A stretch of DNA of 64,000 nt, taken from the NCBI GenBank assembly GCA_965199855.1, contig OZ241326.1, positions 2,016,001 to 2,080,000 on the forward strand. The letters are read 5' to 3'. This document shows positions 1 through 64,000 of the stretch, piece by piece. The DNA comes from a bacterium. GTDB lineage: Bacteria > UBA8248. The translations under genes and the position numbers were made by a program. Position 1 is the stretch's first letter, and each line of letters begins with the position of its first letter. Under the pieces are notes generated by a model. It searched no databases. It was not told the DNA's origin and saw nothing but the letters and a program-made list of their open reading frames with translations.

Positions 1-745
1 CGCCGGCGGGAAAACGCCCGGTCGCGACCTGACCTCTTTTCTCATCAACGACTCGTTGCTGGTGGAGGGCGGCTCGGCCGCATCCGGCCTCGCCATTGAG
101 GAGCAGGCCGCCCTTGCCGGCGTCGTCATATCCCACGCGCATCTGGATCATATCGCGGAGCTGCCCTACGTAGCCGAGAACATTTTCGGGCTGCGGGAAG
201 ATTCCCTGCCCGTCATCGGCGCGGCGGACGTCCTGAACCAGGTGCGCGAGTCCATCTTCAACGACGCCGTCTGGCCGGATTTTTCAGCCATCCGTCAGGA
301 GAACAAGCCCACGCCGATACTCGATTTCGTCACCATTGAGGAGAACGAAACCCAATCGCGCGGCGGCATCCGCATCACCCCCCGCGCGGTCGCCCACAAG
401 ACGACCGCTTTCGGCTTCATTTTCGAGGACGCCGAAAGCGCGCTGCTCTACACCGGCGATACGGGGCCGACGAAAGCCATCTGGGAGAAAGGCCGAGAGG
501 CGGAGAACTTGCGCGCGATCATCACCGAGGTGTCTTTTCCCGACAAGATGGAGGAGCTCGCGCGTCTCACCATGCACATGACGCCCGCCATTCTCCGGGC
601 GGAGATGGAAAAAATGCCGCCCGATGTTCCCGTCTATCTCTATCACTTCAAGGCGCAGTGGCGCGAGGAGATCATTAGAGAAATCGAGGCGCTGAACGAG
701 CCGAGAATCCAGGCGCTGGAGCAGGGCCGGACCTATGATTTATGA
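1..745 (+). CDS. Metallo-beta-lactamase fold hydrolase, class II cAMP phosphodiesterase-like (5' truncated by window edge)
   Basis: Frame open from base 2 (GGKTPGRDLTSFLIND...); SHAHLDHI HxHxDH motif, YTGDTGP, EVSFP, HMTP, YHFK metal-ligand motifs. Confidence 0.8.
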   Translation, partial: AGGKTPGRDLTSFLINDSLLVEGGSAASGLAIEEQAALAGVVISHAHLDHIAELPYVAENIFGLREDSLPVIGAADVLNQVRESIFNDAVWPDFSAIRQENKPTPILDFVTIEENETQSRGGIRITPRAVAHKTTAFGFIFEDAESALLYTGDTGPTKAIWEKGREAENLRAIITEVSFPDKMEELARLTMHMTPAILRAEMEKMPPDVPVYLYHFKAQWREEIIREIEALNEPRIQALEQGRTYDL

Positions 746-906
746 TTCGTCGCCTCTGATGAACGACGCTCGCCGGGTTCCCCAGGAACGGCGAGGAGGC
801 CAACGATTCAGAGGAGCGCGAGAAAACTCCCGGGTTAACCGTCCTGAAAAATTTCATCTTCTGGGACGCTTCTCTGAAAACCACGCAGGAACAAAGGAGA
901 AACTCG

Positions 907-1152
907 TTGGAAGACATCAAGGCGCGAAGAGAACACAGCCGCTTGATGGCCGAAAGAATCAGCCGCATTCTGGCCGGAGACATTTCGGGCGTCGATGCGG
1001 ACATCCGCTACAGCTACCAGGACAGGAGTTTCCGGCTCTGGTGGGGAACGCGGGGAGACCCGGACACCACGGCCCACATCACATTCGAGCAAATCTCCAC
1101 GCTAAACGACGAGGAATTGCGTCAGGTCATCCGCTCATCCGTCATCGGCTAG
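907..1152 (+). CDS. Small hypothetical protein (81 aa)
   Basis: AAGGAG RBS upstream of TTG; protein-like composition; fills an intergenic gap. Confidence 0.6.
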   Translation: MEDIKARREHSRLMAERISRILAGDISGVDADIRYSYQDRSFRLWWGTRGDPDTTAHITFEQISTLNDEELRQVIRSSVIG

Positions 1153-1318
1153 GAAGCGCGGCATCGGAACGGGGCCGTCAGGGATGTGGGCGCGACCGAC
1201 GTTTTTTCCGCAAGATTCCCCGTCGAGGCCGGCGCCCGCTCCTTAGCCATGCCCATCCGCCTCGCTTAACCGGGTTGATAAGATAACACTCCCAAGCGGT
1301 CGCCAGACTTTTCCGGGG

Positions 1319-2203
1319 TCAAGAAATGTTGGCCAGTTCCTTGTAAATCCGAAATATCGAGCTCCCATCCTCATGCTGCCTGCCCTTGCTCCTCTGAGCC
1401 ATGTAGAGGTGTTCCAGCAGGCCGCCGAGCGGCACGGGCACGTCGAGGTCCTTGGCGGACTCGATGGCGCATTCGAGGTCTTTCAGGACAATCCATATCG
1501 GGCCCGATTCGGGAAAATTGCCGGCCAGCATATCTTCGCCCCGAACATCGAGGACGTTCGATCCCGCGGCGCCCGAGCAAAGCGTCTCCAGCATGACGTC
1601 CGCCGAGATGCCCGCCTTCAGGCCGAGCGTGAGGCCCTCGCTCGCCCCCGCCATGTTGATGAACAGCACCAGGTTCACCACCAGCTTCAGCTGGGCGGCG
1701 AGCCCGTTCTGCTCGCTCACGAAAATCGTCTTTTTCCCGATGGCGTCGAAGGCGGGCTTCGCCTTCTCGAAAGCGGCCCTGGGGCCGGCCGACATCACAA
1801 CCAGGTCCTTCACGGCGGCCTGCTTGCCCACCCCGCTCACCGGACAATCGAGCCAGTGGACGCCCCGCTCGCCCGTCTTTTCCGCCATGGCCCTGGAAAA
1901 CTTCGGGGGAACCGTGCTCATGTCGGCGATGACGCCTCCGGAGGGCATCCCTTCCAGCGCGCCGCCTTCCCCCAGCACCGCCTCCTCCACGACCTTGTAG
2001 TTCGGGAGCGAAGTCATCACCAGGTCGGCGCCGCGCGCGGCGTCCGCAGGCGAGGAGGCGCGGCGCAGGCTTTTTCCCTTGAACTTCTCATACATCGCGT
2101 CGATCGGATCGTAGCCCGCCACCTCCATTCCGGCGTCCAGCATGTGGCCCGAAAACGCCCCGCCCATGACGCCCAGACCCACCACTCCCACTTTCATGCT
2201 CAC
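1319..2203 (-). CDS. NAD(P)-dependent beta-hydroxyacid dehydrogenase (3-hydroxyisobutyrate dehydrogenase / tartronate semialdehyde reductase family)
   Basis: VGVVGLGVMG Rossmann motif, DMSTV, DCPVSG, catalytic KLVVN. Confidence 0.9.
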   Translation of the reverse strand: MSMKVGVVGLGVMGGAFSGHMLDAGMEVAGYDPIDAMYEKFKGKSLRRASSPADAARGADLVMTSLPNYKVVEEAVLGEGGALEGMPSGGVIADMSTVPPKFSRAMAEKTGERGVHWLDCPVSGVGKQAAVKDLVVMSAGPRAAFEKAKPAFDAIGKKTIFVSEQNGLAAQLKLVVNLVLFINMAGASEGLTLGLKAGISADVMLETLCSGAAGSNVLDVRGEDMLAGNFPESGPIWIVLKDLECAIESAKDLDVPVPLGGLLEHLYMAQRSKGRQHEDGSSIFRIYKELANIS

Positions 2204-2511
2204 GTCTCAGGCTCCTTTTGAATGCGGCGGCGAGAGAGAGAGAAAGCATCCCTCCCCGGCCAATATCACAAACAAACGCGCCCTCGCATACCCGGCGAAG
2301 CGCCATCCTCACGCGCCGCCCAAGCGCGCTCCTGTCCGAAAAGCCTCTCAGGGGGTCGGAAGCGGCGCAACGTTCAGCGTGTTCCGCCCTTCGCCGAATC
2401 AATAATTCTTCCGAGCGTCCATTTTCCCTCGAAACAACCCGCCCGGCGTTTCTCAGCGCCCGAAAGTTGCGCTACTATCCCGGCGTCACGCGAACGGAGG
2501 AGGAAATCGCC

Positions 2512-3117
2512 GTGCCCAGACCTGAAGCGTCATCCTTTGAAGGAATCCAGCATGTCGCCGTCAAGGTTTCCAACCTCGATGAATCGCTCAGGTTCTACAC
2601 CGAAATTCTCGGCTTCACCCTCACGGAACGCCACGACCCCGGCGAGCATCCCGGCCTCGCCGTAGGTCTCTGCTTCCTGCGGTGCGGCGCGCTTCATCAC
2701 GATTTGAACCTAGTATATCACATGGGCGAGCAACCCGCGCTCGCGCGCCTCAAGACCGGGGATCAGGGCCCCGTCAGGGATTTGGGGCTGCACCATTTTG
2801 CGCTTCGGGTGAAGGATCGGGCGGCGTTTCTCGCCTGGCAGGAATGGCTCGGCGAGTGCGGCGTCGAATTCGTGCGCGGCCCCCTCGTGCACAGTCCCAC
2901 CCATCCGGAGGGCGACGGCACCTGGAGAGAAAACCGCGCCATGTATTTCTGCGACCCCGACGGCCACCGCATCGAGATATTCTGCGACCTTGCCGAGATG
3001 GACGAGGCCAACGGCGTCGAAGCGGGATGGTATGAGAACCGCCTTCGCCGGGAGGGAATCGACCCCGCCTCCCATCCTCCGGTCGGCCCCCACCCGACGG
3101 GACGCCTCGCCGGCTGA
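2512..3117 (+). CDS. VOC/glyoxalase family protein
   Basis: GGAGGAGG RBS then GTG at 2512; IQHVAVKVSNLDESLRFYTEILGF, GLHHFAL, YFCDPDGHRIEI. Confidence 0.85.
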   Translation: MPRPEASSFEGIQHVAVKVSNLDESLRFYTEILGFTLTERHDPGEHPGLAVGLCFLRCGALHHDLNLVYHMGEQPALARLKTGDQGPVRDLGLHHFALRVKDRAAFLAWQEWLGECGVEFVRGPLVHSPTHPEGDGTWRENRAMYFCDPDGHRIEIFCDLAEMDEANGVEAGWYENRLRREGIDPASHPPVGPHPTGRLAG

Positions 3118-3156
3118 GCGGCCGCGCGGCGCGCGCGCTTTCATGGACGCGACGAC

Positions 3157-4920
3157 TTGAGCTGGAAAAGTTTTCGCATACGGCTCCTCGGCTGGCTGCT
3201 ACACTTCGACTTCTCCGATGACGGCATCTTCTATTTCACCACCATCATCGTGGGGGCGATCGCCGGCCTCGTCGCCGTCCTCTTTCACCTCGCCCTTGGC
3301 TGGACGCATCTGCTCCTTTTCGGCTCGCACGATCTTTCCGCGATTCACCGGTCCTGGCATTTGGTGGTGCTGATTCCCGCCGGGGGCGCCTTTCTCTCCG
3401 GCCTCTTCCTTCAATACCTCGCGCCCGAGGCGCGGGGCAGCGGCATTCCCCAGACGAAGATCGCCTACGTCGCGCGCAACGGCCACATCGAGAAGCGCGT
3501 GTGGATGGGAAAATTTCTCATCGGAGCGCTCAACATCGGCTCGGGGTCGAGCCTGGGGCGCGAAGGCCCCACCGTGCAGATTTGCGCGGGCGCGGCGAGC
3601 TGGATCGGCGAGACGTTCTCTCTTAAGAGGCAGCGCGTGCAGGCGCTCGTCCCCGTGGGCTGCGCCGCCGCCCTGGCCGCCGCGTTCAACACGCCGATAG
3701 CGGCCGTCACCTTCACGCTCGAGGAACTGGTGGGCGATCTGAACGCGCGGGTGCTCGGCTCCATCGTGTTCGCGGCGGTCTCCGCCTCCGTCGTCTCGCG
3801 CGCCATCCTCGGCAACGAGCCCGTGTTCTCCGTGCCGGCTTACTCGCTGAACAGCCCGGCGGAGCTGCTGCTCTACGCCGTGGTGGGCGTGGTCTGCGCG
3901 CTCACCGGCGTGGCGTTCATCAAGGGACTGCTTTTCACGCGGGCGCGCTGGAAGCGCCTGCGGGGATTTCGGTCGGTTCTCGTCACGGGGCTGGGCGGTC
4001 TGGCGGTCGGAATCATCGGCATCCGGTTTCCCGAAGTTTTCGCGGTGGGCTATCCCGCCGTGAGCAAGGCGCTCACGAACAGCTACGCCCTGCCCCTTCT
4101 CCTCGCCCTGCTGCTGCTCAAGCTCGCCGCCACCATGATCTCCTACGGCACCGGCTCCTCGGGCGGCATCTTCGCGCCCACCCTGTTCCTGGGCGCGATG
4201 GCCGGAGGCGCGGTGGCCTCTCTGGCCGAGATCGCCTTCCCCGGCTTCGCGGCGCATCCGGGGGGATACGCGCTCGTCGGCATGGGCGCGGCGTTCGCGG
4301 CCATCATCCGCGCGCCCATGACCTCGGTGCTCATCATCTTCGAGCTCACGCAGGACTACAACATCATCCTTGCGCTCATGGCGGCCAACGCCATCTCCCT
4401 GGGGCTGGCGAAATACCTGCACCCCGAGCCGATCTACAGCGCGCTCTCCTCGCAGGACGGCGTCGCTCTGCCCGACTACGAGACCGAACACCTCCTGCAC
4501 GAGATTCACGTATCCGACGCCATGACAGGGGAGGTCGTCGCCCTTCCTGCGGACATCACGATAGCGGAGGCGATAGAGCGAACGAGGGGGAGCGAAATAT
4601 CGGGCTTTCCCGTCCTCGACGCGCGCGGAAAGCTCTGCGGCATGGCGAGCAACTACGACTTCTGCCAGGCGCAGGCCGCAGACATCTTGGGTGAGAGCGT
4701 CATGAGGATTGCGAAGAAGAAATACATCATGCACGCTCACCCTGACCAATCGCTCGATTCGGTGATGGCGAAGCTGGGCGACAGGCGCATCTCGCGGCTG
4801 CCCGTCGTGAGCCGGGAAGACCCGACCGAACTGCTGGGCATCATCACCGCTCAGGACGTCATCCACGCCTTCGGCAAGGTATGGCGCGAGCAGGAGCACC
4901 ACCGGCACGATTCCGGCTAG
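3157..4920 (+). CDS. ClC-family chloride/proton antiporter with C-terminal CBS pair
   Basis: GSGIP, GREGPT (gating Glu), FTLEEL, GGIFAP signatures; tandem CBS domains. Confidence 0.92.
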   Translation: MSWKSFRIRLLGWLLHFDFSDDGIFYFTTIIVGAIAGLVAVLFHLALGWTHLLLFGSHDLSAIHRSWHLVVLIPAGGAFLSGLFLQYLAPEARGSGIPQTKIAYVARNGHIEKRVWMGKFLIGALNIGSGSSLGREGPTVQICAGAASWIGETFSLKRQRVQALVPVGCAAALAAAFNTPIAAVTFTLEELVGDLNARVLGSIVFAAVSASVVSRAILGNEPVFSVPAYSLNSPAELLLYAVVGVVCALTGVAFIKGLLFTRARWKRLRGFRSVLVTGLGGLAVGIIGIRFPEVFAVGYPAVSKALTNSYALPLLLALLLLKLAATMISYGTGSSGGIFAPTLFLGAMAGGAVASLAEIAFPGFAAHPGGYALVGMGAAFAAIIRAPMTSVLIIFELTQDYNIILALMAANAISLGLAKYLHPEPIYSALSSQDGVALPDYETEHLLHEIHVSDAMTGEVVALPADITIAEAIERTRGSEISGFPVLDARGKLCGMASNYDFCQAQAADILGESVMRIAKKKYIMHAHPDQSLDSVMAKLGDRRISRLPVVSREDPTELLGIITAQDVIHAFGKVWREQEHHRHDSG

Positions 4921-5075
4921 GGGCGCCGTTCTTCCGGAGCCTGCCGGACAAGGCGTAGCGGCTTTCGGTTTCCCAAGGGCGCGGGGATGAAGAGAAAGGC
5001 CAGGAGGCTCGCGCCCGGGCGAGCCCGCGCGCCAAAAGGGCGCGAAACCGGAAAGAGGAGGCCGGAACCACTCCG

Positions 5076-5762
5076 ATGAACGCGCGAAACCCGGCCTCCC
5101 TGCCCCCGAACGGCCAGCCTCTCTGGCTCAAAAAAATTTTTCGGGCGGGCTTTCGGCTCGCCTACGGCGGCGTTGAGGTTCATGGAATGAGCGGCGTGCC
5201 GGCCGAGGGGCCCCTGATCGTCGCCTCGAACCACCGCAGCTACCTCGACCCCGTCATCCTCGCCTCCTTCCTGCCGAGGCGTGTGTATCACATGGCGAAG
5301 CGCGAACTCTTCGCCAACCCTCTGTTCGCCAGGCTCATCACCTTCTTCGGCGCCTTCCCGGTGGACAGGGAAACCGCGCGCGCCAGCACCTTCCGCGCGG
5401 CGCTCCGCCTTTTGAGGCTCGACGGAGCGGTGGTGATATTCCCGGAAGGCGGCATCGTGAACTCCACCGCCGGGGCGGAGCTGAAGGAAGGCGTCGGGAT
5501 GCTCGCCTCCATGAGCCGCGCCCCCGTGCTTCCGGTCTACGTCGCGGGGTCGAACTCGCTGATCAGCCCGAGGGGAATCCTGAACCCGTGGCTCGTCATC
5601 CGGGCGGGCGAGGTGATTCCGCCGGCGGAGAGGGGCGGAAGGGAAGCCCGTCAAAAGCTGGCGCAGAGCGTCGCCTGCGCGCTCGAGAAACTGGAGAGGG
5701 ATTTCCTAGCCGCGCAAAAAGAGAAGAAAGAAGCGAGAGGGCGCAAGAGCCGGGACGCCTGA
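5076..5762 (+). CDS. plsC: 1-acyl-sn-glycerol-3-phosphate acyltransferase
   Basis: NHRSYLD (NHxxxxD), FPVDR and IFPEG motifs. Confidence 0.85.
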   Translation: MNARNPASLPPNGQPLWLKKIFRAGFRLAYGGVEVHGMSGVPAEGPLIVASNHRSYLDPVILASFLPRRVYHMAKRELFANPLFARLITFFGAFPVDRETARASTFRAALRLLRLDGAVVIFPEGGIVNSTAGAELKEGVGMLASMSRAPVLPVYVAGSNSLISPRGILNPWLVIRAGEVIPPAERGGREARQKLAQSVACALEKLERDFLAAQKEKKEARGRKSRDA

Positions 5763-5910
5763 GATTTTCCGCCCCCGGGGACTCTCCCATATCGCCCCGG
5801 ATGAAAACGGACGCGCGCGCCGCTCTCACCGCCCGGGTGAAAAGCGCGAAAAAACGAGCCGCCCGCCCGCAAGGAAGCGGACGGGCGGCTCCGTGAAGCC
5901 GTCCTTTAAC

Positions 5911-7203
5911 CTAGAAGCTATACTGAATGCCCAGCTGGGCGCGGGTGGCCTCGCCCTCCTGGTCGTCGTTGGTCTCGCGCCAGCCCTTGATGAGCTCCAG
6001 GCCGACCCGCAATTTGGGAGCGGGAGACCACCAGAAGTTGGCGTGGAGCGTCCGGAGCTCCGCATGATCGCCCGCGAACATCTTCTTGGCGCTTTCGTCG
6101 TAGTCGTGCTCGACCCAGCCGTAGTAGAGGCCCGACCCCACGCTGGCGCTCCACTTGTGCGTGAGTCCGAAAAATCCGCCCACCGAACCCACGGCCGTCA
6201 ACTCGTCCTCGTCGTCCAGCGTGGCGGCGGGTCCCCCGCCGATCAGATACCCCGCCAGCCCGCCTTTGCCGATGTTGAAGGTCGCCAGCAACTTGGTGGA
6301 GTCGAGCAGTTTGACGTGCCCGCCGACGTGCAGGCCGTAAATGGACAGATTGTCCTCGGCATCGCCCTCGTTGTAGCGGACTTCTCCCAACATGCCGCTC
6401 ACGTTGACGGCGCCCCAGGAGGGCCGAAAGCGCAGGGCCGCCAGAAAGTTCGGCAGGCGGTCCTGAGAGGACGCATTCTCCTCGCTTTTCCGGATCGTCG
6501 GGCCTCCCGGATCTTCAATCGCGACCTGACCGGTGACGCTCTTCCCCATCGACCAGGTGTAGCGCAGTTGTGACCGTCGGGAGGAGACCACGCCCACCGG
6601 CCCCCCGAAATCGACCGTGTCGGCGTAGGTGTCCTCATCCTGGAAAATCGACCAGTTTCGGCCGGCGAGCACGGGGCCCAGCGAGCCGTAGGCGTGGCGC
6701 AGGCGAAAAGGAGCGCCGCTGTTGTAGTAGAAATCGCCCTCTATCCGGGTTTTCAGGTCGCCCGCGTCCGTCTTCGTCAGGCTGTCGAAGCGAATGCGGG
6801 ACTGCCTGGCGTGAAAGGAGGTTTTCGGCCGATCATCCACGCCTTTCAGCGGAAAATCGCTGTACGCCTCAAAGGAATCGCCCAAATCCGTGTTGAAGTC
6901 GTGGATCGCGTCGAACTTCACGTAGCCGCTGAAGGAGACCGACGTGTTGGTGCCCGGCATTTTCCAGGAACCCGGAAAATCGCCAGTCGCCAGCGCCTTC
7001 TTCGAGTCCTCCGCCAGCTTCTTCTGCGCGGCGTCCATCTTCTTTTCATTGGCTTCCAGCTGCTCGATCCGCTTCATGAGCTTCTGGACCTGCTTCTTCA
7101 GGTCGTCGATTTCGCTCGCCCCGGCCGGCGCCGCGCAAATCGCCAGCGCCGCCGCCAGGCCCAGGATCGCGGCTCCGACGCGACCTTTCCGGCTTCTCTT
7201 CAT
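5911..7203 (-). CDS. DcaP-family trimeric outer-membrane porin with N-terminal coiled coil
   Basis: Signal peptide, coiled coil EIDDLKKQVQKLMKRIEQLE, FSGYVKFD, ARQSRIRF, RLRHAYG, terminal YSF. Confidence 0.8.
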   Translation of the reverse strand: MKRSRKGRVGAAILGLAAALAICAAPAGASEIDDLKKQVQKLMKRIEQLEANEKKMDAAQKKLAEDSKKALATGDFPGSWKMPGTNTSVSFSGYVKFDAIHDFNTDLGDSFEAYSDFPLKGVDDRPKTSFHARQSRIRFDSLTKTDAGDLKTRIEGDFYYNSGAPFRLRHAYGSLGPVLAGRNWSIFQDEDTYADTVDFGGPVGVVSSRRSQLRYTWSMGKSVTGQVAIEDPGGPTIRKSEENASSQDRLPNFLAALRFRPSWGAVNVSGMLGEVRYNEGDAEDNLSIYGLHVGGHVKLLDSTKLLATFNIGKGGLAGYLIGGGPAATLDDEDELTAVGSVGGFFGLTHKWSASVGSGLYYGWVEHDYDESAKKMFAGDHAELRTLHANFWWSPAPKLRVGLELIKGWRETNDDQEGEATRAQLGIQYSF

Positions 7204-7870
7204 CCTCTCTACCCCCCTCGTGAGAAAATCGAATACAGCGGACGGACATCGAATCCGGGAAAACCTATCACAAGCCGAAGAAGCGCGCAAGGACGGCGGC
7301 CATTCCCGCAGGAAGAGGAGACGGCCCGCCCCGGACGACGGGCTTGACGGAACGCTCCATTACCCCCCTGTCGCGCAGTGAACCCCGCTGATGGGCATGG
7401 TTCAGGGAGCGCGGAACTTGATTTTGACGAACTCGGCCGCCCGAAGCGCGTTCAGAAACGGCAACGCGATCGCCGCCGCGCCGAGTCCCATAGCTCCCGC
7501 CTTATTCATTCGTCCCCCCCCGCCCCCGGCGAGAAAATCTTTTCCGCGCCGGCCGGCTGCCTCTTCTTCATTTTCCCGCTCTCCCCCGTCCGGGAGGCCG
7601 GACGGCGCGGCCCTGAAAAGTGAAGCGCGAAAATCATTCCTGACGAGGCTGGAATATAAGAGGCGTTCATTACCGGCGTCTTGCGATTCGGTTAAATTGC
7701 CGCTTCGGTTTCGTTTCCTTCAAGTTTCGGGAATTCCCCGTCCCATGAGCGTTTTGCGCGAGGGCAGCCTCTCGCTCCCGGGAAGCGGCGGAGTGAAGAT
7801 GTCCCGCGCGCGCCCTCGGCGAAGACGCTTCCGTGCCCTCCCTGAGCCGGCGGTTCGCGCGCCGGGCGCC

Positions 7871-8740
7871 TCAGGACGCGCCCAGCGCCTTGAGGATGGT
7901 CCGTCGCACCAGGACGGGCGTTATCTCTCTCCTGTAGTCGCCGCTCGCGCGAATGTCGCTCAGAGGATCGAGGTCGTCCAGCGCGCCCGAAAGCGCGGCG
8001 TCGATGTTCTCGCGGTTCAGCTTCACGCCGCCGAGCACCTCCTCCGCCGCCGTGAGGCGTCTGAACACCGCCTCCACGCCGCCCAGGCCGATTCTCACCT
8101 CTTTCGCCGTCTCGCCGTCCTCTTCGGTGAGCGCGGCGACGGAGACGGACGCGCAGGGCTTGTCCTCCTTCGAGCGCGTGGTGAAGCGCGTGCAGGCCGC
8201 GCGGAAGCCGTCGGGCAGCGGATCGACCTCGATTTCGCACAAGAGCTCCCCTTCCTCCAGGGCGCACTCGTAATATCCCGTCCAGAACTCCGTCGCGGGA
8301 ATCACCCGCTCCCCGCCGTCCGCCTTCCGGGTCTTCATGCGCGCCTCATAAACCAGAAACGCGCCGGGCGGATCGGACGCGGGCTCGGCGAAGCAGAGGT
8401 TTCCGCCCACCGTCCCCTGGTTCCGGATGCGAATCGTCGCCACGTTGCGGAAAATTTCCGCGAGCAGCGGGAAGCGCTCCCGAACGATCGGGGAAGTCTC
8501 GATCCTGCGGTGCACCGTCATCGCCCCGATGCGGATGCCGCCGCTTTCGCTCTCTGCGATGAAGTCGAGCTCCCCCGCCGCCCCCGCGATGTCTATCAGC
8601 ACTTCGGGCTCATAGACGCGCGACTTCATGAGGATAGAGAGGGCGACGCCGCCGGCATACACTTTTCCGTCGTCGCCGTGCTCCTTCATGGCGGCGAGCG
8701 TCTCCTCCACGCTGTTCGCGGGCAGATGTCGAAAAGCCAT
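7871..8740 (-). CDS. Xanthine dehydrogenase/CoxM-family FAD-binding subunit
   Basis: AGG motif, IRNQGTVGGNL, DIRASGDYRR. Confidence 0.9.
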   Translation of the reverse strand: MAFRHLPANSVEETLAAMKEHGDDGKVYAGGVALSILMKSRVYEPEVLIDIAGAAGELDFIAESESGGIRIGAMTVHRRIETSPIVRERFPLLAEIFRNVATIRIRNQGTVGGNLCFAEPASDPPGAFLVYEARMKTRKADGGERVIPATEFWTGYYECALEEGELLCEIEVDPLPDGFRAACTRFTTRSKEDKPCASVSVAALTEEDGETAKEVRIGLGGVEAVFRRLTAAEEVLGGVKLNRENIDAALSGALDDLDPLSDIRASGDYRREITPVLVRRTILKALGAS

Positions 8741-8760
8741 TTTCTCTCCCCCTCTCCTCG

Positions 8761-11046
8761 CTACGCGCCGTTTTTCTGCTTCAGGGCGGCGAGTATCTTC
8801 TCCGGCGTTATCGGCAGCGACGTAATCCGCACGCCGACGGCGTCATGCACCGCGTTCGATATCGCGGCCGAGGTTCCCAGCTGCGCCATCTCTCCGAGCC
8901 CCTTCGCGCCGTAGGGCCCCGAGGGGTTTTCCGTTTCGATGAGCACGGCTTCGAGCTCGGGCAGATCCTGGGTCGTGGGCAGCTTGTAGTCGAGCCAGTT
9001 CGCGTTCACCGGCTGGCCGTCCTCGACCTGAAAATCCTCCGTCATGGCGTAGCCCACGCCCATGAGCGCGCCGCCGTCGAGCTGGCCCTGCGCCCCCGCG
9101 GGATTCACGATGGTTCCCACGTCGTTCGCGCTGACGATGCGCAGCACCTCGAAGGCGCCGGTTTCGGGGTCCACCTCCACCTCCGCCACCTTGGCGCCGT
9201 AGGCGTAGGCCGCGGACCAGTTGCCGTACCCCGTCACGGGGTCGGGCGCCTCGCTCGGCGAATCATACGAAGACGCCGTATAGACGGCCTCGCTGCCCTG
9301 CTTGTCGTAGATCTTCATGTAGGCTTCGGCGTGGGTCACCTGCCGCTCGGGAGAGCTCGCGACGAAAATTCTGCCCTCTCGCGCGTCCAGGTCGTTCGGG
9401 CTGCACTCGAGCAGCTCCGCCGCGCCCTTGAGGAGCATGTTCTTCGCCTCGAGCGACGCCAGGCGCGTGGCCTGGCCGTCGATGGTCGTCGTCCGGCTCC
9501 CGCGCACCCCCCATCCGTAGGGGTTCACCGAAGTGTCCCCGTTGATGATGCGGACGTCCTCCACCCGGACGCCCAGCGTCTCGGCGCAGATTTGCGCGAG
9601 GGTGGTGTCCGATCCGTTGCCCATCTCGATGGTGCCGGAGAGGAGCTGCACGGTGCCGTCCTTGTTCATCTTGATGAACGCGCCGGCCGTCTCGGGGCCC
9701 ATCGCGCGCGCGCCGGTGAAGTGCACCGCCGCGCTCAGCCCGCAACCGCGCTTCTTTCCGCCGCCGCTCTCCCGCTTCTCGCGCCAGGGCGCACGCTTGA
9801 CGGCCTCCCGGACGCACTCGGAGACGCCACAGCTCGTAATCTTCGCGCCGATGATGGTGGTGTCGCCCTTTCGCACGAAGTTCTTCACCCGGAACTCCGC
9901 CGGGTCCATGCCGATTTCCTCGGCGTGCTTCTCCATCGCGATCTCGGAGCCGAAGGAATAGCCGCCATTGCCCACCCCGCGCATCGCGCCGCCCGGCGGC
10001 ACGTTGGTATAGACCACGTCGGCGTGATGGCGGTAGGCCCTGTAGTTGTAGAGGCTCCCCCCCATGTGCGCCGTGATGGAGCCCACCACCGGGCCGTAGT
10101 CGGAGTAGCCGCCGTTTTCCACCACCATCTTCACGTCGCGCGCCAGGAGCATCCCCTCCTTGTCCGTGGCGATTCGGAAGGTGTGGAACTGCTTGGTGCG
10201 GTGCGTGCCGAGGAGAAACTCCTCCTCGCGCGTGTAATAGAATTTGACGGGGACGCCCAGCTTCTTCGCCGCGATGATGGAGAGGAAGTCGATGTTGAAC
10301 TTGCTCGTCGCCTTTCCGCCGAATCCCCCGCCCACGTAGTTCGTGACCACGCGAATCTTCGCCTCGGGAATCTTGAGGCATTTGGCGAAATACTGGCTCG
10401 AGAGGCTCGGGCACTGCGAGGAGTTGTAGACCGTCACTTCGCCCTTCTGCGACCATTCGGCGATGGAGACGTGCGCCTCGAAGGAGCCGTGCATCTGGCG
10501 CGAGGAGGAAGTGGAGAGCTCGCTTACGTGGTGGGCCTCGTCGAACATCCTGTCCACCTCGCCGAACTCCATGCGCTTCGTGAAGGCGACGTTGTTCGGG
10601 TGCGACTCATGGAGAACCGGCGCGCCCTCCCGCATGGCCTCGAAGGGATCGAAGACGGCGGGAAGCTCCTCGTAGTCCACATCGATGAGGTCGAGCGCCT
10701 CCCGGGCGGCGTCCTCGGAGGTCGCCACGACGGCCGCCACCGAGTCGCCTACGAAGCGAACCTTGTCCGTGGCGAGAGGACGCTGATCGTAGCAGACGGG
10801 AACCACGCCCCAGACCACGTCGTCGGGTATGTCCCTGGCCGTCATCACGAGCTTGACGCCGGGGAGCCTCTCGGCGCGGCCGGCGTCGATGCTCTTGATG
10901 CGCGCGTGGGGAATGGGGCTTCCCAGCAACTTGCCGTGAAGCATCCTGGGCAGGAGAAGGTCGAGGGTGTACATGGCGCGGCCCGTCACTTTTTCCGGCC
11001 CATCGACGCGCGGAACGCTTTTCCCGACGTATGCTAGATCTGTCAT
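8761..11046 (-). CDS. Xanthine-oxidase-family molybdopterin-binding large subunit (4-hydroxybenzoyl-CoA reductase alpha-like)
   Basis: VGKSVPRVDGPEKVTGRA, GGGFGGK, VYTNVPPGGAMRGVG, GPYGAKGLGE; GGAGGAG RBS before ATG 11046. Confidence 0.9.
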   Translation of the reverse strand: MTDLAYVGKSVPRVDGPEKVTGRAMYTLDLLLPRMLHGKLLGSPIPHARIKSIDAGRAERLPGVKLVMTARDIPDDVVWGVVPVCYDQRPLATDKVRFVGDSVAAVVATSEDAAREALDLIDVDYEELPAVFDPFEAMREGAPVLHESHPNNVAFTKRMEFGEVDRMFDEAHHVSELSTSSSRQMHGSFEAHVSIAEWSQKGEVTVYNSSQCPSLSSQYFAKCLKIPEAKIRVVTNYVGGGFGGKATSKFNIDFLSIIAAKKLGVPVKFYYTREEEFLLGTHRTKQFHTFRIATDKEGMLLARDVKMVVENGGYSDYGPVVGSITAHMGGSLYNYRAYRHHADVVYTNVPPGGAMRGVGNGGYSFGSEIAMEKHAEEIGMDPAEFRVKNFVRKGDTTIIGAKITSCGVSECVREAVKRAPWREKRESGGGKKRGCGLSAAVHFTGARAMGPETAGAFIKMNKDGTVQLLSGTIEMGNGSDTTLAQICAETLGVRVEDVRIINGDTSVNPYGWGVRGSRTTTIDGQATRLASLEAKNMLLKGAAELLECSPNDLDAREGRIFVASSPERQVTHAEAYMKIYDKQGSEAVYTASSYDSPSEAPDPVTGYGNWSAAYAYGAKVAEVEVDPETGAFEVLRIVSANDVGTIVNPAGAQGQLDGGALMGVGYAMTEDFQVEDGQPVNANWLDYKLPTTQDLPELEAVLIETENPSGPYGAKGLGEMAQLGTSAAISNAVHDAVGVRITSLPITPEKILAALKQKNGA

Positions 11047-11379
11047 GGATGCTCCTCCCTTGCGCGCGGCGGACGGGGCGAACGCCGCTAGACGCTTTTT
11101 CCCAGATTCGACATTCCAAGATGAATTCACAACCGCATCCGCCTTCCACGGATTCGACGAAATGCGGCGCTTTCATCCTCTCGCTTGATGATTTAGCGAT
11201 TATAGCAACTCGAAAGGCGAAACAAAACCCCAGAATACGGGCGAGGTCAACCGCCGGAGCGGACGCGCGGGAGGATTCCGCTTTTCTCCCCTCGCGCATG
11301 TGATGTATCATCCGCCACATTAGAAACTGGACGATAAGTCTTCCAGCCATTCCGAAATCATCAAGATCGGAGCGACAAA

Positions 11380-12126
11380 ATGCCGATTCGTTTTGACTTC
11401 AAGGACAGAAAGGTAATTCTCACGGGCGCGGCCGGCGCCATGGGAAGCCGCATCCTGCAAGGCTATCTGGAGGCCGGGGCCAGGGTGTTCGCCACCGACA
11501 GGGAAGGCCCCGCCTTCGACGCGATTGAGGGATCCTCCGACCAGCTCTTCAAGCTCCCCTGCGACCTGACCGACCTGGCCGCTCTCCGCGCCGCCATGCG
11601 CGAGGCGCTGGAGTGGCTGGGCGGCTGCGACGTGCTGGCCAACGTGGCGGGCTACATGCCGATTCGCCCGCCGCTCGAGCTCGAGGAGGAGGACTGGGAC
11701 TCCGTGCTGGCCGTGAATCTGCTGGCGCCCTATTTCTGCATTCAGGAAACCATCGAGGCGCTGAAGGCCTCGAGCGCCGGGCGCATCATCAGCTTCGCCT
11801 CCATCGCGGGCAAGATGGGGGGCATCGGCCCGAACCTCACCTACGCCGCCGCCAAGGCGGGCCTGCTCGCCATGACCTTCAACCTCGCGCGCGAACTCGC
11901 CAGAACGGGCGTGACGATCAACACCATCCAGCCGGGCCCGGCGGATACCGGCCTGCACTTCCAGTCGCCGCCCGAGATGCTGGAGAACGCCGCGAACGCC
12001 CACCCCATGGGCAGGCTCACGACGCCCGAGGACGTGTGGCAGACCGTCCTGTTCCTCTCGAGCGAGGAAGCCGCCCACATCAACGGCGAGGCCGTGGACG
12101 TGAACGGCGGCTTCTGGACGGACTAG
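11380..12126 (+). CDS. SDR family oxidoreductase
   Basis: TGAAGAMG, YAAAK catalytic motif, NGEAVDVNGG. Confidence 0.9.
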   Translation: MPIRFDFKDRKVILTGAAGAMGSRILQGYLEAGARVFATDREGPAFDAIEGSSDQLFKLPCDLTDLAALRAAMREALEWLGGCDVLANVAGYMPIRPPLELEEEDWDSVLAVNLLAPYFCIQETIEALKASSAGRIISFASIAGKMGGIGPNLTYAAAKAGLLAMTFNLARELARTGVTINTIQPGPADTGLHFQSPPEMLENAANAHPMGRLTTPEDVWQTVLFLSSEEAAHINGEAVDVNGGFWTD

Positions 12127-12142
12127 ACAAAGGAGCGCAGCG

Positions 12143-12988
12143 ATGCCGGCCGAAAACCCGAAAGGATACGCGAACCCGGATCTGCTCTGGTCGCCCGCGC
12201 AGCTGAAAGAGCGCATGGACGACCCGAATCTGAGAATCATCGACGCGCGCCCGGGCGAGCGCTATGCGATGGGGCACATCCCCGGGGCGCGCCACTTCAA
12301 CGTCTACGGCGTGAACAGCGACGATTCCGGCGAGGCGGCGCTCAGGAATTTTTTCAGCATGTGGGCGTTCCTGCTGGGAAACAGGGGGGTGGCGTTCGAG
12401 AACGCGATCCTCTTCTACGACGACATCGTCGGCAACACGAGCGCGCGCGGGTTCTGGATGCTCGAGCTTTTCGGGCACAAGGACGTCCACGTGCTCGACG
12501 GCGGCTACGGCGCCTGGGAGCGGGCAGGCTTCGAGACGACGCGCGACGCCGAGGTTCCCCGGCCCGCCGCCTTCGAGATGGCGTTCGAGCCGCACCGGCT
12601 GGCCACGCGGGAGGACGTGTCGTGCGCCATCGAGGACGACAACCACGCGCTGCTCGACACGCGCTCGATAGAGGAATGGGAGGCGAGGCGCGTTCTGGCA
12701 AAGCGCGGCGGCATCATCCCCGGCGCCGTCTGGCAGGAATGGCTGGCGCACCTGACGCCCGAGGGCGAGATGAAACCCGCCGACGAGCTGCGGGCGCAAT
12801 TCGAGGCGCTGGGGATTACGCCCGAAAAAGAGGTGACCGCCTACTGACAGACGGGCTACCGCGCGGCGCACGGTTATTTCGCTCTCAGGCTGCTGGACTA
12901 TCCAAAGGTGAGAAACTACATGAGTTCATGGAAGGAGTGGGGCAACCGGGAGGACACGCCCATCGCCCAGGCACCGAGCGGGAACTGA
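12143..12988 (+). CDS. Two-domain rhodanese/sulfurtransferase (SseA/TST type), probable selenoprotein (Sec235, TGA 12845-12847), 281 aa
   Basis: GHIPGA, VLDGG, LLDTRS, GIIPGA. Reading through the TGA gives the active loop Y-U-QTGYRAA and the C-terminal signature VRNYMSSWKEWG, ending at TGA 12986-12988. Confidence 0.88.
12858..12874 (+). promoter_or_regulatory. Candidate bacterial SECIS hairpin of the rhodanese
   Basis: ACCG(C)GC-GGC-GC(A)CGGT stem-loop; the G-starting apical loop begins 17 nt after the UGA. Confidence 0.55.
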
Positions 12989-13125
12989 GAGGAAGCGACT
13001 GGAAAATTCTTCCGGGAAAATGTTGGAACAGGCAGACCCGATGGGAAGCCATCGAACATTCACGGCTCGGCACATCTCTTTCGCCGAGGCCACTTTCATT
13101 CATAATGAACTTCAGGAGGTTCGCC

Positions 13126-14142
13126 ATGAAAAGAAGTCTCGTTCGCATCATTCTGTCCGCCGGCCTCGCCTGCGGCCTCTCGGCGGCTGGCTTCGCCTCG
13201 GCGGCGCCCACCCTTCGCCTCGGCGCGGCCAGCAACACCGGCGGACTGATCGTCTTCGCCGGCGTGGATAAAGGCTTCTTCGCCAAAAACGGGCTGGACG
13301 CGAAGGTCGTCGTGCGCAACACGGGCGCCCAGCTCACCAAGTCCCTCAAGGCCGGGCAGATCGACTTCGCCCCCGCCGCGTTCACCAACCTGCCGGCGGC
13401 GCTCGAGCGCGGCATCAGGGTGCGCGGCGTCGTGGGCTACGTTGGTGGCTCCTACAAGAAATCCACCACCGACGAGATGGTGGGCATCGCCGCGCGTCCC
13501 GGCTCGGGCATCAAGAGCATCAAGGACCTCAAGGGCAAGAAGATCGGCGCGACCTTCGGCTCCACCGGCGACCTCTACCTCCGCACCCTGCTGAACAAAA
13601 ACGGCATCGGCGTGGGCGGCGTCCGCCGCATCAACGTGCGCCCGCCGAGCCTCGTCTCCCTGTTCGATTCCGGCGGCGTGGACGCCATGGTGGCGTGGGA
13701 GCCCTACCTCACCCGCATGACCGACAAGGTGAAGGGCTCCTCCATCGTCTCGCGGGGCGGCGACTACGTCTGCTTCTGCGCCGGGATGCACGGCGTGCCG
13801 GAGCGCGTCTATCAAGACAAGAAGGCGACCCAGGCGTTCGTCAACGGCATGTCCGAGGCGGCCGCCTTCGTGCGCGACCCCAAGAACCGGGACGAGGTGG
13901 CCAGAATCGGCGCCCGCTACGTTCGCGGCATGGACGCCGCCCTCATCAAGCGCACCATCAAATGGTGGACCTACGATCCGCGCCTGGGCGAGAACACGCT
14001 CAAGGCCTTCAATTTCTCGGTGAAGCAGCTCATCGCCCAGAAGAAGATGAAGCGTCCTTACGACCCCCAAAAATACTTCGACTTCCAGTTCATCAACCGG
14101 ACGATGAAAGAGCGGCCGGAATGGTTCAAGGACCTGAACTAG
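13126..14142 (+). CDS. ABC transporter substrate-binding protein, NitT/TauT (SsuA/THI5-like) family
   Basis: AGGAGG RBS, signal peptide, KGFFAKNGLD, IKSIKDLKGKKIG, VDAMVAWEP. Confidence 0.88.
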   Translation: MKRSLVRIILSAGLACGLSAAGFASAAPTLRLGAASNTGGLIVFAGVDKGFFAKNGLDAKVVVRNTGAQLTKSLKAGQIDFAPAAFTNLPAALERGIRVRGVVGYVGGSYKKSTTDEMVGIAARPGSGIKSIKDLKGKKIGATFGSTGDLYLRTLLNKNGIGVGGVRRINVRPPSLVSLFDSGGVDAMVAWEPYLTRMTDKVKGSSIVSRGGDYVCFCAGMHGVPERVYQDKKATQAFVNGMSEAAAFVRDPKNRDEVARIGARYVRGMDAALIKRTIKWWTYDPRLGENTLKAFNFSVKQLIAQKKMKRPYDPQKYFDFQFINRTMKERPEWFKDLN

Positions 14143-14160
14143 TCGAACCCGCCAGATTTC

Positions 14161-14199
14161 CGCATCCGCGCCCCGGCCGTCGCCGGGGCGCGGATTGCG
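14161..14199 (+). promoter_or_regulatory. Intercistronic hairpin after the SBP gene (mRNA-stabilising or attenuating)
   Basis: ATCCGCGCCCCGGC-CGTC-GCCGGGGCGCGGAT, perfect 14-bp stem, no U-tract. Confidence 0.6.
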
Positions 14200-14221
14200 C
14201 CTGGAAAGGAAGCGGGAAGCC

Positions 14222-15010
14222 ATGCCGGCCAAACTGATCGTAGAGGGACTCTCGCACCACTACCCGGACGAATACACGGGAGAGGACGTTCACGCCCTCG
14301 AACAAGTGAGCCTCTCCGTGGAGGACGGCGAGTTCTCGGCCGTCGTCGGCCCGAGCGGTTGCGGAAAGACCACGCTGCTCAACATCCTCGCGGGCCTGCT
14401 GCCCCACACCGAGGGCAGCGTGCGGGTGGACGGCCGGGAGGTGAAGGGGCCGGGGCCGGACCGCGGCGTAGTCTTTCAGGAGCACGCGATTCTCCCATGG
14501 CGCTCCGTTGCGAGGAACATCGGCCACGGCCTCGAAATCCAGGGCGTCCCGAAAAACGAGAGAGAAAGAAGGGCTCAGGAGTTCATCGCCCTGGTCGGGC
14601 TGTCAGGCTTTGAAGACCGCTATCCGCACGAGCTCTCGGGCGGCATGAAGCAGCGTTGCGCGCTCGCGCGCACGCTGTGCGCCAACCCCGTCGTGATGCT
14701 GATGGACGAGCCCTTCGCCGCCGTGGACGCGCAGACGAGAATCACCCTGCAGGAGGAGCTGAACCGCATCGCCATCGCCACGAGAAAGACGATTCTCTTC
14801 ATCACGCACAACGTGGACGAGGCCGCGTTTCTCGGAGATCGGTGCTTCATCTTCTCGCGCCGCCCGGGGAAGCTGAAGGCCGCCGTGAAAATCGAGGTTC
14901 CGCGCGAGAAGCGCATCTGGAAAGAGCTGCTCTCCGAGAAGGCTTATACCGAGCCGCGCGATGAAATTCTCCGCCTCGTGCGCGAAGAGGTGTTCGATGA
15001 GGAGGAGTAG
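14222..15010 (+). CDS. NitT/TauT ABC transporter ATP-binding protein
   Basis: GPSGCGKT Walker A, LSGGMKQR, LMDEPF, ITH. Confidence 0.95.
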   Translation: MPAKLIVEGLSHHYPDEYTGEDVHALEQVSLSVEDGEFSAVVGPSGCGKTTLLNILAGLLPHTEGSVRVDGREVKGPGPDRGVVFQEHAILPWRSVARNIGHGLEIQGVPKNERERRAQEFIALVGLSGFEDRYPHELSGGMKQRCALARTLCANPVVMLMDEPFAAVDAQTRITLQEELNRIAIATRKTILFITHNVDEAAFLGDRCFIFSRRPGKLKAAVKIEVPREKRIWKELLSEKAYTEPRDEILRLVREEVFDEEE

Positions 15011-15821
15011 CGGAGCTGCCGCCGGAGGAGCGGCGCGCGCCGGGCGATGGAGAAAATTCGTCAAGGGAGGCGGCGTCGAGCTGCTGCTCCTCATACTGGG
15101 CATTCTGATCCTGTGGTCCGTCATCTCGCGGATCATTCCGAATCCGGACCGCTATCTCCCCTCTCCGCTTTCCGTCGTCCTCTCCTCCTACGACGTCATC
15201 TGGAAGGGTTTATTGCCAAACTACATCGGGCAGACGCTGTGGCGACTCGTCGTCGGCAGCGTCATCGGCCTGGGGTTGGGCATTCCGTTCGGGATCGCTC
15301 TGGGTCTCAACCGCACGGTGTCGGACATGTTCTATCCCATCATGAATTTCTTCCAGTCCATCTCCGGCATCGCCATCCTCCCCATCATCGTCGTCTGGTG
15401 GGGCAACAGCGAAAAGACCGTGTTCGCCGTCATCCTCTACACCTGCTTCTTCCCGATCACGTTCAACGTCCTGACGGGCGTGCGCAGCACCCCGATGATC
15501 TTGGTGAACGCCCTGCGCACCCTGGGCGCCTCGCGTCTGCGGATCGTGAAAGACGTGCTCATCCCGAGCGCCATGCCCCACATCGCCACCGGCGCGAGGC
15601 TGGGCATCGGCTACGCATGGCGCGCGGTCATCGCGGGCGAGATGCTCGCCGGCAGACGCGGCCTGGGCTGGATGATCTTCACATCCCAGGACGCGGACCT
15701 CACCGCCCAGGTGATTCTCGGAATGCTGCTGATCGGCGCCATCTGGATCATGATCGACCGCTTCGCCCTGCGCCCCATCGAAGCGGACACCATTCAGCGA
15801 TGGGGACTCGTGCAACGATGA
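14997..15821 (+). CDS. NitT/TauT ABC transporter permease 1
   Basis: Hydrophobic; EAA-like NALRTLGAS, IPSAMPHI, AGEMLAGRRGLG; start approximate. Confidence 0.88.
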   Translation: MRRSSGAAAGGAARAGRWRKFVKGGGVELLLLILGILILWSVISRIIPNPDRYLPSPLSVVLSSYDVIWKGLLPNYIGQTLWRLVVGSVIGLGLGIPFGIALGLNRTVSDMFYPIMNFFQSISGIAILPIIVVWWGNSEKTVFAVILYTCFFPITFNVLTGVRSTPMILVNALRTLGASRLRIVKDVLIPSAMPHIATGARLGIGYAWRAVIAGEMLAGRRGLGWMIFTSQDADLTAQVILGMLLIGAIWIMIDRFALRPIEADTIQRWGLVQR

Positions 15822-16678
15822 GCGTTCTCCAGGCGGCGGCCATCGGCCTGCAAAAGCGCTTCGGACGCCAGAGGCTGCGCAAAATCATGCTGGGGGCCGT
15901 CCCCTTCATCGTCCTGCTCGTTCTGTGGCGGATGAACACCGCGCTCGAATGGCTCCCGCCTGTCTTCATTCCGCCCATCGCATCGATTCGGGAGGCGATA
16001 TACACGCTCTCCGAGGGCTGCGCGGGCCTGGGCGGCGCGCTTTCCATGCAGTATGAGTGCATGTTCACCAATCATATTTTCTCGAGCCTGGGCCGCGTGG
16101 GCCTGAGCCTCGTCATCGGCATTCCCTTCGGCATCGCCTTCGGGGTGCTGGCGGGCATGAGCCGCCGCTTCGCCCACGCGCTCGAGCCCATCGGCGTGTT
16201 CGCCAACGCCATCTCGGGCATCGCCTGGGTGCCCCTGGCCATCGTCTGGTTCGGAACCGGCTGGCTCACGACGCTGTTCATCCTGCTGAACACCGTTTTC
16301 TGGCTCGTATTCTTCAATACGCTTCTGGGGGTGCGGGGGGTGCCGCGGGCGTATGAGAATTCCGTCCTGACGCTCGGCGGCGGAAGATGGGCCGTCATCT
16401 CCCAGGTCTACATCCCCGGCGCCCTGCCCAGCATCGTCCCCGGCATCCGCATGAGCATGGGCTTCGGATGGCGCGCCCTCATCGCCGCGGAGATGATAGG
16501 CGGCGACAGCGGCCTTGGCTTCATGATCTTCGTCTCCGCCGCCGAATACAAGATAGAGGAAGTGTTTCTCGGCGTTCTCGTCATCGCCGTCATCTGGATG
16601 ATCACCGACAGGCTCCTTCTCATTCCTCTTGAGAAGTGGACCATTCAGCGCTGGGGCATGGTATGGAGGCCGTCCTAG
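15818..16678 (+). CDS. NitT/TauT ABC transporter permease 2
   Basis: ATGA overlap with permease 1; PGALPSI, AAEMIGGDSGLG. Confidence 0.88.
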   Translation: MSVLQAAAIGLQKRFGRQRLRKIMLGAVPFIVLLVLWRMNTALEWLPPVFIPPIASIREAIYTLSEGCAGLGGALSMQYECMFTNHIFSSLGRVGLSLVIGIPFGIAFGVLAGMSRRFAHALEPIGVFANAISGIAWVPLAIVWFGTGWLTTLFILLNTVFWLVFFNTLLGVRGVPRAYENSVLTLGGGRWAVISQVYIPGALPSIVPGIRMSMGFGWRALIAAEMIGGDSGLGFMIFVSAAEYKIEEVFLGVLVIAVIWMITDRLLLIPLEKWTIQRWGMVWRPS

Positions 16679-16679
16679 A

Positions 16680-17057
16680 ATGAGCGATGATGCGGCAATC
16701 GTTCAGAAAAGCGCTACGGGCGAGCGCCGCCACTGGAGCAGGCACCCCACCGCGCGCTTCCTGGCCGCCAGCGCTCTGTTGTTCGCCTTGTATTACGGGT
16801 ACGGCTACGCGACGGGGCCTTCGCGCCTCACCCCCGCGCTCAAGGCGCATCTTCAGACCGGCCCGGCGAGACTCGCCCTGCTCGTCACCACGAAAGTCCC
16901 GCCGGAGGAGTTTCACGTCCGCATCTATCAGCAGTTGGGCAGCATGCGCGGAGTGAAGGGATCGACGGCGGAGCTCGTCTCCGTCACGCCCTCCAGCTTG
17001 AGAACGCTCTCCCGATACTACTGGATCGAGAAAATCGACCTGAAGCCGAAGAAATGA
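16680..17057 (+). CDS. Hypothetical membrane-anchored protein closing the ABC operon
   Basis: ATG 1 nt after the permease stop; one TM helix (FLAASALLFALYYGYG) plus a small soluble domain. Confidence 0.7.
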   Translation: MSDDAAIVQKSATGERRHWSRHPTARFLAASALLFALYYGYGYATGPSRLTPALKAHLQTGPARLALLVTTKVPPEEFHVRIYQQLGSMRGVKGSTAELVSVTPSSLRTLSRYYWIEKIDLKPKK

Positions 17058-17172
17058 AAACCAGGCCGCGCCCGACTTGCCAAAGGCGTCCATGGGCCAT
17101 GGGCGTCGCTCCTGCGTCAATCGCATGGCCCCGCTCCCGCGCGCGACGCCATGCGCCCGTTGCTTCTATTCT

Positions 17173-17598
17173 CTATTCGCGGCGCGGGCGCGTCTTCTCG
17201 AACTCTCCGTGATCCTTGCCAAGACCCGCCATCCGCCGAAAAATATCCTCATAGCCCGGCGGCGAGAACACCCAGAGCAGCTTCAAGGGAACATCGCCCG
17301 TATTCTTGAGCCCGTGCGGGACGCCCACGGGCAGGAACGCGCTCATGCCCGCTTTGACTTGAAACGTCTCGCCGTCCACTTCCACTTCGGCCTCCCCCTC
17401 GTGAAAGAAAAGGATTTCCTCCTCTTTTTCGTGAAGGTGCCGGGGGATGCCGCCGCCGACGGGAATGTCCTGGTTCCCCATGCTGAGGCCTTGCGAACCC
17501 GTCCTCTTGGGGTCAACAAGAATTCGCCAGCCCCGCGGCAGTTCTACGCCCTGCATCTCCAGTTTCTCGCCGTCGTCCCACTCGAACACGCAAGCCAT
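17173..17598 (-). CDS. Cupin domain protein
   Basis: PRHLHEKEEEILFFHEG and PVGVPHGLKN cupin motifs; GGAGGG RBS. Confidence 0.88.
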   Translation of the reverse strand: MACVFEWDDGEKLEMQGVELPRGWRILVDPKRTGSQGLSMGNQDIPVGGGIPRHLHEKEEEILFFHEGEAEVEVDGETFQVKAGMSAFLPVGVPHGLKNTGDVPLKLLWVFSPPGYEDIFRRMAGLGKDHGEFEKTRPRRE

Positions 17599-17726
17599 GC
17601 GAACGCCCTCCCGACCTTCAGGCATGACGCCTTATGCCATGACGCGCCCCGCAACCGGCGCGGCGCGAAGCGAGCCCGAAGGAGCGAATCGCGGAGGCAC
17701 CGCGTCCGAAAAGTTCAGACGACGCA

Positions 17727-18764
17727 TCAGGCCATCGCGGGCGCGACTTCCTTGGCGAACCTCTCCAGAAGCCTGAGAGACTGCTCGTGCTTCATGCCGT
17801 CGCCATAGACCCCCAGAATCACGCTGTTCAGCCCGAAATCGTCCCGCAGACGGCAGAGTTCCTGTATGTTCTCCTCGACGGAGCCAATGACGCCGCCACC
17901 GTTCAGAAATTCGCGCACATCGAGCTTGTAGCTCCAGTTTCGCTGAAGGTGCCTTCCCTCCTCTTCCGGGAAATCGACCTCGTTCACCTTCGCGCGGTAT
18001 GCCAGATAGGAGGAAAGCCCCCGCTTGAAGGCGTCCAGATAGTGCTCCTGCTCGCCGTCCTCGCAGACGTAGAAGCGGTGCACCATGGCGTAATCAATGC
18101 CGGCTGTGTCTCCGCCCGCCGCCGCGAGCGCCTCCTCGTAGAGGTTCATTTTCTCGCGATAGACTCCCGGTCCCTTGAAGCCGGCCGAGGCCATTACCTT
18201 GAATCCGTTGGCGCCGGCATACGCATAGGTTTCGGGACTCGTGCCAGCCAGCCAGATGGGAGGGCTCGGCTTTTGCAGGGGCTGCGGAAAAATACGCACG
18301 CCATGACATTGATAATGCTCTCCCTCGAACGTCACCTCCTCTCCCTTCAGGAGGCGGGAGATAATCTCCAGCCCCTCCTTGAGCCGTCCCCTGCTCTCGG
18401 ATGGCTTCGCGCCGAACGTCTTGAACTCCTTGGGCTGGGAGCCTCGGCCCACGCCCAGTTCGAGCCGTCCGCCGCTCAGCAAATCGACCATCGCCGCCTG
18501 CTCGGCCAGCCGCACCGGATTGTGAAAGGGGACGATGGATATCGCCGTCCCCAAGCGGATGTTTTTCGTCTTCTGCGCTACCGCCGCGCACCAGAGCAGC
18601 GGGTCGGGACACATGCCCACCCTGGAGAAGTGATGCTCGGCGAACCAGGCGCAATGATAGCCGAGTTCATCAGCCGCCTGGCACTGCTCCATCACCTTCC
18701 GGTAGGCGTCCGCCTCGGATTCGCCCTCTTGGGGACACAGCACGTAAAAAATCGAAAATTTCAT
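17727..18764 (-). CDS. Luciferase-like (LLM) flavin-dependent oxidoreductase
   Basis: ADELGYHCAWFAEHHF, IRLGTAI, HNPVRLAEQAAMVDLLSGGRLELGVGRG. Confidence 0.92.
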   Translation of the reverse strand: MKFSIFYVLCPQEGESEADAYRKVMEQCQAADELGYHCAWFAEHHFSRVGMCPDPLLWCAAVAQKTKNIRLGTAISIVPFHNPVRLAEQAAMVDLLSGGRLELGVGRGSQPKEFKTFGAKPSESRGRLKEGLEIISRLLKGEEVTFEGEHYQCHGVRIFPQPLQKPSPPIWLAGTSPETYAYAGANGFKVMASAGFKGPGVYREKMNLYEEALAAAGGDTAGIDYAMVHRFYVCEDGEQEHYLDAFKRGLSSYLAYRAKVNEVDFPEEEGRHLQRNWSYKLDVREFLNGGGVIGSVEENIQELCRLRDDFGLNSVILGVYGDGMKHEQSLRLLERFAKEVAPAMA

Positions 18765-18950
18765 CTTCCCCTCGCCTTTCCCGCATTCCTGAACGCGCGG
18801 ATGCGGCGTTCCGTCCCCCGCGGCGCGGCGGTTTCGGCTCACGCGATTGCGGGCTTCAACCTATCACCTTGCGCGCGCTCTGAGAAGCGAGAGACAAATC
18901 ATCACGGCCTGGGCTAGGATTGGAGAGAACCTCGCCAAAGGAGAAGCCGA

Positions 18951-19700
18951 ATGCGCTTCGAGGGCAAGACCATCATCATCACGGGCGCGGGCGCGGGCAT
19001 CGGCCGGGCAAGCGCGCTGAGGCTCGCGCGCGAGGGCGCGCGCGTCGTCTGCATGGACGTCGCGGAATCGCGCGAGGACACCGCCCGGATCATCAAGGAG
19101 AGAGGCGTCGGCGACGCGAGCGCCGTGGCCCTCAACGCCTTCGACCCGGAGGCGGTGAAGGAGGCTTTTCGGGAGGCCATTCGGGCGCGCGGGCCGATCG
19201 ACGGCCTCGTCAACTGCGTCGGCGGGGGCCTGCCCCTGTCCGCGCTGGAAATCGACGAGCAGGCTTTCGATAAAATGTTCGAGATCAACGTGAAGAGCGT
19301 CTATCGCGCCTGCTGGGCGGTGCTACCCCACATGCGGGAGAGGAGGGCCGGCAAGATCGTCAACTTCTCCTCCGTCGCGGGCCGCTCGGCCAGCGTCCTC
19401 CAGGGGCCGCACTATTCGAGTTCCAAGGCCGCCGTCATCGGCCTGACGCGCCACCTCGCCCGCGAGTTCGGCCCCTGCAACATCAACGTGAACGCCATCG
19501 CCCCGGGCGTCGTCGGCACCGAGCGCATCCTGGCGCAAATGAGCGAGGCGCAAAGGAAGAAAACGGAGTCCGCTACGCCCTTGGGGCGAATCGGCTCGCC
19601 CGAGGACGTCGCAGGCGTCGTGGCCTTCCTCGCCTCGGAAGACGCCCGGCACGTCACCGGCGTCACCATCGACGTGAACGGGGGCTTTTTCCTGGCCTAA
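18951..19700 (+). CDS. SDR family oxidoreductase (FabG-like)
   Basis: TGAGAGIG, YSSSK, NVNAIAPG, TPLGRIG. Confidence 0.92.
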   Translation: MRFEGKTIIITGAGAGIGRASALRLAREGARVVCMDVAESREDTARIIKERGVGDASAVALNAFDPEAVKEAFREAIRARGPIDGLVNCVGGGLPLSALEIDEQAFDKMFEINVKSVYRACWAVLPHMRERRAGKIVNFSSVAGRSASVLQGPHYSSSKAAVIGLTRHLAREFGPCNINVNAIAPGVVGTERILAQMSEAQRKKTESATPLGRIGSPEDVAGVVAFLASEDARHVTGVTIDVNGGFFLA

Positions 19701-19830
19701 AACGGGGGCGCCACCGCGGCTTCCATGCGGCTCGCGTTCTCTCTCGAAAACCAACGCGGCTTCCGACGACTCAGCCAGCCGAAGTTTCGGCGCCCCTTGG
19801 TCGGGTAGCCGCTCCCTCGCCCCCGTCAGC

Positions 19831-22029
19831 CTACCCCTTGGTGGATTCCGCCTCCAAAGAGGGGCCTGCAACCGCGAAATCCTTGGGCCGCATCAGCTGC
19901 ATGGCGACCGACGCGAGCATCAGGACGAGGCCCGTAGTCTTGAACCACAGGCCGTTCCAGAACAGGGCCGCGCCCGCCGCGCCCATGAGGATGCGGTCAA
20001 AAACCGTCAGCAGGCGAAGGAAGTAGCCCTCCAGGGCCGCCGAGGTGCAGATGAAGCCCAGGGCCGCGCTCGCCCAAACCAGGATGACCTCGCTCCAGGG
20101 GCCGTTGATCAGAATCGGCGTGTAGGCCATCAAAAGAGGCACGACGTAAAGCGGCTTCGCCAGCTTCAGGGAGATGAAGCCGGTCCGCATCGGGTCGCAC
20201 TGCGCGACGCCCGCGGCCACGAACGCGCCCAGGGCGAAGGGCGGTGTGAGTGCGGCGTCCTGGCTCAGCCAGAGGATGATCATGTGCGCGGTGAACATGG
20301 AGAGACCGAAATCCATAAGGGCGGGCCCGGCGAGAATGGCGATGAGGATGTAGCTCGCCGTGATCGTCATCCCCATGCCCAGGATATAGCTGGCCAAGGC
20401 CACGAGCGCCACCGCCAGAAAGAGCATGTTGTTCGAATAGGAAAGGATGATGGCCGTCATCTTCTGCGCGAGGTCGGGATGCGTGACGCCGGTGAGGACG
20501 AGGCCCATGACGCCGGCCGTCGCGCCGATAACGAGTGAATTGACGGAGCCGGTGACGAACGCATCCCCGATTTCGGACATGATGCGCCTCGCCTCCCCGT
20601 GCCGCCACGCCAGAAAGCACGCAATCGCCACGTAGAGATACACCGCGTCGCCGCCGTAGATGATGCTCGCCGCGAAGACGGCCGCCTCCAGCCCCAGCAG
20701 ATACCAGCACTTCTGCTTGAACGTGCTCACCACCACGGCAGCGGCGATGGCCCAGAAGCCCGCGAAAAACGGCGAGAACTGAAGGATGAGGAGCATGATG
20801 AGCAGCGCGATGGGAAGGAGCAGCACCCCGTCTTTTCTGAGAACGCCCCAGAAGTCGGGCAACTCCTCCCTGCTCAGGCCCTGAAGATTGTTTTTGCTCG
20901 CGTAGTAGTGAACCGACATGAAGACGGACAGATAATACAGTAGCGCGGGCACGAGGCTCACGAGGGCTACCTTGTAGTACGGGGTCTCGGTCATCGCGGC
21001 GAGAATGAAGGCGGCGGAGGCCATGATCGGCGGCATCAGGTGCCCCCCGATGCTGGCTACGGCTTCCGTGGCCGCGGCATAGGTGGCCCGGAATCCGCCG
21101 CGCTTCATGAGGGGTATCGTAAAGGTTCCCGTGATGACGATGTTCGCCGCTCCGCTGCCCACGATGGAGCCGACGAGGCCGCTCGACACCACGGACGCCT
21201 TCGCGGCCCCTCCCTTAAAGCGGCCCACCAGCGCGAAGGCGAGATCGACGAACACGTCGCCCACGCGCGTGGCCTGGAGCAGCGCGCCGAAGATCAGGAA
21301 GATGAACACCACCTGCGCATAGACGCGGGTGATGACCCCGTAAATGCCCGACTGGCTGTAGAGATAGCCCATCACGTAGCCGAACTCGGCGCCCTTGTGC
21401 GCCAGAAGGCCGGGGAACATCGGCCCCGCCCAGTCGTAGAACAGAAAAATAATGGCGACGATGGGCAGCACCAAGCCGAGCACGCGGCGGCACGTCTCCC
21501 AGACGAGGCACGCGGCCATAAAGCCGAACGCCACGTCGTTCCACTCTACGATGCCTGCTCTCGCGCCTCTGTCGTCGTAGAAATACATGAACTCGCACAT
21601 CACGAGAACGCTGAGGACGCACCAGAGAACGTCGAAGGCCGAGGGCCTCTCCCGGGGCGAACCCGCCCGACAGGGATACAGCAGGAAAGTGAGAACCGAC
21701 GTGAAGCAGATGAATATGGGCAGGGAGAACTGCTCCCCGTAGTAGGGGATGTAGGGAAACTCCAGCTGCGCCAGCTTCAAGCTCCTCGGGCCGAAGAGGG
21801 TGAAGCTTCCGTTCACCGCGCCGAAGAGAAAATACGCGGCGAACGCGAAGCCCACCACCCGCAGCGTCCAGAGGGAGGGGCCGCTCAGCGTCCTCGTTTG
21901 CGCGAGGCCCGCCCCGAGAAAATTCCCGATTCTGTCGATGACGCGGCGAAAGCTCAACCCACGATCCCCCGATACGAGGCGCGTCTCCCGCCGAAGCGCG
22001 CCCGGCGGGAAATGGGGCTCTGCCGACAT
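19831..22029 (-). CDS. TRAP transporter fused 4TM/12TM permease (TAXI type)
   Basis: GGAAKASV, GSGAANI, TGTFTIPLMKRGG, GGHLMPPIM, GMGMTITASY, TPP. Confidence 0.92.
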   Translation of the reverse strand: MSAEPHFPPGALRRETRLVSGDRGLSFRRVIDRIGNFLGAGLAQTRTLSGPSLWTLRVVGFAFAAYFLFGAVNGSFTLFGPRSLKLAQLEFPYIPYYGEQFSLPIFICFTSVLTFLLYPCRAGSPRERPSAFDVLWCVLSVLVMCEFMYFYDDRGARAGIVEWNDVAFGFMAACLVWETCRRVLGLVLPIVAIIFLFYDWAGPMFPGLLAHKGAEFGYVMGYLYSQSGIYGVITRVYAQVVFIFLIFGALLQATRVGDVFVDLAFALVGRFKGGAAKASVVSSGLVGSIVGSGAANIVITGTFTIPLMKRGGFRATYAAATEAVASIGGHLMPPIMASAAFILAAMTETPYYKVALVSLVPALLYYLSVFMSVHYYASKNNLQGLSREELPDFWGVLRKDGVLLLPIALLIMLLILQFSPFFAGFWAIAAAVVVSTFKQKCWYLLGLEAAVFAASIIYGGDAVYLYVAIACFLAWRHGEARRIMSEIGDAFVTGSVNSLVIGATAGVMGLVLTGVTHPDLAQKMTAIILSYSNNMLFLAVALVALASYILGMGMTITASYILIAILAGPALMDFGLSMFTAHMIILWLSQDAALTPPFALGAFVAAGVAQCDPMRTGFISLKLAKPLYVVPLLMAYTPILINGPWSEVILVWASAALGFICTSAALEGYFLRLLTVFDRILMGAAGAALFWNGLWFKTTGLVLMLASVAMQLMRPKDFAVAGPSLEAESTKG

Positions 22030-22031
22030 GA

Positions 22032-22061
22032 GCCGGCCGGGAGAGCAATCTCCCGGCCGGC
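22032..22061 (-). promoter_or_regulatory. Perfect 13-bp hairpin between the TAXI SBP and permease, covering the permease RBS region
   Basis: GCCGGCCGGGAGA-GCAA-TCTCCCGGCCGGC (plus strand) ends 2 nt from the ATG at 22029. Confidence 0.65.
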
Positions 22062-22083
22062 AAGAATGAAGGGAGCTGGCCTA

Positions 22084-23061
22084 TCAGTTGGGCAGCTTGT
22101 TTCCGACTTCCTTCCAGTAGCGCGCGGCGCCCGGGTGCACCTTCATGCCGATGGCGGCCATCTGCTCCAGTCCCGGAGCCATGGCGAAGCCGGAAGCCCA
22201 GCCCTTGTGCACCTTCAGAAGGAACTCGCGGCCCTTCTTCGAGAAGTTGATGCGCGCCACTTCATAGACGACGTCGGCGGGCACGTTGCAGCCCACGATC
22301 GTCCACGCGGCATAGCCGATGGTGGGCACCGGCTTGTCCACGCCGCTGTATGCCCCTTTGATGATGTCGGTCTTGAAGTAGGCCTTGTTCGACTTCAGAA
22401 GGCCTTCGCCTACTTTCCCGTCTACCGGAAGCAGGGTGATGGGCGCCGAGGTCGCCAGCTTCAGGACAGCGGGCGAAGGGACGGGATTCGGGATGGTGAA
22501 GGCGTCGAGCCGGTTGTCCTTCACGGCGTCCGCCGCCACGTTCCAGTTCAGATTCTCCTCGCGCACCTTGATGCCGGCGAGCTGCACGACGGTGCGCGTC
22601 ATGAAGTGCGTGCTGCTCCCCCGGCGAGCGAAGCTCACACGCTTGCCGTCGAGCTGCGCTACAGTTTTGATGCCGGAGTCCTTTCGCACGGCGATGTGGA
22701 ACTGGGAAACCGTGCCGGGGCCCAGACCGCACTGGTTCTTGTAGGGCTTTTTGAACATTTTTTTGCCCTGAATCGCCAGCTGCACGAGCGTGGCCACGCC
22801 GAGGCCGAATTCCGCCTTGCCGTTTTCGACCAAGCGGATATCCTCCACCGCCCCGCGCGTGGTGAGATTGTTCATCTCCACGATCTTCGACTCTTTCGAC
22901 ACCAGAGCGGCGAGGCCGCCCCAGATCACGTAGGCGGCGGCGCCCGGTCCCGCGCCGGCGACCGAGGTCTTGATGCGCGCGGCCTCAGCCCCCGAAAACG
23001 AAAGGCCGACCGCCAGCGTGAACGCGACTGCTGCGAACGCAGCGTTTTTCAGGTGCTTCAT
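22084..23061 (-). CDS. TAXI-family TRAP solute-binding protein
   Basis: Signal peptide, TRGAVEDIRLV, IKTVAQLDGKRVS, HPGAARYWKE. Confidence 0.9.
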   Translation of the reverse strand: MKHLKNAAFAAVAFTLAVGLSFSGAEAARIKTSVAGAGPGAAAYVIWGGLAALVSKESKIVEMNNLTTRGAVEDIRLVENGKAEFGLGVATLVQLAIQGKKMFKKPYKNQCGLGPGTVSQFHIAVRKDSGIKTVAQLDGKRVSFARRGSSTHFMTRTVVQLAGIKVREENLNWNVAADAVKDNRLDAFTIPNPVPSPAVLKLATSAPITLLPVDGKVGEGLLKSNKAYFKTDIIKGAYSGVDKPVPTIGYAAWTIVGCNVPADVVYEVARINFSKKGREFLLKVHKGWASGFAMAPGLEQMAAIGMKVHPGAARYWKEVGNKLPN

Positions 23062-23346
23062 CTGCTCTTCCTCCCTGGTGAATGGTGCGCCTCAAAATAA
23101 AGCGCTTCCCTGAGTATCCGCCTGAAGATGAAATCCCAAGAATTTTATATTCATTCAACAACCCGCTGCCGCCGCGCGGGATTCGGCGCGGTCGTCAACC
23201 AAAGCGCAAGCGCCAGAAACGCGGTCGCTGAATCAGAATGTCCGCATGGAGGAAATCTTAAACCATGCCGGATGAGAAAAGCAAGAAAGACTGCGATGCC
23301 GCGGCGAAAACCAGAACGGCGACGCAGGGCATCGCTCAGCGTAGCG

Positions 23347-24711
23347 TCAGCGCCCCGCTCCCATATTCGGCATTTGCGCCGTCCAGCCCAGCTCCGCCTC
23401 GCACCAACGGGCGGCGGCGAGCAGCTCCGCCTCGCCGAACCGCCGCCCGCCCAGCTGAATCCCGATGGGCAGGCGATTCTCGCCCCGGCCCACGGGCAGG
23501 GTGATGGACGGAAATCCGATTTGCGTGAAAGGCTCGTTGAACAGGGCGCTTCCCGTAGATTCCTCGGCCATGGGAGCGCAGGCGACATGAGCGGGCAGGA
23601 TGAGAAGCCCGAACCGCCGGAGGAAAATCTCCATCTTCCAGATGAAGCGCGCCCGAAAGCGCAGGGCGTTCACGTAATGAACGGCCGGCGTCATGAGGCC
23701 CGCTGCGATGTTTTTGTGGATTTCAGGCGCGTAAGCCGCCTGATTTTCCAGAAACATTCTCTCATGCCAGGAAGCCGCCTCCACCCGCATGATGATTCGG
23801 TGCGCCGCGTGCATCTCCTCCATGTCCACCGGCAGCCTCCCCTCTTCCACGTCCACGCCCAAGTCTCTGAGGCTCGCAACGCGCTCCTCGATTCGCTCGG
23901 CCACCTCCCGACTCGCCCGCGGGAGAAAATCCTCTTTCCAGAAACAGACCCGCTCAGGCTTGGCCGGCGCGGACGCTTCCGCGTAATCGGACGCAACGGA
24001 ATCAGACGCCTGCCTGCCGTCCCCGTCGGCGCCCGCCATGGCCGTGAACAGGCGCGCCGCGTCCTCGGCGCATCTGGCGATAATCCCCACGTGATCAAGA
24101 CGCCAGGACACCGGGACCATTCCGCTCCTGGGGATGCGTCCATAGGTGGGCTTGAGCCCCACGACGCCGCAAAACGCCGCGGGCCGCAGGGTTGAGCCGC
24201 CCGTCTGGCTGCCCACCGCGCCCGGAACCATTCCGGCGGCCACTGCCGCCGCGGAGCCGCTGCTCGAACCGCCTGGGCTTCGCTCCAGGTTCCACGGATT
24301 CCGCGTAATCGGCGGATCGGAGGTGGCGAACTGCGTGGTGATCGTCTTGCCGAGAAAAACCGCGCCCGCTCTCCTGAGACGCGCCGCGAGAGGGGCGTCC
24401 TCATCGGGCAGATGACCTTTCAAGAGAGGAGAACCCGCCTCGCGCGGCATCCCGGCGACATCCGCGATATCCTTGAAGCCGACGGGGGCGCCTGCAAGCC
24501 GCTCAACGCAGGCGCCGCCGGCGTTCCGTTCGTCAATCGCCTTCGCTCTCGCCAGAGCGCCCGCCTTGTCCACGTGCGCCCACGCGCGGACCTCGGGATC
24601 GACCGCGCCAATTCTCTCCAGCAAAGAGCGCGTCCATTCAGAAGCGGACAAACCGCCTTCCCGGATGCTCCTCAGCCCGTCGGAGAGACTCAGACGCCAG
24701 GGTTCTCGCAT
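23347..24711 (-). CDS. Amidase signature family protein (GatA/AtzE-like)
   Basis: KD, PGGSSSGSAAAVAAG, GSQTGGSTLRPAAFCG (Ser-cisSer-Lys triad). Confidence 0.92.
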   Translation of the reverse strand: MREPWRLSLSDGLRSIREGGLSASEWTRSLLERIGAVDPEVRAWAHVDKAGALARAKAIDERNAGGACVERLAGAPVGFKDIADVAGMPREAGSPLLKGHLPDEDAPLAARLRRAGAVFLGKTITTQFATSDPPITRNPWNLERSPGGSSSGSAAAVAAGMVPGAVGSQTGGSTLRPAAFCGVVGLKPTYGRIPRSGMVPVSWRLDHVGIIARCAEDAARLFTAMAGADGDGRQASDSVASDYAEASAPAKPERVCFWKEDFLPRASREVAERIEERVASLRDLGVDVEEGRLPVDMEEMHAAHRIIMRVEAASWHERMFLENQAAYAPEIHKNIAAGLMTPAVHYVNALRFRARFIWKMEIFLRRFGLLILPAHVACAPMAEESTGSALFNEPFTQIGFPSITLPVGRGENRLPIGIQLGGRRFGEAELLAAARWCEAELGWTAQMPNMGAGR

Positions 24712-24923
24712 TCCGGCTCCCCGCGCGCGCCTCGCGCTTGCCGCTGCGGTGCGCCGTTCAATTCCTCCAGTTTTTCCAGTATTTCGATCAAATGGGGCTT
24801 GCCGCCCGCCGGCAGCCGCCAGTTCACATGCGTCACGGCCACGTTCTGGCGTTCGAGATCATCCGCGAACATCTCGAGTCCCAGGCTGACGACCCGAAGC
24901 GGCGCGCGGCGCATATCCTTCAT
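24690..24923 (-). CDS. Stand-alone FdrA C-terminal-like small protein
   Basis: VVSLGLEMFADDL...VNWRLPAGG resembles the C-terminal segment of E. coli FdrA; starts 3 nt after the FdrA stop. Confidence 0.7.
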   Translation of the reverse strand: MKDMRRAPLRVVSLGLEMFADDLERQNVAVTHVNWRLPAGGKPHLIEILEKLEELNGAPQRQARGARGEPECENPGV

Positions 24924-24926
24924 GGC

Positions 24927-26618
24927 CTATCCATCCTCCAGCAATTCCGGCTTGATCAGCGCCGCGGCGAACCGCGCCGCCTGCGCGTTCGAGGGCAGGA
25001 TGACCACGCCGGCCTCCTCCAAAATCCTTATCTGCGCGTCCAGCCCCTGCGGATCGCCCTCCGTTCCCACCACCGAGGCGACGAAAACCAGATCGTTCGC
25101 CTTCCGCCCCGCCTTCTTTATGGCCCGCGCCAAGGGTCCCGCCGGATCGGGGGCGCTTCCCCTGCCCAGCATCAGGTCGAACAGAATCACTCCGACATTT
25201 TCATCCTCGACCGATTGAAAAACCATTTCCGCGCGGGCCTCCGGGTCAATCATGGGGTGGGGTCTCCCCATCGTATATTGATCATCTCCCAGGTCGAGGA
25301 TTCGATGACGCCCTTCCCCCTCGTTCCAGAACACGTCGCCGAGCAGGGATTCGAGTATGAAGCGGCTCTCGTGGGCGAGCGTCCCCCCGGAGAAAAGTCC
25401 CAGAATCCCCGCGCCCCTCGGCCTGCCGCCGCGCCTTACAGAGGAGACGCGCTCCTTCACCGTCTCTCGCGCGAAGAAATTCTCCGGGCGATGGCTCTCC
25501 CCTTTCAGGATCGCCGCCAAGGCGTCGCCCGCATCCTCCAGAGTCCGCGCCCAACCCGGTCGCTCCGCCCCCAGAAAGCAGACTACGTGGGGCTTTCCAA
25601 GCGCGCTCAGCGCCTCTTCGATTCCGGGCAGCACCTCCGCCGCCGGCGGCTTGGAGATGAGCGCGACGATTCGCGTTTCCGGGTCATCGGCCAGAAAGTC
25701 AAGCGCGTGGAGCGTCATCAAGCCGCCCACCTCAGCGGACAAATCGCGCCCGCCCACGCCAATGCCGTGGGAAATTCCCTCGCCCAGGGCGTCGAGTCGC
25801 GAGGCGAGCGCCTGGAGGCCGGTGCCCGAGGCCGCGACGCAGCCCACGCGCCCCGGCTTCACCACGTTTGCGAACCCGAGCCCCACGCCGCCAACATAGG
25901 CCGTTCCGCAGTCAGGACCCATGAGGAGCAAGCCGCGCTCTACGGCTTCCCGCTTGAGGGCCGCCTCATCCTCGATTGGCACGTTGTCGCTGAAAAGGAA
26001 AACATGAAGCCCCAGGCGCAGGGCGTTCATGGCCTCTTTTCCGGCGTAGGCGCCGGGGATGGAGATCATCGCCAGGTTGGCGTCCGGCGCCTCGGTGAAC
26101 GCGCCCGCCAAATGAGAGGGCGAAAAATCTCCCCCCCCGCCCCGAGCGGAGCGGGCTTCCGCCAGAAAACCTTTCGCCTCCTCGATCGCCTCGAGCGCGA
26201 CCTCTCGGGATGCCGCCTCCACGGCCAGAACCAAGTCGTTCGGCCCGGCCTCAATATCCTCCTCCCCGACGAGTCCCGCCCGAAGCATGAGTTCATGGTT
26301 CATGGGCGTGCCCATGAGCGCGGCGGCCTCGGAGACGCCGGCCCTTTGGCGAAGCGTCCGCGCAAGCCGCATGAGCTTCACGGAATCCTGATACAAGGAA
26401 GGCAGGACGAGGCTTGCGAGCGCCAATTTATCTTCGGAGAGAGCCGCCGCAGACGGAACGAAAGGCTCCAGCGTTTTCTCGAAGGAGGCGGCCGACAGCG
26501 TTCGGATCATTTCCGCCGCCTCGTCGGCGGCCGCGGCGACGCGCTTTTCGTCATTGAGATCGAATACGCCGCGCGCCATCCGCTCGATTCGCCCGGCGAC
26601 GCCGTCCGGCTCTCTCAT
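24927..26618 (-). CDS. fdrA: FdrA (AllF)-family acyl-CoA synthetase-like protein with an approximately 64-aa N-terminal extension
   Basis: YQDSVKLM, MGTPMN, FSDNV, MGPDCGT, ASGTG, GVGGRDL, FSGGTL, DLGDDQYTMGRPHPMIDP; ATGA overlap with the ubiX stop. Confidence 0.85.
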   Translation of the reverse strand: MREPDGVAGRIERMARGVFDLNDEKRVAAAADEAAEMIRTLSAASFEKTLEPFVPSAAALSEDKLALASLVLPSLYQDSVKLMRLARTLRQRAGVSEAAALMGTPMNHELMLRAGLVGEEDIEAGPNDLVLAVEAASREVALEAIEEAKGFLAEARSARGGGGDFSPSHLAGAFTEAPDANLAMISIPGAYAGKEAMNALRLGLHVFLFSDNVPIEDEAALKREAVERGLLLMGPDCGTAYVGGVGLGFANVVKPGRVGCVAASGTGLQALASRLDALGEGISHGIGVGGRDLSAEVGGLMTLHALDFLADDPETRIVALISKPPAAEVLPGIEEALSALGKPHVVCFLGAERPGWARTLEDAGDALAAILKGESHRPENFFARETVKERVSSVRRGGRPRGAGILGLFSGGTLAHESRFILESLLGDVFWNEGEGRHRILDLGDDQYTMGRPHPMIDPEARAEMVFQSVEDENVGVILFDLMLGRGSAPDPAGPLARAIKKAGRKANDLVFVASVVGTEGDPQGLDAQIRILEEAGVVILPSNAQAARFAAALIKPELLEDG

Positions 26619-27229
26619 CCGGACGCTTCCCCGTCGTTGCGGGCTGAGAGGGTTTTCCGCTCCGGGTGCTGGCCTCGCCACCGCTCGAACAGGTTCTGCT
26701 CGAGGCCCAGGGTCGTCAGCGTCTTGCCCACCACGTGATCGATCAAATCCTCCATCGCGCGGGGTCTGAAATAGAACCCAGGCGAGGCAGGCAGGATGAA
26801 GACGCCCATCAGCGCGAGTTTGTGCATGTTCTCCAGGTGGATTGCGGAAAGCGGCATTTCGCGCGGCACGAGAACGAGTTTTCTCTGCTCCTTGAGCATC
26901 ACGTCCGCCGCCCGGCATATCAGGTTCTCGCCCGTGCCGGCGGCTATCTGCCCGAGCGTTTTGAGAGAGCAGGGAGCTATCGCCATCGCGTCGAAGCCGG
27001 CGCTCCCGCTCGCGGGCCGCGCCCCGATGTCGTTTTCCGGGTGAACGACGCGCGCCCAGGAAGAAAGCTTGGCGAGGTCCACGTCCGTCTCGTAGTTCAG
27101 GACGCGAATGCCCGCCCGGGAGACGACGAGGTGGGTTTCCACCTCGGGATATGCGTCGTGCAGAACCTCCATGAGCCGAACGCCGTATATCGAGCCGGAA
27201 GCGCCCGTGACGCCCACCACCAGTTTCAT
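26615..27229 (-). CDS. ubiX: UbiX/Pad1 flavin prenyltransferase
   Basis: GVTGASGSIYG, ASGS, APCSLKTL, RAADVMLKEQRKLVLVPREMPL. Confidence 0.95.
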   Translation of the reverse strand: MKLVVGVTGASGSIYGVRLMEVLHDAYPEVETHLVVSRAGIRVLNYETDVDLAKLSSWARVVHPENDIGARPASGSAGFDAMAIAPCSLKTLGQIAAGTGENLICRAADVMLKEQRKLVLVPREMPLSAIHLENMHKLALMGVFILPASPGFYFRPRAMEDLIDHVVGKTLTTLGLEQNLFERWRGQHPERKTLSARNDGEASG

Positions 27230-27254
27230 CGAACGACTCCGGCTTCAGGAAAAC

Positions 27255-28145
27255 TCACAAGCGCGTCCCCGCAATCTCCTCGTAATCACGATACAGCAAC
27301 GAGAAATCTTTTTCGATCATCCCGCGCTTGACGGCCTTGCGCAGAAACGCGAGCGTGGCTTCTCCGTGCTTCGTCTGCGCCTTGTGCCTCTTCGCCATTT
27401 CGACGGCCAGGCCCACGTCCTTTATCATGTTGTAGACGCGCGATTTAGCGTCCCAGGTCCCCGACAATATGTGATTCGGGAAGCGGGCCTCGCTCGCGTA
27501 GCTCCGCGCGTTGGAGACGTTGAACACGCGAATCATGTCTTCGAGCCTGATTCCCGCCCTCTCGGCGAGACGCCCCCCCTCGCAGGTCGCCATGAAGATG
27601 GAGTGACAAACCATGTTGTGAATCAGTTTCAAGGCATGGCCCGCCCCGCTTTCGCCCAGATAGAAAAGGTTGTCGGCAATCGGCCGCAAAAACCGCTTCG
27701 TCCTGCGAAACGCGCGTTCGTCTCCGCCTATCATCAGCGTCAGCGTACCGGCCGTCGCCCCAGACGCGCCCCCGCTCATGCCGGCGTCGAGATAGACCGT
27801 CCCGCGCGCCTTCGCGCGTCTGGCGATTTTCCGGGTCACGTCGGGGTCGGAGCTTGTGAAGTCGTAAATCACCAGGTTCTTCCGCGCATTCGCTAAAACG
27901 CCCGCTTTTCCTTTCAGACACGCCTCGATTTCGGGCGATCCCGGAACGACGAAAAAGACAATTCTCGCCTGCCCCGCCATCTCGCCCGGCTCGAGGATCT
28001 CGACGCTCCGCTTTCCGTCCCACGGGCGCCTCGCCTCGGGCGCCGCGTCCCAAACCATCAAGGGCACTTTCGCCTTGTGAAAATTGGCGGCGATGCCGCG
28101 CCCCATGTTCCCCAGACCCACCACGCCGATTTTCGCCTGCGCCAT
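27255..28145 (-). CDS. NAD(P)-dependent beta-hydroxyacid dehydrogenase
   Basis: IGVVGLGNMG, DAGMSGG, GTLTLMIGG, KLIHN. Confidence 0.9.
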   Translation of the reverse strand: MAQAKIGVVGLGNMGRGIAANFHKAKVPLMVWDAAPEARRPWDGKRSVEILEPGEMAGQARIVFFVVPGSPEIEACLKGKAGVLANARKNLVIYDFTSSDPDVTRKIARRAKARGTVYLDAGMSGGASGATAGTLTLMIGGDERAFRRTKRFLRPIADNLFYLGESGAGHALKLIHNMVCHSIFMATCEGGRLAERAGIRLEDMIRVFNVSNARSYASEARFPNHILSGTWDAKSRVYNMIKDVGLAVEMAKRHKAQTKHGEATLAFLRKAVKRGMIEKDFSLLYRDYEEIAGTRL

Positions 28146-28148
28146 CCC

Positions 28149-29906
28149 TCATTCCTCTCCTTGCCGCGTCTGCCCGGCCGCCCTCGCTTTGGCGGACGCG
28201 GGCGACCGCGTCTTCAACGGGTCCTTGCCGAAAAGAATCTCTCCCTTCTCCCCGCGCGTCAGGCGCGTCACGAAAGCGCCGTCCTTTTCGTTCGTCTCGG
28301 GATAATCGAGTCTGAAATGCGCGCCCCGGCTCTCTTTCCTGTTCAGGGCGGCGGTGGCGAGCAACTTGCCCAGAAGCGCCAGATTCCTGACCGACAGCGC
28401 GCTCTCCAGTTCCTGACCCCTCGTTTTCCGGGACGACCGCGCGCCCTCGGCCAGGCGCATGCGAGGAATTTCCGCGCGTTCAATGCGCTCGAACTCGCCC
28501 AAGGCGTCCCGGCAGCCTCCGGCGTCGCGTATGGGACCGAGCTTCTCATGCGCAAGCATCCGGCAACGCATCCGCACGTCCTTCTGGAGCGGTCCGTCCT
28601 CCCGATCGATGAGCGCCCCGAGCCAAGCACGCTCAGATTCGGGAATATCCCCGAAAGCCGCCGGCGAGCCTCCCCCCTCTCGCTTCACTTTCTCGGAGAC
28701 CGCTCGCCCGGCCCGCCTCCCGTAAACCAGGGAGGCGGAGAGCGCGGAGCCGCCGATGCGGTTTCCGCCGTGAATGCCGCCTCCCGTCTCTCCCGCGGCC
28801 CAAAGCCCCGGCACGCCCGTTTTTCCGTTCACGTCGATCTCCAAGCCTCCGAGCCAGGTATGGCTGCCCGGAGCCACCTCCAGGGGCGTTTTAGTGATGT
28901 CCACGCCACGCGCGAGGCACGTTTTATAGACGTGGGGAATCTGCTTCTGAATCGTCTCCATGGGGACGTGGGTCGCATCCATGTAGATGCCGCCGGTGAG
29001 GCCCGCGCGGCCCGCGTGAATCTCCTTCGCCATGGCGAGGATGACTTCGCTGCGCGTGCTCCTCTCCGCCGTGTCTGGAAAATAGCGCTTCAAAAACGCC
29101 TCGCCCTCCCGGTTCAGGAACACGGCGCCCGCGTTGATGAACCCCGTGGGGTGCGGGGCGAAGCCGAACAGCTCCTCCGGCGCACAGCACATGGCCTGAA
29201 AGTCGACCATCTCGATGCCGAGCAGAGGCGCGCCCGCCCGGAAGCCCAGCACGTAGCCGTCGCCCGTCACCTGCGGTGGATTGTCGTTGACGTAGAAAAG
29301 GCCGCTCCCGCCGCCCGTAGCCAGAATCACCTCGCGCGCGGCGTAGACGACAAGACGGCAACGCGAATAATCCACCCCCCAGGCGCCGACGACGCACCCG
29401 GCTTCGGTGATGAGATCCACAATCGCCGTATGGGGGTGCTGTCGGATGCGGGCGTCAGCCCGCAGTTTCTTCGAGAGCGCCTTGGTGACCATGTTGCCCG
29501 TCGTGTCGTGGCGGTGCAGGGCGCGGGGATAAGTGTGGCTGGGAAACATTTTGAGATCGAGGTCGCCCGCCTCGTCCATGACGAATTCGCCCCCCCACGC
29601 GCGCAGATCGCGCACGACGTCGATGATGTCATGCACCCAGACCTCGGCCAGCGTCGGATCGATGAGCTCGCCGCCGTATTTGAGAATTTCCCGCAAGTGA
29701 AGCTCCGGACTGTCGCCCGGAGCCATGGCCGCCGCGAAGCCGCCCCTCGCCACCGTCGTGGCGCCGCTCGTCGCCCGGCCCTTGGTGGCCTGGATGACGC
29801 TCACGCCCGCCTGCGCGCACTCAAAGGCGGCCATCGTGCCCGCGGCGCCCCCGCCCACGATCAGCACGTCGGCCTCGTGCCGCTCCTCGGCAACGTTTCC
29901 CGTCAT
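28149..29906 (-). CDS. SdhA/FrdA/NadB-family FAD-binding oxidoreductase (stand-alone, divergent active site)
   Basis: GGGAAG, LATGG, TGDG, HTWLGG, HGGNRIGG, RKESRGAHFRLDYP. Confidence 0.88.
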   Translation of the reverse strand: MTGNVAEERHEADVLIVGGGAAGTMAAFECAQAGVSVIQATKGRATSGATTVARGGFAAAMAPGDSPELHLREILKYGGELIDPTLAEVWVHDIIDVVRDLRAWGGEFVMDEAGDLDLKMFPSHTYPRALHRHDTTGNMVTKALSKKLRADARIRQHPHTAIVDLITEAGCVVGAWGVDYSRCRLVVYAAREVILATGGGSGLFYVNDNPPQVTGDGYVLGFRAGAPLLGIEMVDFQAMCCAPEELFGFAPHPTGFINAGAVFLNREGEAFLKRYFPDTAERSTRSEVILAMAKEIHAGRAGLTGGIYMDATHVPMETIQKQIPHVYKTCLARGVDITKTPLEVAPGSHTWLGGLEIDVNGKTGVPGLWAAGETGGGIHGGNRIGGSALSASLVYGRRAGRAVSEKVKREGGGSPAAFGDIPESERAWLGALIDREDGPLQKDVRMRCRMLAHEKLGPIRDAGGCRDALGEFERIERAEIPRMRLAEGARSSRKTRGQELESALSVRNLALLGKLLATAALNRKESRGAHFRLDYPETNEKDGAFVTRLTRGEKGEILFGKDPLKTRSPASAKARAAGQTRQGEE

Positions 29907-30205
29907 CCGAACTCGTCCTTCCGCGCCAGTGATTCCTGGGATGATGGCCCGTTCGGCTCATCTTAAAGCATTTCGGCGGGAAAAACCTAGACCGCGCGCG
30001 GGAAACTCCTGAAAGACGCGCCAAACCGCGGCGCGCTTTTCTGAAAAGCCTTTTCCCGGCCTCAAAGGCTTGGAGAAACGCATCCGAAAAAAACCGCCGA
30101 AGGACACTGAGCGGAATTTTGAATTCTTCACTGGGGCTTCGTGCGATGAGCCTGACGAACGCCAAGGCGTCGCCGCCTCATGTCGAGATGACGGCGCGCG
30201 CCGTC

Positions 30206-31450
30206 TCAGCCTTGCTCCAGCATCGAGATCATCGCGTCCGCGCACGCATCGGCGAAAGCTGCATCGTTGATGTGGAGATCGAGCGTGACGACCTCCCCCC
30301 GCTTCAGGTTTTTCCTCAGCGAAGCCGCGAAGGCGGCGTCCGCCTCTGGACTACGCCAGTCGCTCCTCTCGCGGCCTTCGAGATCGTGGGTTTTCCGCTT
30401 CGTGTGTTCGCTGTATCCCCTGGCGGGAATCAGCACGCGAAGAGGGCCTTTGGCGCGGTTCAGCTTCTCCGCCATGAGAACGCCCAAGGCCTCGAATTCC
30501 CCCTTGTTCGTGCGCATCAGGAGGTTCTGGGCGTTGTATTGAAAAAACGTCCTGTCCTGATATTTCCCAGGCACGCGCCCCGTCCAGAAATTCGCATGAT
30601 CGAGCGCACCCGGAGCCACGACCTGGGGAATGCCCGCCTCCCCCGCCGCCTCCAGCCTGCTCTCGCCCGCGCTATAGACGCCGTCCACGAGCAGATCCAT
30701 CAGCTCGTGCGTGGTGACATCCACGACGCCTGCGAGCTCGCCCAGACCGGCCAGGGATTCCAGCGCGCGGCCGCCGGGGCCCGAGGCGTGAAAGAGGATG
30801 ATCTCATAGCCCGCCTTCGCCAGCCTTTGCTCCACGCGATTGACGCATCCGGCCGTGCCGCCGAAGGAGGAGACCCCGATGAGGGGCGGGGCGGCGCGGC
30901 CGCCGTCTTGCGGCGTCCCCTCGCGCTTCATCATTCCCGAGAGGGCGAGCGCCGCGTTTTCAATCACTCCCCTCGTGATGCGGTTGAGGGACAAATCGCC
31001 AATCGAGGGAAACATCACGATGTCGCTTTCCGCCACGTACCACTGCACGGCCGCCGTGGCGGCGACGACGCTCACCATCACCTTAGGAGCCAAGGGTGGC
31101 AAGACGCGCATGACGCCGCACGCCATCGAGGTTCCGTTCGCCCCGCCGAGGCCGATGGCGCCCCTGATTTCTCCTGCTCTGAATTTTTCGGCCAGAATCC
31201 GCCTTCCGCCCTCCGTCATTGCTTCGGAGGCGGCACTTCTCTCCATGCGTGCCAATTCGTCCCAAGTCCTGTCCGCTTTCGAGGCAAGTTCCGCGCCGCT
31301 AACGTCCGCGCCCAAGACCTCATGCGGCCGGCAGGACAAATCGACCAAAAGGGGCTTCACGCCGCATCTTTCCAGCCTTTCGGCCAGAAAGCGCGCCTCA
31401 ACCCCCTTGCTGTCCATCGTCGCCAGCACCGCCGCGTGCGGAATCGACAT
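30206..31450 (-). CDS. Tm-1-like ATP-binding domain protein (UPF0261)
   Basis: ATMDSKGVEA, GLGGANGT, FHASGPGG, TTHEL, PGALD, HINDAAFA. Confidence 0.85.
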   Translation of the reverse strand: MSIPHAAVLATMDSKGVEARFLAERLERCGVKPLLVDLSCRPHEVLGADVSGAELASKADRTWDELARMERSAASEAMTEGGRRILAEKFRAGEIRGAIGLGGANGTSMACGVMRVLPPLAPKVMVSVVAATAAVQWYVAESDIVMFPSIGDLSLNRITRGVIENAALALSGMMKREGTPQDGGRAAPPLIGVSSFGGTAGCVNRVEQRLAKAGYEIILFHASGPGGRALESLAGLGELAGVVDVTTHELMDLLVDGVYSAGESRLEAAGEAGIPQVVAPGALDHANFWTGRVPGKYQDRTFFQYNAQNLLMRTNKGEFEALGVLMAEKLNRAKGPLRVLIPARGYSEHTKRKTHDLEGRERSDWRSPEADAAFAASLRKNLKRGEVVTLDLHINDAAFADACADAMISMLEQG

Positions 31451-31510
31451 ATATTCCCCTTATGAAATAACTATCAATGCGTTAAAAAGGTATACCTAAA
31501 GCGTTGATTT

Positions 31511-32347
31511 CTATTTTCTCAGCCTCACCGACTTGAAACTCCGGGCCGCCTTCGGCACCGCCTCCTCCACAGGAAAGCGCTCGGCGGAGGAGCCCCCCAC
31601 ATAGCCGTCGAAGCGGCTCTCCATATCGAGCAGCTTTTCAAAATCTTCCGGAGCTTCTATGGGACCGCCGTGGCAGGTGAAAATTTTATCTTCATATCTG
31701 GGCAACAGGGCATCGAAGATATCCGCCGCCTTTCGGGCGGCTTCGGCAAGCGGCATGACCGTCTTCGAGCCGATCGAGCCGCCCGAACTGTTGCCGAAAT
31801 GAATAATGATGTTGTCCACGCCCGCCTCCGCCATGGCGAGGGCCTCATCCGGCGTGGTCGTAAAAGCTTTGGTGAATATGCCCTTGCGGCTCGCGCGGCC
31901 CAGCACATCCACCTCTCTCGAAAACCCCATGCCCGTTTCTTCCAGATCCTTCCTGAAATTTCCATCAATCAGGGCGACCGTGGGGCAGTTCATCACGCCG
32001 TCGAAGCCGGCGATCTCAAGCTTGTTCACAAACGAGAACATGTTTCTCGTCGGATCGGTCGCCAGCACGCCCGCGATGACGGGACAACCTTCCACCACGT
32101 TGAGAATGGCTCGCTCGCCCAGTTCAAGCGTGATGGCGTTCGCGTCCCCGATGGGCAAATAACCCGCCATCGAACTCAAACCCTGCATCCGGTAGTAGGC
32201 CAGGTTGAAGGTGCTTATGAGATCTGCCCCTCCTCGCGCGGCGAATTTCGCCGTGATGCCGCTTCCGCAAAGCGCGTCGTAGATGGCGCGTCCGGCGTCT
32301 CTTTCAGCCCGCAGGCGAACGAGGATTTCATTACGCGACATATTCAT
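31511..32347 (-). CDS. TIM-barrel signal-transduction / PEP-hydrolase-like protein
   Basis: GSGITAKF, GGADL, YRMQGLSSMAG, PTVALIDGNFR, HGGPI, GGSSAER. Confidence 0.85.
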   Translation of the reverse strand: MNMSRNEILVRLRAERDAGRAIYDALCGSGITAKFAARGGADLISTFNLAYYRMQGLSSMAGYLPIGDANAITLELGERAILNVVEGCPVIAGVLATDPTRNMFSFVNKLEIAGFDGVMNCPTVALIDGNFRKDLEETGMGFSREVDVLGRASRKGIFTKAFTTTPDEALAMAEAGVDNIIIHFGNSSGGSIGSKTVMPLAEAARKAADIFDALLPRYEDKIFTCHGGPIEAPEDFEKLLDMESRFDGYVGGSSAERFPVEEAVPKAARSFKSVRLRK

Positions 32348-32364
32348 GATAATTTATTCTCCAT

Positions 32365-32386
32365 TATATCAATTAGTTATGATATA
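32365..32386. promoter_or_regulatory. AT-rich inverted repeat, candidate transcription-factor operator upstream of the TIM-barrel gene
   Basis: TATATCA-N8-TGATATA within a markedly AT-rich island (about 32340-32480). Confidence 0.5.
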
Positions 32387-32680
32387 CTTTCCAGAAACAA
32401 ATTCATATATTGCAACCTCGCCGCTGCCAGGAAAGACGTGTCGAAACTTGAAGCATTTTCATACTTGATACCATGTCCGTCTTTGTGTGAAAATAGAAGT
32501 GGAAGGCGCAGGCGATGTATCGAGTGAAAAATCATGGCTTTGCGGGGATAAGTTCCAGTGGTCCCGCCCGCCCGAGCCGCTCCGCCTCTCTTGGGGTGGA
32601 GCGGCGCGGGACCACGCCCGCAAACGGCAAAGCGGGATTCACATCAGAAACGAGGAGCCGGGAATTTTTCAGGCGCTTCC

Positions 32681-34804
32681 CTATGTCCTGTCCGCCAAGA
32701 ACGCTTCGGCGACGAACACCCCTCCGAGCAGGAAAAAAAGAAGCGCGCCCAGTTCGGCTCGTCCCAGAATCGACCTTAACGGGTCCGCATCATCAGCCGG
32801 CAAATCACGAATATCGAGCCGATCGATCTTTTCCTTCAACCCGGACATGGGCACGGGCGAGAGGTTCGCCTCCGAGGCGGGCGCGTTCACGCCCACGAGG
32901 TATTCCTCATCCGGCGTAAGAACGCGATAGAAACCGGCGCGGTAGGCGTCCCGGAAATAGGCGACGACGCCCCTTCCCGTCTTGCCCAGCCTCAAGGCGT
33001 CCGGGGGCGCGTCGCCTGCGGCGCTCGCCGCGAATTGAAGCGCCTGCTCCTTCCCGTTCGGAGCGCGTATCTGTATCGCCTCCCCCGCCCGGCCGAGAGA
33101 CGCGCGAATCTCGAACGAATCTCCCGCGCGCGCGGAGGAGGTCGCACCCTCTCTCGCGCCGCCCAGGAAATCGGACACGCCTCTGATGAAGGGAACGAAA
33201 ACGGGCCGCACGGCGAGGTCCGTCCAGTCCCGATCACACGTGGAGCCCCACGTCATCACCCGGCCCGAACCCAAGGAGCCGGCCACCAGAACGGGAGTTC
33301 CATCGGGGAGTTCCAGCAGAACGCGCCCGTCTCTCGCCGGTTCGAGCGGCGCGATTCGCGCCAGGCGCAAGGCGGAGAAGAACCGCGCGGCGCTCGCCCC
33401 AAGCAAGGAGAAGACCGGGTGCTTTTCCGCGCCCCGAGCGATTTTCAGGCTTCGGGGCGGGCGAAGCGTCACGGGCGTTCCCGGCGCGGCCGGCAGCCAG
33501 TCGATCCCGGACGCGGCGCCTCCGGCCAGCTCTCCCGTCGCCCAGAGAAGGCCGCCGCCCTTTTCGACGAAATCTCTCAACCCCTGCCGCCCCCCTTCGG
33601 GCCAGCGCCCCACGTTACAGACGACAGCGTAGTCGTAATCCTCCCATCTCACGCTGTTCAGCTCATAGGACGCCACCACGCGCGTCAGCACGGGAGATTC
33701 TCCCCCCAGGCGCGCCGCGCTCAGGGCGTTGACGATGAAAAAGGTCTCACTGTCCTGGAGGCCGCGCTTCGGGTCTCCGTCGATGATCAGGGCGCGAAGG
33801 CGCTTGCCGATGCGCGCCGAAAAGTAAAACTGGTTCGTAGCCGCCAGATTGTCCTTCGGCAGTTCGAGGCGGCCATAGAGCAGGCCCGTTCGAGGCGCGT
33901 TCACGCGAAAACTCACGGGACTCGAACCGCGCGGATCGACGTCTACATTGAGCGTTTGCCTTGGTTTTCCGCCTACATACAGGCGCACGGGAACGTTCGA
34001 TTTCTTCTCATCCCCCCGGTTGAAGACGCGAGCCCCGATGGTGAAGGGAAAGCCCGCCTTGGGCGGCCACGGCTTCATCTTCACGTCCAGAAAACCCATG
34101 TCCGCAATTCCCGCTTCGGGAGCCACCAGCACGAACTGGACGTGAACGTGCGGATTCCACTGCCTGATATTGCGAATCTGAAACGATTTCCAGTCCCCTT
34201 GGGCAAAATCGCTGAAAACGACCACGCTTCTCCGCCCCGCCCGGGGCGATGCGCTCTCGAGCGCGCGCCGCACGACGCGGGCCGGCGCGCCCTTGCCATC
34301 GGTCTGGCGAATTCCATCCAGCGCGGCGAGCGCGTCCCGGCGGCTCAACTGCCTGAGAGGTCCGTCGGCGCGGCGCTCGACGGTCGCCGCGATGCTCATT
34401 CGATCCGCTTCCGACATATCCTCTATCATCCGCCTCACGGCGCGTCTGGCTACTTCGAAGCGGCTTCCGCCAGACGTCGAAAACCCCATGCTCGCTGAAT
34501 TATCGAGCACGACGACGCTGTGGGAGGGAAACCATCCGCCGCCCGACACCCCGCCTTCGGTCGCCAGCAGAGGGCGGGACGCCAGAAAAACGGCGATTCC
34601 GACGGCGCAAACGCGCAGAAAGAGAAGTACCCAGTTTCTGAGCCTGCTTCGGTTCGTGATGCGGCGTTGCGTCCTGAGCAGAAACTCGAAGGTGGGAAGT
34701 CGATGCCTGAGGACGAGGCGCCGCCTCAGCAGGTGAATGAGGACGGGCAGAAAAATCAGTCCCGCTCCCCAAAGCAGAGCGCCGTGCAGGAATTGAAAGC
34801 CCAA
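32681..34804 (-). CDS. BatA-domain / vWA membrane protein
   Basis: LPVLIHLL...PTFEFL BatA N-terminus, DNSASM MIDAS, VFSDF, C-terminal TM. Confidence 0.85.
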   Translation of the reverse strand: MGFQFLHGALLWGAGLIFLPVLIHLLRRRLVLRHRLPTFEFLLRTQRRITNRSRLRNWVLLFLRVCAVGIAVFLASRPLLATEGGVSGGGWFPSHSVVVLDNSASMGFSTSGGSRFEVARRAVRRMIEDMSEADRMSIAATVERRADGPLRQLSRRDALAALDGIRQTDGKGAPARVVRRALESASPRAGRRSVVVFSDFAQGDWKSFQIRNIRQWNPHVHVQFVLVAPEAGIADMGFLDVKMKPWPPKAGFPFTIGARVFNRGDEKKSNVPVRLYVGGKPRQTLNVDVDPRGSSPVSFRVNAPRTGLLYGRLELPKDNLAATNQFYFSARIGKRLRALIIDGDPKRGLQDSETFFIVNALSAARLGGESPVLTRVVASYELNSVRWEDYDYAVVCNVGRWPEGGRQGLRDFVEKGGGLLWATGELAGGAASGIDWLPAAPGTPVTLRPPRSLKIARGAEKHPVFSLLGASAARFFSALRLARIAPLEPARDGRVLLELPDGTPVLVAGSLGSGRVMTWGSTCDRDWTDLAVRPVFVPFIRGVSDFLGGAREGATSSARAGDSFEIRASLGRAGEAIQIRAPNGKEQALQFAASAAGDAPPDALRLGKTGRGVVAYFRDAYRAGFYRVLTPDEEYLVGVNAPASEANLSPVPMSGLKEKIDRLDIRDLPADDADPLRSILGRAELGALLFFLLGGVFVAEAFLADRT

Positions 34805-34829
34805 TCCGCATCCTCCCTAAAGTGTTCCG

Positions 34830-35723
34830 CTACGCTCTCGCCCTGTTGCGCCAAGCCAGGAAGCGGATGAGTCCTTTATCCAGCGGCTCGGCCGTCGAGA
34901 CCAGATGATAGTCCACCCCCAAATCCGCGCACCCATCGCGCGTTCGATCCAGAAATTCCTCCAAAAGCCCCAAATAGGGCTGCTTCACGACCTCGCACTC
35001 CACCGTGACGTTTCTGTCCGTCTCAACGTCGTCCATTCTGGCGAGGCCCTCAAAGGGGAATTCGAGCTCCTCGACGTCGAGCACGTGAAACACGATGACG
35101 TCGCTTCCCTTGAGGCACAGCAACTTGAGCGCCTTTTCCACCGCCGCCGGATCGTCGAGCAAGTCAGAAACGACGACGACGAGGCCTCGCCTCGTCAGGC
35201 GCTCCGCCAAGGCGAGCAGGGAGCGGGCGATTCCCGTTCCCCCGGCGGGCTTCGCCGCCTGCAGGCCCGCCAGCAACGCGAGCAAATGTCTTCGGATGGA
35301 CTTGGGCGGCACCCGGGCGTCTTCTTCCTCATAGGAAACCACCAATCCCACCGAGTCGGACTGCCCAAGGAGCAAATGCGCCATCGCCGAAGCCAGGGTG
35401 GCCGCGTAGCCCCACTTCGTGAGGGGGCCGCCACCGAAATCCATCGAGGCGCTGGCGTCGACGACGAGATGAGCGCGCAGGTTCGTCTCGTCTTCATACT
35501 GCTTCACGAGGTAGCGATCGAATTTTCCATACGCCTTCCAGTCGATGTGCCGGAGTTCGTCCCCCGGAGAATAGGCCCTGTGCTCCTCGAAATCGACGCT
35601 GAAGCCCCGGGAGCGGCTTCTGTGGACGCCGCTCATCAAGCCCTCGACCACGTGGCGGGCGCGGAGCTGGAGGTTGGACAGACGCGAAATGAGAACGGGG
35701 TCGAAATATCGATCCGAATTCAA
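34830..35723 (-). CDS. DUF58 domain protein
   Basis: GVHRS...GFSVDFEEHRAYSPGDELRHIDWK, DASASM. Confidence 0.92.
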   Translation of the reverse strand: MNSDRYFDPVLISRLSNLQLRARHVVEGLMSGVHRSRSRGFSVDFEEHRAYSPGDELRHIDWKAYGKFDRYLVKQYEDETNLRAHLVVDASASMDFGGGPLTKWGYAATLASAMAHLLLGQSDSVGLVVSYEEEDARVPPKSIRRHLLALLAGLQAAKPAGGTGIARSLLALAERLTRRGLVVVVSDLLDDPAAVEKALKLLCLKGSDVIVFHVLDVEELEFPFEGLARMDDVETDRNVTVECEVVKQPYLGLLEEFLDRTRDGCADLGVDYHLVSTAEPLDKGLIRFLAWRNRARA

Positions 35724-35747
35724 TGCCGACCTCTCCGAAATCGGCGC

Positions 35748-36800
35748 TTAAGCGGCTTCGGTAGCCTCCGCCGGGGGCGCGACGGCTTCGAGCAGCCTCC
35801 CCGTCAGGGACACGGAATCATGCCCTTCCGCCTGGCCGCGAAAATTCACCAGAATGCGGTGGCGCAGCACGGGTTCGGCCAGCGCCTTCACGTCTTCAAT
35901 CGTCGCGGCGTAGCGGCCCCGAAGCAGCGCCCGCGCCCGCGCTCCCAGAATCAGATACTGGCTCGCCCTTGGCCCCGCGCCCCACTCCACGTATTGGCGA
36001 ACGAAATCGGGAGCGCTCGCATCGTCCGGGCGGGACGCGCGCGCGAGGGAAACCGCGTATTCCACCACGTAAGGAGCCGCCGGCACCCGGCGCACCAGAC
36101 CCTGAAAGCGCAGAATCTGCTCGCTGTCCATCACCTCCTCGAGTTCGGGGCTGTAGCTCGACGTCGTCTGCGCGACGATCTCCTTCTCCTCGGCCAGACT
36201 CGGGTAGGACACCCCGATCTCGAACATGAACCTGTCGAGCTGCGCTTCGGGCAAGGGATAGGTGCCCTCCTGTTCCACGGGATTCTGGGTCGCCAGGACG
36301 AAAAACGGCGGGGTCAGGAAGTGCGCCTGCCCGCCGGCCGTCACGTGCAGCTCCTGCATCGCCTGCAGAAGCGCCGCCTGCGTCTTGGGCGAGGTTCGGT
36401 TGATCTCGTCCGCCAGAAGAATTTGCGTGAAGATGGGGCCTCGAATGAAGCGGAAAGAGCGCCTCCCCTGCGTCGTGTCGTCCAGGATGTCCGTGCCCGT
36501 AATGTCCGAGGGCATCAGGTCGGGCGTGAACTGGATGCGGTTGAAGTCGAGCTGCAACACCTGTGACAGGGTGCGGATGAGCAAGGTCTTGGCCAGGCCC
36601 GGCACGCCCACCAGCAGGCAGTGGCCCTTCGAGAGCAAGGCTATCAGCACCAAATCGATGACTTTCGCCTGCCCGACGATGATCTTGCGCACCTGCTCAA
36701 GGATGGCGTCGCGCTTGAGGCCGATTTCACGCGCCACTTCGAGGTCCTCCTCGCTCATCCGGGCTTCCTGATTTTCGGCGTCGCGCGCGGCTTCATTCAT
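35748..36800 (-). CDS. moxR: MoxR-family AAA+ ATPase
   Basis: GVPGLAKT, RIQFTPDLMPSDITG, DEINR, ATQNPVEQEGTYPLPEAQLDRF. Confidence 0.95.
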   Translation of the reverse strand: MNEAARDAENQEARMSEEDLEVAREIGLKRDAILEQVRKIIVGQAKVIDLVLIALLSKGHCLLVGVPGLAKTLLIRTLSQVLQLDFNRIQFTPDLMPSDITGTDILDDTTQGRRSFRFIRGPIFTQILLADEINRTSPKTQAALLQAMQELHVTAGGQAHFLTPPFFVLATQNPVEQEGTYPLPEAQLDRFMFEIGVSYPSLAEEKEIVAQTTSSYSPELEEVMDSEQILRFQGLVRRVPAAPYVVEYAVSLARASRPDDASAPDFVRQYVEWGAGPRASQYLILGARARALLRGRYAATIEDVKALAEPVLRHRILVNFRGQAEGHDSVSLTGRLLEAVAPPAEATEAA

Positions 36801-36822
36801 TCCGTATCGCCTCTCGATGGGG

Positions 36823-38544
36823 TCAGCGGGCGGGCGCCATGGCGCGAAGCGCCTCTCTCGCGCGCTTCGCCTTTTTCACGTCGCCCACTCTTTCGTAATG
36901 CGCCAGCAGGCGCTCGTGGGCCAGCCGGATAAACGGGTTGATCTGGACCACTTCCTCCCAAGCCTTGAGCGCGCGCTTCCACTTCCGGCCCGCTTCGCTC
37001 GCCATCGCCTGATGAACGTAGGTCATCGCGTAATCCGGGTCCACTTCCAGCGCCCTGCGAATATGCCGCTCGGCCTGCCGGACCATGCCGAGACGCAATT
37101 CGACCTGCGCCGCGCGGTTGAGCAGGGGCTGGGAGTACGGCTCGTCGCGCAGCGCGCGGCGATACTCTACCAAGGCCGCCCGCATTCTTCCGCGAAAGGA
37201 GAGCCTGTCGCCCAATCGCATCCGCCTTCTGGCCACCCCGCTCCTGAGCGCCGCCAAGTCCATCGTCCGCTCGCTCATCGGCCCCTTGGGCTTGAGCTTT
37301 GGCTGGGAAACCCGGGAGCCCGCGAACGCGCGAAGGGGCAGCCGCTTCAGGTCCTCTATCCAGAGCTTCTCGAACCCGCCCAGATCGACCCCGGCGATCA
37401 TCCGTAGCCCGGGCTCCGCGCTCTGGGGCGGCCCGGTAGCCTCCAGCTCGACGAGGCTCGCCCGCCTTTGGCGGCGCGCCCCGGTGCTCTCCTCCTCAAG
37501 TACCGGCTCGCCCCTTGATTCTCGCGTGGGAGATGCGTCGCGGATGCCCGCCAGCAGGCGAACGATGGCGCGCGCGCCCATTTTGCGGCGGATGAAGTCC
37601 ACCGCGGAGGCCGCTTCCGCGTATGCCAGCTGCATGTCCTGCGGCGTGTCGAGGTAGATGAGGCTTGGCTCCATCTTCCTGAACGCGATGTAGCGGTTCG
37701 TCTCTCTCGCCTTATACAGCAGCGCCTCCTCGCCCGGATGAAGATACGCCATTCCCTCGCCGCGCCATTTTTTCTCCAGATACTTGGCGATTCCCTCATG
37801 CAGCCAGATGGGCGCGCGATTCCTCGTAGCCCGCACGACGAGATAGTGAACGTATTCGTGCGCCGCCGTGTCGAGCCAGCGGTAGCCCCGCAGGAGCGCT
37901 CCGGGCGAGAGGAGCATCAGTTTGTTGAACTTGCAGACCCCTACCGCGCCTTTTTCCTCGATGTCGCGCCTTGACAGGGTGGAGGACTTGTGAAAGCGAT
38001 CCGAATCCGAAAAAAGCTCCACTCGAATCCGTCCTTCGGGCCGCACACCCAGTTCCTTCGCATACCGGGCGTAGGCTTTTTCCAGGGCGTCGCCCAGATA
38101 GGGAAGCAAAGCGGCATCTTCTCCCGGCTGATGCCAGATGTCGAAATGCTGTGTTGCGCGCACGGCGAACCCCTTGACCGCCGCTTGCGTCTGACGCACG
38201 TGAAGCCTGAGTTCGAGCCATTCACTGTCGCCCGGCCTCTGCTTAAGCGCCGCGTTGAGATTGGTGATCGCCTCGGGAAACCTTCCCGCCAGATAGTCGG
38301 CCGCCCCCGAGAGCGCCCGCCACTCGGCCAGCCCGGGAGATTCACGCCGAAGCGATTCGATTTTCTTCCTGGCTTCCGCCAGATTCCACGCCCGAAGTTC
38401 GTCCACCACCGCGCGGTATCCCTCCGGGCGCTCGACGGCGCGCGCCAGAGGCGCCGCACGATTGACGGTGTGCGCCCGCGCGAAAGAAGCGAGCGCCGGC
38501 ATGAGCAAAACACAGATGACGAGGCGCAAGAGTGCTTTTTTCAT
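36823..38544 (-). CDS. Exported TPR-containing peptidase MA-like (gluzincin) metalloprotein
   Basis: Signal peptide, HEYVH...WLHEGIA zinc motif, TPR-like helices at both ends. Confidence 0.8.
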   Translation of the reverse strand: MKKALLRLVICVLLMPALASFARAHTVNRAAPLARAVERPEGYRAVVDELRAWNLAEARKKIESLRRESPGLAEWRALSGAADYLAGRFPEAITNLNAALKQRPGDSEWLELRLHVRQTQAAVKGFAVRATQHFDIWHQPGEDAALLPYLGDALEKAYARYAKELGVRPEGRIRVELFSDSDRFHKSSTLSRRDIEEKGAVGVCKFNKLMLLSPGALLRGYRWLDTAAHEYVHYLVVRATRNRAPIWLHEGIAKYLEKKWRGEGMAYLHPGEEALLYKARETNRYIAFRKMEPSLIYLDTPQDMQLAYAEAASAVDFIRRKMGARAIVRLLAGIRDASPTRESRGEPVLEEESTGARRQRRASLVELEATGPPQSAEPGLRMIAGVDLGGFEKLWIEDLKRLPLRAFAGSRVSQPKLKPKGPMSERTMDLAALRSGVARRRMRLGDRLSFRGRMRAALVEYRRALRDEPYSQPLLNRAAQVELRLGMVRQAERHIRRALEVDPDYAMTYVHQAMASEAGRKWKRALKAWEEVVQINPFIRLAHERLLAHYERVGDVKKAKRAREALRAMAPAR

Positions 38545-41500
38545 TTGGTCAGCCTGTCAAAATAGTTTTCGATTTCGCCCCTCATCGCGCCGGGCAAGCC
38601 ATCCTTCATCGCCTCCATGATCTCTTCCCTGAACTTGGCCGGCACCTTGTATTGCTCCCTGTCGGGTATCAGCACCTCGCTGAACTGGGTGCCGAGGCTG
38701 CCGTCCTCGCGTCCATCCCGCCTGTCGAAGCCGCGCGGCTGGGGAAAATTCGGACTTCTGGACCACCAGGGCCTGCCCGCGCCCATGCCCGGACGCAGGA
38801 CGCCGAACCCTCTGGGCGTGCCCAACCCCACGCTGCCCCGCTGGGCCATCTGCCGCATGGCCTGCTGCATGGCGTTCTGCCCTTGGGCGAGTTTGCGTAT
38901 CGCCTCCTCCTCCTCAGGCGCCGCGCGCGAAGAGCTGCGCTTCTTAAGAAAAGCGGCGGCCTTTTCCATAGATCCTCCCGCCTCCGCGATTCTCCGCAGG
39001 ATGTCCGGATTGATGAACGGATAAATCTGCATCATCTGACGCAGTTGCTGCTCGAAAGTCCCCAATCTCTTGCGCAGAGACTCCTGCCGGAAGCGCAGGC
39101 CGTCGAGCTTGGCGATTTCCGTCCCCCCCGAGTGTTTTTCGGATTTCTCCAAAAGCCTCTCGAGGCTCCCGGCTATCTCCTTCCAAGGCGCGGACTCTCC
39201 CCCTTTCGGGGGCTTCGCAGTTTTTCGGGCGTCCGTGTCCCCCGCGCCATGAACGCAAGGCGACGCATCAAGGGCGGCCATCCACTCCGGCAACCTCTGG
39301 AATATAATTCCCCACTCCCCCCTCTTCAGGGTCGCGTCGAGTTCGGAGAGCGCCCTCATTCTCTCGCGCCGAACCTTGTCGGCGCGCGTTTCTGGAGACG
39401 GATCCTTCCCTGCGGCGGGGGATGGGCGCAGGGATTCTTCGGAGAGAGATACGGGGGATTCAGCCTTTTTCGCGGCTCCGGCCCCGGGCGGGCAGTCGGG
39501 CAGCGGCTTGCGGGCCTCCGCGCTGCTACGCTTCCAGGCCGCCTCGGCGCTTTTCGCCACGGCGGCCACCTCCGTCGGCCATTTTTTTCTGAGCCGGTCC
39601 ACCACGCCCTCCAGGATGCTCACCGTCTCGCCCAAGATGGCCTGTTGCTCCTCCACGATGGAGGCTAGCTCGCTTTGCCTGCGCCTGATGGGCGTCCCCC
39701 CACGCTGGCTCATCATCTGCTGTCGCTGTATGCCCCGCAACGCCATGCGCATTCTCTGAAGCTGGCTCATCAGGCGCCTCATCCGCTCCAGCGCGCCCTT
39801 GAAGTCGCCGCTACGCATCATCCGCCGAATATCGCTAAAGGAGCGCATCATGCTCCGCATGGGCATCTCCCTCATGCTGCGCTGGTTCATGAATTCGGCG
39901 GGCATCCGCTGGGCCAGCGAGGCCATCTGCCGCATCAGCCTGCCCAGTTCCTCCCGGAGTTTCTCCAGCTCCTTCTCGACGCGGCGAACCGCCTCTCTGT
40001 CCGCGCCCGAGCTCCGCATTTTCTCCAGAGCGCGCTCGATGGCCCTTTGCCTCCGGAGCATCGATTCCGTCGTGCGGCCCGCCCTGTCCACCCGCACGTT
40101 GCGCTGTATTTCCTCGCCCATCGTGGCGAGGCGCTCGAGGGTTTCGGTCGCCTTCTCTTGCCGGGCGGCCATTTCGCGAGTCAGCCGCTCTCTTTCCTCC
40201 TTCGCGCCCGCGCCCAGTTTCTCCAGCCGGGAAAGCGGCGCGAGATATTGCAAAATCGCATCCTTGAGTTGCCGCTCCAGGGTGAACAAATCCATGTCGG
40301 AGAGCGTCTCGCGCCGATTTTGGGGCTTGAGCGTCGCGCGCGCGCGCTTGATTCGCTCCAGAATCCGGCTGGCTTTCTCCGCCATGGAGGCGCCTTTTCG
40401 GGCCTTCCTGCCGGGCCGCTTCGCCCCCTTTTCGGGTTCGGGCGGCAGATCCTTTTCCAGATAATCGCCCAGAAGGTCGAGGAGTTCATTGGAAATTTCG
40501 CCCAGGCTCCTGTCCAGTCCGGCCATCACGGCTTCTCGGTCGCGTATGCGAATCCGGTAGGTTTTGCTCGTCCCGACCTTGGGGCCGCTCACCGTATCCA
40601 CATCCCGGGCGAGGAAGCGGTAGGAAAGAACGCCTCCCGGCCGAACCCCCATGGTCCCGAGCTCGAATTCGTAGCGCCCGGCGACGCTTTTGCGGGGCGC
40701 CTCGCCGCCCCACATCTTGATTCTCCTCGCGCGGCGTCCATCGAGCCTGACTTCCAGATAGACGCTTTTCAGCCCGAAGTCATCAGAGGCCCGATACGTC
40801 ACGGGAACGCGCTCATCGGCTTCCACCGTAAGGTCCTTGGCAGGCTCCCTCACCAGAACTTCGGGATGGGAGTCGGGGATGACGTCGATGCGATAGCGCC
40901 TCGGCGCGAGATTTGAAAATCCGTGCGCGTCCTTCAGGCGAACCTGATAGGAGCCCGCGCCGCCCAGGATCATCCTGCCCTCCAGCGAGTCGTCCTCCGC
41001 GGGCTTCAGCGGCAGCCGCCAGCCGTCGGCCAAGGAGATGAGCGCCTCCCGAATCGGCTTGTTCGTCCTGATCGCCAGCCGAACCTCGGAACCCATGTAG
41101 GCGCGAATATGGCCGCCATTCTCCCCCCGGGCGGGATCGAGATGCGTATGCTCCGGGGGATATTGCATCACTTCGATGGATTCCACCCTGGGCGGCGCGG
41201 CTACGCGAATCTCCAGCGTCGGCGAGCGAAACCCGCCCGCGCGCGCCGTGATTCGCGCATCCATCCCGCCCCCCGGCCAGCGCCCGCGAAAATGGCGGGC
41301 GGCCACTTTTTCCATCTCGATGGTTGATTCGGGCGCGGAGCCCTGCCGAACCTCCAGCGCCACGGAATCCGCCTCGCGTCCTCTTGTATTCACGTCGAAC
41401 GTCACAGGCATTCCGGGCAAAACCGTCGTCCGGCTCGCCTGAATCGTCAGATGCGTGACTCGGGAAGGCATGAGAGCCGCCGCATTCGCCAGCAGATAGC

Positions 41501-42041
41501 CCGCGCGAGGATAAAGACCCGGCCAGATGAAGGCAATGAGAATCACGGCAATCGCCAGAGCGCCGGCGAGCCGCCCGAACCTCTGAAAACCGGCGTCCGA
41601 GACATACGCATCCGGATCGAGCGCCTCCACCCCCCGGCTGGTGTCGTTCACCAGCGCGTCGATGAGCGCGGGCGAGGTGGGGTCGTCGTCGCCGAGCTCT
41701 CCCTTGCGCGGAAACAGCTGGAGAGAGCTGATGAGGTTGCTGCCCAGGTCCGGATGCGTCTCCTCGATGTCGAGCGCCACCCTTTGCCGCTTCGGACGGC
41801 AGGTGATGAGCCGCCAGGAGCGGACGAACGCGAGACCCACCAGGAGAACCGTCAGCCCGGCGTAGATGACGGCGGAATAACCAAAACTGGATTGCGAGAC
41901 GACCGCCGCCGGAGCGAGCAGTAACGCGGAGAGCAGACCCAGGAGGATGATCATTCCCGCCTCCAGACGCCTGACCTTGAGGCGGGCGCGAATCACGGAA
42001 TCGAGAAACTCGTTTATCTTCCTGAAGGATTGCTCGGCCAT
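38541..42041 (-). CDS. Large membrane-anchored coiled-coil protein (DUF4175-like)
   Basis: N-terminal TMs, Ig-like beta region (ASDDFGL), long Met/Gln/Arg-rich coiled coil, C-terminal IENYFDRL. Confidence 0.7.
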   Translation of the reverse strand: MAEQSFRKINEFLDSVIRARLKVRRLEAGMIILLGLLSALLLAPAAVVSQSSFGYSAVIYAGLTVLLVGLAFVRSWRLITCRPKRQRVALDIEETHPDLGSNLISSLQLFPRKGELGDDDPTSPALIDALVNDTSRGVEALDPDAYVSDAGFQRFGRLAGALAIAVILIAFIWPGLYPRAGYLLANAAALMPSRVTHLTIQASRTTVLPGMPVTFDVNTRGREADSVALEVRQGSAPESTIEMEKVAARHFRGRWPGGGMDARITARAGGFRSPTLEIRVAAPPRVESIEVMQYPPEHTHLDPARGENGGHIRAYMGSEVRLAIRTNKPIREALISLADGWRLPLKPAEDDSLEGRMILGGAGSYQVRLKDAHGFSNLAPRRYRIDVIPDSHPEVLVREPAKDLTVEADERVPVTYRASDDFGLKSVYLEVRLDGRRARRIKMWGGEAPRKSVAGRYEFELGTMGVRPGGVLSYRFLARDVDTVSGPKVGTSKTYRIRIRDREAVMAGLDRSLGEISNELLDLLGDYLEKDLPPEPEKGAKRPGRKARKGASMAEKASRILERIKRARATLKPQNRRETLSDMDLFTLERQLKDAILQYLAPLSRLEKLGAGAKEERERLTREMAARQEKATETLERLATMGEEIQRNVRVDRAGRTTESMLRRQRAIERALEKMRSSGADREAVRRVEKELEKLREELGRLMRQMASLAQRMPAEFMNQRSMREMPMRSMMRSFSDIRRMMRSGDFKGALERMRRLMSQLQRMRMALRGIQRQQMMSQRGGTPIRRRQSELASIVEEQQAILGETVSILEGVVDRLRKKWPTEVAAVAKSAEAAWKRSSAEARKPLPDCPPGAGAAKKAESPVSLSEESLRPSPAAGKDPSPETRADKVRRERMRALSELDATLKRGEWGIIFQRLPEWMAALDASPCVHGAGDTDARKTAKPPKGGESAPWKEIAGSLERLLEKSEKHSGGTEIAKLDGLRFRQESLRKRLGTFEQQLRQMMQIYPFINPDILRRIAEAGGSMEKAAAFLKKRSSSRAAPEEEEAIRKLAQGQNAMQQAMRQMAQRGSVGLGTPRGFGVLRPGMGAGRPWWSRSPNFPQPRGFDRRDGREDGSLGTQFSEVLIPDREQYKVPAKFREEIMEAMKDGLPGAMRGEIENYFDRLTK

Positions 42042-42139
42042 CTCCCGGCTCCTCCGCGAACGAGCGCCGATGCGCCGCTTATTCTATCACTTGGCGCGCG
42101 CGTGGGGCATCAGCGAAAACCGGACGCGGGTCCAGTGCG

Positions 42140-44491
42140 CTACGCCAGCCCCCACAGCCGTCTTATCGTCCATTCCGCGCCCGGCAGCAGAATGAGAAAC
42201 ATGCCTATCCAAGGGATGCTCCAGAGTCTCACGTCCCGCACTTCGATCACTTTGTGCGGCACCCTGCCCTTCAGAGCCTCCAGGACGCGGGCGGCCAAAT
42301 CCTCGTTTCCCGCCGCGTCCGCCCGGAAAAACAGCCCTTCCGTGCGCTTCGCCAGGGTTTTGAGGTTCTCCCACTGTGGGCTTACGTCGGCCCACTCCGC
42401 CCGACCCGCCTCGCGCCCGATGCCAATCGTCCTCACCGCCTCGCCGATGATCCGGCCGCCCTGCGCGGCCACCATCTTCGCTCGATAGCTGCCGTTGCCC
42501 CGGGGGCGAAAGCGAACTTCGAATTCCCGGGAATCGGGACGATACGCCGCGCGATGCCGGTTGGTGACGCCGTAGGGATCACGCAGTTCGACCTGCACCC
42601 GCGCGCCCTGGGCGGGCTGATAGGATTCGTCCCTCACCCTCATGCGGAGAACATAGACGCCGTCCCCGGCCCGTTCCGCCTCGGGGAGAATCTGCGCCTG
42701 CGAACTGCCCGGGTCGCCCGAGAGCCACCGAATCATCTGCGCGACCAGACGGATGTAGAGACGATTCGTCCTCTCCGCCGCCACCATTCCGAAATTCCAC
42801 CGCCAGATGTCGTCCGAGAAGACGGAGACCACCCTGCCCTCGCCGACGCGCTTCGCGGCGATGAGAGGAACGCCGCCGTCTTTCGTCGAAACGAGAATCT
42901 GCCCGTCTCCCAACGGCGTCGTCGCGTTCACGCGCCGCAAAGGCGGAAAAGACGTCCAGAGTTTTTCGTTTTCAGTCGCATCGGATGAAAGTCGCGTGAC
43001 GGGGTGTCTGCCGCCTGCCGAAGTGAGCTGAAAGCGCAGGCTCCCGCGATCCTGGTAGTCATTCTCCTGCTGTAGGCGCACGGGAAGAAGCCCCTCGATC
43101 GGGCTGCGGTAATAGCCGCCCGCGCTGAAGGACTGCCTGCCGCCGAACATGAGCAGCGCCCCGCCCTTGCGGACGTAATCCCCCACGCGCTCCAGGTAGA
43201 AGTTGCTGAAATACTCCTGGGCGGAAAAATTGTCGAAAACCACGATCTCGAAGTTCTTGAGCTCTTCCAGGAACAGTTTGTCCACCGGAAACGGCACGAG
43301 GCTCAGGTTTCGGGTCGAAACCCCGGGGTCGTCCTCGGAAGTCCGCAGAAAGACAAACGACACGAGGTCAATGGCGGGGTCCCGCTTCAACGCCATGCGC
43401 AAAAAGCGATAATTCCACGTGGGAGAGCCTGAAATCGTCAGAACCCGAATTTTGTCCCGCCGGACTTCCAGGGGAATTTCAACGCGATTGTTCGATTCCA
43501 CGATCTCGCCGCGCTGAGCGGGGGTCACCACGCGCAGAACCTGGCTTCCCACTTCATCCGGCGTGAAGCGAAACTGGACGAGGCGGCGCAGAGGGCTGCG
43601 TCTCACGTCTATCGACTGGGTTCTGATGACGCGCCCGTCCCGCGTGAGGGCGACCGGCAGCCGACGACCCGAGAACCCCTTTACCGACAGCAGGACCTCC
43701 AGGCGCGCCTCCTTGCCCTGAAAGGCGATGCGCGGAGCCTGCACGTCCTGAATGGCGATGTCCCGAAAAGAATCGGGCGCGCCGAATCCTACCCCGATGA
43801 GGGGCGGAAAGGATTTCACGTCGGCGGACGGCAGACGAGCGCCGGTCGTGTCGCCCCCGTCCGAGAGCATCAGAATACCCAAAGGGGCGTCCCGGACATC
43901 CCGCCCGCCCTGCCCCGCGGGGGCGGAGCGCGCGTCCTGAACGTTCTCCAGGGCGCTCCGGATGGCGCCGAGCGGATCACTGCCCGGCCCCTCGGCCTCA
44001 AGGCTTTTCAGCTCGTCCGTTCCGATGGGGGTTCCGCGCGCGTCGTAGCGGGCGAGCTGCACGTCGTAGAGATTTCTCAGGCGAGCGAGCAGGCTGGCGG
44101 ACGCCTCACCCTTCTCGCCTCTCACTTCGGGCCGCGCTCCTCCGGCGTCCCCGGTCGCCAGCAGGAAATCCCTGGCGAGAGCGATGCGCATCTTCTTCTC
44201 GTTCGCGTCCTGGACGCTCATGCTCGCCGAAGCGTCAATGAGAACGAGCAGCTTCGGCGGCAGGGAGCGCTCGCGCCTGTCGATGAGCGTGGGGCCCGAG
44301 AGGAAAAAAACGATCAGGGCATACAGCGCGCCCCGGAGCCCCTGAAGAAGCCAGACGCGCCCGGGCGAGAGCTTTTCCCTCAAATCGCGGTGTCGGCGAA
44401 TCAGCGTCCAGCCCAGCCCGGCGGAGACCACCAGAAGCGCCCACCAGGGCGCCCCGCCCGGCCAATGCAGGGTGGACCAGTCCATCGTCAT
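42140..44491 (-). CDS. Membrane protein with vWA and glutamine-amidotransferase-like domains
   Basis: N-terminal TMs, DASASMS MIDAS, LSDG, YVRKGGALLMFGG, C-terminal EWTIRRLWGL; ATGA overlap with the upstream gene. Confidence 0.78.
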   Translation of the reverse strand: MTMDWSTLHWPGGAPWWALLVVSAGLGWTLIRRHRDLREKLSPGRVWLLQGLRGALYALIVFFLSGPTLIDRRERSLPPKLLVLIDASASMSVQDANEKKMRIALARDFLLATGDAGGARPEVRGEKGEASASLLARLRNLYDVQLARYDARGTPIGTDELKSLEAEGPGSDPLGAIRSALENVQDARSAPAGQGGRDVRDAPLGILMLSDGGDTTGARLPSADVKSFPPLIGVGFGAPDSFRDIAIQDVQAPRIAFQGKEARLEVLLSVKGFSGRRLPVALTRDGRVIRTQSIDVRRSPLRRLVQFRFTPDEVGSQVLRVVTPAQRGEIVESNNRVEIPLEVRRDKIRVLTISGSPTWNYRFLRMALKRDPAIDLVSFVFLRTSEDDPGVSTRNLSLVPFPVDKLFLEELKNFEIVVFDNFSAQEYFSNFYLERVGDYVRKGGALLMFGGRQSFSAGGYYRSPIEGLLPVRLQQENDYQDRGSLRFQLTSAGGRHPVTRLSSDATENEKLWTSFPPLRRVNATTPLGDGQILVSTKDGGVPLIAAKRVGEGRVVSVFSDDIWRWNFGMVAAERTNRLYIRLVAQMIRWLSGDPGSSQAQILPEAERAGDGVYVLRMRVRDESYQPAQGARVQVELRDPYGVTNRHRAAYRPDSREFEVRFRPRGNGSYRAKMVAAQGGRIIGEAVRTIGIGREAGRAEWADVSPQWENLKTLAKRTEGLFFRADAAGNEDLAARVLEALKGRVPHKVIEVRDVRLWSIPWIGMFLILLPGAEWTIRRLWGLA

Positions 44492-45306
44492 CCCTGGTTC
44501 AGCCTGCGCTGGATGAAGGGGTGGTGGATGAGATCCTGCTTGTAGTTTCCCGTCATCGCGTAGAGGGCGATGTTCACCGCCAGCTGAAACGCCGCAAGGC
44601 GCTGGGGCTCGCCGCCCGGCGCGCATTCTTCGAGCCAGCCGCCGTCGGGAGCCCTCGCCCACGCGCCGCCCAGGTCGTTTCGGCAGAAGACGACGGGCGT
44701 GAATATCCCGACTTGGATGCCCAGCAAATCCTGGCTGACGGCCTGGCGTCCCCCCAGGGTGCGAATCAGGTAATAGCTGCGAAAAATGGCGTGATCGCGC
44801 GGCAGCGGCTCGAAGGAGTTTCTGGGAAATATCAGGCGCATGAGCCTCTTGACGGCCCCGCCGAACGCTTCGTCCTCAAGCCCCAGGCCGTCGTCGATGA
44901 GCAGGAAGCCGCCGTAGGTGAGGTGGCGTCTCAAATTCTCGATCGTCCCCGAATCGGGCATCTCGAATTCGTAGCGCCCCGCCATGTAGAGAAAAGGATG
45001 CTCGAAAATTTCCGGTGAAGAAATCTCCACCGGCTTCGCATCTCCCGCGGTTTCGATGCTCGTGCGCTTTTTCACCTCATCAAGGAAAGAGGGCATGGCC
45101 GTGGGATATTCCCGCCAGCGTCCGCCCGCGTAGCGCAACTGCGCCGGCGTGAAGTCCGGCTCATGCAGCACTTCTTCGGAACCCGAGAACAGCCGCTCGC
45201 CGCTGAATTGCGCCCCGGCCCGCGCGGGAGCGCCCAGCAACGCGGCCGCGCCCATCGCCGCGCGCGCGATGAACGCGCGCCTGCTGATTTCAAGGAACGT
45301 TGACAT
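44488..45306 (-). CDS. DUF4159 domain protein with Tat signal
   Basis: SRRAFI twin-arginine signal; HPFLYMAG, GGFLLIDD, NDLGGAW, NIALYAMTGNYKQD. Confidence 0.8.
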   Translation of the reverse strand: MSTFLEISRRAFIARAAMGAAALLGAPARAGAQFSGERLFSGSEEVLHEPDFTPAQLRYAGGRWREYPTAMPSFLDEVKKRTSIETAGDAKPVEISSPEIFEHPFLYMAGRYEFEMPDSGTIENLRRHLTYGGFLLIDDGLGLEDEAFGGAVKRLMRLIFPRNSFEPLPRDHAIFRSYYLIRTLGGRQAVSQDLLGIQVGIFTPVVFCRNDLGGAWARAPDGGWLEECAPGGEPQRLAAFQLAVNIALYAMTGNYKQDLIHHPFIQRRLNQG

Positions 45307-46177
45307 CCGGCAGCACCACGTAGGTCGTCGGCGGCGGCAGTCTCCTGCGCGTCATCGCCAGATCCGGCTTCGCGGGACGGAGCACCCTGGTGATTCCCTC
45401 CTTCTTCAGCGCCTCGGCGAACTGTCCGGGCAATTCGGGACCGAAGTAGTGCATCGGGATCACGATGTTGGGCCCGATACGCTTGACGATTTTGGCCGCC
45501 ACCTCGTGAGGCACCGTGAACGAGCCGTCTATCGGCAGGAGAAGCACGTGAATCTTCCCCAGCGCCTGAATCTGCCCGGGCGAGGGGCCGAAGCGCGCGT
45601 TTCCGAAATGCGCGACGCAAATGCCGCCCGCCTGAAAAACATAAATGGTGTTGAGGACGATGGAGAATTTCCCGCTTCCGTCCACTTGGGGGAAAGACGC
45701 GATTCTCAGGTTTCCGAACGTCCTGTCAATGGGGTTGGCCTTCCCTTCATTCGTCACGCCGAAAAAGATTTCCGATTTTCCATCGTAGGGCCCGGTGATG
45801 GAGTGCGTCTCGTGGAAATTGCTGACGGTGATGGCCTCGGGCGGCGGATTGAGAACGGGGACGACGTAAGGATCCATCACGGCGCGCCCGCCGCCGGGGG
45901 CGCTTATCAGAAAGCTCGAATGCCCCAGAAACCTCAGCCGCACTGCTTTTGGCTTCTGGACGTCCGCCCCGCGGCCCTTCATCGACGCGGGGATGAAGCG
46001 CCCGTCCAGACGGACGATGCCGGGCTTGCAGATGCCGCCGGCCGCCCAGAGGAGGCTCGAGGAGAACAAAATCAGAAAGGAGGCGAAAAAGCCCAGAAAA
46101 AATACCTTCTTTGCGGAAAAGCGGCTTCTTTCGCGCGAGGATGCCGCGCGCTTCTCGAAAGCGGCCTTCAATTGCAT
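45290..46177 (-). CDS. MBL-fold metallo-hydrolase (UlaG-like), exported or membrane-anchored
   Basis: FLGHSSFLI, DPY, degenerate SNFHETH, HFGN, IPMHY; GAGG RBS. Confidence 0.75.
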   Translation of the reverse strand: MQLKAAFEKRAASSRERSRFSAKKVFFLGFFASFLILFSSSLLWAAGGICKPGIVRLDGRFIPASMKGRGADVQKPKAVRLRFLGHSSFLISAPGGGRAVMDPYVVPVLNPPPEAITVSNFHETHSITGPYDGKSEIFFGVTNEGKANPIDRTFGNLRIASFPQVDGSGKFSIVLNTIYVFQAGGICVAHFGNARFGPSPGQIQALGKIHVLLLPIDGSFTVPHEVAAKIVKRIGPNIVIPMHYFGPELPGQFAEALKKEGITRVLRPAKPDLAMTRRRLPPPTTYVVLPDVNVP

Positions 46178-46298
46178 ATTCCTCATGGCGGCACCATGAA
46201 TGAATAGAATAGGGGCGCATTCTACATTTTTTTCGCCCCCTCGCATAGCCCCCGATTTCATGCCGAAGCGGGGTCGGCGCGGCGACGCCCGCCTTTTC

Positions 46299-46838
46299 TC
46301 ACCCGCCCGGCGCGTCCCCCCGAAAACTCTCGCGCCATGGGGAGAGCCACATCGCCCCGCACAGGAGGCACGCCTTGAGCGCGTCCGTGACGAGATAGGC
46401 GCCATGATAGCGTCCGAATTCACGTTTTCCGGCCGCCCCGACTCCCGGAATTCCGGCCTCCGCCAAGGCTTTTCCGAGCGCGTCCATCTTCGGAAGAAGC
46501 CAGAAGGCGTGCGCGCATACGACGAGAAACAGGGAGCAAGCGACGATGAGCGGCAGGCCGCCCAACCGCCCCGTTCGCCAGATGAGGAAGAGGAGCAAAA
46601 CGCCAAGGCCGAGCTGCAGGCGGTTCCAGGCGCGGAAAATCCGGCCGTTCACCTCTCTCGCGGCCAAGCGTCCCTTCATCTTCACCGAGGAGGCGGGGGC
46701 GAAGAGCTTCGCCGCCGCCGGATTCTTAGCGGCGTTGAAGGCATCGAACGAACTCGTCGCCGCCCACCATACGCCCAGGGTGAGAGCGAGCCAGGCTGCG
46801 AGAAGGCCGAAGAGGGCGAAGCGCGTCAGAGCGTTCAA
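46299..46838 (-). CDS. DUF4149/TMEM205-like membrane protein
   Basis: Four hydrophobic segments, FGRYHG motif; GAGAGG RBS before TTG. Confidence 0.6.
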   Translation of the reverse strand: MNALTRFALFGLLAAWLALTLGVWWAATSSFDAFNAAKNPAAAKLFAPASSVKMKGRLAAREVNGRIFRAWNRLQLGLGVLLLFLIWRTGRLGGLPLIVACSLFLVVCAHAFWLLPKMDALGKALAEAGIPGVGAAGKREFGRYHGAYLVTDALKACLLCGAMWLSPWRESFRGDAPGG

Positions 46839-47010
46839 AAACGGATTCCTCTCATGGCGAGACGGCGTTCGGCGATGCGAAACCGCCCGCAATCTACCCG
46901 ACAGACGCAACGCCTCACAACCCCCTGCCCCGGGAAGCGTCGCTGGACAGCGCGCGCCTCGAACGGGTAGAATGGTTTCCCTTGCCATTGCAATTCGCAG
47001 GAGCCTTTCG

Positions 47011-48660
47011 ATGTCCTGGAGCGCGCCCACGGCATATCGGCCTCCCCTCAAAATTCAGGCGCTGGCCGCGCACCAGGAAAAAGAGGGCTATCTTTCCAAA
47101 GAAGCCATTTCCGCCATCTCTAAGAGGATGGGCGTCCCCGCCTATGAGACGTTCGGCGTAGCCAGCTTCTTCCCCCGCTTTCACCTGGAAAAACCCGCGA
47201 AGCCGCAAGTCCAAATCTGCCGGGACATCAGCTGCCAGCTCGCGGGCGGCGAGGCACTCCTGAGAAACGCCGGGAAAATCGCCCGCAGCGCCGGAATCAA
47301 AACGATCCGCCCCCGGGGCTGCTCCTGCCTCGGCCGATGCGACAAGGGGCCTGTTGCGGAAATCGAGGGCCGCATCCATTCGTCCCTCACCGAGGGAAAG
47401 CTTCGGGAAATCATCGAGTCCTGGAGAGAGGGGAAGCCGAAGCCCGCATCGAGAGCGCAGAAAATCAAAAACACGACCCGCCTGAATCCATACCGGAAAA
47501 ACGGGGCGTTCGGCGTCCTGCGAGCCTTGAGGAAGAGCGAAAAGCCCGAAAGCGTAATCGAAACCCTCAAGGAAAGCGGCCTGCGAGGCATGGGCGGAGC
47601 CGGCTTTCCGGTGGGACGCAAATGGGAATTCGTCCTCAATGCGCCGGGAGAGGAGAAATTCGTCATCTGCAACGCCGATGAGAGCGAGCCGGGCACGTTC
47701 AAGGATCGCGCCGTCATGGACTCGCATCCCGAACTCCTCATTGAGGGGGCGCTCATCGCCTGCCGCGCCATCGGGGCCGGGCGCGCCATCATATACATTC
47801 GCCATGAATACGGCAGGCAGGCGAAGGTGCTGGAGCGCGCCATAGCGCGCGCGCGAAAGGCCCGCCTGCTCGGAACGAAAGAAACGCCCCGCCTCGAGAT
47901 ATTCATCAGCCCGGGCGGATACATCTGCGGAGAAGAAACGGCGCTCCTCGAAGTCCTGGAGGACAGGCGCGCCCAGCCCCGGGACAAGCCCCCATTCCCC
48001 GGCTCCGAGGGACTCTTCGGCAAACCCACCCTCATTAACAACGCCGAAACTTTCGCGCTCATTCCGGCAATACTCAGGAACGGAAGCCGCTGGTTCTCAT
48101 CTTTCGGGCGAAACAACGGGAGCGGCTTTAAGCTGCTGGGCGTCAGCGGCGCGGTGAGAAGGCCGGGCGTCTATGAAGTGGAGTTCGGAACGCCCGTTCG
48201 GGAGATAATCGAGGACGTCGCGGGCGGTCTGCCCGCGGGCGCTCGCCTCAAGGCATTCTCGCCGGGCGGCGCCAGCAGCGGATTTCTGCCCGCTCGCCTC
48301 GGGGACATTCCATACGACTTCGCCCCCCTTGAGGAGGCCGGAAGCATGTTGGGCAGCGGGGCGCTCATCGTCATTCCCGAGGGTGCGGACATGGCGGCGC
48401 TCGCCCACAACGCGGCGCGCTTCTTCCGGGACGAATCCTGCGGCAAATGCGTCCCGTGCCGCATCGGCGCCGACAAGATCGCCGCCTTTCTCGAACGCGC
48501 CCTGCGGGGAGACGCCCGCGCCTCGGAGCTTCCCGCGGTTGGCGAGATATGCGACGCCATGAAAGAGACGTCCATCTGCGGCCTCGGGCAGGCCGCGCCG
48601 ATTCCCTATCTTTCTCTTTTCCGATACTTCCGATCCGACATCGAAGCGAAGCTGAAGTAG
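47011..48660 (+). CDS. NuoE-NuoF fusion: NAD(H)-binding diaphorase subunit of formate dehydrogenase
   Basis: CRDISC...CLGRC 2Fe-2S, GLRGMGGAGFP, CNADESEPG, YICGEETAL, CGKCVPC...C; CAGGAG RBS. Confidence 0.9.
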   Translation: MSWSAPTAYRPPLKIQALAAHQEKEGYLSKEAISAISKRMGVPAYETFGVASFFPRFHLEKPAKPQVQICRDISCQLAGGEALLRNAGKIARSAGIKTIRPRGCSCLGRCDKGPVAEIEGRIHSSLTEGKLREIIESWREGKPKPASRAQKIKNTTRLNPYRKNGAFGVLRALRKSEKPESVIETLKESGLRGMGGAGFPVGRKWEFVLNAPGEEKFVICNADESEPGTFKDRAVMDSHPELLIEGALIACRAIGAGRAIIYIRHEYGRQAKVLERAIARARKARLLGTKETPRLEIFISPGGYICGEETALLEVLEDRRAQPRDKPPFPGSEGLFGKPTLINNAETFALIPAILRNGSRWFSSFGRNNGSGFKLLGVSGAVRRPGVYEVEFGTPVREIIEDVAGGLPAGARLKAFSPGGASSGFLPARLGDIPYDFAPLEEAGSMLGSGALIVIPEGADMAALAHNAARFFRDESCGKCVPCRIGADKIAAFLERALRGDARASELPAVGEICDAMKETSICGLGQAAPIPYLSLFRYFRSDIEAKLK

Positions 48661-48672
48661 GGCGGGAACGAC

Positions 48673-51414
48673 ATGCCGGAGTCTGAAACGATCCCGATTA
48701 CGATAGACGGCGAGAAAACCGCCTCGGCCGCCGGCGCGAGCATCTGGGAAGCCGCCCGTTCAGAAGGCGTCGAGATTCCCAGGCTCTGCCACCAGCCCGG
48801 CATGGAGCCCGTCGGGGTGTGCCGCGTGTGCGTCGTCGAGGTTGAGGGCGCGCGAAGCCTCGTCCCTTCCTGCCAGCGCAGGGTAGAAGCCGGCATGGTG
48901 ATTCAAACGCGCACAGAGCGCGTCGCGCGCGCCCAGAGAACCCTGCTGGACATGCTGATGGCGGAGCGCGGCGTAGAATCGGAGCCTGAGAACTGCGAAC
49001 TCACCGCCCTCGCCAAGCGGATGAAAGCCCGAAACGGCGCAATCGCCCCGCCCTCCCCGGACGCGCCGCGAAATCAGGATTCCTCCTCTTCGGTGATTCA
49101 GGTGAACCACGCCGCCTGCATTCTCTGCGACCGATGCATTCGCGCCTGCGCGGACATTCAGGGCAACAACGTCATCGGCCGGGGCGGCAAGGGCACAGGC
49201 GCCAGAATCGTATTCGACGCGGATGCGCCCATGGGAGAATCCTCCTGCGTCTCGTGCGGAGAGTGCGTGGCCGCCTGTCCCACGGAGGCGCTCACCAACA
49301 AGTTCATCACGACGGAAAGCGGCGGCGCGGAATCCAGGCAGGTCCGCTCCGTCTGCCCATACTGCGGCGTCGGCTGCGGCATCGCCTATCAAGTGGCCGA
49401 AAACACCCTCCTCAGCGTCGAGGGCGACGAAAGCAGCCCCGTGAACCGGGGCAGGCTGTGCGTAAAGGGACGCTACGGATTCGACTACGCGCACCATCCG
49501 GATCGACTGACAACCCCGCTCATCAGAAGGGAGGACGCGCCGAAAGCGAAAGAACTGCCGCAAAATCCGATTTCCCTGTTTCGGGAGGCGAGTTGGGATG
49601 AAGCCCTCGACCTGGCGGCGAATTCCTTCGGAAAAATTCGTCTGGCCGGCGGCCCCTCGAGTCTGGCCGGCTTCGGCTCGGCGAAATGCTCGAACGAGGA
49701 CAACTATCTTTTCCAAAAATTCATCCGCGCCGTATTCGGCACCAACAACGTAGATCACTGCACCCGGCTTTGCCACGCGAGCTCGGTGGCCGCCCTGTCG
49801 GAAACCATCGGCTCGGGCGCCTCGACCAATCCCTTCGCCGACGCCCTGAAGTCGGATTTCATCCTCGTGGCGGGCTCAAATCCCACGGAGAACCACCCGG
49901 TGGCCGCCACCTTCATCAAGCAGGCCGCCGGGGCGGGCGCGACCCTCGCCGTCGTGGATCCGCGGAGAATTGATCTGGTGGATCACGCGGACATATTCGC
50001 GCAGTTCCGCCCCGGCACGGACGCGGCCCTTTTCAACGGGCTTTTGCAGGTAGTGATGGAAGAAAAACTGTTCGACCCCGACTTCGTGGAGACGCGCACG
50101 GAAGGCTTCGAGGCGCTCGCGGAAAACGTGAAGCCCTATACTCCGCGAAACGTCTCGAAGCTCACCGGTGTTCCGGCGAAAACGATTCGGAAGCTGGCCA
50201 GACTGTACGCCCAGTCGGAGCGCAGCATGGCTTTCTGGGGCATGGGCCTCTCCCAGCACGCCCACGGCACGGACAACTGCCGGGCGCTGATAGCCCTGTG
50301 CCTCGTTTGCGGCCAAATCGGACGGGAGGGGACGGGCCTTCACCCCTTGCGGGGCCAGAACAACGTGCAGGGCGCCTCCGACGCGGGTCTCATCCCCATG
50401 TCCTATACCGGCTATCAGGCGGTTTCGTCGCCCCGACACCGCGAGAAGTTCGAGAAGGCCTGGGGCCGGGAGCTGAGCGGAGAGCCGGGTCTTACCGTCG
50501 TGGAGATTATCGACGCCGCCTGGCGGGGCGATATCAAGGGCATGTACATCATGGGCGAGAACCCGGCCATGAGCGATCCGAACCTGAACCACGCGAGGGC
50601 CGGCCTCGCCAATCTCGAATTTCTCGCCGTTCAGGACATATTCCTGACGGAAACCGCCTGTTTCGCCGACGTCGTCCTCCCTTCCACGGCGTTTCCCGAA
50701 AAAACAGGCACCTTCACGAACACCGACCGCCGCGTGCAGCTCGGCAGGCGCGCCGTCAGTCCCCCCGGAGAAGCGCGGGAGGACTGGCGCGTCGTGGCCG
50801 AGCTCTCCGAACGCATGGGCTATGCGATGCGCTACGAATCGGAGGCGCGGATTTTCGACGAAATCGCATCCCTCACACCCCCCCTGGCGGGAATCTCCCA
50901 TGATCGCCTGGGCGAGGGCGGCGTCGTCTGGCCCTGCCCCGAACCCGACCATCCGGGCACGGAAATCCTTTTCAGCGAGTCGTTTCCCTCCGGCAGGGGA
51001 AAACTCGTGCCCGTTCAATACGCTCCCGCCAAAGAGCTGCCGGACGATGACTACCCCTTCGTGCTGAACACGGGGAGAAACCTCTACCACTGGCACACGG
51101 GCGCAATCACCAGAAGGGCGCGCGCCCTGAACGCCGCCGAACCCGACCCTTACGTCGAGATGTCTCCCGAAGACCTGAAGCGCCTGCGCATCAGAAACAA
51201 TTCGCGCATCCGCGTGGAATCGAGACGCGGGGAGATTGTCCTCGCCGCCCGCGCCTCCGCGCGCGTCCAGCCCGGACAGGTGTTCATTCCTTTCCACTAC
51301 GTGGAGGCGGCCGTGAACCTGCTGACCATCGATGAACTCGACCCGGACGCGAAAATACCGGAGTTCAAATTCTGCGCCGTCCGAATCAAAAAGGCGGGCA
51401 GGCGGCGGCGATGA
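48673..51414 (+). CDS. fdhF: Formate dehydrogenase alpha subunit (Mo/W-bisPGD, Cys-ligated)
   Basis: N-terminal 2Fe-2S, two 4Fe-4S motifs, CPYCGVGC, DHCTRLCHASS, PLRGQNNVQG, IPEFKFCAV. Confidence 0.92.
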   Translation: MPESETIPITIDGEKTASAAGASIWEAARSEGVEIPRLCHQPGMEPVGVCRVCVVEVEGARSLVPSCQRRVEAGMVIQTRTERVARAQRTLLDMLMAERGVESEPENCELTALAKRMKARNGAIAPPSPDAPRNQDSSSSVIQVNHAACILCDRCIRACADIQGNNVIGRGGKGTGARIVFDADAPMGESSCVSCGECVAACPTEALTNKFITTESGGAESRQVRSVCPYCGVGCGIAYQVAENTLLSVEGDESSPVNRGRLCVKGRYGFDYAHHPDRLTTPLIRREDAPKAKELPQNPISLFREASWDEALDLAANSFGKIRLAGGPSSLAGFGSAKCSNEDNYLFQKFIRAVFGTNNVDHCTRLCHASSVAALSETIGSGASTNPFADALKSDFILVAGSNPTENHPVAATFIKQAAGAGATLAVVDPRRIDLVDHADIFAQFRPGTDAALFNGLLQVVMEEKLFDPDFVETRTEGFEALAENVKPYTPRNVSKLTGVPAKTIRKLARLYAQSERSMAFWGMGLSQHAHGTDNCRALIALCLVCGQIGREGTGLHPLRGQNNVQGASDAGLIPMSYTGYQAVSSPRHREKFEKAWGRELSGEPGLTVVEIIDAAWRGDIKGMYIMGENPAMSDPNLNHARAGLANLEFLAVQDIFLTETACFADVVLPSTAFPEKTGTFTNTDRRVQLGRRAVSPPGEAREDWRVVAELSERMGYAMRYESEARIFDEIASLTPPLAGISHDRLGEGGVVWPCPEPDHPGTEILFSESFPSGRGKLVPVQYAPAKELPDDDYPFVLNTGRNLYHWHTGAITRRARALNAAEPDPYVEMSPEDLKRLRIRNNSRIRVESRRGEIVLAARASARVQPGQVFIPFHYVEAAVNLLTIDELDPDAKIPEFKFCAVRIKKAGRRRR

Positions 51415-51432
51415 GCGTCCCCGCCGCCCCGT

Positions 51433-52338
51433 TCACCGGAATCGCGTAATCAGGAATCCCCCCAGAACCACCAGCCCGGCCGCCCCGCACAGGCGCGCGT
51501 TGACGCGCTCCATGTCGCCCAGGAATACGAAGCTCAGCGCCACCACCCATATCGGAGCGGTGCGGCTCAGGGGAAGGACGACGGTAACGTCGGAGAACGT
51601 GAGGGCATACCAGAGAAGCGACGTGGCGGAGGAGGAGAAGACGGCCCCTACGAGGAGCCAGGAAACGCCGCGTCCGTCCGCGCGGATTCTGCCGCCCTCG
51701 CCCAGAAACGGCTTCGCTACAAGGAGAAAGAAAAAAGCCGCCAGGTAGGCGAAGCCCACCGCCGCGAAGGGCGTCCTCTGCTCGGAGAAGCCTATTTTCG
51801 CCGCCACCGGCATGGCGGCATACATGAACGAGGCGAATAAGGGGAAAACCAGCGCGCGCCGGAACTCGCGCCCCATGCCGCCCTGGGCGACGCCCCTGCC
51901 CTCTCCCATCGAGATCAGCGCGACGCCCGCGACAATCGACACCGTCCCCAGCAGAACAGCCGGACCCGGCCGCTCCCCGAGGAACAGGGCAGCGAAGAAG
52001 ACAGCCCATATCGGGGCCGACGCCTGAACCGGACTCGTCCTGCTCACGCCGATGCGCTGAATCGAGGTGTAGGAGGCCAGATGCCCCATCCCCTGCCCGA
52101 GGCAGCCCGCCAGCATGAACCATAGCGCCGGCCGGAGCGTCGAGGTCTGCAGCGTCCCCAGGCAGAAGGCCAGCCCAAGCAGCAGAACGCTCGCCACGGC
52201 GTTCGTGACCAGCACCCCGCACAGGGGAGACGCGCTCCTCAGCCCCCGCCGGAACGAGATGAGCGCCGCGGAGTAGATGAACGAGGAGGTCAGGGCGACG
52301 AACTCGCCCGACCCGAAGAATGACGACGGCGCGCTCAT
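51433..52338 (-). CDS. EamA/DMT family transporter
   Basis: About 10 TM, duplicated EamA halves, FLGERP. Confidence 0.85.
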   Translation of the reverse strand: MSAPSSFFGSGEFVALTSSFIYSAALISFRRGLRSASPLCGVLVTNAVASVLLLGLAFCLGTLQTSTLRPALWFMLAGCLGQGMGHLASYTSIQRIGVSRTSPVQASAPIWAVFFAALFLGERPGPAVLLGTVSIVAGVALISMGEGRGVAQGGMGREFRRALVFPLFASFMYAAMPVAAKIGFSEQRTPFAAVGFAYLAAFFFLLVAKPFLGEGGRIRADGRGVSWLLVGAVFSSSATSLLWYALTFSDVTVVLPLSRTAPIWVVALSFVFLGDMERVNARLCGAAGLVVLGGFLITRFR

Positions 52339-52389
52339 GCGCGCGACTATACACGCCCGCGGGCCGCCGGGCGAGAAAGGGCGGGCGCT

Positions 52390-53289
52390 TCACTTGAAAG
52401 CGGTAATCAGCGCCCCGCCCGCCACGACCATCAGCGCCGCCAGGATGAGGCGGGAGGTGATGCGCTCCAGGCTGCCCAGGAAGAGGTAGGTCCACAAGAC
52501 GACCCACAAGGGCACGAGCCTGCTCAGGGGCAGGACCGTGGAGACGGGAGCGACGCTCATCGCCGTCCAGAACATGGCCGCGGCCGCCGTCGTCGTGAGC
52601 GCGGCGAACAGAAACCACCGAACCGCCCTGGCGTCCGCCTTCAACTCTCCCCCGCCCGGCAACAAGGGGCGCGTCGCCAGCAAAAGCAGGGTTCCGCCGG
52701 AGAAGGCGCAGGCGAACCCCACAATCGGGGTGCGCTGGTAGGAGAATGCGTAGTTCGCCAGCACGGGCAGGATGCCGTAGGAAAGGGCGGACGCGAGCGG
52801 ATAGACGAGCGCGCCCCGGAAAAAGCTTCGGAAGCTCTGCTCATCGCGCCGCTCCGACGCGGACAGAAGGCATACGCCGGCCACGATGAGGAGCGTCCCG
52901 ACGCCCACCGCGGCGCCCGGCCGCTCCCCCAGAAAAATCATGGCGAAGGTGACGGAGAATATGGGGGTGGATGACTGTATCGGAACGGAGCGGCTCACCC
53001 CCATCTTCTCGATGCCGATGGCGTTCGTAATCTGCCCGATGCCCTGTCCCATGCAGCCGCCGATCAGATAGAGCAGCACGGGAACGAGGGTGGACTTCTG
53101 GAGGGTGCCGAGCGATGCGGCGATGACGAACCCCGCCGCGGCGACCGTCGCGTTCAGAATCAGGACGCCGGCTATCGGGGTCGCGCTGCGCACCCCCTGG
53201 CGAATCCCGATGAGTGATACCGAATACGACAGGGAAGCGCCAATCGCCAGCATTTCTCCCAGGCCGGTTTGCGCGAATAAGCCCGACAT
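52390..53289 (-). CDS. EamA/DMT family transporter (tandem paralog)
   Basis: About 10 TM, FLGERP; clearly homologous to the adjacent gene. Confidence 0.85.
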   Translation of the reverse strand: MSGLFAQTGLGEMLAIGASLSYSVSLIGIRQGVRSATPIAGVLILNATVAAAGFVIAASLGTLQKSTLVPVLLYLIGGCMGQGIGQITNAIGIEKMGVSRSVPIQSSTPIFSVTFAMIFLGERPGAAVGVGTLLIVAGVCLLSASERRDEQSFRSFFRGALVYPLASALSYGILPVLANYAFSYQRTPIVGFACAFSGGTLLLLATRPLLPGGGELKADARAVRWFLFAALTTTAAAAMFWTAMSVAPVSTVLPLSRLVPLWVVLWTYLFLGSLERITSRLILAALMVVAGGALITAFK

Positions 53290-53553
53290 AGATAATCCAT
53301 CGCTCCGGCAGGGAGGATTGCGGCTTTCATCGCCCGGGCGGGGCATGATCCCGGCGGAATGGACGGGCGTCGCCGACGCGGGAGAGCAGAAGCTTTCGGG
53401 CGTCGCCCGCGCGAGCCTGCACCGGACTATACACCGCGAATCCCTCCGGGGCGAGGAGGCGGACGTAAGCCGTCTGGGCGCGCCGTCATCGCAAGGGTAG
53501 AATGCGCGGGTTCAGCCGCCATGATTCTTCATTCTGCGAAACGGGAGGCGGAA

Positions 53554-53865
53554 ATGACGGACGGGAGAGTGTTCCTCATCGCGTGGCTCAAGCCCAGGCC
53601 CGGAAAAGAGAGCGAACTGGCCGCGCTTCTTCAGGGAATGTGCGCGCCCTCGCGCGCGGAGGAGGGCTGCGCATTCTACAGTCTCTTCAAGGCCGCGGAG
53701 GAGGGAGGCGCCTTTCACTTCATCGAATGCTGGAAGACGCAGGCGGCGCTGGACGCGCACCGAGAGGAGCCGCACTATAGGGATTTTCGCGCCAAACTGC
53801 CCGATCTGCTCGCGGAGCCCGTGGGCGTGAAGGTTCTGGAAGCCGTTGATTCGACGCTTGGATGA
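53554..53865 (+). CDS. Putative quinol monooxygenase (ABM domain)
   Basis: PSRAEEGCAFY, FHFIECW, ALDAHREEPHY; GGAGG RBS. Confidence 0.88.
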   Translation: MTDGRVFLIAWLKPRPGKESELAALLQGMCAPSRAEEGCAFYSLFKAAEEGGAFHFIECWKTQAALDAHREEPHYRDFRAKLPDLLAEPVGVKVLEAVDSTLG

Positions 53866-53890
53866 TTCCCGCACGGCGGGACGGATTCGC

Positions 53891-54685
53891 CTACCAGAGC
53901 GACTTCAGCCTGCCGCCGTCCAAGTTCAGGGAAACTCCGGTGATGTAGCTCGCCCGCGCGGAGCAGAGAAAGGCGATGGCGTCGGCCAGCTCCTCCGGCC
54001 TGCCGAAGCGGCCCAGCGCGTTCCTGCGCGCCGCCCGGCGCCGCGCCTCCTCCTCGGAGTCGGCGCCCAGCTCGGCGGCCAGCCCCCGGGCGTTCATTCT
54101 CCAGAGCTCGGTGTCCACCCAGCCGGGGCACACCGCGTTCACGTGAATCCCCCATTCCCCGAATTCCGCGGAAAGCGACTTCGTCATGTTCAGGAGCGCG
54201 CTGTTCGTCATCCCGCTCCCGAACATATAGGGGTCAGGCTCTTTTCCCGCCCCGCCGATGACGTTCACGACGCGCCCCCACCCCTTGGCGCGCATCCCCG
54301 GCGCCACGAGGCGTATGAGACGCAGAAAGCCGAACAGCTTGGTATCCAGCTGGGCCTGCAGGGCGGCGTCATCGAGCGCGTCGAACCTGCCGGAGCTCAT
54401 GGTGCCGGCGTTGTTCACCAGAATGTCAATCGCTCCCAGCCTCTCCCGCGCCTTCTCCACCAGCGGCGCGAGTTCCGGCCCGTTCGAGACGTCCGCCGCG
54501 GCGAAGCCGACCTCGCCTCCCGTCTCCCCGGCGAGCTCCGCGCAGGTTCGCGCAAGAGCGTCCCGGCTCCTCGCGCAGATGAAGACCCGCGCGCCCTCCT
54601 CCAGCAAGCGCTTCGCCGTCTCCCGCCCGATGCCCCGGCTGCCGCCCGTCACCAGCGCCGCTTTTCCCCGTATCCCAAGGTCCAC
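53891..54685 (-). CDS. SDR family oxidoreductase
   Basis: MDLGIRGKAALVTGGSRGIG, NNAG, NAVCPG; atypical catalytic motif (SGMTN). Confidence 0.88.
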   Translation of the reverse strand: MDLGIRGKAALVTGGSRGIGRETAKRLLEEGARVFICARSRDALARTCAELAGETGGEVGFAAADVSNGPELAPLVEKARERLGAIDILVNNAGTMSSGRFDALDDAALQAQLDTKLFGFLRLIRLVAPGMRAKGWGRVVNVIGGAGKEPDPYMFGSGMTNSALLNMTKSLSAEFGEWGIHVNAVCPGWVDTELWRMNARGLAAELGADSEEEARRRAARRNALGRFGRPEELADAIAFLCSARASYITGVSLNLDGGRLKSLW

Positions 54686-54750
54686 GCCGATTTTCCCGTC
54701 AAAAGGGCGTCATGCGCCGCGAAGCGCCCGCCGCGCGGCCATTTCTGGGC

Positions 54751-55350
54751 TCAGCCCGCCGTCCCCGAAGCCTGCGCGGCCTCGCCCCATTCCCGCCACC
54801 GCACGATGTCGTCGGGCGCCTCCACCGGATTGTGGAAGCCGTCCTGCAGGCGGTTCCAGGCGTTGAACAGACAGGTGAACAGCGTCAGTTCGACAATCTC
54901 CCTTTCGCTGAAAAACTCCTTCAGCGGAGCGAAGGAGGCGTCATCCGAGGGCGCTGTGTTCCTCGTCAGGGCGGACGCCCACCGAATCACCGCCTTCTCC
55001 CTCTCGTCGAACAAGTCGCTGCTTTCCCATCCCTCGACTATCAGGGCGACGTGCTCGTCCGTCAGACCCGCAGCTTGACCAAGCTTGACGTTGTGGTTCG
55101 TTCATATTTCGCAGTCGTTGATGAGCGAGGGCGTGAGAATCGCCAGCTGCATCAGGCGCATTCTGGCGGGTTCGCCCCGCCACTGGCTCCTGAGCGCGAC
55201 GGTGAGGGCGATGATGTGCCGCAGCGCCTCGGGTGAATGCGCGAGCGCCCGGTAGAAGCTGGGCACCGTCCCCCAGGTTTTTCTCGATTTCTCAAACAGC
55301 GGCTCGTGCGCGCCTTCGACGTCATCGGCTACCGGCGTGATTCTGGGCAT
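54751..55350 (-). CDS. AhpD/carboxymuconolactone-decarboxylase-like protein, probable selenoprotein (CxxU, Sec83, TGA 55104-55102), 199 aa
   Basis: AAGGAG RBS; MPRI...LAHSPE...SLINDCEI-U-TNHNVKLGQAAGLTDE...FDEREKAVIRWA...FSEREIVELT...NAWNR continuous in one frame. Confidence 0.88.
55060..55090 (-). promoter_or_regulatory. Candidate bacterial SECIS hairpin of the AhpD-like gene
   Basis: mRNA CGUCA-AGCUU-[GGUC]-AAGCU-GCGGGUC-UGACG; the G-starting loop begins 21 nt after the UGA. Confidence 0.65.
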
Positions 55351-55528
55351 TTCTGGCTCCTTGTCCTCGGGGATTCGCGGGCGCCGCGCGGACGCTTTGT
55401 CCCTTTTTAGCAGACTTCGGCGCCCGCCGCCATCGAAAGCCCCGGCTTCGCCTTTGCCACGCGGTTCGCCCCCTGCTATAAGTCGGGACGCCGCGAGAAC
55501 GGCCGCCGAATCGCCGAAGGAAGCGTCA

Positions 55529-56239
55529 ATGGACCACGAAAGAATCCTCATCATCGCCGCCCACCCGGACGACATCGAATTCCGCGCCGCGGGCGCCGTC
55601 GCCAGATGGACGCGCGAGGGCCGGCGCGTGGAATACTGCCTGGCCACGAGCGGGGACAAGGGCGTGAACGGCCACAGGGCGCGCTCCATGACGATTGAGG
55701 AGAAGCGCGCCGTTCGGGAGGCCGAACAGAAGAAAGCGGCCTCCGCCGTGGGCGTGGAGGCCGTCCATTTTCTCCGCCACGCGGACGGGGAGCTCGAGAA
55801 CGCCCCCGCGCTCAGGCGCGATCTGGTGCGGGTGATGCGAAAATCGAGGCCCGGGCTCGTCATCGCCGACGACCCCGCCAAGGACGCCTTCGACAGCTTC
55901 TACGGCTACCACGGCGACCACCGCGCCATCGCCAGGGCGGCCTTCGACGCACTGTATCCCGCCGTCGGAAACGAAAACTACTTCCCCGAGCTGCTCGCCG
56001 AGGGACTGGAGCCCCACAGGCCCCAAGAGGCGTATTTCTCGACGATTCCGGACGCCGACGTGTGGGTCGATATCGCCGATACCTTCGACCTCAAGATAGA
56101 GGCGCTGCGATGCCACGAGAGCCAGCTCGGGGACTACGACGACATGGTTTCCCACCTGCGCGAATGGGCCAAGCGCTCGGGCGAGAGGGGCGGCCTCGCG
56201 TGCGCCGAGTGCTTCAGGCGCATGGAGGTGCCGCAGTAG
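55529..56239 (+). CDS. PIG-L/LmbE family deacetylase
   Basis: AHPDDIE, ATSGDKG, HGDH, HESQ. Confidence 0.9.
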   Translation: MDHERILIIAAHPDDIEFRAAGAVARWTREGRRVEYCLATSGDKGVNGHRARSMTIEEKRAVREAEQKKAASAVGVEAVHFLRHADGELENAPALRRDLVRVMRKSRPGLVIADDPAKDAFDSFYGYHGDHRAIARAAFDALYPAVGNENYFPELLAEGLEPHRPQEAYFSTIPDADVWVDIADTFDLKIEALRCHESQLGDYDDMVSHLREWAKRSGERGGLACAECFRRMEVPQ

Positions 56240-56321
56240 CCCGCCGCCCCTCTTTTCACGAGGCGCGCGAGCGGCTACACTGGGGCCTCGCGCGCGTCAC
56301 CCGAAAGCCTTAGGAGCGCAC

Positions 56322-58184
56322 ATGCTCGGATACCAAGGAAAAATCCTGCACGTCGACCTGACCGGCCGCGCGTCCCGCGTCGAGGAGCTGGACGAGTCCA
56401 TGGCCCGCCTGTTTCTGGGCGGAAACGGCTTCGGCGCCAAAATTCTCTGGGATCGCCTGAACCCGGGTGTCGATCCGCTCTCGCCGGAGAACGTCATCGT
56501 CTTCGCCGTGGGGCCCTATACGGACTCCGCCGTCCCCAGCGCGAGCCGGGCGTGCGCCGCCGCCGTCAGCCCGCTCACGGGGCTGTTCTTCGACAGCACC
56601 TTCGGGGGCGCCTGGCCCATCACCCTGAAGCGCACCGGACACGACGCCCTGGTGCTGTCCGGACGCGCCGATTCGCTCACGTATCTCCTGATCACCGAAA
56701 GCGGCGTGGAGTTCCGGGACGCGGCCGACTTGCGGGGAAAGCGGATTCGGGAGACGTGCGACGCCGTCTCGGAGCGCGAGGGCGGCGCCGACGCGCTCGC
56801 CATCGGGCCCGCGGGGGAGAACCGGGTGCGCTTCGCGGCGATGGCGCACACTTGGCGAAAGAGCCGCGACGGCATCAGCGGACGCGGCGGCATGGCGGCC
56901 GTCCTGGGCAGCAAGAACGTCAAGGCCATCGCCCTGCGCGGCCGGGCGAAAACCGGATTCGCGGACCCCAAGGCGCTCCGCGCCTTCGTGAACGACACCG
57001 CGGAGGACGTCCGCACGGGCACGGCGGCGCTCCACAAATACGGCACGCCGATTCTCGTCAACATGATCAACAAGATGGGCGCGCTCGGCACGCGCAACCT
57101 CATGTCCGAGATTTTCGAGAACTGCGAGCCCATCAGCGGCGAATACATGCGCGAGAACTTTCTGGACAAGGACACCACCTGCCTGAAATGCCCGGTGGCG
57201 TGCGGCAAGGACTACGTGATGAAGGGCGGCGCGTTCGACGGGCTGAAATGGAAGCTCCCCGAATACGAGACCATCTTCGCCCTGGGGACCATGCTGGGCA
57301 TCGGCGATCCGGGCGTCCTGCTCCGGGCCAACATGCTGTGCGACGAGCTGGGGCTGGACACCATATCCGCCGGCGTCACGCTCTCGCTCGCCTTCGAGTG
57401 CTTCGAGAAGGGGCTGCTGGGCGAGGCGGAGGTGGGCGCGCCGCTCGAATGGGGCGATTCGGCGACCATGCTGAGGCTTCTCGAGGACATGGCCCACCGC
57501 CGGGGCTTCGGCGACAGGCTCGCGGAGGGCGGCAGGCGCCTGGCGCGGGAGATAGGCGGCGAGGCGCCCGACCTCCTCTACGCCGCCCGGGGGCTCGAGC
57601 TTCCCGCCCACAGCGCCCGCGCGCTCAAGGGCATGTCCATCGGCTACGCCACGGGCACGCGGGGCGGCAGCCACCACGACACCCGCCCCACCCTGCAATA
57701 CGCCTCGGATCACGACAACACCTCGACGGAGGGTAAGCCCGCCTTCGCCGTCCGCACGCAGAACTTCACCGCGCTCGGCGACTCCATCACCCAGTGCCGC
57801 TTCACGGCCGAGCGCGGCTACGGAGCGATGGTCAACGAGAAATACGCCCGCATGCTGAACCTCGTCACCGGCTGGGACGCGACCGAGCGGGAGCTCGAGG
57901 AGACGGGCGAGCGCATCTGCAACCTCGAGCGCGCCCTCCACGCGCGCGAGGGCGTCGCCCGCGCCCAGGACGCCCTGCCCCACAGGGTGATGCACGAGCC
58001 CATCCCCGACGGGCCGCACAAGGGAATGCGCTGCCCGCCCGAGGAGCTCGAGGCGATGAAGGATGAGTTCTACGCCATCCGGGGCTGGGACGAGAACGGC
58101 GTCCCCACCGCCAAGACGCTGAAAAGACTGAAATTGGACGACGTGGCCGACGCCCTGGCCGCGGCGCCGAACGGAGCGGGCTGA
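56322..58184 (+). CDS. aor: Aldehyde:ferredoxin oxidoreductase family (tungstopterin) protein
   Basis: GYQGKILHVDLT, SPLTG, IGPAGEN, GRGGMAAVLGSKNVKAI, CLKCPVAC, PEYET, CDELGLDTIS, RGWDENGVPT. Confidence 0.92.
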   Translation: MLGYQGKILHVDLTGRASRVEELDESMARLFLGGNGFGAKILWDRLNPGVDPLSPENVIVFAVGPYTDSAVPSASRACAAAVSPLTGLFFDSTFGGAWPITLKRTGHDALVLSGRADSLTYLLITESGVEFRDAADLRGKRIRETCDAVSEREGGADALAIGPAGENRVRFAAMAHTWRKSRDGISGRGGMAAVLGSKNVKAIALRGRAKTGFADPKALRAFVNDTAEDVRTGTAALHKYGTPILVNMINKMGALGTRNLMSEIFENCEPISGEYMRENFLDKDTTCLKCPVACGKDYVMKGGAFDGLKWKLPEYETIFALGTMLGIGDPGVLLRANMLCDELGLDTISAGVTLSLAFECFEKGLLGEAEVGAPLEWGDSATMLRLLEDMAHRRGFGDRLAEGGRRLAREIGGEAPDLLYAARGLELPAHSARALKGMSIGYATGTRGGSHHDTRPTLQYASDHDNTSTEGKPAFAVRTQNFTALGDSITQCRFTAERGYGAMVNEKYARMLNLVTGWDATERELEETGERICNLERALHAREGVARAQDALPHRVMHEPIPDGPHKGMRCPPEELEAMKDEFYAIRGWDENGVPTAKTLKRLKLDDVADALAAAPNGAG

Positions 58185-58756
58185 GCTCTCGCGACCACGG
58201 CATGGCCTGGCCCTCCGCGGACTGAAAACCTCCCCTCCCCCGGCTCGGAGAACGGGGAATTTCCCCTGAAAACCGGGCGAAAGCCTCACCGGAAGGGCGC
58301 GGATCGTCCCGAAAAAGAGGCTTCTCGCCGAAAAATCGCGCCTTTTCAACGCTCCGAAACGAACCTCGCGCGCACCTGCCCGCATCTGCCCGCATTTGCG
58401 GCTGTGGGAGCGGGGCGGGCCGCGATATATTCCTGACGCGGGAGAGATGCGCCCGCGGGAGGGAGAGAAGGCGGCGAATCGGGGAGCAAAAGAGGGCGTC
58501 AAAAGGGTGGAAAAAGGGTGGAAAACAGCTGCGTATTTGCAGGATAAGGCCGTGAATTTGTATGTTTTTGTCGAAATTCGCAGACGTTCATCCGCGGCTT
58601 TCGCGGCGCGGGCGGAACCTCTCCGGACGCCCGAAAAGTCCCCTCCTCCCCCCGCGAACTTTGTGACGGGGCCGGAGAGCGAAGGCGGGAATGGAATGCG
58701 TCCCGGCGACCCGACGCCGCCCTCCCCTCGGGGAGCGTTCTCGCCCCCCTTTTTTC

Positions 58757-58990
58757 GACGCGAACGCCCTCGAAAACGGGCGGTTCCCGAACCCGCGCGG
58801 CTCAGGACGATCTACGACACGAGATGCGAAAGCCCCCCAAAACGGACGGTTCCCGAACTCCGTGGATGCAGGGGCGCAGGGATGCGGAGATGCGAAAGCC
58901 CCCCAAAACGGACGGTTCCCGAACTGAGGCCGCGCACGTGAAGCCTGCGGCGTGGATGCGAACGCCCTCGAAAGCGGACGGTTCCCGAAC
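58757..58990. CRISPR. Orphan CRISPR-like mini-array: 4 x 36-nt repeats, 3 x 30-nt unique spacers
   Basis: Repeats at 58757-58792, 58823-58858, 58889-58924 and 58955-58990 (inner two identical: GATGCGAAAGCCCCCCAAAACGGACGGTTCCCGAAC); exact 66-nt period; unrelated spacers; no cas gene seen in the window. Confidence 0.7.
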
Positions 58991-58999
58991 CGCCCCTAC
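58976..58999 (-). repeat. GTAG-type REP-like palindrome overlapping the last array repeat
   Basis: Minus strand GTAGGGGCGGTTCGGGAACCGTCC: GTAG tetranucleotide followed by a GGGCGGTT/AACCGTCC hairpin. Confidence 0.55.
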
Positions 59000-59111
59000 G
59001 AAAGGACGGCCGCGGGGGGCTTCCCCGCCATCGGCGGGAAGCGAGGGACGGAACGCGCGAATGCGTCCCATGAAGGGATCGGCAGCCGGTTTCCGGGGAC
59101 GGGAGAGACGC

Positions 59112-59219
59112 CTAGGCCAGGAGGTAGACCGCCGCGCAGACGATGAGCAGGGCGACGGCGGCGACCTTCACGCCGCAGGCGTCCCACCAGAGATGCTTGC
59201 GCTGTCTGTCCTGAACCAT
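59112..59219 (-). CDS. 35-aa single-TM peptide at the end of the Rieske/cyt b operon
   Basis: GGAGAAG-ATG; MVQDRQRKHLWWDACGVKVAAVALLIVCAAVYLLA*; begins 32 nt after the subunit IV stop. Confidence 0.55.
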   Translation of the reverse strand: MVQDRQRKHLWWDACGVKVAAVALLIVCAAVYLLA

Positions 59220-59251
59220 CTTCTCCGCCCGAGCGAAAGGCGCGGGGACGC

Positions 59252-60031
59252 CTAGATGTTGAACCAGGGGGTGACGAGCACGTATTTCACGTTGAAGCCG
59301 ATGCGCAGAATCATCTTCGCCACCAGCCCCATCATCGTCATATACAGGGACGACTTGATGAGATACCGCACGAGCCCCACGTTCTTCATGCGCTCCCGCC
59401 GCCAGAGGTAGTACGCCGGAATCGAGGCGTACCAGAGCAGCACCATCGCCGTCCCCGCCGCCGCCTGGCCCCAGTAGCTGCGGAAGCCCAGCATGTAGGG
59501 CAGGTCCACGTTCGTGAGCGCCACGACCTTGTGCGGATCCCAATACTCCCAGGGCATGAAGAAGTTCCACCCGGGCCCCCGCAGGAAGGTTCCCTGCACC
59601 ACCATCCACACCCACAGCACCAGAAACCCGAACAGGAAGGTGATGATGGCGAACCTGCGCTCGTGGAAGGTGTAGTAGCCGTTTCCCCGCGGGTTCACGT
59701 CGATGTAGGGAATGGCCATCAGCCCCACGATGATGAGGGTGGGCAGCACGACGCCCGCCATCCAGGGGTCGAAATACACGAGCATCTCCTGAAGCCCCAG
59801 GAAATACCACGGCGCCTTCGAGGGGTTCGGCGTGACGGAAGGATTCGCCGGCTCCTCCAGGGGCGCGTCGATGACGATCGACCACACCACCAGCAGGAGG
59901 GTGATGATGATCGCGCACATGAACTCCAGGCGCGTCAGGTAGGGCCACACGTGCACCTTGTCGTTGACCCGCTCCCAGCTCGTCTTCGCCATGTCCCCGG
60001 CCGAGCCGAGCACCCTGTCCTCTTTCGCCAA
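59252..60031 (-). CDS. Cytochrome b6 subunit IV-like (cytochrome b C-terminal) protein
   Basis: VHVWP, APLEEPANPSVTPNPSKAPWYFLGLQE (APWY variant of PEWY), IPYID. Confidence 0.85.
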   Translation of the reverse strand: MAKEDRVLGSAGDMAKTSWERVNDKVHVWPYLTRLEFMCAIIITLLLVVWSIVIDAPLEEPANPSVTPNPSKAPWYFLGLQEMLVYFDPWMAGVVLPTLIIVGLMAIPYIDVNPRGNGYYTFHERRFAIITFLFGFLVLWVWMVVQGTFLRGPGWNFFMPWEYWDPHKVVALTNVDLPYMLGFRSYWGQAAAGTAMVLLWYASIPAYYLWRRERMKNVGLVRYLIKSSLYMTMMGLVAKMILRIGFNVKYVLVTPWFNI

Positions 60032-60064
60032 TGCTCCCGCCTTTCCCCGCTATGCGACGAAGCT

Positions 60065-60853
60065 CTAGAGCGGCCCCGATATGCCCCCGTCCTTCCGGAT
60101 GCGCCAGAAGTGCACCATCATCAGAATCGACGCTATCAGCGGCACGACGATGCAGTGCAGCACGTAGAAGCGCAGCAGCGTGGGCGGGCCGACGATGGTT
60201 CCGCCCAGAAGCGCCGAGCGCGCGTCGAAGCGCGGGGTCACGCCCACCATTTCGGCGAAGGGCCCCTCGTGCCCCAGCAGGGGCGTGGCGCGCGCCATGT
60301 TGGTTCCCACCGTGACCGCCCAGATGGCCAGCTGATCCCAGGGAAGCAGGTAGCCGGTGAAGCTCAGGAGCAGCGTCAGCGTCAGCAGCAGCACCCCGAC
60401 CACCCAGTTGAATTCCCGGGGCGGCTTGTAGGAGCCCGTCATGAAGACGCGCAGCATGTGCAGCCACACGGCGATGACCATGGCGTGGGCCGCCCATCTG
60501 TGCATGTTCCGCATGAACATTCCGAAGGGGGCGTCGAACTCCAGGAACTTGATGTCGGCGTAGGCGTATTCGCCCACGGGCCGGTAGTAGAACATGAGCA
60601 CTACGCCGGTGACGACGAGATAGAGGAACAGCAGAAAGGTCACGCCGCCCATGCACCACGTGAAGCGGATGCGGATGGCGTGCCGCCTGATTTTCGTCGG
60701 GTGGAGGTGGAGCCAGATGTTGTCCACCACCATGAGAACGCGGTTTCTCGGTGTGTCCTCATACCCGTGACGGAACATCGACCGCCACACCTGGGAATCG
60801 AGAATGCTTCTCTTCGCCTGCTCCAGGCTGAAGCGCTCCTTCAAGCTCGGCAT
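60065..60853 (-). CDS. petB: Cytochrome b6 (cytochrome b N-terminal) with heme ci Cys
   Basis: [47 protein letters not shown]...VHF, GISGPL; GGAGG RBS. Confidence 0.92.
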
Positions 60854-60898
60854 CTGGAACCTCCGCCCGACCGCGCCGGGCACATGGAAAATCTCGGA

Positions 60899-61453
60899 TC
60901 AGACAGACAGAAACGAGCCCGGCTTGTCCCACTCCCCCTTCTCGTGGCGAAAAATCTTGCCCTTGTCGATGAGCAGCTGCCCGTCCTCGGCCAGGCCGAT
61001 TTTCAGCCGCTCGAGCGGCCGGGGCGCCGGGCCCTCGAAGTTCACGCCGGTTCTCCTGAAGCCGCTGCCATGGCAGGGGCACTTGAACTTGTCCTCGGAG
61101 CCGAGATACTTCGGCGTGCAGCCCAGGTGCGTGCATATCGCGCTCAGGGCGTAGAAGCCCGCGCGCTCCCGGACGATCCACACCCGCTCGCTGTTCACGT
61201 AGCGGGTGTCCACCACCCCCACGGCGTAGTCGGCCGGATTGCCCGCCTTGAACTCGGTGGGAGGCTCGAAGAGGACGCGCGGGAACATGAACCGCAAAAA
61301 GCCCAGCAGCGCGATGCCGAGGCTGCCGAGGATGCCGAGCCAGCCCGTGTAGTTCATGAACCGCCTGCGGTCGATGAACGCCTTTTTCCGCTTCGCCTCC
61401 GCCTCGTAGTCGGCGGGCAACCTGATTTCAGGGGCTTTCAGACGAGTGTCCAT
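60899..61453 (-). CDS. petC: Rieske 2Fe-2S subunit
   Basis: DRRRFM Tat-type anchor, CTHLGC, CPCHGS, GPAPRPL. Confidence 0.93.
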   Translation of the reverse strand: MDTRLKAPEIRLPADYEAEAKRKKAFIDRRRFMNYTGWLGILGSLGIALLGFLRFMFPRVLFEPPTEFKAGNPADYAVGVVDTRYVNSERVWIVRERAGFYALSAICTHLGCTPKYLGSEDKFKCPCHGSGFRRTGVNFEGPAPRPLERLKIGLAEDGQLLIDKGKIFRHEKGEWDKPGSFLSV

Positions 61454-61777
61454 GCGAACGCCGCGCTCCCGTTTTCAATCCATCCATCCGGCCATCCGCG
61501 CGCGGGGGCGGCCCGCTTCCGGCTTCCCGCCCGCAGTCATCGCGCGAAGGTGAGCCGATTCGTTCGGCCTTGGCCGTGGGCGGCGCCTGGCCCGGCCGGA
61601 CGCCGGGGCCGTCAGGATGTCCTCAACAAATACCCGAAACCCTTATTACGGACGAAGCCGCCCCGTGTCAAGAGCCGCAGGCGAGTTTCTTCCCGGCCGC
61701 GGCCGCGAGCGTCATCCGGGGATTCTTCGCCTCGGACGCCGGCACGGCTTCGGCGCCTCGCGCCGCGCCTCTCCCCG

Positions 61778-62767
61778 CTAAAGTCCCGCCCTGTTCTTTC
61801 CCTTCACCTCCCTGTTCACCACGTTCACGGGCCATTCGCCCGAGAGGACGCGCCGCACCTCGTTGGGCGCGCCCTGCTGGAGGCCCACCATGGACTGCTC
61901 GCTGTACCAGGCCGCGTGGGGGTTGATGATGACGTTCTCGCGGCCGCGCAGGGGATGCGGGTCGGGCAGGGGCTCCGGGTCGGTCGTGTCCAGGGCGCAC
62001 CCGGCGATCTCGCCTGAGTCCAGGGCGCGAACCAGGGCGTCGGTATCCACGATCGGCCCGCGCGAGCAGTTGACGAGGAAGGCCGTTCGCTTCATCCGCG
62101 AGAAGGCCGCGTCGTTCATCATTCCGCGCGTCTGGGGGATGAGGGGCGGATGGAGGGAGACGAAATCCGCCCGCGCGAACACCTCGTCCAGCTCCGCCTT
62201 CTCTCCCGGGGCGTCGAACCGCCCCTGCTCCACGAAGGGGTCGCTGAACGCCACCCGCATCCCGAAGGCGGCGGCGCGGGAGGCCACCATGCGCGCGATG
62301 TTGCCGAAGCCCACCAGCCCGAGCGTCGCGCCAGCCAGCCGGAACATCGGCTTGCCCGGCGGCACCGCCCACTCGCCCGCGCGCACCCGCCTGTCGTAGA
62401 AGGCCACCTTTCTCGCCGAGGCGAGCAGGAGCGCCATCGTGTGCTCGGCGACCTCCTCGACGCAGTAGGTGGGGTTGTTCGTGACGATGATGCCCGCCCG
62501 CGTGGCGGCGTCCAGGTCGATCGTATCCACCCCGATGCCGTATCGCGCGATAATCTTGCAGGCCGGCATCTTCTCCATGTCCTCCTCCGCTATCGGCCCC
62601 GCGTAGGTGTTCAGCAGCGCCTCGCAGTCGGCGGCCTCGGCCAGAAATTCGGAGGGCGCCTTCGTCCGCATGGCGACGACTTCAGCCACTTCTCCCAGAA
62701 TCTCGTTCTCCACGTCCAGGGATTCCCAGACGTAATCCGTCAGCACGACTTTCGCCTTGCCGGGCAT
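61778..62767 (-). CDS. D-isomer-specific 2-hydroxyacid dehydrogenase (CtBP-like)
   Basis: RYGIGVD, GLVGFGNIA, NCSRG, PEP, PHAAWYS. Confidence 0.92.
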   Translation of the reverse strand: MPGKAKVVLTDYVWESLDVENEILGEVAEVVAMRTKAPSEFLAEAADCEALLNTYAGPIAEEDMEKMPACKIIARYGIGVDTIDLDAATRAGIIVTNNPTYCVEEVAEHTMALLLASARKVAFYDRRVRAGEWAVPPGKPMFRLAGATLGLVGFGNIARMVASRAAAFGMRVAFSDPFVEQGRFDAPGEKAELDEVFARADFVSLHPPLIPQTRGMMNDAAFSRMKRTAFLVNCSRGPIVDTDALVRALDSGEIAGCALDTTDPEPLPDPHPLRGRENVIINPHAAWYSEQSMVGLQQGAPNEVRRVLSGEWPVNVVNREVKGKNRAGL

Positions 62768-63011
62768 CTCTCTCCCCTCTCCGGTTGTCCGCGCCCATGA
62801 TGGAGCCGAAATTTCGCCCGGCGATGCTATCCCACGCCCGGGCGGGAATCAAAGCTTTCGCGCCCGCTCCTTGACCGGCGGGAGACGCCGCAATACCCTT
62901 GCGGGACGCTCGCGGGAAGCCGCGCCGTCCGGGAACGCTCCCGGGCGAGGGCGCGAGGAGCGGCCCCGCGCCCCGGGCGCGGCGGCTCCCCTCCCGCGCG
63001 GGAGAGATCGC

Positions 63012-63578
63012 ATGACGCGCGCGGATTCGCTTCGCCTCAGCCCCGGAGAATGCCTGCTACTCATCGTCGACGCGCAGGAGAAGCTCATGGCCGCCATGCG
63101 CGGGAGCGTTCGCGCGCAGGTCGTCGGACGCATCCGGACGCTGGCGCAGGCGGCGGCGCGCCTCGGCTTTCCGGCGCTCGTCACCGAGCAATACCCCAAA
63201 GGACTCGGGCCCACGGTGGCGGAGGTTGCCGCGGAAGTCCCCGGCTTCTCGCCGATGGAGAAACTCTCGTTCAGCTGCTGCGGGGCGGAGGGGTTCCTGC
63301 CCCGCCTGCGCGCCTCCGGCCGAACGAAAATTCTGCTCACCGGGGCGGAGACGCACGTCTGCTGCTATCAGACGGCGCTCGACCTGCTGGAAAACGGCTT
63401 CATTGTTCACGCGGTGGCCGACGCCCTGTGCTCGCGCTCGAAGCTGAACTGGCGAACGGGGCTCGCCGCCCTCGAGCGCGCGGGCGCGGCGCCCACCACG
63501 ACCGAGCAGGCGCTGTTCGACCTGCTCCGGGTCGCCGGCACCGAGGATTTCAAATTCCTCTCGAAGCTGATACGCTGA
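63012..63578 (+). CDS. Isochorismatase-family hydrolase (YcaC-like)
   Basis: VDAQEKL, TEQYPKGLGPT, KLSFSC, GAETHVCCYQT. Confidence 0.9.
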   Translation: MTRADSLRLSPGECLLLIVDAQEKLMAAMRGSVRAQVVGRIRTLAQAAARLGFPALVTEQYPKGLGPTVAEVAAEVPGFSPMEKLSFSCCGAEGFLPRLRASGRTKILLTGAETHVCCYQTALDLLENGFIVHAVADALCSRSKLNWRTGLAALERAGAAPTTTEQALFDLLRVAGTEDFKFLSKLIR

Positions 63579-63622
63579 CCCATACGCCCGCCCGGCAATC
63601 GCCCGACGAAGGACGCTCCGCC

Positions 63623-64000
63623 ATGCCGTCCCCGAAAACGAGCGTCGGCGTGCTGTTCGGCGGACGCTCCACCGAGCACGAGGTGAGCCTGGCCTCGGGC
63701 CGCGCCATCATGTCGGAGCTGGACGCCGGGAAATACGACGTCCTCCCCATCCTCATCACGAGAGCGGGCGCGTGGCGCGTCCTGCCGCATCCGGAGGCGG
63801 ACGCGGACGAGGGCCGCGAGGTTCTCTTCTCCGGCACGCCGGACGGGGGGGGGCTTCGGTGCGCCGCGAGCGGCGAGAAGATAGGCGTCGACGTGTTCTT
63901 CCCCATGATTCACGGCGCCTTCGGGGAGGACGGCACCCTCCAGGGGCTGCTCGAGCTGGCGGAGGCGCCCTTCGTGGGCTCGGGGTGCGCCTCCTCCGCC
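63623..64000 (+). CDS. ddl: D-alanine--D-alanine ligase (3' truncated by window edge)
   Basis: VLFGGRSTEHEVSLASG, DVFFPMIHGAFGEDGTLQGLLEL, PFVGSG. Confidence 0.93.
   Translation, partial: MPSPKTSVGVLFGGRSTEHEVSLASGRAIMSELDAGKYDVLPILITRAGAWRVLPHPEADADEGREVLFSGTPDGGGLRCAASGEKIGVDVFFPMIHGAFGEDGTLQGLLELAEAPFVGSGCASSA

Follow-up and report, generated by a model that had tools for sequence, protein, structure and literature searches.

A tandem-domain rhodanese of the predicted UxxG selenoprotein family, recorded as a truncated protein in its bacterial lineage

Rhodanese-related sulfurtransferases of the UxxG type have been a predicted selenoprotein family since 2005 (PMC1088965, PMC2398784, PMC13188914), and the initial annotation of the locus described here was correct in stating that selenocysteine (Sec)-containing sulfurtransferases had already been predicted in selenoproteome surveys. 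In the passages of these papers that describe the family, its features are those of the present gene: a rhodanese domain (PF00581) of the SseA/COG2897 type, Sec in place of the catalytic Cys, and a small apical loop bearing a G after the UGA codon. Cys homologues are described there as widespread. Our literature searches returned no biochemical work on Sec rhodaneses.

The gene lies on the forward strand at 12143..12988 of the window, by which we mean the whole stretch of 64,000 nucleotides that was analysed. A Shine-Dalgarno-like AAGGAG (12130..12135, + strand), read off the sequence, is situated 7 nt 5' of the ATG. The open reading frame as called (12143..12847, + strand) encodes 234 aa and closes with the residues ...EKEVTAY before a TGA at 12845..12847, as had been noted in the initial annotation. 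It had also been noted that the frame stays open beyond this codon, and translation bears this out: 46 in-frame codons (12848..12985; QTGYRAAHGY...APSGN) lead to the true stop, a TGA at 12986..12988 in the same frame. When the first TGA is translated as Sec, the full coding sequence gives 281 residues comprising two rhodanese domains, with Sec, encoded by codon 235, as residue 235 in the place normally occupied by the catalytic Cys. The tail supplies the expected C-terminal signature, namely the rest of the active-site loop (QTGYR) followed by two helices of the catalytic domain with a strand between them. Residues 235-238 read U-Q-T-G and thus match the UxxG motif in a PF00581 protein, and the gene is assigned to the UxxG family by domain, motif and the published descriptions. 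We consider it very likely that 12143-12988 (+) is a single gene encoding a 281-residue tandem rhodanese that has Sec instead of Cys as the catalytic residue of its C-terminal domain.

The read-through product is a cytoplasmic tandem-domain rhodanese of the RhdA/SseA (COG2897) type. Pfam Rhodanese (PF00581) matches it in two stretches (113.9 bits, E 5.4e-33), and a phmmer search against PDB sequences returned RhdA from Azotobacter vinelandii as the best match (1e0c, E 2.1e-45, query residues 9-274), with the Thermus thermophilus rhodanese 1uar, likewise a tandem-domain Cys rhodanese, at E 9.4e-42. In the phmmer alignments the TGA position falls opposite the catalytic Cys of the CQTHHR loop in 1e0c and opposite the Cys of 1uar. 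The expectation that homologues would carry Cys at this site also holds for the full-length homologues, and the codon is TGC or TGT in 62 of the 80 reference loci. The AlphaFold2 (AF2) model of the read-through product is of high confidence (pLDDT 91.3, pTM 0.91) and places residue 235 between strand E230-234 and helix H239-250, while the elements assigned by DSSP within the tail are H239-250, E256-259 and H263-267. Foldseek superimposes the model on 1uar and 1e0c with TM scores of 0.83-0.88 at identities of about 31-34%. The N-terminal domain has Asp, and no Cys, at the equivalent spot (...LFYDDIVG..., compared with ...VVYDDEGG... in RhdA). The best equivalog match in NCBIfam is the 3-mercaptopyruvate sulfurtransferase model NF008557, where a score of 132.1 bits against a cut-off of 250 marks the protein as a relative rather than a member. 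Homology suggests sulfurtransferase chemistry for this protein, and the sulfur/selenium transferase function named in the initial annotation is likewise putative.

Genes of this kind were said in the initial annotation to be usually annotated as truncated, and public records do hold such versions: 25 of the 120 matches listed are exactly 234 aa long, and the public names are sulfurtransferase or rhodanese-like. These records, together with the output of gene callers, could be taken at face value, in which case the locus would be a pseudogene or would encode a genuine 234-residue truncated protein, the TGA being a real stop and the downstream frame decaying; the imperfect hairpin of the window copy, described below, also agrees with this reading. 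A decaying remnant, however, would gather stops, frameshifts and non-synonymous changes, whereas the tail reads open in every one of the 32 orthologues and the ratio of summed dN to summed dS after the TGA (0.160 over codons 236-277, 42 codons) equals that upstream (0.147) across 496 pairs, or 0.16 against 0.15 when rounded. Purifying selection beyond the TGA, which had been put forward as a check on the locus, is therefore borne out, and for the window copy compared with its nearest relative (L017) the dN/dS after the TGA is 0.059. Furthermore, codon 235 is TGA in 32/32 orthologues (genera g1, g2, g3 and g9) and never TAA or TAG, whereas the terminal stop of these genes varies between TAG (15), TGA (9) and TAA (8); the 32 orthologue genomes are relatives, and these counts reflect one origin followed by retention rather than independent events. 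Were the UGA a stop, the 234-residue product would have neither the active-site loop nor a complete fold, three secondary-structure elements being absent, and would be inactive. Truncation is accordingly extremely improbable in our judgement, and the proteins annotated as truncated in the public records of this lineage would in reality be 281-residue selenoenzymes.

The same comparisons bear on the quality of the sequence itself. Apart from the general possibility of error, nothing points to an assembly or sequencing mistake in which TGA stands for TGC or TGT, and the probability of such a mistake is vanishingly small given that TGA occurs at this codon in 32 independently assembled genomes. 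The proposal to look for TGC or TGT in other assemblies was followed up in Logan contigs of three further studies (X3, X4 and X11), which show strain differences from the window elsewhere and none at 12845-12847; in X11 the codon is covered by short contigs only, at a depth of 3-4.

A hairpin of the SECIS type lies within the coding sequence at 12858..12874 (+), starting 10 nt after the UGA, with a stem formed by 12858-12864 and 12868-12874 and a GGC loop at 12865-12867. The loop thus begins 17 nt past the UGA and starts with G, as the initial annotation had claimed, and both loop and spacing are the same in the window and in all 32 orthologues. Stem pairing is complete (7/7) in 27 of the 32 and reaches 6/7 in the other 5, compared with only 1-4 of 7 pairs in six Cys forms. 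Third-position entropy averages 0.15 over the 9 codons of the hairpin region, as opposed to 0.81 over 100 other codons with invariant amino acids (Mann-Whitney p 1.7e-5, a value to be read with the kinship of the genomes in mind, as they are not independent), and the 12-codon stretch of lowest entropy in the whole gene starts at codon 233. The clade consensus agrees with all four published constraints on the bacterial SECIS (bSECIS): a 3-nt loop starting with GG, a 7-bp stem, a 17-nt spacing and a folding energy of -9.7 kcal/mol, the published model allowing an upper stem of 4-16 bp and a minimum free energy of -7.5 kcal/mol or lower (PMC13188914).

The window copy itself is less regular. A C12862·A12870 mismatch leaves 2 bp, the mismatch and then 4 bp, owing to which this copy fails the strict contiguous-stem bSECIS test, and its energy is -5.8 kcal/mol alone and -7.5 kcal/mol with the lower stem, exactly at the threshold of the model. 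Folded as a single sequence, 12845-12910 is no better than its shuffles (z = 0.64, with 145 of 200 shuffled versions folding equally well), a result taken as evidence in neither direction, and a scan of 12700-13100 against Rfam at E values up to 10 gave no match, a blank that is uninformative given that bacterial SECIS elements of this type seem to be uncovered in Rfam. Moreover, a control with 39,999 random TGAs from the genome showed that a fitting stem of at least 7 bp follows 9.6% of them and one of at least 4 bp follows 70%. In a genome of 67% GC such a frequency means that the hairpin alone is not evidence, and pattern matching was dropped in favour of conservation because so many random TGAs pass the test and the window copy fails it. 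Compensatory double changes were not seen in the hairpin among the 32 orthologues, owing to how little it varies, and the structure therefore rests on its conservation and on the contrast with the Cys forms. All of the 32 orthologues have kept the TGA together with the tail and the hairpin, which is more than would be expected by chance. A comparable arrangement follows the in-frame UGA of selD in the same genome, where after 11 nt there is a 6-bp hairpin with a GGA triloop, an architecture like that at the rhodanese. We infer that SelB binds the hairpin at 12858-12874.

The machinery for Sec insertion, which the initial annotation had named as something to confirm, is complete in this genome: selA (481 bits), the wing domain of SelB (76 bits), tRNA-Sec (selC, 79 bits) and selD (344 bits) all score above curated cut-offs, and selD carries its own in-frame TGA and is thus itself Sec-containing. 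SelA is present in 49 of the 51 genomes of the phylum. These results bear on a further reading, in which a standard amino acid (Trp, Cys or Gly) is inserted at the UGA through near-cognate decoding or an altered code. It is true that what conservation and selection demonstrate is translation of the codon and not the identity of the inserted residue. Nevertheless, TGA serves as the terminal stop of the window gene and of 8 other orthologues, from which it follows that the code is not one in which TGA is sense; the Sec machinery is complete; the codon occupies the redox-active Cys site of the homologues, which is the typical site for Sec; and the hairpin, in its clade consensus, fits the SelB-type model from the literature and is similar to that following the UGA of selD. 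Insertion of a standard amino acid is thus very improbable, and these observations point to insertion of Sec at the UGA.

In rhodanese-class enzymes, the catalytic cycle passes through a persulfide. The putative pathway for the present gene would begin with decoding of the UGA at 12845-12847 by Sec-tRNA(Sec), delivered by SelB, which would be recruited by the short G+C-rich hairpin with its GGC triloop 10 nt past the UGA. The ribosome would then complete the active-site loop U-Q-T-G-Y-R and the final helix-strand-helix. By analogy with Cys rhodaneses, the selenolate may attack a donor of sulfane sulfur, either thiosulfate or a persulfide of protein or low-molecular-weight type, and the sulfur may be held as Sec-Se-S(-) before being handed to a thiophilic acceptor. 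The only Cys of the window rhodanese is C161, a variable position that is R in L017, and the Sec rhodanese has no conserved second Cys, which suggests carrier chemistry rather than disulfide exchange of the UxxC type.

Phylogenetic analysis places the Sec forms in a single clade (support 100/100) nested among Cys forms, and this bacterial family has gained the Sec form a single time, from a Cys ancestor, and retained it since. Cys orthologues from the same family (G039, G040 and G041; proteins P0005, P0014, P0015 and P0016) are 63-73% identical to the Sec form and equal to it in length. They have TGC at codon 235, and IPY-C-QTGYRSAHA stands in place of TAY-U-QTGYRAAHG; they keep 3-4 of the 7 stem pairs, and two of the three (G039, G040 and G041) have the same short-chain dehydrogenase/reductase (SDR) neighbour that is found in Sec loci. 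In the Sec form, the hairpin stem includes the codons for Ala241 and Gly244, positions at which the Cys forms have Ser and Ala. The gene consequently offers an example of a coding-region SECIS that dictates protein sequence. A second, independent Sec form, without a clear hairpin, was observed in L143. The closely related Sec and Cys orthologues, 63-73% identical and from genomes that all have Sec machinery, form a clean natural pair, and a comparison between them could reveal what the use of selenium gains for the transfer of sulfane sulfur.

Directly upstream of the rhodanese, with a gap of 16 nt, is a gene for a FabG-like SDR (11380..12126, + strand; Pfam adh_short_C2, 1.7e-47), which occupies this place in 32 of 32 Sec-form loci. 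The 16-nt gap holds no terminator-like or promoter-like site, and the SDR and rhodanese genes are probably co-transcribed. Matches of the SDR in NCBIfam and PDB are generic FabG-like ones below equivalog cut-offs and give no hint of a substrate. Further upstream, a divergent Mo/FAD cluster of the XDH family (7871-11130, - strand) was seen in 6 of the 9 Sec-form loci for which long flanks were examined, and at this frequency we do not claim a functional link to the Mo hydroxylase. An ABC transporter of the SsuA/Tau type lies downstream, and the flanks examined include it at 21 of 32 Sec loci; it is absent from the long-flank loci L055, L056 and L063 and was rejected as a constant partner.

This neighbourhood raises the question of whether the protein, as a true selenoprotein, might serve in selenium trafficking rather than sulfur transfer, either passing selenium, carried as a perselenide-type adduct, on to SelD, or supplying the neighbouring Mo hydroxylase with sulfur or selenium. 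The Sec-containing selD of the genome and the occurrence of the Mo/FAD cluster in two thirds of the long-flank loci are consistent with such a role. In addition, selenium binds to Cys rhodanese and to 3-mercaptopyruvate sulfurtransferase, and a part for these enzymes in selenium delivery has been debated (PMC8538045), although the same source calls the physiological relevance of rhodanese to selenium delivery unclear. The Mo cluster is, however, missing from 3 of the 9 loci, its adjacency may be synteny among relatives, and the rhodanese is not adjacent to selD, selA and selB, from which it lies ~1 Mb away. We regard a trafficking role as unlikely. The same low expectation attaches to a more specific form of the idea, in which the Sec-rhodanese and its obligate SDR would make up a dedicated chalcogen-trafficking module of a selenoprotein-rich lineage, whose selenolate would deliver selenium (Se-Se) or sulfur (Se-S) either to SelD or to the Mo hydroxylase, at its sulfido/selenido ligand. 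Were this improbable proposal true, the module would be the first case of a selenoprotein for selenium or sulfur delivery rather than redox catalysis. For the preferred reading, a Sec-containing sulfurtransferase of the UxxG family, the main yield is a correction of annotation, and a specialist would find nothing unexpected in it, as the family has been predicted since 2005.

Comparison with other Sec rhodaneses and with characterized Cys enzymes helps to place the protein. It shares the rhodanese fold and a Sec residue near the active site with the rhodanese_LYCAU family (NF041203) and other single-domain (COG0607) Sec rhodaneses, but those proteins have one domain and a CxU motif, whereas the window protein has two domains and UxxG; membership in NF041203 was rejected on these grounds and on a score of 30.3 bits against a cut-off of 115. 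The likeness to 1e0c RhdA and 1uar extends to the order of the domains, the Asp at the equivalent spot of the N-terminal domain and a six-residue loop that starts with the catalytic residue. The loop of RhdA reads C-Q-T-H-H-R and that of the window protein U-Q-T-G-Y-R, so that Sec takes the place of Cys and loop positions 4 and 5 differ, and the substrates of 1e0c and 1uar are not transferable with confidence to the Sec rhodanese. Relative to the published passages on the UxxG family, which mention neither feature, the Sec form described here is the fixed form in four genera belonging to one lineage and has an SDR gene beside it.

On its gene structure, its conserved UGA, tail and hairpin, its full predicted fold and the Sec machinery of its genome, the tandem-domain rhodanese at 12143-12988 (+) is judged a genuine selenoprotein gene, cut short by gene callers. 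The called ORF (12143-12847, +; 234 aa) ends at a TGA at 12845-12847. When this TGA is taken as U, 12143-12988 translates into 281 residues, which include the 46-residue tail quoted in the initial annotation, and closes on a terminal TGA at 12986-12988. The product contains two rhodanese stretches (Pfam, E 5.4e-33), and phmmer searches against the PDB align residues 9-274 to A. vinelandii RhdA (1e0c, E 2.1e-45) and residues 8-277 to a T. thermophilus rhodanese (1uar, E 9.4e-42). In both alignments the catalytic Cys lies opposite the TGA, at the place in the second rhodanese domain that had been proposed; in RhdA this Cys opens the CQTHHR loop, whereas the window gene has a TGA codon there. The reported hairpin, with a loop starting with G 17 nt downstream, is likewise present (12858-12874; GGC loop starting 17 nt past the UGA), and every detail of the earlier observation was correct.

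An AlphaFold2 model of the read-through product, built on a 28-row alignment of 7 Sec forms (TGA at codon 235; U entered as C) and 21 Cys forms (TGC or TGT at that codon), has a mean pLDDT of 91.3 and a pTM of 0.91. Residue 235 sits between strand 230-234 and helix 239-250, and the top Foldseek matches are tandem rhodaneses (1uar, TM 0.87/0.88; 1e0c, TM 0.83/0.87). The tail contributes helix 239-250, strand 256-259 and helix 263-267 to this model, all of which, together with the active-site loop, would be missing from a 234-residue product.

Among 51 genomes of the phylum searched, 32, the window's included, carry a one-TGA orthologue, defined as having exactly one in-frame TGA and a protein match crossing it to residues 274-282. 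Codon 235 is TGA in all 32 extracted genes, there are no indels, and the terminal stops vary (TAG in 15, TGA in 9, TAA in 8). Purifying selection beyond the TGA is evident, with sum dN / sum dS (Nei-Gojobori, 496 pairs) of 0.160 for codons 236-277 and 0.147 for codons 1-234; between the window and its closest relative (locus L017), the downstream part has a dN/dS of 0.059 at a dS of 0.54. Because these ratios are similar on both sides of the TGA, the tail is coding and constrained as tightly as the remainder of the gene, and a decaying pseudogene is ruled out. The Cys expected opposite the TGA is found not only in 1e0c and 1uar but also as TGC or TGT in three genomes from other genera of the same family (G039, G040, G041) and in more distant homologues. 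The codon also stays TGA, rather than TGC or TGT, in assembled contigs (not raw reads) from runs of three other studies that cover the gene: a 28-kb contig with 9 differences from the window (X3), a 1.5-kb contig with 11 (X4) and short contigs of low depth (X11), none of which differ at 12845-12847 or 12862. A contig from a further run (X1) matches the window exactly and is possibly the source of the window.

In 27 of the 32 Sec-form genes, a hairpin starting 10 nt past the UGA has all pairs of its 7-bp stem intact below a GGC triloop. Three have A-C at the basal pair, and in the window and L017, whose codon 240 is CGC and not CGT, the fifth pair is a C·A mismatch. The mismatched sites are window positions 12862 and 12870, a U-A pair in the remaining 30 orthologues. 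The Cys-form genes (n=6) allow just 1-4 of the 7 pairs. The nine amino-acid-invariant codons in 236-244 have a third-position entropy of 0.15 vs 0.81 in 100 other such codons (Mann-Whitney p 1.7e-5, which overstates the case since the sequences are related), and the lowest-variability 12-codon window of the entire gene begins at codon 233. Sec forms read TAY-U-QTGYRAAHG and Cys forms IPY-C-QTGYRSAHA; among the residues tracking this difference are Ala241 and Gly244, both encoded by nucleotides of the stem.

The bacterial SECIS model, as given in the Fig. 2 legend of PMC13188914, sets four constraints, among them an upper stem of 4-16 bp, 16-37 nt from UGA to loop and an MFE no higher than -7.5 kcal/mol. 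With a 3-nt loop starting GG, a 7-bp stem, a spacing of 17 nt and -9.7 kcal/mol for the 17-nt hairpin, the clade consensus agrees with the model on all four; the window's copy, weakened by the mismatch, reaches -5.8 kcal/mol by itself and -7.5 once a lower stem is included, does not fold better than its shuffles (z 0.64), and its hairpin region has no Rfam match. This genome has a GC content of 67%, and of 39,999 TGAs sampled from it 9.6% are followed by a stem of at least 7 bp that fits the model, so the hairpin pattern by itself is poor evidence. Conservation and the difference from Cys forms carry the argument for a putative SECIS, and the hairpin varies too little to offer any compensatory changes. 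The tail is still under strong purifying selection between the window and L017, which share the mismatch, and this suggests that the weakened hairpin may still work.

All of selA, selB, selC and selD, whose presence the initial annotation had proposed to confirm, are in the window's genome (SelA, 481 bits; SelB winged-helix domain, 76 bits; SelD, 344 bits; tRNA-Sec, 79 bits, exceeding the gathering score). Its selD, outside the window at G000:C1:2985603-2986568 (-), is a selenoprotein gene too, with an in-frame TGA at the catalytic Cys position (beginning at C1:2986538), followed 11 nt later by a 6-bp hairpin with a GGA triloop, the same architecture as in the rhodanese. SelA was found in 49 of the 51 genomes, the two misses being assemblies 79% and 67% complete. 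All three Cys-form carriers also have it; the Sec/Cys difference is therefore a gene-level switch and not trait loss.

A maximum-likelihood tree was reconstructed from 52 proteins: 32 Sec forms (X at Sec), 6 Cys forms from phylum genomes and 14 other Cys forms, hand-picked full-length proteins among 120 matches listed. The Sec forms are a single clade (100/100) whose sister is a Cys group of P0005, L046 and P0014 (91/80), with the remaining Cys forms outside. This topology fits one Cys-to-Sec change followed by retention, described as a general trend in PMC1794560. In the 80 best loci from reference genomes of all phyla the codon is TGA in 18, TGC in 50 and TGT in 12; this lineage accounts for 17 of the 18 with TGA (labelled Nitrospinota, Tectomicrobia or 'bacterium'). 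The eighteenth (L143:3185-3187), labelled Latescibacterota, is 47% identical, has its tail conserved in frame and comes from a genome encoding SelA; a clear SECIS-like hairpin was not seen there. It may represent an independent Cys-to-Sec switch at the same residue. The window's genome also holds a Cys paralogue outside the window (G000:C1:370319-371194, +; 48% identity, no internal stop), present in many relatives too. One relative has a second, apparently fragmented Sec-form copy (G032:C3:37083-37920, -), 90% identical over residues 66-279 and containing a TGA and a TAA, with residues 1-80 in a separate piece.

A FabG-like short-chain dehydrogenase/reductase (SDR) gene (11380-12126, +) ends 16 nt before the rhodanese start, with no promoter-like or terminator-like site in the gap, and lies directly upstream in 32/32 Sec-form loci. 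Among three Cys orthologues it is directly upstream in L048 and ~780 nt upstream in L046, and it was not found beside Cys homologues of other phyla, where just two weak SDR matches appeared in 62 Cys-form loci; the SDR gene itself gave generic matches only. Downstream lies an SsuA/Tau-family ABC transporter (13126-16678, +) comprising a binding protein (13126-14142, +), an ATPase (14195-15010, +) and two tandem permeases; it is present in 21/32 loci within the flanks examined, and some loci genuinely lack it. In a different frame from the first permease ORF (14961-15821), the long ORF 15047-16678 overlaps it, so the second permease probably starts after 15821. Divergently upstream, an XDH-family / 4-hydroxybenzoyl-CoA-reductase-like molybdenum hydroxylase (Mo subunit 8761-11130, -; FAD subunit 7871-8740, -) is kept beside 6 of the 9 Sec-form loci for which long flanks were examined. 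Neither neighbour occurs regularly enough to point to a pathway. The hydroxylase cluster is flanked by a DcaP/porin-like outer-membrane protein (5911-7290, -) and a CLC chloride channel with CBS domains (3157-4920, +), an order kept in several relatives.

Mechanistically, SelB would bind the hairpin and insert Sec at the UGA; the selenolate would take sulfane sulfur from a donor, and the resulting Se-S adduct would pass it to an acceptor, by analogy with the persulfide of Cys rhodaneses. A resolving-cysteine (UxxC-type) mechanism is unlikely because C161, the sole Cys of the protein, is not conserved. A role in selenium delivery is conceivable, since Cys rhodanese binds selenium in vitro (PMC8538045), but it finds no specific support here.

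Our literature search found neither a biochemical characterisation of a Sec rhodanese nor a paper on this gene in this lineage, which supplementary tables may nevertheless list. What the present analysis adds is modest: one origin of the Sec form, which four genera have since kept, a putative SECIS that leaves its mark on the protein, a hairpin weakened in the window's genome, an SDR gene as obligate neighbour and, possibly, an independent Sec form in another phylum. A 'rhodanese-related sulfurtransferase' (COG2897, 3 sequences) was one of 15 new selenoprotein families in the Sargasso Sea survey (PMC1088965), the GOS survey counted 8 Sec and 3,367 Cys sequences of the cd01449 type (PMC2398784), and Nitrospinota/Nitrospinae-labelled genomes are among the ten most selenoprotein-rich bacteria in BSepDB (PMC13326102). 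With PF00581 and U-Q-T-G, the window protein fits the rhodanese-related sulfurtransferase selenoprotein family, matched by its description and not by a representative's sequence, and adds a well-supported new member to a family already known by prediction.

Follow-up and report, generated by a model that had tools for sequence, protein, structure and literature searches.

A CRISPR-like mini-array on a dispersed REP-like palindrome: a probable natural case of off-target spacer integration

What kind of array lies at positions 58757 to 58990 of the window (the whole 64,000-nt stretch of DNA analysed here), and what made it? A sequence-only reading had described it as a CRISPR-like array with Cas13b-like repeats and had proposed that it supplies guide RNAs to a distant, possibly divergent effector. 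Its architecture is real and is best explained by spacer insertion of the CRISPR type, whereas the Cas13b-like repeats serving a distant effector were not borne out. The array and its surroundings comprise the following features.

56322..58184, plus strand: aldehyde:ferredoxin oxidoreductase (AOR) gene, left neighbour (Pfam AFOR_C, E = 3.5e-123; AFOR_N, E = 7.6e-67)
58190..58756, no strand assigned: multi-copy, apparently non-coding element with paralogs, the left flank of the array
58757..58792, no strand assigned: repeat R1, GACGCGAACGCCCTCGAAAACGGGCGGTTCCCGAAC
58793..58822, no strand assigned: spacer S1, 30 nt
58823..58858, no strand assigned: repeat R2, GATGCGAAAGCCCCCCAAAACGGACGGTTCCCGAAC, identical to R3
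58859..58888, no strand assigned: spacer S2, 30 nt, absent from the array of a close strain
58889..58924, no strand assigned: repeat R3, identical to R2
58925..58954, no strand assigned: spacer S3, 30 nt
58955..58990, no strand assigned: repeat R4, GATGCGAACGCCCTCGAAAGCGGACGGTTCCCGAAC, running on into the remainder of the dispersed element
58991..59005, no strand assigned: right arm and tail of the dispersed palindromic element, CGCCCCTACGAAAGG, present after R4 only
59112..61453, minus strand: Rieske / cytochrome b / petD-like operon with a small terminal ORF, right neighbour (Pfam Rieske, Cytochrome_B and Cytochrom_B_C)

The anatomy claimed for the array was confirmed in several respects. 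The start-to-start distances of the four 36-nt repeats are 66, 66 and 66 nt, TRF reports a period of 66 with a score of 184, and the letters of the three 30-nt spacers are exactly those first given. The spacers are unrelated, with pairwise identities in register of 8, 9 and 11 of 30 positions (null mean 8.4, 95th percentile 13), and the Pfam matches on both sides agree with a setting between convergent aor and Rieske/cytochrome b genes. Two generic features of CRISPR arrays are therefore present, namely at least three repeats uniform in length and spacing and unique spacers of near-constant length. The repeats differ among themselves, R1 and R4 departing from the identical R2 and R3 at 5 and 4 of 36 positions, respectively. 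The outer repeats R1 and R4 resemble paralogs elsewhere in the genome, and the inner ones carry a private block; the R2/R3 variant has no other copy in the genome when up to 3 mismatches are allowed in its first 24 nt. Simple duplication does not predict such a pattern of non-identical repeats. The pattern at R4 is awkward for a rescue by gene conversion.

The repeat had also been thought to form a long hairpin. Its predicted fold reaches -10.3 kcal/mol with a z-score of -0.51, and 57 of 200 shuffled sequences fold at least as well, which is no better than chance. Between 58150 and 59300 there are 0 promoter-like sites, and 1 terminator-like site was seen against 1.9 expected. A search of Rfam over 56000 to 62000, with E-values up to 1, matched no family; this blank is uninformative, since Rfam misses both genuine arrays of the genome too.

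Where does the repeat come from? It corresponds to the left part of a dispersed REP-like palindrome with about 150 copies at variable spacing throughout the genome (124 core matches against 0 in the reversed control; 175 matches; 141 full palindromes). The repeat is thus not private to the array, and its 124 to 175 dispersed core copies at variable spacing are an outcome that the sequence-only reading had itself named as telling against a guide array. An array-specific repeat, a further generic CRISPR feature, is missing here, as single copies are scattered through the genome. The element family behaves as REPs do, being a short palindrome of high copy number that is clustered and lies mostly outside long open frames; the longest frame at its copies has a median of 268 codons, compared with 598 at random positions. 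Of 22 further genomes from this genus, 18 contain it. A candidate RAYT-like gene was found as one ORF with HLH and Tyr motifs, matching Y1_Tnp with 34.6 bits over model positions 66 to 121 only. A copy of the element sits in frame within this ORF.

The units of the array differ from the remaining copies of the element in one respect. Among 48 exact left halves in the genome, the right arm follows in 44, and the exceptions are R1 to R3 together with one mutated full copy. Units without the right arm of the palindrome occur inside the mini-array only, and R1 to R3 thus lack the complete palindrome of a REP. At R4, where the element copy is complete, the fold has a z-score of -2.07.

Paralogs indicate how the locus may have looked without spacers. 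At genome positions 1742694-1743059, a contiguous paralog carries one 36-nt unit between the same flanks, matching the array locus at 97.9% over 330 nt (left flank plus R1) and at 97.3% over 73 nt (R4 plus right flank). A second paralog, at 1693904-1694260, likewise holds a single unit, with 87.2% identity on the left and 95.9% on the right. R1 agrees at 35/36 positions with the one unit that the paralog carries at genome position 1742737, and R4, likewise at 35/36, with the paralog unit at 1693947. Since the paralog is contiguous with one unit, the array locus reads as this paralog plus three inserts, each of a 30-nt spacer and a 36-nt repeat. The left-flank element itself has further paralogs at 1693940-1694527, 1742730-1743249 and 1609062-1609501 (87-93% identity) and at least 25 additional, shorter copies. 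The uninterrupted version of the presumed target was found in paralogs and not in orthologs. From window position 59111 onwards, the cytochrome b operon is conserved at 81-89% in the 22 further congeneric genomes that were searched. An orthologous empty site was not obtained, as 40 other genomes show only the operon side at the matching place. In the closest species the matching place holds unrelated DNA, with what looks by eye like an ordinary hairpin and T-run.

The array is inherited and differs between strains by a whole 66-nt unit. In a close strain sampled by an independent metagenome run, X3, a 201-nt contig passes straight from position 58820 to 58887, a jump of exactly 66 nt, and thus reads S1-repeat-S3 with S2 and one repeat missing. 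This is a single contig with a depth of 6.5, and the depth of the S2 bin in this run is 0. Over about 485 nt of flank, the strain departs from the window at 7 letters and by 1 gap (~1.5%). Hence spacer content, whose comparison across strains the sequence-only reading had suggested, varies by one unit, as this one contig shows. Other joints in X3 and in a further run, X8, which skip 201 nt and add CC, were considered as alleles of this locus and rejected; their sequence is that of the single-unit paralog and stops at the point where the paralogs part, which leaves them unassignable to the array locus. The uncovered spacers of X8 were left out of the evidence, and in run X12 only part of the right flank is covered.

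Which machinery could have inserted the spacers? The complete genome has one adaptation module, Cas9-Cas1-Cas2 in a type II-C layout, with Cas9 at ~975 kb (TIGR01865, E = 3e-203) and, beside it, the one Cas1 match (87.9 bits; TIGR03639, E = 1.3e-67) and the one Cas2 match (58.1 bits). The window lies ~1.1 Mb from these Cas1 and Cas2 genes and ~0.16 Mb from the only TnpB/Cas12-like match. No Cas4 was matched in the genome by a search whose control matched 8 of 14 genomes; Csn2 was not matched either, uninformatively, as the control likewise matched nowhere. In the native array (genome 979895-981377) a 36-nt repeat recurs 23 times without change; of the 22 spacers, 17 measure 30 nt and 5 measure 29 nt. 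The mini-array has the same geometry, with 36-nt units and 30-nt spacers in 3 of 3. The geometry match is less exclusive than it first appears, as a second array, of type V and next to a Cas12u1/Cas12f-type protein at 1,913 kb, is likewise built of 36-nt repeats and has spacers of 28, 30 and 30 nt. Duplications with periods of 58-75 nt were listed in 25 other genome regions, including recurrent 64/72, 63/70 and 60 classes. Seven regions with a lone 66-nt offset were considered as further arrays and rejected as coding tandem repeats or as a higher-order repeat at 1,228.7 kb.

In sequence, the two kinds of repeat have little in common. The array repeat and the native repeat are identical at 8 of 36 positions (null mean 9.3), and what they have in common is the hexamer GCG/GTT, which straddles one repeat border (here marked by the slash) in the native array and in the mini-array alike. 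The genome contains 2137 copies of this hexamer, in line with its composition, and every copy of the element includes it; therefore, it cannot account for the choice of site. Nor did the flanks suggest leader mimicry, since 7 of 8 comparisons between the mini-array and native-array flanks scored within 1 sd of the shuffle mean, and the eighth, at 15, stayed below the best-scoring shuffle (18; shuffle mean 10.0, sd 1.7). For the candidate native anti-repeats, the pairing energies are -52.5 and -52.3 kcal/mol with the native repeat and range from -20.6 to -9.9 kcal/mol with the REP-derived one. The REP-derived repeat thus lacks the tracrRNA anti-repeat match expected of a type II (Cas9) crRNA array, and this weak pairing suggests that the array is probably unusable by Cas9.

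The spacers were also compared with possible sources. No full-length match to S1, S2 or S3 was found elsewhere in the genome, the best for S1 being 19/20 (E = 0.01). Neither phages and plasmids nor 50 related genomes gave a credible match to S1, S2 has none in the 50 related genomes, and the best outside matches of S3 are partial or run across the repeat/spacer border, with chance E-values. The mini-array as a whole drew 11 phage records, the lowest E-values being 0.2 (straddling the R3/S3 border) and 0.8, and 1 plasmid record (E = 0.7). Three 60-nt segments centred on the spacers gave partial matches only against 51 genomes of the class, with E ~0.002-0.01 per genome. The native array, used as a control, had no match in phages either. 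As no protospacer was found for any spacer, no PAM could be derived.

Taken together, we consider that the mini-array is probably a "neo-CRISPR", the product of off-target spacer integration into a REP element. A copy of the REP-like palindrome downstream of the cytochrome b operon would have been the target of a Cas1-Cas2 integrase, most likely that of the only module in the genome, the resident Cas9-Cas1-Cas2. As at a genuine repeat, the two attack sites would be staggered by 36 bp, and every event would have added a spacer of 30 bp together with a second copy of this 36-bp stretch. One of these sites would lie within the left arm of the palindrome (...GGGGCG/GTTCGGG..., minus strand), so that the duplicated unit has one hairpin arm and the other arm is kept once, at the R4 end. 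Three such events would yield four units and three spacers. S2 would fit as the newest insertion, since R2 and R3 are exactly identical while R1 and R4 have diverged. The array is probably not used for interference, as it has no effector of its own and pairs poorly with the native anti-repeat.

Several features expected of off-target integration are in place, namely a resident adaptation module, a duplication of native repeat length, inserts of native spacer length and, as paralogs, an empty target. As to recognition features, only GCG/GTT is common at one border, with 8/36 identity overall and dissimilar flanks. Five relatives having both type II Cas1 and the element show no such array. Counted against the neo-CRISPR reading are the lack of repeat similarity, a hexamer that is common, unlike flanks, the non-identical repeats and the missing protospacers. 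The five array-less relatives, the paralogous nature of the empty site and the similar geometry of the type V array are also counted there.

A bolder version is that a CRISPR array is being born on a REP palindrome and is still live, the element being used repeatedly though it is unlike the integrase's own repeat. We hold this only tentatively, as a possible but rather doubtful reading. According to it, the S2 event would have come after the split of the two strains that differ by ~1.5% in the flank. If it were true, dispersed palindromes would be natural seeds for new CRISPR repeat families or regulatory RNAs.

The array might instead have arisen independently of Cas proteins, through recombination among element copies, RAYT activity or a 66-nt tandem duplication followed by divergence, its CRISPR geometry being coincidental. 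The material is suited to this, because the element is highly recombinogenic and clustered (59 of 140 gaps below 1 kb against 6.3 expected), the flanks are part of multi-copy elements, the genome has a RAYT-like gene, and the array repeats are mosaic relative to the paralogs and show no similarity to the native repeat. However, tandem duplication predicts related inter-repeat segments, and the identity of the spacers is at chance level. RAYT/REP mobility acts on whole hairpins, yet the array units are one-armed and such units are found nowhere else. Moreover, hundreds of element copies in 42 genomes of the family include no other arrangement with a period of 64-68 nt, and the inserts of exactly 30 nt, three times over, and units of exactly 36 nt equal those of the native array. 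We therefore regard a Cas-independent origin as unlikely.

If an integrase inserted the spacers, it need not have been the resident one, and a lost system, a module borne on a mobile element or the feeder of the type V array could be imagined. Such a source would suit a similarity to the native repeat of no more than 6 nt. The array is older than the split of the two strains, and the gene content may have been different at that time; the type V array, with its similar geometry, has no Cas1, Cas2 or Cas4 of its own; and within the family type II Cas1 has a scattered distribution, being present in 8 of 42 genomes. Nevertheless, one Cas1 and one Cas2 are detectable in the complete genome, the array of the resident module has exactly the required geometry, and no remnant of another adaptation module was seen, all of which makes a non-resident integrase distinctly improbable.

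There remains the proposal that the array works, either in regulation or by supplying guide RNAs to a distant RNA-guided effector that may be Cas13b-like or divergent in some other way. As had been claimed, the window is devoid of recognizable cas genes, with no cas or defence family in 19 of the 21 open frames of at least 550 aa (16 scanned by Pfam and 3 more by PADLOC only; the remaining two are antisense to AOR and to the cytochrome b operon). No cas13b was found beside the array in these 19 of 21 frames. Open frames of 850 codons or more number 337 in this GC-rich genome. Two class 2 effectors were identified in it, Cas9 and the Cas12u1/Cas12f-type protein; each adjoins an array of its own, and these arrays, the only others of the genome, have different, unrelated repeats. 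In metagenome and genome collections, which may leave out the window's own genome, 73 stretches (41 metagenome and 32 genome) matched the repeat pattern once each, and 0 of the 73 were true repeat pairs, the flanking units being identical at 5-16 of 36 positions; all were chance matches. Nothing was found that points to a regulatory role. Thus, even granting its regular repeat-spacer architecture, its retention in at least two strains and the formal possibility of a remote effector beyond the window frames scanned, a guide array is highly improbable, given that its repeat is a fragment of a dispersed element with a non-significant fold, poor anti-repeat pairing (against -52 kcal/mol for the native repeat), no promoter-like site nearby, no effector in the window and no array on the same repeat in the collections.

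The origin of new CRISPR arrays and repeat families is an open question, and this locus is a natural candidate for it, with internal evidence that is unusually complete: an empty-site paralog, identical geometry, truncated palindromes found nowhere else and a strain allele shorter by one unit. It points to REP-like palindromes as possible seeds of CRISPR arrays. A full-text search, with most subscription journals outside its scope, returned no paper linking REP palindromes with Cas1 spacer integration. The locus also carries a warning, as CRISPR finders would call it an orphan array and the repeat geometry would wrongly assign it to type II or VI-B.

Compared with known systems, the mini-array resembles type VI-B (Cas13b) arrays in their 36/30 geometry only. 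It differs from them in having no effector in the long window frames scanned, no significant hairpin and a repeat derived from a dispersed element. With the resident type II-C array it has in common the 36-nt repeat, the 30-nt spacer and GCG/GTT across one repeat border; in contrast, its repeat is unrelated (8/36), its anti-repeat is weaker, no cas genes are adjacent and its repeats are non-identical. Its likeness to REP/REPIN and RAYT systems lies in the short GC-rich palindrome, the ~140-175 copies, their clustering and a candidate RAYT-like HUH/Tyr gene in the genome, but its units are one-armed, directly oriented, set at a fixed 66-nt period and separated by unique 30-nt inserts.

Most isolated arrays in cells carry the same repeat as their cognate system, whereas the repeat of the mini-array is unrelated to that of either resident system and belongs to a dispersed family. 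According to literature citing Shmakov (2020), three origins have been proposed for isolated arrays, among them off-target acquisition, and mini-arrays in viruses have a repeat in common with the cognate system. Like the isolated arrays treated there, the mini-array is small, far from cas genes and hosted by a genome with CRISPR-Cas.

The closest precedent is reported for E. coli, where Cas1-Cas2 was found to integrate spacers off target at other places in the genome, and where "neo-CRISPR arrays" were described (Nivala, Shipman and Church 2018). According to papers citing this work, off-target sites have features in common with repeats. Such integration in E. coli was observed when the proteins were over-expressed, and a preprint terms the evidence from two further species circumstantial. 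The mini-array agrees with that description in the presence of a resident Cas1-Cas2, in spacer-sized inserts between direct duplications of the target, in a site away from the cas locus and in a small array built by repeated events at one site. Unlike the arrays of that account, it is a natural case and not one of over-expression, it would belong to type II and not to the type I-E of E. coli, its target is a REP-like palindrome without overall similarity to the native repeat, and it is old enough to have diverged repeats and to be common to two strains.

The array at window positions 58757 to 58990 consists of four 36-nt units (R1 to R4) with start-to-start distances of exactly 66, 66, and 66 nt (TRF score, 184; period, 66). 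The three 30-nt inserts between the units (S1 to S3) have exactly the sequences given in the sequence-only reading and are unrelated to one another, with in-register identities of 8, 9, and 11 of 30 (null mean, 8.4; 95th percentile, 13). The units are not all identical, R1 and R4 having diverged from R2 and R3. The window corresponds to G000:C1:2016001-2080000 on the single contig of a 3.04-Mb genome with 67% G+C; genome coordinates are counted here on that contig.

R1: GACGCGAACGCCCTCGAAAACGGGCGGTTCCCGAAC
R2 and R3, identical to each other: GATGCGAAAGCCCCCCAAAACGGACGGTTCCCGAAC
R4: GATGCGAACGCCCTCGAAAGCGGACGGTTCCCGAAC
Array neighbor, convergent: aldehyde:ferredoxin oxidoreductase (AOR) gene
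Array neighbor, convergent: Rieske/cytochrome b/petD-like operon

No cas or defense families were found in 19 of the 21 window open frames of at least 550 amino acids. What the sequence-only reading had described, namely four units at a 66-nt period, three unrelated spacers, a position between convergent aor and Rieske/cytochrome b genes, and no cas gene found in the 64 kb, was borne out. An ATG open frame of 78 codons (58691-58927, plus strand) extends from the left-flank element across R1 to R3 but, in DNA so rich in GC, is most likely spurious. The motif GAATGCGTCCC flanks the array on both sides, at 58693 and 59059.

The array units belong to a dispersed element. With up to 3 mismatches, the 19-nt repeat core has 124 matches genome-wide, 54 of them on the forward and 70 on the reverse strand (reversed control, 0), and the consensus core of the element has 175. 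Copies have in common a perfect palindrome with the sequence GGGCGGTTC-N-GAACCGCCC and, behind it, the tail CTACGAA. Allowing 2 mismatches at most, 141 copies of the palindrome were found. They cluster strongly, with 59 of the 140 gaps below 1 kb (6.3 expected), and lie within long open frames less often than random positions do: the longest open frame covering them has a median of 268 codons, versus 598. Of the 22 other genomes of the genus, 18 carry the exact palindrome with its tail, as do all 4 genomes of a second genus; it is absent from the 15 searched genomes of the family's other seven genera. The element is a REP-like family, and dispersed genome-wide copies of this kind had been named among the findings that would refute the sequence-only reading of a guide-RNA or regulatory mini-array. 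R4 continues into the remainder of the element (CGCCCCTACGAAAGG), and R1 to R3 do not. Genome-wide, 48 left halves are exact; the right arm follows 44 of them, and the other four are R1, R2, R3, and one mutated full copy. The sole RAYT-like gene found (G000:C1:2896300-2896848) has HLH and Tyr motifs and matches Y1_Tnp (Pfam) with 34.6 bits, the match being confined to the C-terminal half of the model; a palindrome copy lies in frame between its two motifs (translated ...VRRGGSGTARA...).

Two paralogs of the surrounding DNA resemble an empty site. The left flank together with R1 aligns to genome positions 1743059-1742731 (97.9% over 330 nt), and R4 together with the right flank to 1742766-1742694 (97.3% over 73 nt), so that this paralog (1743059-1742694) runs through uninterrupted and holds just one 36-nt unit. 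The same pattern is seen in a second paralog (1694260-1693904), at 87.2% and 95.9%. Relative to the first paralog, the window locus has three additional 30-nt inserts, each with a 36-nt repeat. The left flank itself is an apparently noncoding element of about 600 nt:

58190-58756: flank element, directly downstream of AOR; three long paralogs, 87 to 93% identical
58505-58586: AT-rich core of this element, about 80 nt; at least 25 genome copies, with a palindrome copy usually within 20 to 250 nt

Over the core bins, the depth of sequencing run X1, the likely source run, was about 23 to 45 times the single-copy level. Of this place, the cytochrome b operon side alone was conserved in the 40 other genomes searched, and the DNA at the corresponding place in the closest species is unrelated.

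Comparison of spacer content across strains, a check proposed with the sequence-only reading, yielded an allele without S2 on one low-depth contig. Run X3, independent of the source, holds a close strain whose right flank, over about 485 nt, has 7 differing letters and 1 gap. Its 201-nt contig covers 58738-58820 and 58887-59004 and skips exactly 66 nt (S2 bin cover, 0), thus reading S1-repeat-S3. In X1, contigs break inside R2 and R3. Since X3 carries the array, the window array is no assembly artifact and predates the strain split, its content varying by whole unit. The inner variant (R2 and R3) was found nowhere else in the genome. Given the identity of R2 with R3 and the divergence of R1 and R4, a history in which S2 recently entered the middle repeat is slightly more economical than one in which X3 lost it, as far as that contig suggests.

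A k-mer scan and an offset scan identified only three arrays in the genome with 36-nt repeats and roughly 30-nt spacers; the window array is the third and the sole one without a cas neighbor.

979895-981377: native array; 23 identical 36-nt repeats; spacers of 30 nt (17) and 29 nt (5)
Adjoining native array: Cas9, 992 aa (TIGR01865, E = 3.4e-203)
Adjoining native array: Cas1 (TIGR03639, E = 1.3e-67)
Adjoining native array: Cas2 (58.1 bits)
1912680-1915004, including effector: second mini-array (at 1,912.7 kb); four 36-nt repeats, GTTGCGGTCAATCCCCACCGCACAGGGGCCTATATC; spacers of 28, 30, and 30 nt

The Cas9-Cas1-Cas2 locus has a type II-C layout. Cas1 and Cas2 have one match each in the genome, and Cas4 has none. 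The second mini-array, with a repeat different from the native one and an AT-rich left flank, adjoins a 648-aa Cas12u1/Cas12f-type protein (PADLOC E = 2.9e-43), directly behind whose start lies a tRNA gene. Since no Cas1, Cas2, or Cas4 of its own was found, its spacers may be supplied by the type II module. A degenerate solitary native-repeat copy (974969-975004; 1 gap, 32/35 identities) is located upstream of cas9, about 30 nt from the start of the gene and opposite in orientation to the native array. Another stretch resembling the repeat (979281-979309), located between cas2 and the native array, is likely the tracrRNA anti-repeat. Seven other regions with a lone 66-nt offset were rejected as coding tandem repeats or a higher-order repeat. 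At 1228675-1229200, units with CGATTCTGGATTGTTCAAG recur at 66- or 72-nt spacing in an approximately 204-nt higher-order repeat, which is not a CRISPR because its "spacers" recur. Tandem repeats of 33 nt (954432-954660, 1969891-1970100, 151917-152100, and 2907721-2907920) apparently encode 11-residue repeats, judging by periodicity; some adjoin palindrome pairs 43 nt apart (e.g., 1970249 and 1970292).

Unique 30-bp insertions, each with a 36-bp direct target duplication, are the signature of Cas1-Cas2 integration, and the 36-nt units and 30-nt inserts of the window array are the numbers of the sole resident module's own array. We favor, with some confidence, a natural neo-CRISPR on a REP-like palindrome that is probably inert. 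Spacers integrated off target, with the resident type II-C Cas1-Cas2 as the most likely integrase, would have seeded the mini-array on a palindrome copy, each insertion adding a 30-bp spacer and a 36-bp target duplication, until three units had joined a single-unit site. The mosaic, nonidentical repeats argue against this reading, as simple duplication does not predict them; later mutation, or gene conversion from paralogs, would be needed, and R4 keeps an array-specific base beside the right flank, which is awkward for gene conversion. Such repeats leave room for a Cas-independent rearrangement of REP copies, which, set against the integration signature, we consider unlikely. Also against the neo-CRISPR reading, searches of phages, plasmids, and 50 related genomes yielded no protospacer for S1, S2, or S3. 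The native-array spacers had no phage match either, an equal silence which means that the collections do not cover the organism's mobile elements. Relatives count against the reading as well, and the array-forming event is rare: such an array is missing from five relatives that have both the element and a type II Cas1, and no element at a 64- to 68-nt period was found in the 42 family genomes other than the source genome. A further point against it is that searches of metagenome and genome collections for arrays on the REP-derived repeat returned none, all 73 pattern matches being chance.

A working guide or regulatory array, for all its regular spacing, is very improbable: the REP-derived repeat, said earlier to form a long hairpin, folds no better than shuffles (z = -0.51), no promoter-like sites were found around the array, and two anti-repeat candidates of the cas locus, whose pairing energies are -52.5 and -52.3 kcal/mol with the native repeat, reach only -9.9 to -20.6 kcal/mol with the REP-derived repeat. 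We infer that Cas9 probably does not use the window array. A Cas13b-like guide array for a distant effector, as first supposed, likewise lacks support, given a dispersed element, no effector in the 19 window frames scanned, and a nonsignificant fold.

In comparison with the resident type II-C array, the REP-derived repeat has 8 of 36 identical positions (null mean, 9.3), and the flanks are not significantly similar. One unit border cuts the left arm of the palindrome (minus strand, ...GGGGCG/GTTCGGG..., the slash marking the border) and has the hexamer GCG/GTT in common with the corresponding native border (...TCTGCG/GTTGTG...); GCGGTT has 2137 genome copies, as composition predicts, and beyond it the borders share no similarity. 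Integration by another or lost adaptation module, which this dissimilarity would allow, nevertheless seems quite unlikely beside the shared unit and insert lengths. For the favored neo-CRISPR reading, the window array would be a concrete, testable natural case of CRISPR arrays arising de novo. Published accounts describe off-target Cas1-Cas2 integration elsewhere in the Escherichia coli genome and "neo-CRISPR arrays," as well as off-target sites in Pyrococcus that have features in common with repeats; for isolated arrays, three origins have been proposed, one of them off-target acquisition.
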